NCBI RefSeq assembly: GCF_001194135.2
Contig: NC_069008.1
Coordinates: 10,599,190 to 10,638,476 of the forward strand
Direction: 5' to 3'
DNA length: 39,287 nt
From: Octopus bimaculoides
Taxonomy: Eukaryota
Notes under the pieces: generated by a model
The model's input: only the letters and a program-made list of their open reading frames with translations
The model's database searches: none
What the model was told of the DNA's origin: nothing
Program-made: the position numbers and the translations under genes
Shown here: positions 1 through 39,287 of the stretch, one piece after another
Layout: every line of letters begins with the position of its first letter
Numbering within the stretch: position 1 is the stretch's first letter

Positions 1-125
1 AAAGTACACCAGGAATAGCAGCTGCCTCTCCCAAACCTAGACCGTCGCTTAACACGTCTTGTCCTGACCACAACCCCTTTCGAAAAGGGCACGAATCCCG
101 ATCGAGGCTCCCTCTTCCCTTCTCC

Positions 126-187
126 CCCTTCCGGTCGACTCGCCCTTCCGGTCGACTCGCCCTTCCGGTCGACTCGCCCTTCCGGTC
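126..187. repeat. Perfect 17-bp tandem repeat (cccttccggtcgactcg), 3.6 copies
   Basis: Identical units at 126-142, 143-159 and 160-176, plus a partial unit at 177-187. GC- and CpG-rich. Confidence 0.95.
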
Positions 188-199
188 AGCCTCCCCAGA

Positions 200-1746
200 C
201 ACTGATGTCATACCACACGTCATTCCAGATCTTTACACACAATCTCCACAACAGTTCTATCCCAATATCTCCCATCGCCTTCATACCTTGATGGGAAGTT
301 CATCCACACCAGGGCTCTTCCCATTCTTGGTATGGTACAGTGCCTGCCTCACTTCTTCTTTGAGTGTTTCCGGTTCTCTGTCTTTGGCTACAGCAAGTGC
401 AACGGGGAGATCTTCCTGCCTCCTTCTGTACAAATCGGTGCTGTATTCCACCTAGCTTTGATGTCCTCTTCCTCTGTCAGGATGTTACCTTCTTTATAGT
501 TGATGACATCACTATGTGGAGTCCACTTCCTCTTTCTACTCAATTCCTTCACCAAATGAAAAACAGACTTGATGTCACCTTTCTGCGACGCATCTTCCGC
601 CTCCAGACATATCCGCTTCAGATGGTTCCTCTTGTCCTCTAGTACCTGTCTGTTGTGCTGCTTGTCAAGTTCTCTCCATTCCTGATGATTTCCACTTACT
701 TTCGTTTTCCTCCTTCTTCTTGCAACGTCTAGTGTGTCGTCTGATAGCCACGGCCTCTTCAGAGTCCGTCTTTTAGGAATATTCCTCTTTGCAACTTCCT
801 TTGTGATGTTGACCATTTTCTCCCAAAGTGCATCTGATCTCCACTCTCCATTATAGTATGATTGGAAAAGCGGTAGAAATCTACTCTGCCTCTTGACACT
901 GAAAGCCTCTGGGATCTTTGTGTCATCGTAATGTGTTGTTTCCGTCTGCTTTTTCCGTGACCTCATCCGGATCTTAATCATTGCACACAGCAGTTGATGA
1001 TCGCTTCCGCAGTCTGCCCCTGGTCATGTCCTTACATTCATGAGTGCCGACCTCCATCGCCCTTGAATCATGATGTAGTCAATCTGGTTTCCAAACCGGT
1101 CTCCTAGGCTGGTCCAAGTGTACATCCTTCTCAGGTGATGCTGGAAGATGATGTTACCGATGTCTAGGTTGTTGGTGATACAAAGGTCAACCAGATCCTG
1201 TCCTCTTATATTCCGCTCCCCCAACCCGTGTTGGCCCACACTCGAATTGTTGGTAATGCTCTTCCCCACCTTGGCATTCCAATCTCGCATCACGATAATG
1301 ACGTCTCTCCGTGGAACATTGTCCAGTGTCTGCTGAACAACATCATAGAAATCCTGCATTTCTTCTTCACTTGCTTCACTCATTGGTGCATAAACCTGGA
1401 TGCGTGTAGTCTTTAGAGGGTGACCCCTCAGCCGTATGGTGACGATTCTGTCATTGACAGGATTGTATCCCATGACTGATGGGGTCACCTCTCTGGACGT
1501 CACAAATCCCACTCCATTATGTTGACCAGTCTCCCTTCCTGAGAAGACCATGTCTCCACTCTGTGCTGTGAATCTTCCCTGACCATTCCACCAGTGTTCC
1601 GACAGCCCGAGGACACTCACTCCGCATCTCTTCATCTCAGATGTTATCACATTTAGCTTCCCCACGATGAGTCCTCTGACATTCCATGTGGCAATGATCC
1701 ACTCTTTACGTAGTTGAATACCTCTCTTTTTCACAGCCGCAGTCAA
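200..1746 (-). mobile_element. RTE-clade LINE fragment: APE endonuclease, linker and start of RT (degenerate, 3' part missing)
   Basis: ORF 1024-1746 has APE motifs IATWNVRG, LGLSEHWW, IQVYAP, DWNAKVG and NQIDYIM. ORF 388-981 has the RTE linker (KRPWLSDDTL). KSPGVDELPI (RT domain 0) lies at about 290-330. Confidence 0.92.
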
Positions 1747-1849
1747 ATGACTGAAAAATGTAAAAGAATAAAAGAATAGCTAAACAATTACACAGTAAAT
1801 ACGAGCACACATCATATTATACATTAGCATGAATAAATAAGAAGGGACT

Positions 1850-4800
1850 GGAATTTATCAAAAAGTCAGGAATATAGGGTAGGACTAGACCATATACACC
1901 TAGAACACCTAGAATACCTAGAATAAGCCTAAAAGACCACAAAGACATTTCCTGGATAACCCCTCTACAAGACTAATATGACTTTCTGAATCAGATATAA
2001 ACAGAATTAGTAAAGCAATAATAGGTAGAATAATACTGAAATTAAAATACATAAACTCAAACTATGGTCTACCAATACATAGGTAATTACATAGTTTCAT
2101 AACTTAGAGAACAAAAAGCAGACTAACTTCATACAATTGAATATATTGAACTACTACCCTTCAATAAACCCAGTAGCTTTGAATAAGGTACTTTTCGCAA
2201 AAAGTATCTCTAACCTAACCAGGGATGGAATAGATATAACATTAGCAGCTTGGAACATCATAACAGAATTACATGGAAAAATATGAGCAAGAGAAATAAT
2301 ATTCTTAAATTATAAACCTGGAAAAGTACAGGACAAGTTATTACACTTAGGAAGGTTCAGGACAAGTTATCACATCTTGTAAAGTACAGAACAAGAAAAT
2401 TTTTGCTTAAAATACTGCAGCTAAGGATAAAGTTTCAAATAAAATACTTAGATTTAGATGATATTAGCTTTTATTTAAACTAAAAATTTTATTATAAGTT
2501 ATTACTTCCATTTGTTATTACTTGTTACTTCTATTAAAAATAAAAAAATAACTCAAAATATTTTTTGCACTTTAAAAATATTCATTTTTTTAAATTATCA
2601 ATTAATTATTAGAAATTTGAAAATAGGTTATAAAACATAATACTAGTATATAATAAGTACAATAAATTAAATAATACAAAAATTATATATTATAGTAAAA
2701 TCTACCTATAACAACAAATTCACAATAAAATTTGCTTGAGTTATTGCCTAAGTTATTGCCAAGTCTTTACATTTTTAGTCTTGACCCAATGCCTATTTTT
2801 TACATAATGAATTTGCCTACCATATATACTATTCTACTTTGCATAAAACTTTAGCTATTATGCTACTTCTGACTCTCATTTTTTAAAGTACTCTAGTATG
2901 TCAATATTTCAACAAAATGATGGTACCTTTTTTAATTATAATGTTACTTTTTAAATTAAAATCAAATGATTTTTAATATTCAAATTTTATCCTTAGCGGC
3001 AATATTTTAAGCCAAAATTTTCTTGTTCTGTACTTTACCAGATGTAATAACTTGTCCTGTACGTTTCCAGATTTATAATCTTAAGAATATTACTTCTCTT
3101 GCTTACATTTTTCCATGTAACACATGTTTCTTTCCAGGTACGCTTTCATGCTAATTAATGTGTCCATTAATAATCTAAGATTTTACCTTATTGAAAATTA
3201 CCTCAATGATGCCGGTGACATATATTAAAAGTCCCCTTATAGAACTATATTCATAAAAAGTATAGAACTATAATATCACCCTCAAATTTGAGAAACAAGC
3301 ACTCATAACTTTTTTTCTTTTAAAACTTCATTGCATGAGATTCATACCATGAAATTCCTCAAACTGAGCTCTATCATTTAAGCTTAATTAAAATATAATT
3401 TTTTTTCAGTAAAAAGTTAATTATACTTAAATTCATTTTTTGCCTTATATTTTTTTCATATTTTACCCCACAACGTTTTTGGTACAAACTTTTGTTGCAT
3501 GGGACCAAAACTATGAAATTCCTCATGCTTTCTTCTACCACTGGTAAATATATTTTGCTTTTAAAATAAAAAAAGTTACTTAGATCTAAACTTGATTTGA
3601 GGCATTACTTAATCTCCTATAACGTTGCTACAAATTTTGATGTAAGCCTTTTTCTAATGGATTAGATCTCAGTTTTTTAATGCCAAAATGTGGCTAGGGA
3701 CCAGTCCTCTTCAAAGATGTTAACAGTTTTCAATTTGGGTAAGGATTAAATTAGTGACAAAGCTCTGAAGATGCTGCATGTGAGTAAATTGCAGCCTTAA
3801 TATCATACAACTACTATCATAGCTGAATGATATAGAGGCAAACTTTGGACTCGATTGGAAAGGGAAGAATGTTTTTACATAACAATGGGGTCAAGTGATT
3901 CGGTACAAGTAACAGATATAGCTGAAAAATATTTACTGTCCCAGATAGAATCCTGGTTCCTGAATTTAGTGGGGGAGGGTGTTATATAGAGATAACACAC
4001 TATTTATACAGAGAATAAGTAGTAACATAGAAATGGAGAGGCATAAGAAAAAACTTTTTTAATTCTTAAAAAATTTTGACCTAGAAATAACAATTCAAAA
4101 AATCATCGAGTAGCAAACTTCCTAGACATGAAACTTAACCTCAACAAAGGAAATTTTGAGCCTTTCCATAAACAAAATGAAAACTTAAAATACATGAGTT
4201 GGGGCTCTAATCATCCAGTGCCTATGTTCAGAAGTATTCCAAAAAGTGTGTCTAACAATATTCAGACTATCTGCTGGTGGAAGGATATTCAAAGAACACA
4301 TTGAATATCATGACTCAGCACTGGCTAGTGTGAAATAAGATAAAATATAAACCAAACAATGTAGCACCAGATCAATATCCCATCCAAGATAAAAATTTAG
4401 GAGGATAAGCTAGGACTGATCCAGGAACAAAGGACCCACAAAATACAATGAAGGAGATTGAAACTGAAATAGGAAAACATAAAGACAACACTCGGGAAAG
4501 TAGGAATCAAACAAGATGCATAAAGCAGTACAGGAGGATACAAGGGGAGGGGAAAATAAACATAGATAGAAAGAGCAGCTATGTAGTAGAAACAGAAATA
4601 ACATATGATAACAGACCAAATAGATACATTAAGAGAAATGGAAAAATAATAATGACAAAATTATCTGGTTTAACCCAATCTTCAGATTGCAAATAAAATC
4701 TAGGATTGGACAGGAATTCTTCTCCATTCTTGACAGGCATTTTCCTAGATTCAGTAAATATTACAAAATCTTCAACAAGCATAAGGTGAAATTAGTGTAC

Positions 4801-5430
4801 GTGACATCTCATCACCTAGAATATTATATACATAAATTAAATAACAAAAAGCTTAATAAAATAAAATAATAAGGTAAATAGCAATGATATCTCTGATAGC
4901 AACCAAACCACAAAGTTAAACACCCATTCTGTACAATATAAGCAAACAACAAAAGTGGTAACAACACAGCTACATGTAATTGCAGATGGAAAACAAATAA
5001 ATTTGAAAACAACTGCTTGAGAAGAAGTGTGATTTTATAAATGTGAAGTGAAGGCAGGTGCACTAAAATATGTCTACATTGGTGAGATGTCAGACATGAT
5101 AAAAACCATCTAAGAAATCATCTTACATCATTTTCAGATGAAAATAAGTCACTGCACATCCTTAGCTAACCTCATCTGGAGACTAAGATGGAATGGGGTG
5201 AAACACACAACTAAGTGGTGTATATTAAAAAATGCCCAGCCATATGATGGAACATCACAGGTCTGCAACCTCTGTTTTGAGGAATCACTAGAGATTATTC
5301 TCTCCAAGGGAAACAAAATTAATAGACATTCTGAAGTGGTTTTATCTCGTAGACATAATATAAAAAAATCCTTCATTGGACTGGAACAAAGCATTATGAA
5401 ACAGACAAACACTAACCATTATTAGCATAA
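1850..5430 (+). mobile_element. Decayed Penelope-like element (RT - CxC linker - C-terminal GIY-YIG endonuclease), interrupted by insertions
   Basis: Motifs occur in the expected order: LKDHK..NPSTRLI (~1930-1980), FIQLNILNYYPSI (~2125-2165), FYITMGSSDS (~3875-3900), LYRDN (3982-3996), NFLDMKLNL (~4115-4140), SNHP (4206-4217), IGQEFFSILDRHFP..KIFNKHKVKLVY (ORF 4687), CNCR (4975), VIYKCEV..YIG (~5030-5085), AQPY..CNLCFEE..NRHSE (ORF 5138-5425). Confidence 0.88.
2272..3117. mobile_element. Non-autonomous TIR element (MITE/foldback-like) with ~170-200 bp TIRs and TA target duplication
   Basis: The left end catggaaaaatatgagcaagagaaataatattcttaa is the reverse complement of the right end ttaagaatattacttctcttgcttacatttttccatg. 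TA flanks at 2270-2271 and 3118-3119. The interior is AT-rich and non-coding. Confidence 0.85.
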
Positions 5431-6396
5431 ACAAAACAATAGAAGGACCTTCTAAATGAAGTAAACAAAAGAAACCTTATATACAGAAGAGGATTTATTA
5501 CAAGGAAATTTTAGCATAACGGAGTGTAAATACCAAGGATCCCAGCATAAACCATGTGCACAATACTATACATGGTTTTTATTATTATATCATTGAACAT
5601 ACAAGGAAAATAATACTAAACAAATATACTGGCTCTATGGAAAAATAAAACCTTCAATAAACATATAGTAGCATCACTAACAAATAGTAGACTCTGTTAA
5701 GGAACAAGATTAACAGAACAGCTGGGGACCATGTGAAATACTTAATGATACCAAGATAAATTCCATTCTCTTCCTTGACTGGTGATTGAACAGAAATCAT
5801 GAACTGATAACATCCGAAACAAAAATTTGCTCCCTTCTAACAGCTTGTAAAGCCATTACTGTAGCACCCTGCCGGGATCAGGGTTAAATCAAATTTTCTC
5901 CACTCACAGCACATATAAACTGACATTAAAAGAAAGAAATACATTACCATTTTCCTTTTCTTCTCTCCTTATATTATTTCTTCTCTCTCTTTTCTTCTTC
6001 CTATCCACACAGGCCTACTTGCACAAATCTAAATGCAAAGTAAATCACTTCTGATATCCACCCTTCCATATTGTTTCTATATATCTCTTTGTATGTTAAG
6101 TCAAAATATTCACAGAAACTGCCCTTAAATTCAACAGAATTCTCTGATTGGTGCAAATTGGTAAATATTCCTTAGCTAAACATTTGATACAACCAGAACG
6201 CTTGTGCAGCTTTTTGCCTAAAGAAATGAATATATATGTTAATGGTTCCCCCAAAATCCATGAATATTGCAAATCATATTTGTTATATCTTATGGATGGG
6301 GAATAGAGCAACAAAATACATGTGATTTGTGGAAATGTGTGTAGCAATGCATTAAAGGATTTATGAATTTCCATCCAAAAGTTCTTGTTATTACTA

Positions 6397-6647
6397 TTGG
6401 GTTGCTGCATAATTATTGTGGCTTTTTTCAACAAATTTTATTCAACAAAAACAATAACAATATTTTACAAAAGCATCTTTAAATTACAGTCTGACCGTCT
6501 GCCAGGCAAACGAGAAGCAGTAATTGAAGTAGATGGTGAATATACTCCGGAGTAATCATTTAAAGATGCTTTTGTTAAATGTTGTTATTGTTTTTGTTGA
6601 ATAAAATTTATTGAAAAAAAAGCCACAATAATTATGCACCAACCCAA
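6397..6647. mobile_element. Mariner-derived MITE (251 bp, Hsmar1/MADE-like TIR)
   Basis: Ends ttgggttgctgcataattattgtggc and gccacaataattatgcaccaacccaa. Inverted arms of ~90 bp. TA at 6395-6396 and 6648-6649. The core encodes EAVIEVDGEYTPE*, like a mariner C-terminus. Confidence 0.9.
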
Positions 6648-6817
6648 TATATTCATTCTACACTATAGTGTACACTATATTCATTCTACACTATAGTGGC
6701 ATCAGACAGTAACCATACCATAAAATTACTCTGGAAGATGGGAATAATAAGCGGTAACTGGAATAAAGGGCTTTTTATGAATGCACCCAAAAATGTTCCA
6801 TATAAATGAACTTCTAA

Positions 6818-6818
<1 letters not shown>

Positions 6819-6863
<45 letters not shown>
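6819..6863. repeat. (CA)n microsatellite at the 3' end of the RTE fragment
   Basis: Direct reading of the sequence. Confidence 0.95.
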
Positions 6864-6865
<2 letters not shown>

Positions 6866-7610
6866 GCTTCCAGAAGTCAGTTTTGTAGAAGTGAGTAGTC
6901 TTCTTGAGAAGAATCTCATATCACCAGACATCCTGGTCCTTTGTCATCTCCCCCATAAAGCTCAGGATCCTGCGGTCAGTCTTCACCACTTTGTCCTATA
7001 TGTTTCTGGGTCTTCCTTTTCCAGAAGCTCCAACCACATTGGCATTTCTTTATTCAGCTCCCCTCATCCATATGTATCATATGCTCATACTAGCATAGTC
7101 TTCTTTCTTACATACTATAAGTGATTCTTCTGATGTCCAGCTTTTCACTCAGAACATTTATACTATATCATTCATGCACACTTACAATGTGTTTCCAAAA
7201 GAGCATGCTTGCATCACTTCTTTCCCTGTCTTCTTTGCATTCAACATGCATGTCTCACTACCATGTAGCATTGCATTTCTGATAGAGGCATCATACAATC
7301 TGCCTTTCACTTTGTGACAAAAGACCTTTGTTGCCAATAGTGGCAGTAGCTCCTGGAACCAGTTCTTACTCTGGCTACTGTACTTTCAAAGGAACCAACT
7401 ACTTTGATAATTACATCACCTACATAGAAGCTATCAATTACTTCTAGTGAGCCATCCAGGCATTCAAGGGTGCCTCTTTCCATTGTGTTCATAGTACAAA
7501 CCATTCTCAAGTAGACACAGAAATCTGGGAGGTGTTTATCACTGAGACCACCAAATTAGCTCAAAATACCTTGTCTAGTGATCTCTCGGCATTTTGAGTG
7601 AACACTGTCT
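6864..7610 (-). mobile_element. 5'-truncated RTE LINE 3' fragment (degenerate)
   Basis: Minus strand reads LEVIDSFYVGDVI..ESTVARVR, KVKGRLYDASIRNAMLHGSET and a GRPRNI-type C-terminus, which are typical of the RTE RT C-terminal region. Confidence 0.85.
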
Positions 7611-7996
7611 TATTTTATCTCAGAAGTTTAAAATATTATAGTTAGTGCTGTTCCAGCTTTGTATGTACATGGTAAATGTTATACACCTTGTTATTTTAAT
7701 CTAAATCTGTTTCAGATATGTCGTTTAATTCAAGGAAGTAATGTTTCCAAGTCTGCCATTTCACTATTGCCACTGTGAATTCACCAGAAATTTCATAAAA
7801 CAATAACGGCTGACATTTCTGTAGGTCAGTGTTATCATTTGTTTTCCTATTTAACAATTGCCAGTACTATCTGTTGGTTACATCTGACAGAAGTGTCACT
7901 GTTTCCATCCCTAACCACCAGTAATAAGAAACAAGATTTGAACACCTATTACACAAAGATGGAACAGATGCTACAAGGAATCCTTCAGCAATTCTT

Positions 7997-8120
7997 CTAA
8001 TCTATCAATCCATATTGGTGCTTTATTGATCAGCCCCTGAAAAGATGAATGGCAAAATTGATCTTATGAGGAATTGAACTCAGAAGGCTGAGAGTTCACA
8101 CAAACATCCCAAAGCATTCT
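7997..8120 (-). mobile_element. SINE fragment (family with the ttcatcctttcggggtcgataa core)
   Basis: Reverse-complement homologue of 8170-8279 (ctgagttcaattcct...ttcatcttttcagggg). Confidence 0.75.
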
Positions 8121-8139
8121 ACTTCATGCTCTAATATTA

Positions 8140-8279
8140 GGTGGTGAGTTAGGGTGTCAGGTAGAATACTTTATGGTATTTATCTCAACTCTCTGCCTCC
8201 TGAGTTCAATTCCTGATGAGGTCAACTTTGTCATTCATCCTTTCAGGGATGATAAATAAACTACAGATTGATAGATTGG
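8140..8279 (+). mobile_element. SINE of the same family, opposite orientation
   Basis: ggtggtgagttag...ctgagttcaattcctgatgaggtcaactttgtcattcatcctttcagggatgataaataa. Also homologous to 19280-19450. Confidence 0.75.
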
Positions 8280-8407
8280 CAGATTTGTTCCATTTCTGTG
8301 CATTAGGTGTTCAAATCTTGATCTCTATCATTGGTGGTTGAGGTGGAAACAACAAACCAACAGATAGCGTTGGCAATTGTTAAAATAAAAAATACAGAAG
8401 CATTGAA

Positions 8408-8449
<42 letters not shown>

Positions 8450-9727
8450 TGTTCCAGCTATGCAAGTCATGCATTGCATGGCCATTTATTTTTTTATATG
8501 AATCAAAAATAAATTTAAGAACGTAATTTGTTTGTAACTATGTTGAAAAGTTATCAAAATCATTGAAAACGAAAGTAACGAGTTAATTTGTTTTGAAGAA
8601 GACAGTCAAATGCAAAACAAATATAACGTTACTTGAATTATTGAAAACAGCTCCACCTGACCTCATTTCCCATCCTGTTAAAAATAGCTTTGAAGTCATG
8701 CAATGTTAAAAATAAATGAAGGTTCTTGTCTTTGGTCTCCTCTCTCTATATATTAATACTTCTCTCTGTCAGTTCTTTGTAATTGGTGTTGCTAAAGACT
8801 GACTACCATGGTTGAATGGATTTGACCATTTGACCCCAATCAAAAGGCACTAATAAAACCCTTTCAAAATTCTTTGTCAGGCAGATCAGTTCTCTCATTC
8901 AGAGTACTAGGACCTAATTTTTGCCCTCCCCACCACCAAGCATGTGCATATTTCTTTTATTAAATCTTTTGAACTTACGGAATATTAGTCCAACTGACTG
9001 AAATGTGTGTTATTGAAAAGTATCTTTTCAATAAAAGACTTTGAAAGGAAACAATTAACGATGGTAAACCAACGCCACAATTACTTAATTTGGGAAGTTC
9101 CAACAAGAAATGTATTTACCAATTTCAAACTAATCTATATGAAAGGAAAAAATGGTGAAATGAGTGCTATGCTAAATAAATTATTCTGATGGCCATGCTT
9201 GTTATTTAGTTCAGAAAAAGCTGTTTGAATTAATAAAGGTGACGATGGCTTAAATAATCTACATATGGCCATACTAAAACATAGACATTCTCAAAGACAT
9301 AAAATGGATGATAGATTTTATTTGGATAGACTTGCAATTGGATGTGTATAAAAAAACAGAGCGTACAACACAATGAAAAAGTTAGAAGAAATAGATCCAT
9401 TCTGCAGCGATTGATTTGGTTATTTTTTTTGGTCCCCAGGAATTAACATTTCAGGGTCATTTTGAATCTGAAGAATCCAATGATCACAGAAATTATAAAG
9501 AACTCTTATATTTAATCAGAAAATATGACGAAAAATTGGTGAGTCATCTTTATACAGCTTCTGTTTCCTCAAGTCTCTCACACAGAATTCAAAATGACTT
9601 AATCAATGCAGTTCAAAATGATATGTTGATGAAATAGAAAATGAACTGAAGTAGGCTAATATTCTCAACGGTCAACTGTTTTATGTTATGTTACAAAAGA
9701 TTGTGTTATTAAATAATGATTTGTCAG

Positions 9728-10439
9728 TGTAGCATGTCTGTACTAGCATTAACTTAAAACATATATTTTTAATCTCAAGTAGGCTCAAATGACACTGTTA
9801 GTTTACAGCTCTATTTGATCTGTGATTGGCCGAATAAACAGGCTCCTTCTATTACATCCGAACAGGCTCTCTCTGCTATGTCTGTTTGTCACTTATATAC
9901 TGTGGCTGCAGCCATGTCCATTTGAGTTCCTTCCTTCACTTCCATAAGGACTCCCGGCTGGTAGTTTTGCTTTATCGTGTTAGCACTGGCCTCTCTCACA
10001 CAAGAACAATTCTTCACCCATGTGCGTCAGCAGATTTGACCAAACTCAATGTTGTTATCTCTTACATTTTCTAGAAACATTTCTATCAAGCCTCGGTCTT
10101 GATAGAAAGTACATCAATGTCCACACACATTCATGAACTGCTATCACACTAGACATCTCTATAAGAACACCGCTCACTTCTTCAATAATGTGTACCTAAC
10201 CCACTACTACAATAAACTTTATAATCTTAAAAGTCGAGTTGTTGTATATCACCGCACAGCTATCGAACACATGAACACAGTTGATGACTGTCTGCCACAC
10301 ACTTCTATCAACAAGTACTATTGCCAACATCGTCTGTTCAACCAATGGCTATGGAGTCAACCCGATCTGAGAACAACTTTTGTTAAACTAATAACCAACT
10401 GACAACGTTAAGCTGGTGGTATTCTCATACCCCCCTACA
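9728..10439. mobile_element. Possible solo-LTR-like segment within the insertion
   Basis: TGTAG...CTACA termini, a TATA-like cttatatact at ~9891 and AATAAA at ~10211. It has no target duplication of its own. Confidence 0.35.
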
Positions 10440-11375
10440 CTAGTCAACCAGGCTGTAGACATTCTATTGTGTTATAGCAACAAGCTACTAAGATAGTGAA
10501 CTCACCATACTGGCGGTACCACCACTAAACTGATGACCGAACATTATGTAAAATTAGTGGGCTAAAAACTCATTATAAAGTGGTGACCCTTGACTAAAGA
10601 ACACGCTATACTAATGACCTAGTACCTTCACTACAGTGGTAACTCCCTTCGCTACACTGATGACCTTTGATTAAAGAAATTTCAGCCTTTTCCGATGGAA
10701 GCCATGGACTCAACTCCAGTTTCGCATTTTTCACCTTCAGACATTTTTGCACCATTCTTTGTTCCAGGGAGAACTTTTCTGCTCAAAGATGGTGTACAAA
10801 CTTTCTCATAACTGACACAGTTATGTCCTTTTCTTTCACTTTGTTTTAAGACTGTATAGATTTTTCTTCACAGACTTTATCACCTTTTTGTTGCTTTCCA
10901 TTTTTTCACATTTTGCATTACATATTGCTTGCATTTTTTCACCCTGTTTTGCTGCACATTTCTTTGCATTTATTTCACTATGTTGCATTGTTTGCTGTGT
11001 TATATTTGTACATGCCTATATTGTTATATTTCATTCATTCACGTGCATTCACTCAACATAAAACGACACTTTACACAACATATAACATATGTGGGTTTTT
11101 CTCGTAGAATGTCTTTTCTCAAACCTTTTCTCATCCGGCAAAAAACTGTTTGCGTGTTTTGTCGTGCGTTTTCTTCATTGGTTTCTAGGGTGCACAAACC
11201 ACCTCTTATCAATGCATTTTTCTTTGCTTCATGGAGCGTTCTATGCCTTTTCATGCATTTTCTTCCTTTGGTGCTTGACCAACACCAGATTTTTTTGCAT
11301 GCTGGAACTTCTTTCTTTTGCTGCCACCTGATGACTGAACATTATATCAAATTAATGGGCTACAAACTCATTAAA
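9729..11375. mobile_element. 1647-bp non-coding insertion in the hAT ORF, flanked by a TCAGT direct repeat
   Basis: TCAGT at 9724-9728 and 11376-11380. Removing the insert joins the hAT frame as ..FV-SFNDVSTDRSANAISEH.. Confidence 0.75.
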
Positions 11376-12816
11376 TCAGTTTTAATGATGTTAGCACAGA
11401 TCGTTCAGCAAATGCCATATCTGAACATATTTTTAAATGCATTGAAACACAGAAGTGTGGAAACAAATTAATTGCACAAACCTATGATGGTACCACTACA
11501 ATGGCAGGACAATTAAGTGGGTTGCAGTGAAAAGTAAGAGAGAAATATGAATGTGCAATCTTTGTTCATTGTTGTGCTCATGTCTTAAATTTAGTTATTT
11601 TGCAAACATGCTCTTCTATAAATGAATGCAAGATATTTTTCTGCGATAAATAGACTGGGCACATCTTTTATAAAATCACCTAAAAGGGGTCTGCATTAGA
11701 TGATATAGTTAAAAAAAAGATTTCCCGAAGCTGCAGGAACTAGATGGAACTACTCTTCATGTGTTGTTCTTATTAAAATAGAAAATTGTAATTTCATAAT
11801 CAGCCTTTTTGAAGACATCATTGAAAATCCTGAAGCAGTGGGATGAGACCACAATAAATCCTACTATTAGATTCTTACATAATTTAAAAGTCACCAATTT
11901 CTTATTTTATTAAAAGTAATTAGTGACATATTTCTTTCACTGATGTTAACGTCCTTCAAACTAAAAGTCATGACTTAGTGTATTGTAAAGAGCAAATAGA
12001 TAAAACTGGAACCATGTTCAAAAATAAACTCAATGATTTTTCAATATTTTATGATAGGAGGAAAATATGGAATTAATGCAGTGATTGAAATTAAGAGATC
12101 TAGGAATAAATTTATTGATCCCCTACATCATTATAGAATGCCTTACAACAAAAAATATTGGCACAATGGTTGACCAATTAAAAATACGACATTCATCCTT
12201 GGGAGGGCTTAAATTCATAGAACTTTTTCACTTAGTAAACGTGAGGAATATAGCAAAAAATTTCCAATGGATGCCTTAAATTCTTTAAAAACCACTTATG
12301 GTAGTTTGTTTGACATAATACAATGACAGAGTGAACTAAATGTTATGTATTCTATGCAACATTTTATAAAGTAAAATGTGAATGATTTAATGCATTACAT
12401 TTACATCAATAATCAATAATCTATGCCAGAACGCTTTGGAATCTTTGCAACCTTATTTTAACAACTCTGTCTACAACCGCCTCTGTAGAGTGGTCCTGTC
12501 CTGCATTGAAGAAAATTAAAGTTTACCAAAGAAATATGACAAGAAAGAAAAAACATTCAGGGTTGGCTCTTATGTCAATTGATTAACACAGAAAACAACT
12601 GATTAAAACAAAGTTTCTAAGAGAATGTAATAAATACATTCATCCTGAGAGATTGAAGAACTGAATTAATTTATTAATGAGGTGTGTCAATAATTTTTTG
12701 TGAATCTTTGAAAAATTTTTAAAACACATTAAAACACCAATCCTCATGACCATGTTATGAAACTAATTTGGTTCTCTTAAACAGTTTAAAAAATGAATCA
12801 GCTCAACCAATAAGTA

Positions 12817-14021
12817 CGAGGGTGGGCTGAAAAGTTCATAGGCTGACTATGAAAGAGTAATGCTAGAAATCTTACATGTATTCATTTCGACTCAACATAT
12901 TAATAATTGTATTGTTTCCTTTCAGGTAAACTGTTCACAGAAGACTTCAGAAGTAACTAATAGTAACTTCTCTCAAAAATAGATAAAATGTGACATTGTG
13001 GTGTTATCACATACTTTCAGAAAAAGCTTTTAGACCCCCAAGGACATTCATGCTGACATGGTTGCTACATTTCAGGATAATGCTCTAACTATATCAACAG
13101 TGTAAAAGTGGGCAGCTGAATTTAGGAAGGGAAGGGAGAGTCTTGAAGATGACCTAATGTCTGGATGTCCTACAACTGCCATCACCGAGGAAAACAGTGT
13201 TCACCACATGTTGATGGATAACAGGCAATTGACTATAGATCAAATAGCCAATGTTGTTAGCATATCCTGTAAGAGAGTAGTTGAGAATAATCTGCACAAT
13301 TTGACATGACAAAGGTTGATGCTCGATGGGTGCCATGTCTTCTGACACCTGATCAAAAGTGCACCCGGCTGCTCGCATAACAGGAAGATCTGACATTGTT
13401 TAAGGCAGATCCAGCTAGTCTCCTTGAAGTTGATCACTTTATGTCAAAGGCAAAGAGACAATCCATGCAGTGAAAATATCCCTCCTCACCTGCTTGAAAG
13501 AAAACCAAGGTCATTTCATTTGTAGAAAAGCTGATGGCCTCAGTTATTTGGTATCAAAATGCTTTGTGTTTATTGACTATCTTCAAAAGAACCACATCAT
13601 CAATGGAGAGACTATGTCAACTTACTGAGGCAGTTAACAAACACTCGGAAAAACTGATGAAAGGGATCTTCTTTGGTCAGGACAATGCTCCAGCATACAT
13701 GTCCTTGGTTTCAATGGCTGCTGTGCATAACTGTAGCTATGAATTGGTTGAATACTCTCCCAATTCTCCTATTTTGGGCCTATCTGACTATAATCTGTCT
13801 GCTAACATGAAAAACATTTAGCTGGGAACGAGTATCACAGTGATGATGACATCATATGTGCTGTTAATGACTTTTTTGATCAGCAGGATGAAAAACTTTT
13901 TCATCAATGAGGGAATAGGTGTGTGGAGCACAAGTGGGGACAATGTTGAAAAATAAACCTCATTTGGTTACATCTCATTAGAATATTTTGGTCAGCCTAT
14001 AAACTTTTCAGCTGCCCCTCG
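12817..14021 (+). mobile_element. Mariner transposon (1205 bp, internally deleted and inactive), nested in the hAT 3' end
   Basis: 31-bp TIRs cgagggtgggctgaaaagttcataggctgac and gtcagcctataaacttttcagctgcccctcg. TA at 12815-12816 and 14022-14023. Motifs KWAAEFRKGRESLEDD, ARWVPCLLT, QDNAPAY and YSPNSP..SDY. Confidence 0.93.
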
Positions 14022-14199
14022 TATTTATTGTATGACCAACTTCAAAAGTCACCACATGCCACTGGCGTCATTCACACACGGTAGTGTGTAAATAATATTC
14101 TTAAGGTCAACATTTACTCACTTGTGACCATTTCTAGGCTTTGTTATAACCAAATTAGATTATGTTTACATTTTTAGATTGGTCACATCCTGAGCTACA

Positions 14200-15040
14200 T
14201 TTTCAACTACAAAATTTGAAAATTACTTCTGTAGCAAAATAGTTTCAGTAAAGTATGCGAGGTCAAAAGAGGGAGAGTAACGCCTGAAATCAACTTTGAG
14301 TCCAAATATGTTTTTTTTTCTCAAAGAAATCTATATTTTATTTTAGCTTATATGATAGATCTCGGCGAGAAGAATCTATCCATGTTACTTATATGCAAAA
14401 ATATTCAGTAGCAAAAAAAATACTGAGGTAAAAACCAGGGAAAAAACAGAGATTAATGCCTGAAGTCGACTTTCACTCCAAATATTATTTTTATTTCAGA
14501 AGAAAACTATATCTGAATTCAACTTTTCTGATAGATCTTCACTTGAGGAATCCAATGATGCCAACTATATCAACAAAAAATTTTAAATAAAAGACTACTG
14601 GGGCTAAATGTACCAAAAAAAGTGGTAACATCTAAAATCAAATTTAAAACAACCAATTTTAGTTAATGTTTACAACTTGACCTGGAAACTAAAATCAGAA
14701 AAAAAATAGTGCAATGGGTGTGAAAAAATATGTAGGAAACGAATATGAAAAAAAAAGAAAATGTGTGCAAAGCAATGGGAGGGTGAGAAAGCACCTTGGA
14801 AAATTCATAAGATATGAGTCTTTTCCTCATAATTTTTTAGAAAAATGGGGTTTTTTTTCAATAAAATTTTATAGAAATACCTTTCAAACAGCATACATTA
14901 CGATTATAAAGAAATTTGTGCGTAAAATCTTTTCCAAAGGGGTGATGAGAGGACCTCGGAAAATTCACAAGATCCAAGTTTTGTAACTTTTTAGAAAAAT
15001 GGGGTTTTTTCAATGAAATTTTATATAAAGATCTCTCAAA
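14200..15040. repeat. Probable non-autonomous DNA-transposon remnant with internal subrepeats
   Basis: Duplicated ~120-bp modules (gcctgaa.tc.acttt..tccaaatat..tgatagatct) at ~14280 and ~14455. The module tttttagaaaaatgggg..aaattttata occurs at ~14832 and ~14988 and is related to 35544-35815. Confidence 0.5.
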
Positions 15041-15289
15041 TGGCAATATGCTGTGCTTGAGAGGACTTGTTGAGCCAAATGCACCTGTGCTGGTGACATG
15101 TAAAGAACACCTTTTGAGCGTTGGGTCTCATGGAGGCAAAGTGGCTGAGTTCCTTTCGAGTGTTGGGCTTCATGGAGGCATTGACTGAGACCTTTGGCAT
15201 TGTGTCATGCTTGAGAAGATCCATGAAGCCGAGCAAAATTGCAGTCATGGCAGATGCTGGTTTCATGCAAATTGTCACCCATATCAGTG

Positions 15290-15505
15290 GCACATAAAAG
15301 CACCTCAGTGTCACGCAAATGGCACCCATACTGGTGGTACATAAAAGCACCCATTGCACTCTTGGAGTGGTTGGCTTTCGGAAGGGAATTCAGCCATAGA
15401 AAACCATGCCAAATCAGACTGGAGTCTGGTGCAGCCTTCAAGTGCACCAGCCTGGTCAAACAGTCCAATCCATGCGAACATGGACAACAGACATTAAATG
15501 ATGAT
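15290..15505 (+). mobile_element. Abundant RTE-tail SINE-like repeat (ggcacataaaagcac.. / ..gacattaaatgatgat)
   Basis: Homologous copies at 16345-16560, 16765-17000 and, reversed, 31062-31510. Confidence 0.7.
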
Positions 15506-15733
15506 AATATATATATAGCAATAATAAATCTCTGAGCGAGATATAAACAGTAGCCGCACGACATTGTGAAGTATATTTAGCACCAAAATGTGGCGGACTC
15601 ATAAGGGATGATGCTACTGTGGTTTATAGCCCCAGGAAGATATCTCCTCCAGCTGGCTATTGATACACTATCTGTGCCCTATCAGTATTTACAAAGGGGA
15701 AATCATCGTTCCCATCTCCAGCCTGATGTGATA

Positions 15734-15778
15734 CACATGGACACGAGTTTCTGGATAATGACCCGTCATCAATGTGTG
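15734..15778 (-). ncRNA. Second hammerhead copy (C3-to-U core variant)
   Basis: Minus strand reads cacaca-TTGATGA-cgggt catt atcca-GAAA-c tcgt GTC-catgtg. Confidence 0.7.
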
Positions 15779-16104
15779 ACAACCACTGGCTGGGGATGAG
15801 AAGTGATGAGTCCATGTGTATCACGTCAGGCTGGAGATGGGAACGATGATTTCCCTTTGTAAATACTGATTGGGCACAGACAGTGTCAATAGCCAGCTGA
15901 AGGAGATGTCTTCCTGGGGCTATAAACAACAGTAGCATCGTCCCTTATAGGTCAGCCACATTTCTGTGGCTGCTACTGTTTATATCTCACTCAGAGATTT
16001 ATTATTGCTTGTTTCTCCTTTATCGAGATCAGTGACTTTTCGTAACTGGAAAAAGTATATGTATTTGCATTGAAAATCATTTCTCATCCCCAGCCACTGG
16101 TTGT

Positions 16105-16149
16105 CACACGCTGATGACAGGTTATTACCCAGAAACTTGGGTCCATGTG
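16105..16149 (+). ncRNA. Minimal type I hammerhead ribozyme motif
   Basis: cacacg-CTGATGA(16111-16117)-caggt tatt accca-GAAA(16132-16135)-c ttgg GTC(16141-16143)-catgtg. Stem I pairs 5 of 6 positions, stem II has 3 bp, stem III has 2 bp with a 4-nt loop. Confidence 0.82.
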
Positions 16150-16276
16150 TATCACATCAGGCTGGAGATGGGAACGATGATTTCCCCTTTGCAAATACTG
16201 ATAGGGCACAGACAGTGTGTCAATAGCTATTGTCCCTTATGGATCAGCCACATTTAGGTGTCAAATATACTTCATG

Positions 16277-16344
<68 letters not shown>

Positions 16345-16346
<2 letters not shown>

Positions 16347-16560
16347 TGACCCTGCCAGTGCTGGTGTCCCATACAAAGGATCCAGTCTACACCGTAAATT
16401 GGTTGGCATTTGGCAGGGCATCCAGCTGTAAAAACCGTGACAAAATTAACCTTACCAGTGCTGGTGTCATGTAAAAAGCACTCAGTACACTCTGTGGGGT
16501 GGTTGGTGTTAGGAAGGGCATCTAGTCATATAAACCATGCCAAAACTGAATATCATAACA
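16345..16560 (+). mobile_element. RTE-tail SINE-like repeat fragments
   Basis: ttggcagggcatccagctgtaaaaacc and ttaggaagggcatctagtcatataaaccatgccaaa, homologous to 15370-15420. Confidence 0.65.
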
Positions 16561-16764
16561 ACACCCTATACCATGCTGGATGTAAGGATTTGATTAGGTA
16601 CTTCCCTATATTGACTGATCCTTCCCTCACCCCCGAACCCAGCACAACAGATACCTCTACCATCCTTGTTGTTATTACTAACTTGAGAAATGACAAAATG
16701 AATTTAATATTCTGACCTGGAAACCCTAGGGAACTGAATTTCATGTGGTTTTTGTGTACTTTTT

Positions 16765-17000
16765 ATTTATGATAGTGGTTGGTATTTGTAAGGGCACCCA
16801 GCCATGAAAACCATGCCAAAACAGACCTGGCTGGTACTAGTGCCACATTAAAAGCTCCCAATCCACTCTGTAAAATGGTTGGTTTTAGAAACAGCATCCA
16901 GCTGTAAAAACCATGCAAAAATGGACAGTGGAACTTGGTCCTGTCAAACCGTCCAAGCCATGCCCTCATGGAAGATGGACATTAAATGATGATGACGTTA
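16765..17000 (+). mobile_element. RTE-tail SINE-like repeat
   Basis: Ends ccatgccctcatggaagatggacattaaatgatgatga. Confidence 0.7.
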
Positions 17001-17019
17001 TGATGGTGTGTGTGTGTGT

Positions 17020-17165
17020 GTAGGCATGGTGTTGAGAAAATCCACTCCACAACAAACTATATGGTTCCAGATTTGATCCCATTGTGTGGCAACTTTGGCA
17101 AACATCTATAGCTTCAGGTTGACCAGTACTAAGTGAATGGAATTCCACAGACAGAAACTGTCAAG
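17020..17165 (+). mobile_element. Decayed SINE (ttgggcaagtgtcttctactatagc family)
   Basis: Reverse homologue of the better-preserved copies at 21901-22058 and 30375-30522. Confidence 0.6.
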
Positions 17166-17692
17166 AAAGATGAAGATGTTTTAGTATTTAACAATCCAAA
17201 TATAACGAGTTTAAAGAATGATAATTGCAAGATTAGTTTGACTATTATACAGTATGTGTGAAACAACGTTAATAGTTTCAGAAGTGGAGATCTGTGTTGT
17301 CTTCATAAAATATAGCAATCTACAGCAGTCGTCTCTCAAGTTTGAACAAAAGGGCAGAATTAGTAATTTCTTATAGCCATTTCCATTGCAATTTATTGAG
17401 GAATTTACAGCTTTCAGCTGGTTAGCAAATTTTATTTCTTCTGTAATAGATTTAACATCACCTGAAGGATGGATTCTTATTTCTAAAACAGTTTACCAAT
17501 ATTAAAACTTTATGAATAAGAGTCAGTATCCCTGCTCACAGCACAAAATGTTTTCTTTTCTTCTTTCTTTATTATTTATTTTTGGCACAAAGTACTAAAG
17601 AGGTTATTTGCTTCATGTACTTTTTACTATAAAAGTTACTCCACATTATTTTATTCTTGACACACACACATATATATACATGCATATATATT

Positions 17693-17740
<48 letters not shown>

Positions 17741-18529
17741 TGTGTCTGAACATACTAATACATATATGCATATATATATGTGTGTGTGTATATATATATA
17801 TATACAAATTAATATAATCAACCATGTGCAATGTGTTACCACGAAAGAAAAATATAGTTATTAAATGTGACTAAGGGTGTGAAGACACTTACATTGCTAG
17901 AAATAAGAGTTTATAGCTGCTGTCATTGGCTGTTCAAGTGCATATTATTAAATGGAAAAACACTTAGTATGAATCACCATAAGACATTTTTGTGTCTAAA
18001 TATAGTGTTTATTCTGTGTTCATCTTTTGTGGTGGAAGCATGTAGTATGATACTAAAACAGGTGTGTTTACATACAAAGAAAGTTTTGATTTTTGCTTTT
18101 GCACTGAAAGAAGTAACATATAATGTTTGTATTACAGTATGTATGCATGTGTGTAATGAGAACAGTCATTTTGAGAATGTGTGTGTGATAAAATATCTTC
18201 GTTTACAAACCGTATATCTTGTGTCGAGGTGAATAGACATGTGAGTCACATGTGGGAGATTACATGTAAAGCTGCAATGAAGGCATATGTCTTTGATCAA
18301 AGCCTGGCAGGAACTGAGACCATTTCTACAGTGTAGCTCAGAACGAGGCTACTGTATCAAAGCAAGGCTAGTATATCAAAGTGAGGCTAGCCGCTTCATC
18401 GATATATTCATCTGCTGGCTGTGCAGGTCAACTCATATATTACTATGTCTAAGTTATGTAGCTCTGCTACAAGCTAAAATGCCCTAGTGTGTAGTAAAAA
18501 CACATAATTGCATACATATCTGTTCACAG

Positions 18530-18706
18530 GGGCTGCAATTGCCCAAAAACTTCGACTCGAGAATTTCCTATACTGAATGTTCAGTTTCAGCTATTTCCAT
18601 AGCCTCTTCAGTAAGGACCACTCGTTCGGCTATTTCTGGGCTTAATCCACCATCAGCATATATGTATTTACCAAAAAAATTCATGGATGATTTAGCAAAT
18701 AGCTAA
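18530..18706. other. Candidate host-gene coding exon, strand unresolved
   Basis: Non-repetitive island with balanced GC. Plus strand: ttcacag|GLQLPKNF..DDLANS* (18530-18706). Minus strand: ag|LFAKSS..YADGGLSPEIAERVVLTEEAMEIAETEHS|gt (18574-18702, 129 nt). Confidence 0.3.
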
Positions 18707-19279
18707 TGTGTGAGTGTGTGTGTGTGTGTGTGTGNNNNNNNNNNNNNNNNNNNNNNNNNNNNNNNNNNNNNNNNNNNNNNNNNNNNNNNNNNNNNNNNNN
18801 NNNNNNNNNNNNNNNNNNNNNNNNNNNNNNNNNNATATATATATATATGTATATATATATATATGTATATGTGTGTATATATGTGTATGTATGTATATAT
18901 GAATAAGTATACGGGTAAATTGTATGTATGCATATGTATACGGGTAAAGGAACGGGTAATATGGTATAGTAAAAAGAAATAAACAAATTAATTAATCTAG
19001 TGGAAATTCACAGGAGAGCAATAAAAATAGAAAATTAAGGAGTTATCTCCCCCTATAATAACAGAAAGACGAAATCTAACGGGATTTTAAGAATTTAATG
19101 ATCGTTATGTATGCGTTTTTTCGTGTTTTGTTCCGATGGTAATCACTCCTGAAGAAGTGCCACATGTCAAAATCCAATGGACCAGTCACTGGANNNNNNN
19201 NNNATATGTTTGTGTGTGCATATGCATACATACATAAGTTTTGATTTTGGCATAAAGCTGGTAATTTCAGGAGAGAGAA

Positions 19280-19450
19280 TAAGTCAATTACATTGATCCC
19301 ATTGGTCAACTGGTACTTATTTTATCGCCCCTGAAAGGATGAAAGGCATAGTTGATCTTGGCAGAATTTCGATTCAGAACATAAAAATGGACAAAATGGC
19401 AATAAATATTTTGTCTGGCCTGGTGACAGTTTTTCTGGCTCACTACTGAA
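19280..19450 (-). mobile_element. SINE (ttcatcctttcaggggcgataaaataagtacc core)
   Basis: Reverse homologue of 8170-8260. Confidence 0.75.
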
Positions 19451-21129
19451 CATACATAAATATTAATGTATGTATATATGTTTACATGCATATATATGTC
19501 TGAGTGTGTGTGTTTATTACACATATATACACAAATGCACCCATAATCCTGAGAATTGAGCTACCAAGTCTAAATGATGAAATTTGAATGTTAAAGAAAA
19601 TAAAAGACTGTTTTGGGGAAAATAATAAATGGAACTGTTAACTCTCAATCATTCTCTTCAGAACATTAAAGAAGTTATTATGGTAGACTTTTCAGAATCT
19701 ATAAACAAAATTTGTGGAAATGGGATTATAGATTACAGACATCAGATTCCCTTCTCTGATTTATATATCCTTACTAAATTCACTGTACTAGGAGGTCAAG
19801 ATATCATCAAGTGATGGAATATATTAATCTATGAGAACACAATTTAGGAGAGATAATTGCTGTCTAACATCTTTATTTGTTGGCCAGAAGTGAAAGAGAT
19901 GTGCTTAAAATAACTAGAAGAGATATCAAGGGAATCACGACTGGGTGCAAAGTAACAGTGTGTAGAATTTTAAATTATCTGCCTTTTCTATTGCTTTTGA
20001 GAAATATCAGGTTTACTCTGGTAAAAGTGAATTCAATAAATAAAAAAATGAAAGTGAATTACTTTGAATGCAATAATTTGGGGTTAGATTAAAAATTAAA
20101 AATTTGTTAGGAAAAGAGTATATTACATAAATAAAGAAGGAAGAGAGAGAATACCTAAATATGTAACATAGCATTAATTTATTTATACCCAGAAAAGAGA
20201 ACTACCTATAATAGATCACAAAATAATGTCTATGTTCCTCCCTGTGAGGTTCCAGGCAACCTTCACTTACAATGTGCAGTCTTTTCTCATATTTAAAAGG
20301 ATGAATGCAATTATGTGACCTGTCTCTGAAATTTGTAGCAGAAGCACCTCTGTACAAATAGACATTTCAGGTGTTTTAACTGAGCACTTGTATATTATAT
20401 CCTTCCTTAGACATTGGTTATCTAGGGGGAGGCCTCACTTATTCTTTTAGTATTATTATTATTAGTCAGAAGAGATGCTAAAATATCATCACCCCATTAT
20501 TTGTACTTAGTAATCTATTAAAGGTAGATCTAGATTGGTCTATACACCTGGAATAAAGATATGTGCATTCATTCATTCTTAAGATGTTCAGTTTTATAAA
20601 GTTAAGAGATGGTATAATATCAAATGAATTATGTGTAATGGAGTGTGCAAACTTCACTATATGTCTATTGAATATCTTACTTTATGTGTTAGAAGGGGTA
20701 AAATGTCTGCCTAATGCCTTAAAGAACATTCCTAGAATGTCTGAAATTGTAGAGTAATCTTCATTTTTCATTATGTGGATAGTCTTTACCTTACTTTTCC
20801 TATTATTAGCCAAGTTATTATTAATCATATTGTTATAATCATTCATATTACTATGACTCTTTTTACTTCAATGCACCAGCAAATATATTATACTGTCTCT
20901 AGGTGTTTTTGTAGTATTTACCTTTGGAATATACCGGATCCTGTCCTATCTGAAGCAATATTATAATATTCCTCTTTCTTTTAGAAAAATCTCCTACTTA
21001 GCTAAAAGCCTTGATATTTCAAGTGAAATTCTTCTAATTATGAAATTAAACACAATTCTTGGATGGTTGGATTTTCAATTGATATAATGGAGGCTTTCAT
21101 TAGGTTTATTATATGGATGATGAATTTCA

Positions 21130-21525
21130 GTACCAAGGTTCAATGGCAGTGAATAGTTGAATGGCTTGAATTGAGCTTGCTTGCCAATTCTTTAACTGAC
21201 ACAGCATCATCCTTCTCAAGTTCTGACAGAAGAGGCTGATGATCAAATTCAACAGGATGTCTTGTTTGTGGCCTTTCTCTTCGGCTGAAATCACCCTCTT
21301 TGAACTTTGTAAACCATCTTCTGCACTTCTCTCATCCAAGCACTCTTAACCACAAACAGAACAGATGCTGCTCTATTTCCCTTTTTGAACTCACAAAGCA
21401 TAAATGTACCTTAAACGCTCTTTCAATACATCCATCTTTGAGGGGTTAATATTAGTATTTACTTCAGTTAGATTATTTTGTTAAAAGAAATTATATTAAG
21501 CTAAAGGTTTCCAAATTCATGAATC
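21130..21525 (-). mobile_element. Mariner 5' fragment (HTH region)
   Basis: Minus frame reads RWFTKFKEGDFS..HPVEFD..VKELASKLNSSHSTIHCH. Boundaries are approximate. Confidence 0.75.
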
Positions 21526-21900
21526 TCAATACCATTTATCATTTTAGAATACTGTAAAATTTGATAGAAATTACATATATGATATTTCAGATATTATTTA
21601 TGGGAAGACCTGATATATCTACCAGCTCAATGACAAAAACCACTCATAGCCATCTTTGATAGGCAACTTCAACAATACCTTTGTTTCAGCTGCTGTTGAA
21701 ACCACAGTTTTAGTGGTAAACCAGCCTGAGCACTTACATTACATACCTATTACGAAGTTTTGACTATTAGACAAAAGTTTTTTTAAATATACATACATGT
21801 ATACATATATGTTTACAAACACCCACACGCATACACACACACACACGCACACACACACACACACACACAAACACATATATATATATACACACATATATAC

Positions 21901-22171
<271 letters not shown>

Positions 22172-22295
22172 ATGGGCTTCATTTCTGTCTATCAAATCCA
22201 CTCACAAGGCTTTGGTTGACTCGAGGCTATAGTAGAAGACAGTTGCCCAAGTTGCCATGCAGTGGAACTGAACCTGGAACCATGTAGTTGGGAAG
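22172..22295 (-). mobile_element. SINE copy (tandem neighbour, 5' truncated by the CR1 end)
   Basis: Same sequence family as 21901-22058, separated from it by (TA)n. Confidence 0.85.
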
Positions 22296-25215
22296 TTTCA
22301 GTTGTAGGACTGCAACCATGGTGGAGCATCACTTTAATTTATTTTCTATCGGCATTGTTGTCACTTTATGGCTAGAAGTTGGTCTGTGATTGAACTGGTC
22401 GCAGCTGATCTCCTCTCAGCACATCCATCAATGGCTGCCTGGCCCGGTATAATTGTTAAGAGTTTATCCAATGTCTTTTTGTTTAATGTTTCAGTAGAGG
22501 TTCCTTTTATATCTCTGATTACTTTAGGAAGGCAGTTGAACAGTTGAGGACTTCCAAATATCAGACTTGTACAATAAAGTCCCTTTGCTCATGATTTCGA
22601 AGCTGACAGTATCTGACAGTTCATGCATTAAAATTCTCTCTCATGCTGAAGTTTGGAACAGGATGTTCCATATGTTTGTGATAGTATATCTCTCTCTTCA
22701 GCATTCAAGATAGTAGAGATACAACACTTTCAAATATTCCCAATAGTTAAGGCTTGTAACTAAAGATATTTTACTGGTAAACATTCTTTGTAACACTTCA
22801 ATTTCTTCTATGAGACCAAAGCTGTGAGCTGTAATCTAACTTGCTCAGAACTCAGGTTTTCCATAGAGTTAGCCGAACTACTGGTTCTCTTGTCACAGAG
22901 GCTTGTGAATCCATCCTGGGAGATGTCTGCATTTAGAAGTCAGTTTAGTGATGTGGCTAATGAAAGATGCATCATTGCACATGATTACTCCTAAGTTCTG
23001 TATGTCATTTGCACTCTAAATCATTCTGGCATCAAACATTGTGACTCGTGTGTATTCCCTCTGTAATGAAGAACCTGAAATTTTGATGTATTAAATTTCA
23101 TATTGTTTTAATCCACCCATTGATAAATGAGGTTTAGCTCATTTTGGAGTGTGACTGTATTTTCTGGAGTTTGGATAATCATTGATATTTTTGCATCATC
23201 AGTGTAACTCGTTAGCTTGTGATAGGTCGATGATAAATAATAATAGTCCTAGAACCGTTCCTTGAGGCATACCACTTATTACAGGTGACTTTGCAGATAG
23301 AAAACCATTTGCTGCAGCAGATTGGCTCCTACCATGTAGGAAGTCAAAGAGCCACCCTCTGAGTTTTCCTGTAATACCAAGATACCTTAACTTATGACAG
23401 ATGATTCCATGAACAATCTTGATAAATGCTTTAAACTAATCAAAGTATATATAGTCAGTGTCCTTTCCTTTCAAGAGATTATTAAGAACAGTGTTATGGT
23501 GTTGTAATAGTTGTGAAAGGATACTTCATCCAGTCCAAAAACCATGCTGTGTGTCATCTACAAAGTTGTTTAATTCTATTTTGGACAATGCATTTAATTA
23601 TTTCAAATGCATGAAATGTGAGAGAAACAGGTCTGTATCTTTTAGTTTCAGCCCTGTTATCCTCCTTTGTGTATAAATGTTAGTATTGATCTTTCAGTAG
23701 TTCTGAGAATTTGCAGGTATCTAGTAGCTTTTGAAATAATATCTCTAACGGCTTCACAAGACTGTTTTTGCATGTATGGCTGGAAGACTATTTGGTCTAG
23801 ATGCTGTGCTTCAATCTAGGTCATTAGCTGTAAGTATATCATCTTCCATAATATCGTTAATTTTCAGATGTGTCTGCAGTTGAGTCTTGAGGATAAAAAA
23901 ATTCATTTGGCTCATATATTATTTTTCTATCAGCTTTGTTGTCACTTTATGACTGGAAGTTGGTCTGTGATTGAGTTGGTAGTAGCTGATAGCTGATCTC
24001 CTCTGAGTGCATCCTTGAATGGCTGACTGGCCTGGTATTATTGTTAGGAGTTTATCCAATGTACTTTTGGTTGGGAAAATGCAATGTCATAATGTCAACT
24101 CAAGAAGGTACATATTTGTGATGAATCATTTGTATATGATCCATTTTGATCCATTAGAGAGCCAATCTGATTTTGTGTAGCTAATTTTTCTTTAGCAAAG
24201 GTGAAATAGATTTAATATTTTACACTGTTCATTGTTCCCTTTGCTAAATTTCTTTTTCATGAGATAGTTTTAGGTCCAGTTTGATGTTTTTTTTTCTTTT
24301 CAATTGTATCTGCTGAGAGAGTTTTGGTTTTTTAGTTGTTTTGTTGGTTTGGTTCTGTTACACATTAGTATCTGTTTATCTCGTGGAATCAAGTGCTTGT
24401 GAGAATGGGTCAGTTTATATGGGGCATGCCTTCAACAGATCCTGATTCACTCTTCATACGGTAGCTTCATTCCCTTGTTAACATTGGAGTTCCCAATATG
24501 TGGAGACTAGTTTGTTTTGAGGATTTCAGTATCAGCTTCATTCCCCTTGGCCTTCCTGTAATTCAAGTTCATGCAGAATGAGTCATGTTTGATGTTATTT
24601 GTGTGTGTTGCCCTTTTGATAACTGTATAATGTTGTGGTTGGAAATAGCTGTGGGAATGACCTGAGCACAGTGAATGAAGTCTGTATTGGTGGTAAAGAC
24701 AGACTAGGTTGGGTATGTATTTCCCCTAGTTGGATGGGTAATAATTTGTTGCATGAGGAAGTCTTTAGTGGTGTCAAGAAGAGCATTCATATCTCCTCTG
24801 TTCAGTTGTTTAATTTTTGGTTGGATGTAGCCCTCAGGTCGGCTGAAACTAGGAAAATTAAAGTTCTCTGCTAAAAGTACATTGGCCTGTGGTCTGGGCT
24901 CATTTGGGATTTGATTTATGAGCAAGAAAGCATCTTTGAAGTGATCTCCATAGTTAACTGCATCAGCAAGACAGTGGGTAATACCTATGATCAAATTGAG
25001 GTCAATCACATGCATTATTAGTGTATCACACACTGTATTGAAGTTGAAGAGGAGGACATTTGTTGCCAGGTCTTCTTGGATGAAAATCACTATTTCTCCT
25101 TGTTTCCATATTCTGTGGTCAGTTCTGAGTAGTATATAACATGACATATGTAATTCTGCATCCCCTGGTAGCAAAATTGGATGTAAGGGTAGTAGCTATG
25201 TGTATATAGTGGTGT
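22296..25215 (-). mobile_element. CR1-clade LINE (APE, RT and 3' tail), degenerate
   Basis: ORF 24704-25174 is APE-like (LLRTDHRIWKQG, ENFNFP, QQIITHPTRGN). RT motifs: FKAF (~23430), GMPQGTVLG (~23255-23275), YTDD (~23195-23210). C-terminus LDKLLTIIPGQ..TSSITD (~22380-22475). Confidence 0.9.
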
Positions 25216-25384
25216 GGGGCACAATCTAAAGCTGTGGGCGATTGCGGTCAACCATGTGGTTGACAGAATTGATGTGATGGGTGTGGACATGATCAACCAC
25301 CTTGGAGGAGCCAGTGTCAGTGGAGACATAGTTTTATTTGGTGATGAAGGCAGGTAGAGATTGGTGGGGGATTGTACTGCTTAC

Positions 25385-27300
25385 ACCATTTAGGATAAAG
25401 ATTTTTAGGTGGTGTTCAATGGTCAGTGGTGGACGGTAGATGGTGTTGGAAAGAGGAGCCCCCAATGTTGAAGAACAGGTTGAGCTGCTGTCAGTATACC
25501 TTGAAAGGAGATGTCAGGAGTGAGTTTGAAGGAGAGGTAGAAAGATGGATAAAGGAGGATATCCTTATCCCATGGAAGGAGGAAGCGAAGAGCAGAGTAC
25601 TTCCACTAATGGCAGTGGGGCAGCCAACGAAGGACAAGGTCAGTTTGGTACTAGACTTTTGAGAGATGAATGGCTATGTATCATGTGGTGGTGAGGTAAC
25701 TGACATCTGCAGAGAAGCATCGCATGAATGGAGATAGATGACGAGGGTGGCAACAATTGTTGACTTGACGTCAACAAACCTGCAGCTCCATGTGAATGAG
25801 AAACTGTGGCAATATTAGATGGTGTGATACAAGGGCCAGACATACTGCTTGACCAGACTATTTCAGGCTGAATTCTGCACCAAAGATCATGGTGACAGTG
25901 CTCAAATCTATCCCGGGAAAGGTGGACAAGGTAAAAAAGGCCACCACTTCCTATATAGATGACATCCTAGTAGACAAGACTGTTGTGTCTACTGCAAAGG
26001 TCATAAGTCACCTAAAGAGGTTCAGACTGACTGCAAAACTATTATAGCCAATGGTTGGAGGAGCTGCACTGGGGTTCAAGCTTCAAAGAGGCAAAACAGG
26101 TGTATTAGCGTTTTGAAGATGAAATGAGATTCTGGAGTTTTGTACCAGCATCAACAGATGAGAACTATTCTTGATGTGTGGGAGACTAGTGGGTCACTAT
26201 TCAATCTCAGGGTGACTTTGACCAGCATGCAGCTACATCAAGAGACAAGCTGGGGCAAGCTAGGGCAAGCTAGGGCAAGCTAGGGCAAGCTGGGGACACA
26301 AAGTGGAAGAGAGGATGGTGGTGATAATGCAGGAGATCCTAGAGAGGGTAAGAGCAGAAGACCCAGTATGAAGAAGCTTATAAGTGCTCAAATTGAAGAA
26401 TAGGACTATATAGTGCAATGCTAGCAGCATAGCGATACGGGTTGTCCTGGAAATTGGAGGTGTTGGAGTGGAGGATGCAGCCTGGCTCCAAAAAGCAGAT
26501 GATTACAACCACATCAACATGGCTGAGTTGGATGCACTGCTGAAGAGGGTGAATCTGGCCCTGAGATGGGGGCTGCACTCTATTGAAATCTGAACTGTTT
26601 CAGCTACTGTGCTTGGGTGGGCAGGATCAGTGATCCCTAATGAAAAGAGAGTTTGAACCAAAGGGTCTGCAGAGATGTTAGTAAAGTGCTGTCGAGGGGT
26701 TTTGGGAGAGCTGGCTGCCGAATTTGGTTTGAAGCATCTCACTAATGGAAGCGGTATTTTAGTACAGTATATCACACCGATCAGGACAGGCTGACGAATC
26801 TGTGCCACGCATAGTGATATTCAGGTATAAATGGTGGCAGAATGCCTTGTGGAAGAGAGAAGACTTGCATTTGTGCAGGTAGATGAAGTCTGGGTCAAGC
26901 CCCCAAAGGCATGCTGCATATCTGAGTAGAACAGAGGAACAGTGACGGCTGTTAATTCCAAAAATAATGTTTCTGTGGATGGAATGCCATGTCACATCTT
27001 GGATGTTTGTCAGATGGCAAAGGTAGAGGAGAGGAAGTGAGTGGCACTCCATCCTTGCAGAGATCACAGTGAGTGAGACATCCACCTGGGTGGATGATAG
27101 ATTTCAACATGGACTGAAGTGAGGAGGTGATCTTTGAGATCAGAGGTGCTTGTGGGGATGAGGTGAACTGGAAAGAAAGGGCAGTGATGTCAACAGCCAA
27201 AGGACCCCACTGGAAGAGGAAGTGGGAGTGACAAAGTGAGGGAAGTAGGACCAGTGTGGTCCTCTTTGGTCTTGAGGCAGTCATGGTGAACAGACACCTG
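25385..27300 (+). mobile_element. Gypsy-like LTR retrotransposon pol remnant (RT - RNase H - partial integrase); no LTRs seen
   Basis: PLMAVGQPTKDKVSLVLDF (ORF 25426), SYIDDILVD (~25950-25975), EDAAWLQKADDYNHINMAELDA (~26470-26540), then EVWVKPP..NNVSVDGMPCHILD (~26885-27005). The integrase core is deleted. Confidence 0.82.
26246..26295. repeat. 10-bp tandem repeat caagct(a/g)ggg, 5 copies, within the pol remnant
   Basis: Direct reading of the sequence. Confidence 0.95.
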
Positions 27301-28759
27301 TGGACACATGGGTGAGACAGGGCTTTAGCAGTAGTTACTAGTGATAGGTGAAATGAGTAGGGCATGTCTTGGATTTAACACAGCTGGACAACTGACACTG
27401 AGAAGCAGATGAACCGTATTTTGTTCCTCACATTACAGTTCCCTCATCCTACAAACTCAATAATTACTTTCCTAGCTACCTTGCCTAATTAATTGTAATG
27501 AAAAGATAAGAGCTTTGTTGAGGAGAATGGAAGTAATAGATGAGTAATAGTGTGAGGTATCTATTCGCATAAATTTAGTAAGTTTTATATTTTTATGTCC
27601 TTAAACCAATTGATTACTTTGAAGGAGGATTATGACTACAAATTTAGTACAGATTTCCCTATAAGCACAGGTATAATATGACCAATAATTTGTTAGCTTA
27701 TTCTACCTGTCTGACATAGATGGGCATATGAACCTGCTCACAAAATTAGCTTTGTGATCTTTAAAGTTTATGTGAGTTGTTTTAGGCAAATAAAGCTCTG
27801 TTCTATTCCCCAACTTAAGTCCACTAATGATATTTCCTAACGTTATACAGATTAGAAATAGAAGTTCATTTATAGTCTTTGTGAAGTTCCTTATTTATAA
27901 GAGTTCTGTAAGAGTCAAAAGCAAGGTTGTTTAAGCTACTAGTTTTGTTCATGTTCACAAGAATTTCAGATTTCTGATTACGTCTTTTATATGGTATGCA
28001 ATTTTCTCAAGTGTTCAATGTATTTTATTGAGTAGTGATTGAATTTTATGCTTTGATGTTTAACAGATCCTCTTCAAAATCTACAAGGTATGGGGCTATC
28101 TGATGGGTTTCTGCAGGATTTAAACACTCACATCAGGTTCTGATTTTTATTGACTAATCTATCATTTAGCTATGTATGATCAAAATAATAGGCTCTCCAA
28201 TGCATAAGACTTATGAAGGTCTAAGTATTCTTTCCTAGATGGAGCAGAGAAGTCCTTTGGATAGCTAACTGTTCCATTAACTTATTGATTAATTGATTAA
28301 TTAATCAATTGATTATGCATACAAACCATTGTGTGATATTCTTCAACCCATTCAAAACGTTTGTAAGTGAATGAAGTTATCTAACCTTATAATTCTTCAT
28401 TCTTTATCTGATTGCTATTATACACTGTGATTAATGTACCAACAATTAATTGGTGAATAACCTTGGATTTACAGTTTGTGCCTGTTGACCAGCATATTTA
28501 AACTATATGGATGTGTATAATCCTGAATGGACATTCTGGTAGCCAGGTTTATTGTATGGACTACTAATCGAAGTATTCATCTGGATTCCTTCAATCCTAT
28601 TTTCATTTTATTACACACACACACACACACGCACCACACACACATACAGACACACGCACATTTAAAACAACTGGATCAAACTATTTTAAATAATACATAT
28701 AATTCCTACTAAATGTGTTTGTTGGGTGTCCTTTTCTTTCATTTGTCCTATCATCATCA

Positions 28760-28810
<51 letters not shown>

Positions 28811-28841
28811 NNNNNNNNNNNNNNNNNNNNNNNNNNNNNNN

Positions 28842-28894
<53 letters not shown>

Positions 28895-28914
28895 CATACA
28901 CATATATAATTCTT

Positions 28915-30320
28915 TTATTCTTTTTAGTCATTTGACTGCAGCTTTGTTGGAGCACCACCTTGAGGGATTCTTATTCTTTGTAAGTCTTGTATTAGGTTGT
29001 CAGGTATGAAATTTGTAGAAAAGAAAAAAAATAGTTTGCTAATGTTTTATAAATATAAGGAATAGTTTTATTCATTAAAGTATGCCTCCATATTGTCAAT
29101 ACACTTTTGTCATTTCAGTGGTAGCTTGTCCACCTTGGAACTGTAAAAGCCTGGCAATTTAGAGTTACTATAATCTTGCAAGGCCTGTTTTACAGTATTT
29201 TCGGAATTAAATTTTTTCCTATCAAAAAATTATCCAAATTCTGGAAGAAGTGGTAGTCAGTGGGGGCAAGATCAGGTGAGTATGGTGGATCATGAAGAAC
29301 TTCCAACTCCAACTCCTGTAGTTTCACCAATGTCATTTTTATATGTATGGTCTGGCATTGTCTTAGAATAAAATAGGAGTGGATCTGTTGACCAATCTAG
29401 GCTGTTTTTTTTATGTAAGTTTCAGCATCATTTGGTCCAGTTGGCTGCAGTATACTTTGGCTGTGATTGATGAGCCAGGTTTAATGAAATCATAATGAAT
29501 CACACCTACACCAGACCACCAAACACACACCATCAACTCGTCTTTATCCAACCATTGTAGTGAATGTTTACAGTTGTTGTATAGGATCCATTTCTCATCA
29601 CATGTTACAATTCGATTAAAAAATGATTCATTTTTGTGACAAGGATGTAGTATAATCCAGGCTTCCAAATGTTGCTGTGTCTGATTTTCATTGAGTTCAT
29701 GTGGAACCCACTTATCCAAATTTTTCACTTTACTGATTTGAGTCAATATTGTTTGCTTGCTAACACCAAACAACAACAACAATAATTCAGAGGCACTTTG
29801 AGATGGATCTGACTTGACGGTGGCTTTCGGTTCGTCATTATCCACCTTTGTTTCTGGTTGACCGTGTTGCTCATTTGTGTGGTCAAAGTTACCAGAATAA
29901 AATTTTGCAAACCAATTTAATACTGTCTGTTGTGCAATAACATTAGAATGAAATATTCCATTAATGTTTTGAGCTGTCTGTGATGCTATATTTCCAAGAA
30001 ATAACTCCTATTTCAAAACTGTACGAATTTCAGACCTATCAATCTCTAAACAAAAATAGCAAAAACCAATTTATGAATACTTTATAAAGTGCAAAATGAG
30101 TTAGAATAAAGAAATAGATGTGTTAGCTTTCTAACAAAACATAAAGATTGTCAAAATATAATAATGGCAGAAAATGAGCAGCTGTCAAAGTTTACCACAT
30201 ACCTTACTATAAATTTCATACTTGACGACCTAATACTTATTTTATCGGTCTCTTTTACCAAACTTCTAAGTTACAGGAACATAAACACACCAGCATCGGT
30301 TTTCAAGCGATGGCAGGGGG
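28915..30320 (-). mobile_element. SINE with CR1-like tail, split by the mariner (28915-28991 and 30234-30320)
   Basis: The joined flanks are collinear with the intact copy at 39020-39215. Confidence 0.75.
28992..30233 (-). mobile_element. Full-span mariner transposon (1242 bp, inactive), inserted into a SINE
   Basis: 27-bp TIRs ttaggttgtcaggtatgaaatttgtag and ctataaatttcatacttgacgacctaa. TA at 28990-28991 and 30234-30235. Motifs WVPHEL and VTCDEKW (ORF 29411-29845), and PPYSPDLAPTDYHFF (~29240-29290). Confidence 0.95.
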
Positions 30321-30328
30321 ACAAATAG

Positions 30329-30374
<46 letters not shown>

Positions 30375-30375
<1 letters not shown>

Positions 30376-30522
30376 ACGGGCTTCTTTCAGTTTCCATCTA
30401 TCAAATCCACTCACAAGCCCCAATGTATAGTAGAAGACACTTACCCAAGATGCTACACAGTAGGACTGAATCTGGAACCACGTGGTTGGGAAGCCAGCTT
30501 CTTACCACACAGCCATGCCTGT
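30375..30522 (-). mobile_element. SINE copy
   Basis: Homologous to 21901-22058. Confidence 0.85.
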
Positions 30523-31061
30523 GCCTTTATATATATATATATGTATATATATAAAGAATAAAACAAATGGGGTTTGAATTTTGCTAGAGTTGTTTTGATA
30601 GGATTTTATTGATGCGTTCGTAGATTACTTCAAAGCATAGATCTACCATCCTTAGGTAAAATTTAAATAGGTATAAATATCGATGATTACCTATTCAACA
30701 ATCAGCATGATGAGTAAGTGATATTTTAAAAAGAATAATCAAATTTATAGAGAAAGCAAAGCAATATTAACAGACTTTCTAAGAACATATAAGGTCAAAC
30801 CTGCCCTATTTTTCAAGCAGTTATCTGAATTAGTTTATAGCATGAACCACTCTGAAGTGGTGTCAGAAAGTAGGCTGGTCAGTCAAAACATTTCTGAGAA
30901 GATATCTTGTGGATTAATTGAAATAAAACAGCAATCTTTTGGGTTGCAGCACTACATGAAATTGTCATCGCCATTCCATGCCAGTACCCCCACCCCACAT
31001 ATAGACATATATACTTGCATACAATTATACATAAGTATATATATATATATATCATCATCAT

Positions 31062-31510
31062 CATCATCATCATCGTTTAACGTCTGCTTTCCATGCTAGC
31101 ATGGGTTGGATGATTTGACTGAGGACTGGCAAGCCAGTAGGCTGCACCAGGCTCCAATCTGATCTGGTAGAGTTTCTACACCTGGATGCCCTTCCTAATG
31201 CCAAGTATAATGGGTGCTTTTACGAGCCACCGGCACAAGGGCCAGTCAGGCGGTACTGGCAACGACCATGTTCAAAATGGTGTTTTTTACATGCCACCTG
31301 CACAGGAGCCAGTCCAGCAGCACTGGCAACGACCTCACTCGAATGATTTTCTAACATGCCACTGGCACAAGTGCCAGTAAGGTGATGTTGGTAGATAATG
31401 CTCAAATGGTGCTATTTACATGCTACTAGCATGGAAGCCAGACAGCTGCTCTGGCAATGATCACACTCGGACAGTGCTATTAGTGCTCCACTGGCACAGG
31501 TGCCGGTCAT
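31062..31510 (-). mobile_element. RTE-tail SINE-like repeat with internal gccactggcac subrepeats and (cat)n tail
   Basis: catcatcgtttaacgtctgctttccatgctagcatgggttgg is the reverse of the tail at 15470-15505. Confidence 0.75.
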
Positions 31511-31548
31511 CGAATATGGTTCATTGAATATGGTCGAATATGGTTAGC

Positions 31549-31647
31549 TACCTCTGATGAGTGTAGGGTTATATAATCGGATTGTTACCTAATACTCCAT
31601 TGTACCCTTAGTGTGAAACTGATTGGTAAGATCAGCCATGATGGGTA
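31549..31647 (+). ncRNA. Degenerate type I hammerhead-like motif with long stem II
   Basis: CTGATGA at 31554-31560 and GAAA at 31615-31618. Stem III ctgat/atcag has 5 bp. Stem II core aggg/ccct. The cleavage triplet reads GCC rather than GTC. Confidence 0.5.
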
Positions 31648-31741
31648 TATAATACTGTACACTTTGGATAACATATCTATATGCGTGTATGTATGTATGT
31701 ATGTATATATATATATATATATATATATNNNNNNNNNNGTC

Positions 31742-31792
<51 letters not shown>

Positions 31793-31989
31793 ATACTGAC
31801 ATGGACTGGGGATGACAATTTTGCAACTCCTATGTTTTCTATTTAATTTCAATCAAGGAAATATCTTCTCAGAAATGTTTTGGATGATGAGCTGGCACCT
31901 CTTCACAATGGGTCACAGTTATAAACTGCTTGAAAAATAGGGCTGGTTTGACTTCTTTGCTCCTAGAATATCCGTTATACTTCTCTGAT

Positions 31990-32143
31990 TTTTCCATAAA
32001 GGCCAATACAATACCAGCACTTGTACAGTGGAGGACATAGAAACCAAAAGCAACAAGTACACAAGGAAGTGGTTTGGTGTCCCACCAGGTATTGCTGATG
32101 TTGTACTCTCCTGTTACCAGGCCACGCTGAAGCTACCTCTCAA
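31990..32143 (+). mobile_element. R2/Hero-like non-LTR retrotransposon fragment
   Basis: TVEDIETKSNKYTRKWFGVPPGIADVVLSCYQATLKLPLK resembles the post-RT region of Hero-clade elements as I recall it. Confidence 0.6.
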
Positions 32144-32440
32144 GTTTGCCACATCTTCACCAAACACATTGATATTTCAAGCTGTCTGGGATGCATTGAT
32201 TCCATGACAGAACTCATATTTAGAAACAACACAAATCTTTGATCTATCCATGGGTTCACAAAAATTGATTTACAAGAGAAAACTCCCAATATAATCAGAC
32301 ACCATGAATTGCATTTTGAAAAGTGATGATGTAACTCTTCAATGTTGTAAAGCAAAGAATTGTCAGGATAAAACATTAGAGTTAACGTCTGTTAAACTTG
32401 GTGCATAAGAAAATCAGACATTTCGTTTTTAATGACCTGA
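32144..32440 (-). mobile_element. Mariner 5' end fragment (TIR, 5' UTR and N-terminus)
   Basis: TA followed by tcaggtcattaaaaacgaaatgtctgatttt at 32442-32410. ATG at 32251 starts MDRSKICVVSKYEFCHGINASQTA*NINVFGEDVAN. Confidence 0.75.
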
Positions 32441-32844
32441 TATGTTAACTTCATGAGGAGGTAATTCAGTTGATCAGACAACTAAATACTTATCAGTGAA
32501 ACTGATGGTGATCTACATACACACACACATACAAACACGGACGATTTTAGCCCGAAGGATAGTCTGAAATCACAAGGCAAGATATATAAATTTGCCAGTT
32601 TATTGTGTTTTCACAGCATGAAACTATTAGTAGTTTGTATTTACTATGTATATTAAATGATATATATATATATATATATATATATCTGTTCTAGTATAAT
32701 TAAATTCTATGTCTTTGTGCAGCTGAAGATTGCTCTGCATTTTAAATTGATGTAATGATTGCATTGTTCAATTAAATGGAGTTACATGAAACGATCATAC
32801 TGCATTACCTCTGGATATCCTTGTTGCTTATTTTGATATATATA

Positions 32845-33337
32845 NNNNNNNNNNNNNNNNNNNNNNNNNNNNNNNNNNNNNNNNNNNNNNNNNNNNNNNN
32901 NNNNNNNNNNNNNNNNNNNNNNNNNNNNNNNNNNNNNNNNNNNNNNNNNNNNNNNNNNNNNNNNNNNNNNNNNNNNNNNNNNNNNNNNNNNNNNNNNNNN
33001 NNNNNNNNNNNNNNNNNNNNNNNNNNNNNNNNNNNNNNNNNNNNNNNNNNNNNNNNNNNNNNNNNNNNNNNNNNNNNNNNNNNNNNNNNNNNNNNNNNNN
33101 NNNNNNNNNNNNNNNNNNNNNNNNNNNNNNNNNNNNNNNNNNNNNNNNNNNNNNNNNNNNNNNNNNNNNNNNNNNNNNNNNNNNNNNNNNNNNNNNNNNN
33201 NNNNNNNNNNNNNNNNNNNNNNNNNNNNNNNNNNNNNNNNNNNNNNNNNNNNNNNNNNNNNNNNNNNNNNNNNNNNNNNNNNNNNNNNNNNNNNNNNNNN
33301 NNNNNNNNNNNNNNNNNNNNNNNNNNNNNNNNNNNNN
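32845..33337. other. Assembly gap (N run) inside (TA)n
   Basis: Direct reading. Other gaps at 18735-18834, 19194-19203, 28811-28841 and 31729-31738, mostly adjacent to microsatellites. Confidence 0.99.
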
Positions 33338-33384
<47 letters not shown>

Positions 33385-33543
33385 CATGTATATATATGTG
33401 TGTATGTGTATATATATGTATATATATATATGTGTGTATGTATATGTATATATATATGTGTGTATATGTATATATATGTGTGTATGTATATATATATGTA
33501 TATATGTGTGTGTATATATATATGTGTGTATATATATGTGTGT

Positions 33544-33928
33544 GGAGGCGCAATGGCCCAGTGGTTAGGGCAGCAGAGTTGCGGTCGTAGGATCGCGGTT
33601 TCGATTCCCAGACCGGGCGTTGTGAATGTTTATTGAGCGAAAACACCTAAAGCTCCACGAGGCTCCGGCAAGGGATGGTGGCGAACCCTGCTGTACTCTT
33701 TCACCACAACTTTCTCTCACTCTTACTTCCTGTTTCTGTGGGCCTGTAATTCAAAGGGTCAGCCTTGTCACACTGTGTCACGCTGAATCTCCCTGAGAAC
33801 TACGTTAAGGGTACACGTGTCTGTGGAGTGCTCAGCCACTTGCACGTTAATTTCATGAGCAGGCTGTTTTGTTGATCAGATCGACTGGAACCCTCGACGT
33901 CGTAAGCGACGGAGTGCCAACAACAACA
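33544..33928 (+). mobile_element. Young full-length tRNA-derived SINE
   Basis: A box tggcccagtgg (33554-33564), B box ggtttcgattccc (33597-33609), many CpGs retained, (caa)n tail. Confidence 0.88.
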
Positions 33929-34140
33929 TTTTGTGATAGTGATGGTAGAATATTAGGGATTCAAGACTAGTGTGTGTGTGTGTGTGTGTATTGTTCATAG
34001 ATATCTTTTTGCTGAGAGCAAGGAATAAATTCAGGCAATTTAAATTTTAGCAACAACAATCTATTCATTGTAAAATGCTACAACATTCTGGTATGTAAGC
34101 TTACAAACTCTGAGTGTGTGAATTCATTACCAAATGGTAC

Positions 34141-34377
34141 CTGCTGTGAGACAGGCATCACGACACCAAATGTAGGGTGCTGGAACAAAGAAAGAGAGCT
34201 AGCAGTCCTAGCTGTGGGCAGTTGGGAAGCTGACTGTCCAAAGGGAAAAGAGGAAGAGTCCTGTCAGTCGGGCCCCTTATATGCCTTTCACAACTTCTGT
34301 TATCTGTAAGAGCTGTTATGTCTTGTGCATGCATTGTGGCTGCCTGCTGTGCCCTTTCTGGGCTTTTATGTTTATCC
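34141..34377 (-). other. Candidate host exon (120 nt, or 237 nt with a frameshift)
   Basis: Acceptor ttcaattgtctcag|G at 34378 and donor CAG|GTACCA at 34140. 34141-34260 is open and reads DSSSFPFGQSASQLPTARTASSLSLFQHPTFGVVMPVSQQ. Confidence 0.35.
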
Positions 34378-34970
34378 CTGAGACAATTGAAGCAGGTATG
34401 CTACATGTATCAACTTAACTGTACCATATATACAAACTATGCCATTTAAACCCTGAGCAACCACCTTTTGCAATAGTTACAACAATATAGAACATGGAGA
34501 CTTGTTCATCCTCAAAATTTCCTCTTATTTTACAATTTCATACTGCTTGTCTTTATGGTTGTTATTATCACCAACAATCTCTCTCTCTCTCTCTGTACTC
34601 CTTGACACTCATTCTCTTTGCAAATGTAATACCTCTCGTGCATAACTTTCATTTTGTTTAAAATCTGTTCTAGTATTTACTTTCATTTTATGAAGCTATT
34701 ATGCACAATCCTGTTTTCTGATTGGGTGAAAATGATCAAATTTTAAACTTCTGTAACATTTTTCAAAAATATTTCTGGAATAGATGAAATACAAATTCAG
34801 ATTCAGTGTGAAAAATGACTTCAATATATCAAATTAAAAGTTTTTTACTTAATTAAAAAATTTCAAAATCTGTGACAGTGACAGATAAGCTCTCTCCCAC
34901 TCTATTTGTCTATCCATTTTCTCTTGATAAAATTTCTCACTCTTTATAAAAGTATATTGCTCACACTGTA

Positions 34971-35021
<51 letters not shown>

Positions 35022-35379
35022 ATGCATATGATTTTAAAAAGGTATGTAAAGGATAATTTATTTTAATGGGATACTTTTTTGTTAGTAAATGTATTTTTCT
35101 TATGCGCATGTGTACATGCACGGACTTACTTAATGCTGGGTGGGGTTAAAGATTTAAATAATAAATTCTTTGTTGTTGTTGCTTAAATCTCAGCAATTAA
35201 TCATCACATCATCATTCCATAAAATGTGTTTATTGGGAGAAAAATATTGAAAAAAATAATATGTCAGAATGACAAAGAAACAAAGAAGATATCCAGTGGT
35301 CGTGGTATGTTCAAGAAACTACAGCTAAATCTCCCTTAATTCACCTTTCCATCTGAAAATTATTTTGATATAAACGAGA

Positions 35380-36300
35380 ACAAATTGTAGATTCAGTATG
35401 TCTGTAAATTTTTCTTTTAGTCATAGTTTTAACAATGATTAAAAGAAAAATTTTGAAAAAAAATTGAAATTTTAGGATCTGTTTTTAAAGCAATTTTTAA
35501 AAAAATATCACTATTGTTTTTTAAACTACGTTTCATTTTCATTTTCCAGAAAAATGGATATTCTTTAATGAAATTTTCTACAAATACTTTTCAGTGCATG
35601 TAAATTACAATTATATTGGAATTTGATGTGAAAAGGAAAATAATGAGCACACAAACTTACATACAATATTTTTTAAAATTTCACGTTTCATTTTGAAGCT
35701 ATGTGTATGTGTAGGAGCTCACCAAATCTTTCATATTAAATTCTGATGTAATCATAATCTACACACTCTGAATGGTATTTATAGAAAATTTCATAAAAAA
35801 TTATCCATTTTTGCAAAAGTTATGAGTAAAGAGATTCATCACATGTGAATTTTACGAAACTACTTAGCCACACTCGTAAAACTTTTCTCACATATTCTTA
35901 TATAATCGGAATCTACACCATCTGAAGAGTATTCATTGAAAATTTCATGAAAAAGTAACTACCTTCCTAGAGGTTTTGAGACCACAAATTTGGGTGTGGG
36001 GACACATTTGTGTAGGAATGCGGAAGTGGGATTGTAATGATGTTTACTGATTGCCATCGTCTTTAAGTGCATAGTGGAAACAAAAAAAAACCCCTCAAAC
36101 AATGGTCAAAATCGGTACTGAGTGGGAAAGTGGGGTTTGAAAAAAATAATAAATTTTCAAAAAAATTTTTTTTTTACCTAAAAGGCATCTCCCATGTTTT
36201 GAAGTGTGAAGTGCAAGGAAAAAAAATTGGACAGAATCAGACCAAAAGTGGGTAGGGAGAATTCATAAGTTTCTAGACATTTTTTTTCATAAAACACTTA
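35380..36300. repeat. Probable non-autonomous DNA element built from ~90-bp inverted and direct modules
   Basis: 35544-35633 is inverted relative to 35729-35815. A further direct module lies at ~35893-35965. Confidence 0.55.
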
Positions 36301-36486
36301 CTCCTGTCATTTGCCAGGGTGTGATGAAAAACAGCTTTGAAAAATCTTTGTCAAAGTGGAGATAATCCAACTTAGATGGATGTGTTATTCAGAAGATCCT
36401 TGGTGGACTTTTGGAATAGCACAGCAACATAGCAATATTGTGAAAATTATCCAGCAATGACAGGATACTCAGCTAGTATGTGTGTT

Positions 36487-36524
<38 letters not shown>

Positions 36525-36576
36525 AAATACATACATACACACATATATATATATATATGATACGCACACATATATA

Positions 36577-37825
36577 CACCAAATAAATTGAGACCAATTT
36601 TAAGCAGTTGATTTAGTGGGTTTAACATTTCATTTCTTGACAAAACCTTGCTTGCCTAAAAATCTAATTGTCCTCTTTATTTTTCAGGTAAATAGTGAAC
36701 TGATTTGACTAAAGAAAGTCATGCAACAACAGAATCGTTCCGCTATTGTTGTTCTGGTGCATGCCAGACACACTGCCAATAAAATTGTTAAGTTGATGAA
36801 ATTTCCAAACGCAATAGTTTATCGTGTGTATAAATAATTTAAAGAAGTGGAAAAAATTGATAGAAAAGAACAGAAGACTTGAAGTGATTCCAAATGCAAT
36901 CCAATGTTTCTCACTGGCCTCAAATGCTTGGTTGAAGCCAACCCATCCACATCCATAACAACTCTTGCAAAGAAATGCAATGAATCCCTTTCCACAGTGT
37001 CTAGAGCTGTGAACAGGAACCTTGGCATGACTACCTATGTTTGACGATGCCGTCACCTCCTAAAGCAATCAGAGCCAAGAGATGCTCAAAGCTTCTATCA
37101 TTTATCAAGCATCAAAGTGCATGAAAATCTCCCATGTTTGTGAATGAGAAGTTCACTGTGGATACTGAGGTGAATCACAGAAATTCTTGAATGATTGCAT
37201 AAAATTCTTCTGATGTCCCCCTTGTGTTTGAGACTAAGAATCCTGCTTCTATGATGGTATTTGGAGCCATGGCGAGTGATGGAAGTGTCATGGATCCACA
37301 CTTCATTGAGTCTAGCTTGAAGATCAGCACAAAGGAGTTTCTGGATATCCTGAAGAACTCTCTGTTACCTTGGATGGAGCAGAAGTTTGGGCTTGACAAT
37401 GTGGAGCTTATCCAGGATTCTGTATCATGCCATGGGTCAAAAGCAACACAGACCTTCCTTGGTGAGAAGGTGCCAGTTTTTGTGGGGGGCCAACATCTGG
37501 CCTAGATATCAATCTTCTTGATTACTTTTTGTGGAATGTACTTCAAACAAGGACCAATGTTTCAGCACACTTGAGTCAACAGTTTGAAGACCTGCATCCT
37601 GCATGTGACATGCAAAATCAAAAAGGCGGAAGTTGTAGCAACTGCAGAAAAATTTTGTTCTCATGTGGAGGCAGTATTTGCCCAAAAGGGCGGCCATATC
37701 GAGTGATAAATGTTTTTGTTGTAATAAATGTTAAATTAAAATCATGTCTACAGCCATTATTTTAGTATTTATAACCAATTTTATGCTTCATAAAAATTGT
37801 CTCAATTTATCTGCAAGACCCTGTG
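36577..37825 (+). mobile_element. maT/DD37D-type Tc1-mariner transposon (inactive)
   Basis: TIRs share ataaattgagac, and the left TIR has a deletion. TA flanks. ATG at 36721 (MQQQNRSAI). Motifs NEKFTVD..NHRN, SMMVFGA..SDG, IQDS..H and DINLLDYFLW. The third catalytic residue is D. Confidence 0.85.
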
Positions 37826-37831
37826 TATACA

Positions 37832-37878
<47 letters not shown>

Positions 37879-37984
37879 CCATGCCTAAACACACATGCAC
37901 ACATATTATATCCACACACATACACACTTTCTCTCTCTCACACACCCACACCCACACAGACATTGTTGTTTCACTACATGTGTA

Positions 37985-38140
37985 TGGCTTTTTTCCATCA
38001 CTCACTCACGACCACCAAGCTACTACTCACGCTAATAGCAATGCAGACAATATTGCTAGCACCATCACAAATAACATCACTATCACTATCACCAACATCA
38101 TGACCATCATCATCAACATCACCACCATCTCCTCTGTATA
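37985..38140. repeat. Cryptic (cat/cac) trinucleotide low-complexity tract
   Basis: acatcactatcactatcaccaacatcatgaccatcatcatcaacatcaccacc. Confidence 0.7.
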
Positions 38141-38242
38141 AACAATGAACAGCTGTTTCAACAATATCTTGGACACCGTGTTGAAACTCAATCACTAATA
38201 CATTGAATGTCAAAACTGTAATATTCACTGACACAGACGTAT

Positions 38243-38284
<42 letters not shown>

Positions 38285-38369
38285 AAACACCCACGTAAAC
38301 TCATACTCACATACAATCAGTGTGTATTGTGTGTATATGTGTATGTGTGTAATATTCATCTTTTATCTT

Positions 38370-38560
38370 TTACTTGTTTCAGTCATTAGACTGTGGCCAT
38401 GCTGGGGCACCGCCTTGAAGAATTTTTAGTCAAGTGAATCAACATCACTACTTTTTTGCCTTTTTTTTAAAGCTTGATACTTATTCTATTAGTCTCTTTT
38501 GCTGAACTGCTAAGTTATAAAGATTGGAAACAGTTGTCAAGCAATGGTGGAAGACACACA
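38370..38560 (-). mobile_element. SINE with CR1-like 3' tail
   Basis: cttgtttcagtcattagactgtggccatgctggggcaccgccttgaag.. Confidence 0.8.
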
Positions 38561-38629
38561 CACATACACACACACACACTCACACACACAGACACATACA
38601 CACACACTCACACACATATACACACACGA

Positions 38630-38750
38630 CAAGACTCTTTCATTGTCCATCTTCCAAATTCACTCACAAAGCTTTGGTTGGCCCAAGGCTATAGTAGAAG
38701 ACCCTTACCTGGAACCATAGGGTTGGGAAGCAAACTTCTTACCACGTAGC
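38630..38750 (-). mobile_element. SINE copy (internally deleted)
   Basis: ttccaaattcactcacaaagctttggttggcccaaggctatagtagaagac..ggaaccatagggttgggaagc. Confidence 0.75.
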
Positions 38751-39019
38751 CATGTATGTATTATATGTTGTGTGTACAGTTTGATGTTCAACTCCTGCAG
38801 CCAAATTTAGAGCTCCATGTAGATTATCATCATCCAGTCTGCTTCTGTTATAGTAGTTGGTATTTTGAGTTCTTGAGTGAAACACCTCATTTACCTGTAC
38901 AGGTAAAGTTGATTTGATGGAGGGAGTGAGCTTATGGAGTACACAAACATTTGATCACTGTGTGGTTGTTTGGCATGAGATTGCAGAACCCTCATCTGAA
39001 GATGGGAGAGTCCATATAT

Positions 39020-39215
39020 TCTTTTACTTGTTTCAGTTGTTTGACTGTGGCCTTGCTGGAGCACCACCTTAAAGGGTTTTAGTCATAAAAATCGACCCCA
39101 GGACTTATTCTTTATAAGCTTAGTATTTATTCTATCGACTTTTTGCCGAACCACTAAGTTACGGGGGACATAAACACATCAGCATTGGTTGTCAAGCAAT
39201 GGTGGAGGAACAAAC
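39020..39215 (-). mobile_element. SINE with CR1-like 3' tail
   Basis: Homologous to 38370-38560 and to the split copy at 28915-30320. Confidence 0.8.
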
Positions 39216-39235
39216 GCAGACACACGCACACACAT

Positions 39236-39287
<52 letters not shown>

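What the first reader, a model, noticed from the sequence alone, without database searches (positions are those of the whole stretch)
15813..16143. 331-nt unit between two hammerhead cleavage sites: candidate cephalopod retrozyme circular RNA
Seen: GTC|catgtgt occurs at 15810-15812 and again at 16141-16143. The second has a full core (CTGATGA, stem II, GAAAC, stem I). The sequence after each site is homologous, so these are head-to-tail units with no ORF. Circularising 15813-16143 rebuilds an intact hammerhead across the junction. Known: metazoan non-LTR retrozymes are tandem units of ~170-400 nt with type I hammerheads, expressed as small circRNAs in corals, mussels and axolotl. Inference: this is such a family, and I do not recall one described for octopus. 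A Penelope pseudo-LTR remnant is the main alternative. This copy carries stem mismatches and may be inactive.
Basis: partly seen in the sequence, partly recalled or inferred. Interest (0 to 1): 0.9.

Follow-up and report, generated by a model that had tools for sequence, protein, structure and literature searches.

The report
Decayed octopus hammerhead retroelement insertion
This is an old, damaged, roughly 760-bp insertion of a protein-less mobile element in the Octopus bimaculoides genome that carries a hammerhead self-cleaving RNA motif and bears the marks of Penelope-type insertion; it belongs to a known kind of element and is not a working circular-RNA gene at this locus.

Summary
The sequence facts are mostly right. 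GTC|CATGTGT occurs at 15810-15819 and 16141-16150, 331 nt apart. The second site follows a complete type I hammerhead core (CTGATGA 16111-16117, GAAAC 16132-16136). The unit has no ORF.

- A third, inverted copy (15517-15807) lies head-to-head with the unit.
- The first "site" has no ribozyme upstream, so this locus cannot excise a 331-nt RNA.
- No Rfam hammerhead model scores the motif at any threshold. Helix II is weak (C.A at 10.1/11.1), and the inverted copy has a dead core (C3>U).

The block 15517-16274 is one insertion into the (GAT)n(AT)n tail of a SINE. It has a ~16-bp target-site duplication, a 1.4-unit partial tandem, an adjacent inverted 5'-truncated copy, and a 50-nt "tail" at one end only. 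These are the published hallmarks of Penelope-like-element (PLE) integration.

The unit (~354 nt before a deletion, GC 43%, circular fold z = -4.4) fits the metazoan non-LTR retrozyme / non-autonomous PLE class.

The window is O. bimaculoides. It holds no PLE ORF and no other copy. Copy number, arrays, circRNA and cleavage could not be tested.

Verdict: new member of a known kind, decayed copy, modest interest.

The parts
15502..15516 (.). Left copy of the candidate target-site duplication, TGATAATATATATAT. This is the (GAT)n-to-(AT)n boundary of the host SINE tail.
   Evidence: The uninterrupted SINE copy at 31040-31400(-) has this boundary only once.
15517..15807 (-). Inverted, 5'-truncated copy. 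Read on the minus strand it runs hammerhead domain, a, x, b. Its 3' end (...ATTATTGCT) abuts the (TA)n target.
   Evidence: Inverted repeats I1-I4, blastn, alignment A1.
15517..15566 (-). 50-nt 'tail'. This 3' extension is present on the inverted copy and absent from the other outward-facing 3' end, which stops at ...ATACTTCA (16274).
   Evidence: Compare the PLE tail described in PMC8557442 and PMC11167929.
15740..15807 (-). Hammerhead domain of the inverted copy. The core is mutated to UUGAUGA (C3>U, + strand 15766-15772) and G2.1>A. Helix II is CGGG/UCCA. Helix III is AC-UCGU-GU. The predicted site lies between 15740 and 15739.
15808..15812 (+). 5' end of the + strand cDNA copy, GAGTC. This is the last nucleotides of helix III plus the cleavage triplet, with no ribozyme core upstream. 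The head-to-head junction with the inverted copy is at about 15807/15808.
   Evidence: (D6 starts at 15807).
15813..16143 (+). The flagged 331-nt unit: a (15813-15968), b (15969-16009), c (16010-16075), hammerhead domain (16076-16143). It lacks the 23-nt x segment present in the other two copies.
16090..16165 (+). The only hammerhead with an intact core.
- Distal helix I: CCAGCC (16090-16095) with GGCTGG (16160-16165).
- Proximal helix I: CACACG (16105-16110) with CATGTG (16144-16149), with an A.C mismatch at 1.2/2.2.
- CTGATGA: 16111-16117.
- Helix II plus loop: 16118-16131, with C.A at 10.1/11.1, A.C at 10.2/11.2, and only 2 G-C pairs.
- GAA: 16132-16134.
- Helix III: AC-TTGG-GT, 16135-16142.
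- C17: 16143.
   Evidence: Not detected by Rfam.
16144..16274 (+). Partial third copy: segment a with a 42-column internal gap relative to the inverted copy, plus part of x. Its 3' end (...ATACTTCA) abuts the (TA)n target.
16275..16290 (.). Right copy of the candidate target-site duplication, TGATATATATATATAT.
16277..16344 (.). (AT)34 microsatellite, the target tract, probably expanded since insertion.
   Evidence: TRF.

Best explanation
Window 15517-16274 is a single, old retrotransposition event of a short (~354 nt), ORF-less, hammerhead-bearing element. It was integrated by Penelope-like-element (PLE) machinery into the (AT)n tail of an octopus SINE.

**Inferred mechanism**
1. A GIY-YIG-type endonuclease nicked the (TA)n tract.
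2. Both DNA ends primed reverse transcription on element RNA, starting at two internal sites 50 nt apart (after ...ATACTTCA and after ...ATTATTGCT).
3. The right-hand cDNA ran through more than one unit of a multimeric or circular template: x', a, hammerhead, c, b, a, stopping 5 nt past the next GUC.
4. The left-hand cDNA stopped at the start of the hammerhead domain.
5. The two were joined head-to-head.

**What it is**
- The element belongs to the class called metazoan non-LTR retrozymes, that is, non-autonomous PLE derivatives with a canonical-layout type I hammerhead.
- In active family members, tandem transcripts would self-cleave at GUC|C and the ~350-nt monomers would be ligated into circles.

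**This locus is dead**
- Only one of the three copies retains the catalytic core, and its helix II is degraded.
- No second ribozyme exists on the same strand.
- The three copies have each drifted about 4-5%.
- If transcribed, its main property would be a hairpin with arms of roughly 250-290 nt that are almost fully base-paired.

**Shown versus inferred**
- Shown: the anatomy, the TSD, the tail, the core, the fold statistics and the host species.
- Inferred: PLE mobilisation, ancestral ribozyme activity, and circRNA formation by the family.
For: **One insertion event**
- The (GAT)n-to-(AT)n boundary of the host SINE tail occurs once in the uninterrupted paralogue but on both sides of the block: 15502-15516 and 16275-16290.
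- The three copies carry equal private changes (4/4/4 in about 105 shared columns). This star-like pattern fits simultaneous origin.

**Four PLE-type hallmarks** (PMC8557442 Fig. 2 and text; PMC11167929)
- Partial head-to-tail tandem (D6/D8/D10).
- Adjacent inverted 5'-truncated copy (I1-I4).
- A tail at one end only, here 50 nt.
- A (TA)n target with a long TSD.
- The b|c junction inside the central unit (16009/16010) is the same point as the inverted copy's 3' terminus.

**Hammerhead**
- All invariant core positions are present in the + copy.
- Helix I is 6 bp, helix II has 4 positions, and helix III is 2 bp plus a tetraloop. [quoted passage not shown]
- The relaxed descriptor expects 0.035 hits per window.
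- Closely spaced hammerheads on opposite strands are reported as typical of truncated PLE insertions (PMC4209133).

**Retrozyme-like unit properties**
- GC 42.6%; circular MFE z = -4.4; 65% paired.
- No ORF and no Pfam match reaching a family's cut-off.

**Host context**
- The host is O. bimaculoides.
- Penelope elements are abundant in octopus genomes (PMC8967140, PMC13282606).
Against: - No other copy of the unit was seen anywhere: the rest of the window, 20 kb of another O. bimaculoides chromosome, two metagenome scans and one viral scan, and the protein and contig look-ups. A multi-copy family is therefore assumed, not shown.
- No RT/GIY-YIG ORF lies in or near the locus.
- Rfam hammerhead models give no score at all.
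- Both full hammerhead copies share non-canonical C10.1.A11.1 and A1.2.C2.2. The template may already have been ribozyme-dead, or the motif may be fortuitous.
- The two hammerhead copies are not independent, being products of the same event, so there is no covariation evidence.
- The tail is 50 nt rather than the published 30-40 nt.
- A TSD inside a microsatellite is inherently ambiguous.
- The hammerhead fold is not the MFE fold (-9.6 vs -26.9 kcal/mol).
Confidence: 0.68

Rival explanations
1. One reading: an active retrozyme gene whose transcript is cut at two hammerhead sites (15812/15813 and 16143/16144) and circularised into a 331-nt RNA.
For: Two GTC|CATGTGT junctions lie 331 nt apart. 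The unit folds as a highly paired circle. One complete core is present.
Against: - There is no ribozyme core upstream of the first junction; it is replaced by the inverted copy.
- The single intact-core hammerhead has only 2 Watson-Crick pairs in helix II and a mismatch in helix I.
- Rfam is negative.
- The central unit carries a 23-nt deletion relative to its siblings.
- The copies have diverged 5-14%.
Confidence: 0.04
2. The hammerhead resemblance is fortuitous. The block is a PLE-mobilised or otherwise duplicated/inverted non-coding repeat, with no ribozyme history.
For: - The strict descriptor rejects it.
- Rfam gives no score.
- The relaxed descriptor would give thousands of chance hits genome-wide (0.035 per 39 kb).
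- The C.A and A.C mismatches next to the core are shared by both copies.
- A second, unrelated hammerhead-like motif lies 2.4 kb away. This shows that such motifs turn up in this sequence.
Against: - The motif has exactly the helix lengths and loop sizes of canonical metazoan type I hammerheads (PMC4209133).
- It sits in the element class that is known to carry them.
- Helix III (2 bp plus a 4-nt loop) and the distal helix I stem (CCAGCC/GGCUGG) are kept in both copies despite 13% divergence in the domain.
Confidence: 0.17
3. It is the remnant of an autonomous Penelope-like element: pseudo-LTRs left after internal deletion of the RT/GIY-YIG ORF. It is not a dedicated non-autonomous family.
For: The architecture is the same as a PLE insertion. 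Hammerheads lie in PLE pseudo-LTRs (PMC4209133). In Poseidon-type PLEs the ORF starts at the AUG of CUGAUGA (PMC11167929).
Against: - The frame from that AUG has stops every 10-25 codons, several of them shared between copies. The template was therefore already ORF-less at insertion.
- The head-to-tail b|c junction is clean, with no ORF fragment between units.
- PLE hammerheads are mostly 'minimal' variants with a long helix II and almost no helix III (PMC4209133), unlike this one.
- No RT or EN remnant lies within 6 kb.
Confidence: 0.11

Closest known systems
Metazoan non-LTR retrozymes, especially those of the mussel Mytilus galloprovincialis (Cervera & de la Pena 2020, PMC7229834)
   Same: - Mollusc host.
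- ORF-less unit of about 330-390 nt.
- GC below 45%.
- Type I hammerhead with a 2-bp helix III plus tetraloop.
- Highly self-paired predicted circle.
- Head-to-tail copies.
- TSD longer than 4 bp.
- Co-existence with PLEs in the genome.
   Different: - Here there are only 1.4 tandem units plus an inverted copy.
- There is one intact core, with a weak helix II.
- No evidence exists for thousands of copies, arrays, expression or circles.
Penelope-like element insertions and their pseudo-LTR hammerheads (Cervera & de la Pena 2014, PMC4209133; Craig et al. 2021, PMC8557442; Frangieh et al. 2024, PMC11167929)
   Same: - Partial tandem plus adjacent inverted 5'-truncated copy.
- One-sided tail.
- (TA)n target and variable-length TSD.
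- Hammerheads a few hundred bp apart on opposite strands.
   Different: - No RT/GIY-YIG ORF.
- The unit is about 10 times shorter than a PLE.
- The hammerhead has the canonical layout, not the minimal PLE variant.
- The tail is 50 nt, not 30-40 nt.
Newt satellite 2 / axolotl Rtz_331 and Rtz_353 repeats (PMC7229834)
   Same: - Unit length of about 330-350 nt.
- Type I hammerhead with a very short helix III.
- One axolotl family has a mismatch (U.U) at the base of helix II, analogous to the C.A here.
- These hammerheads probably act as dimers across tandem copies.
   Different: - Those are vertebrate elements with about 10^5 copies in long arrays and demonstrated cleavage and circles.
- None of that is shown here.
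Non-autonomous PLE derivatives such as MRC1 / non-autonomous Chlamys elements of Chlamydomonas (PMC8557442)
   Same: Short ORF-less elements that make pseudo-LTRs and multicopy head-to-tail insertions using PLE machinery.
   Different: - Those lack canonical hammerheads.
- They are defined by 3'-end similarity to an autonomous partner, which could not be tested here.

Membership tests
Hammerhead ribozyme, type I (Rfam clan CL00010, RF00163) | Invariant core: C3-U4-G5-A6-N7-G8-A9, G12-A13-A14, A15.1-U16.1 pair, H17 not G. | tested here: met
   + copy 16111-16143: CUGAUGA, GAA, A15.1...U16.1, C17. Not met in the inverted copy (C3>U).
Hammerhead ribozyme, type I (Rfam clan CL00010, RF00163) | Three helices around the core, with helix I open and helices II and III capped, each able to pair. 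| tested here: inconclusive
   - Topology is correct.
- Helix I pairs 5 of 6 positions, plus a 6-bp distal stem.
- Helix III is 2 bp plus a tetraloop.
- Helix II has C.A at 10.1/11.1 in both copies, with only 2 further pairs in the + copy and 3 in the inverted copy.
Hammerhead ribozyme, type I (Rfam clan CL00010, RF00163) | Covariance-model score at or above the family's gathering threshold. | tested here: not met
   No hammerhead family is reported at gathering threshold, at E<=10 on 1 kb, or at E<=10 on 106 nt.
Hammerhead ribozyme, type I (Rfam clan CL00010, RF00163) | Site-specific self-cleavage after H17. | not testable with these tools
   Needs in vitro transcription or cleavage-end mapping.
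Metazoan non-LTR retrozyme (PMC7229834; 'active' sense of bioRxiv 10.64898/2026.07.22.740005) | A type I hammerhead in every tandem unit. | tested here: not met
   Only one same-strand hammerhead exists. The upstream unit boundary (15812/15813) has no core.
Metazoan non-LTR retrozyme (PMC7229834; 'active' sense of bioRxiv 10.64898/2026.07.22.740005) | Head-to-tail repeats of 150-450 bp, from dimers to large multimers. | tested here: inconclusive
   Period 331 nt (about 354 with segment x). Only 1.4 units are present, and TRF reports nothing.
Metazoan non-LTR retrozyme (PMC7229834; 'active' sense of bioRxiv 10.64898/2026.07.22.740005) | No ORF, LTR, PBS or PPT; GC below 45-50%; TSD (when present) longer than 4 bp; highly self-paired RNA. 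| tested here: met
   - No ORF and no Pfam match reaching a family's cut-off.
- GC 42.6% and circular fold z = -4.4.
- TSD of about 16 bp.
Metazoan non-LTR retrozyme (PMC7229834; 'active' sense of bioRxiv 10.64898/2026.07.22.740005) | [quoted passage not shown] | not testable with these tools
   No eukaryote nucleotide or RNA-seq collection is available. All indirect routes returned nothing.
Penelope-like element (autonomous) | Single ORF with a telomerase-like RT and a GIY-YIG endonuclease between pseudo-LTRs. | tested here: not met
   - There is no ORF in the unit.
- The only RT fragment in the window (22.3-24.3 kb, minus strand) has LINE motifs.
- No GIY-YIG pattern is present.
Penelope-type insertion signature (applies to autonomous and non-autonomous elements) | Partial tandem, adjacent inverted 5'-truncated copy, one-sided 30-40 bp tail, microsatellite target with variable TSD. 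| tested here: met
   The tail is 50 nt, somewhat longer than published.

The most novel reading that the evidence does not exclude
Octopus has a live retrozyme family that makes ~350-nt circular RNAs. Its hammerhead carries two fixed A.C mismatches directly flanking the catalytic core (A1.2.C2.2 and C10.1.A11.1, shared by both copies here). The ribozyme would be gated by the cephalopod's exceptionally active A-to-I editing, because inosine would turn both mismatches into I-C pairs.

A weaker version is more likely, at roughly 0.3: such a family simply exists and is expressed, which would make it the first described for cephalopods. Its Penelope-type head-to-head insertions would then contribute to the unusually large pool of long dsRNA that is hyper-edited in octopus.
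Probability: 0.03. Interest if true: 0.8.

Novelty: new member of a known kind. Interest (0 to 1): 0.3.

Why it matters
**If a family stands behind this copy**
- It would extend hammerhead retrozymes / non-autonomous PLEs to cephalopods. The searchable literature describes none there, although molluscs in general (mussel) are covered.
- It would give a concrete query, the ~354-nt unit, for finding them.

**Value of the locus as an insertion**
- It is a clean textbook example of the PLE insertion signature on a very small element: tandem plus inverted copy plus one-sided tail, in a (TA)n target.
- That supports the view that animal retrozymes ride on PLE machinery.

**Link to RNA editing**
- Head-to-head insertions of this kind create near-perfect hairpins with arms of roughly 250-290 nt (fold z = -30).
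- O. bimaculoides is reported to have an exceptional load of such dsRNA-forming loci and of hyper-editing (PMC5625713).
- PLE-type insertions may therefore be one source of that load.

**The locus itself** is dead and of no functional consequence beyond that.

Tried and rejected
**Rfam**
- Three scans over the flagged motif found no hammerhead family: gathering threshold on the whole window, and E<=10 on 1 kb and on 106 nt.
- A fourth scan, over the second motif, gave only Hammerhead_3 at 15.1 bits.

**Looking for other copies**
- blastn of the unit against the window found only the three local copies.
- Exact look-up of the antisense 63-aa pseudo-ORF and of a 286-aa window ORF found neither on record.
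- A homology search with the 63-aa pseudo-ORF found no candidates.
- Exact and degenerate DNA patterns found no matches in JGI metagenomes (two scans) or IMG/VR.
- 20 kb of O. bimaculoides chromosome CM046614.1, fetched via P0003, held no copy.
- In one search the near-identical octopus hits came only from NCBI/UniRef/EukProt and none from Logan. I took this to mean that octopus read assemblies are not in the protein collection. I therefore did not spend the last homology search on further pseudo-ORFs.

**Looking for a Penelope ORF**
- Pfam on the ten ORFs of 120 aa or more, and on ten further RT-like segments chosen by eye, found only an RTE-type endonuclease, a mariner transposase fragment and a LINE RT fragment.
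- A regex for GIY-YIG and YxDD motifs in six frames of the window and L001 found no PLE.
- No usable octopus PLE protein sequence was available. Craig et al.'s supplements are not held.

**Hypotheses rejected**
- MITE or foldback transposon: rejected because the outer termini are not inverted repeats of each other (AGCAATAAT... versus ...ATACTTCA).
- tRNA-derived SINE for the unit or its flanks: ARAGORN found nothing.
- PLE N-terminal coding remnant starting at the AUG of CUGAUGA: rejected because stops are shared between copies.
- RNA-editing footprint among the copies: there is no A>G excess.
- The ORFs at 32.8-33.6 kb are artefacts of a 493-N assembly gap.
Full report
**1. What is in the sequence**

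The decamer GTCCATGTGT occurs at 15810-15819 and 16141-16150. The sequences that follow are homologous, with start-to-start spacing 331-332 nt and 92-94% identity (families D6, D8, D10).

Upstream of the second junction lies CACACG-CTGATGA-CAGGTTATTACCCA-GAA-ACTTGGGT-C|CATGTG (16105-16149). Every invariant hammerhead position is there: C3-A9, G12-A14, the A15.1-U16.1 pair, and C17. The topology is type I: helix I is open, and helices II and III are capped.

The unit has no meaningful ORF. The longest sense ORF is 47 aa, stops occur in all frames, and no Pfam match reaches a family's cut-off.

**2.

Repeat analysis and alignment show a third copy in inverted orientation at 15517-15807. It meets the + strand copies head-to-head at about 15807/15808.

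Consequently only TGAGTC (5-6 nt) precedes the first CATGTGT as part of the + copy. Beyond that lies the reverse complement of another copy, so the first "cleavage site" has no ribozyme. A transcript of this locus has one same-strand hammerhead and cannot release a 331-nt monomer.

The + strand carries 1.4 units, not an array, and TRF reports no 331-nt period.

The inverted copy's own hammerhead is dead: C3>U (UUGAUGA) and G2.1>A.

The central unit lacks a 23-nt segment (x) that both siblings have, so the ancestral unit was about 354 nt. The third copy has a 42-column internal gap relative to the inverted copy.

**3. How good is the hammerhead?**

Rfam 15 reports no hammerhead family at gathering threshold, at E<=10 on 1 kb, or at E<=10 on just 106 nt.

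My strict type I descriptor rejects the motif. It requires helix II of at least 3 contiguous bp, helix III of at least 2 bp, and helix I with at least 5 of 6 pairs. Chance expectation for this descriptor is 0.01 per window.

A descriptor relaxed just enough to admit the motif expects 0.035 hits per window (34 of 1000 shuffles). Because it was relaxed post hoc, this is an optimistic figure. Scaled to a 2-3 Gb genome it means thousands of chance hits.

In favour of the motif, its layout is exactly the one given for canonical metazoan type I hammerheads in PMC4209133:
- helix I of 6 bp, here followed by an internal loop and a 6-bp distal stem CCAGCC/GGCUGG;
- helix II of 4 positions with a 6-nt loop;
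- helix III of 2 bp capped by a 4-nt loop.

PMC7229834 describes the same helix III for invertebrate retrozymes.

The helix III loop reads UUGG, UCGU and (partial copy) ..UGAG in the three copies. These are each one or two changes from a palindromic UCGA. That would fit the dimer-acting hammerheads of tandem repeats, but three data points cannot establish it.

Against the motif, both full copies share two non-canonical pairs flanking the core, A1.2.C2.2 and C10.1.A11.1. The + copy adds A.C at 10.2/11.2. The hammerhead fold (-9.6 kcal/mol) is far from the MFE fold (-26.9 kcal/mol) of the domain.

The two copies stem from one event, so they give no independent covariation evidence. I put the probability that this is a genuine, ancestrally functional hammerhead at about 0.65-0.7.

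**4. The block is one insertion with a Penelope-type signature**

The flanks belong to a SINE-like family with several copies in the window (D1/D3/D5/D7). An uninterrupted copy at 31040-31400(-) ends ...TTAAACGAT(GAT)n(AT)n, so the (GAT)n-to-(AT)n boundary occurs once.

At the locus that boundary appears on both sides: TGATAATATATATAT at 15502-15516 and TGATATATATATATAT at 16275-16290. This is a ~16-bp target-site duplication bracketing 15517-16274.

Both outward-facing ends are element 3' ends, but they differ:
- The inverted copy ends ...ATTATTGCT (15517).
- The direct copy ends 50 nt earlier in element coordinates, at ...ATACTTCA (16274).

The head-to-tail junction inside the central unit (b|c at 16009/16010) coincides with the first of these termini.

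The three copies carry equal numbers of private substitutions (4, 4, 4 over about 105 shared columns). That is as expected if they arose together.

The combination seen here is the signature described for PLE insertions (PMC8557442, Fig. 2 and text):
- partial tandem;
- adjacent inverted 5'-truncated copy;
- a tail on one side only;
- a (TA)n microsatellite target;
- a TSD of variable, non-trivial length.

Mechanistically it is explained by cleavage and extension of both DNA strands and by reverse transcription starting at two nearby internal sites of the RNA (PMC11167929). PMC4209133 also notes that pairs of hammerheads 100-700 bp apart on opposite strands are common and probably mark truncated PLE insertions. 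Here the two cores are about 340 bp apart on opposite strands.

**5. No Penelope ORF**

The unit is ORF-less, and stops in the frame starting at the AUG of CUGAUGA are shared between copies. That AUG is where Poseidon-type PLE ORFs start (PMC11167929). The template was therefore already non-coding at insertion.

In the whole window, Pfam finds only:
- an RTE-type endonuclease ORF at 1027-1779(-);
- a mariner transposase fragment at 29411-30007(-);
- a frameshifted RT at about 22.3-24.3 kb(-) with CR1/jockey-type LINE motifs.

No GIY-YIG pattern exists. The cDNA spans more than one unit, including the b|c junction. The template was therefore a multimeric or circular RNA of an ORF-less unit, or PLE-style template jumping created the tandem. 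The data cannot separate these.

**6. Properties of the unit RNA**

- GC is 42.6%.
- As a circle its MFE is -100.5 kcal/mol, against -78.8 +/- 5.0 kcal/mol for dinucleotide shuffles (z = -4.4), with 65% of bases paired. This is in line with the 'highly self-paired' retrozyme circles of PMC7229834.
- The locus as a whole (15517-16100) folds into a hairpin whose arms are almost fully paired over roughly 250-290 nt: -359 kcal/mol versus -158 kcal/mol for shuffles, z = -30.

**7. Host and age**

The RTE endonuclease ORF is 100% identical to XP_014774753.1 of Octopus bimaculoides, so the 'cephalopod' guess is right.

Each copy has drifted about 4-5% since the event. A repeat-divergence calibration published for O. 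vulgaris gives JC 0.09 as about 25 My (PMC13282606). On that scale the insertion is of the order of 10-15 My old. This is a rough inference.

**8. Comparison with what is known**

In how it works and where it belongs, the element fits the metazoan non-LTR retrozyme class, now argued to be non-autonomous PLE derivatives (PMC7229834; bioRxiv 10.64898/2026.07.22.740005).

- Features met: low GC, no ORF, TSD longer than 4 bp, self-paired RNA, type I hammerhead of the invertebrate layout, PLE co-existence in octopus (PMC8967140, PMC13282606).
- Features not met at this locus: a hammerhead in every unit, and at least a dimer.
- Features untestable here: family copy number, arrays, circRNA, cleavage.

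I therefore file it as a decayed insertion of a retrozyme-like, PLE-mobilised element, not as an active retrozyme.

**9. Novelty**

Three full-text searches and a search of the one supplementary file of PMC7229834 held as text found no paper connecting hammerheads or retrozymes with octopus or any cephalopod.

The authors of PMC7229834 did scan RefSeq invertebrate genomes and report such repeats 'from molluscs to arthropods'. A cephalopod family would therefore be a new member of a known kind, not a new kind.

**10. Limits**

No eukaryotic nucleotide or transcriptome collection was available. All indirect routes to further copies failed. The decisive genome-wide and wet-lab tests are listed under next steps.

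Noticed in passing
window 18563-18623, minus strand: A second, unrelated hammerhead-like motif with a complete core and much better helices II (6 bp, GGAA loop) and III (5 bp): GGUCCUUA-CUGAAGA-GGCUAUGGAAAUAGCU-GAAA-CUGAACAUUCAGU-A|UAGGAAAU.
- The strict descriptor finds it, with 0.01 hits expected per window.
- Rfam gives only Hammerhead_3 at 15.1 bits, E = 0.83 on 141 nt.
- Helix I is weak.
- It is single copy, about 110 nt from an assembly gap.
- In frame it reads ...EEAMEIAETEHSV*, so it may be a chance match in a coding or TE remnant.
   Followed up: partly
window 15517-16100: The head-to-head copies form a hairpin as RNA with arms almost fully paired over roughly 250-290 nt (MFE -359 vs -158 kcal/mol for shuffles, z = -30). 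O. bimaculoides is reported to have an exceptional load of dsRNA-forming loci and of A-to-I hyper-editing (PMC5625713). Penelope-type inverted insertions could be one source of that load.
   Followed up: partly
window 15270-15516, 16346-16993, 31040-31400(-): A SINE-like family built of ~100-nt sub-repeats and ending ...GACATTAAATGAT(GAT)n(AT)n hosts the insertion. ARAGORN finds no tRNA-like part in 14500-17500. The family was not identified by name.
   Followed up: partly
window 391-1779, minus strand: An RTE-type LINE endonuclease ORF, followed by a further 211-aa open frame, is 100% identical to RefSeq XP_014774753.1, which is annotated 'craniofacial development protein 2-like'. This looks like a transposon ORF annotated as a host gene.
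   Followed up: partly
window ~22300-24300, minus strand: A frameshifted LINE reverse-transcriptase remnant with CR1/jockey-type motifs (FxKAFD-like, PQGxVLG, YTDDA). Pfam RVT_1 matches only weakly (E = 0.009). It is not a Penelope RT.
   Followed up: yes
window 29411-30007, minus strand: A mariner-type transposase fragment (Pfam Transposase_1, E = 1e-13).
   Followed up: no
window 32776-33646: Three long overlapping ORFs on both strands (286, 272 and 201 aa) are artefacts of a 493-N assembly gap at 32845-33337. Other gaps lie at 18735-18834, 19194-19203, 28811-28841 and 31729-31738.
   Followed up: yes
window ~25950, plus strand: A short open frame containing ...SYIDDILVDK..., an LTR-retrotransposon-like RT motif. 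The Pfam scan was run on minus-strand segments, so this plus-strand frame was not itself scanned and remains unclassified.
   Followed up: no
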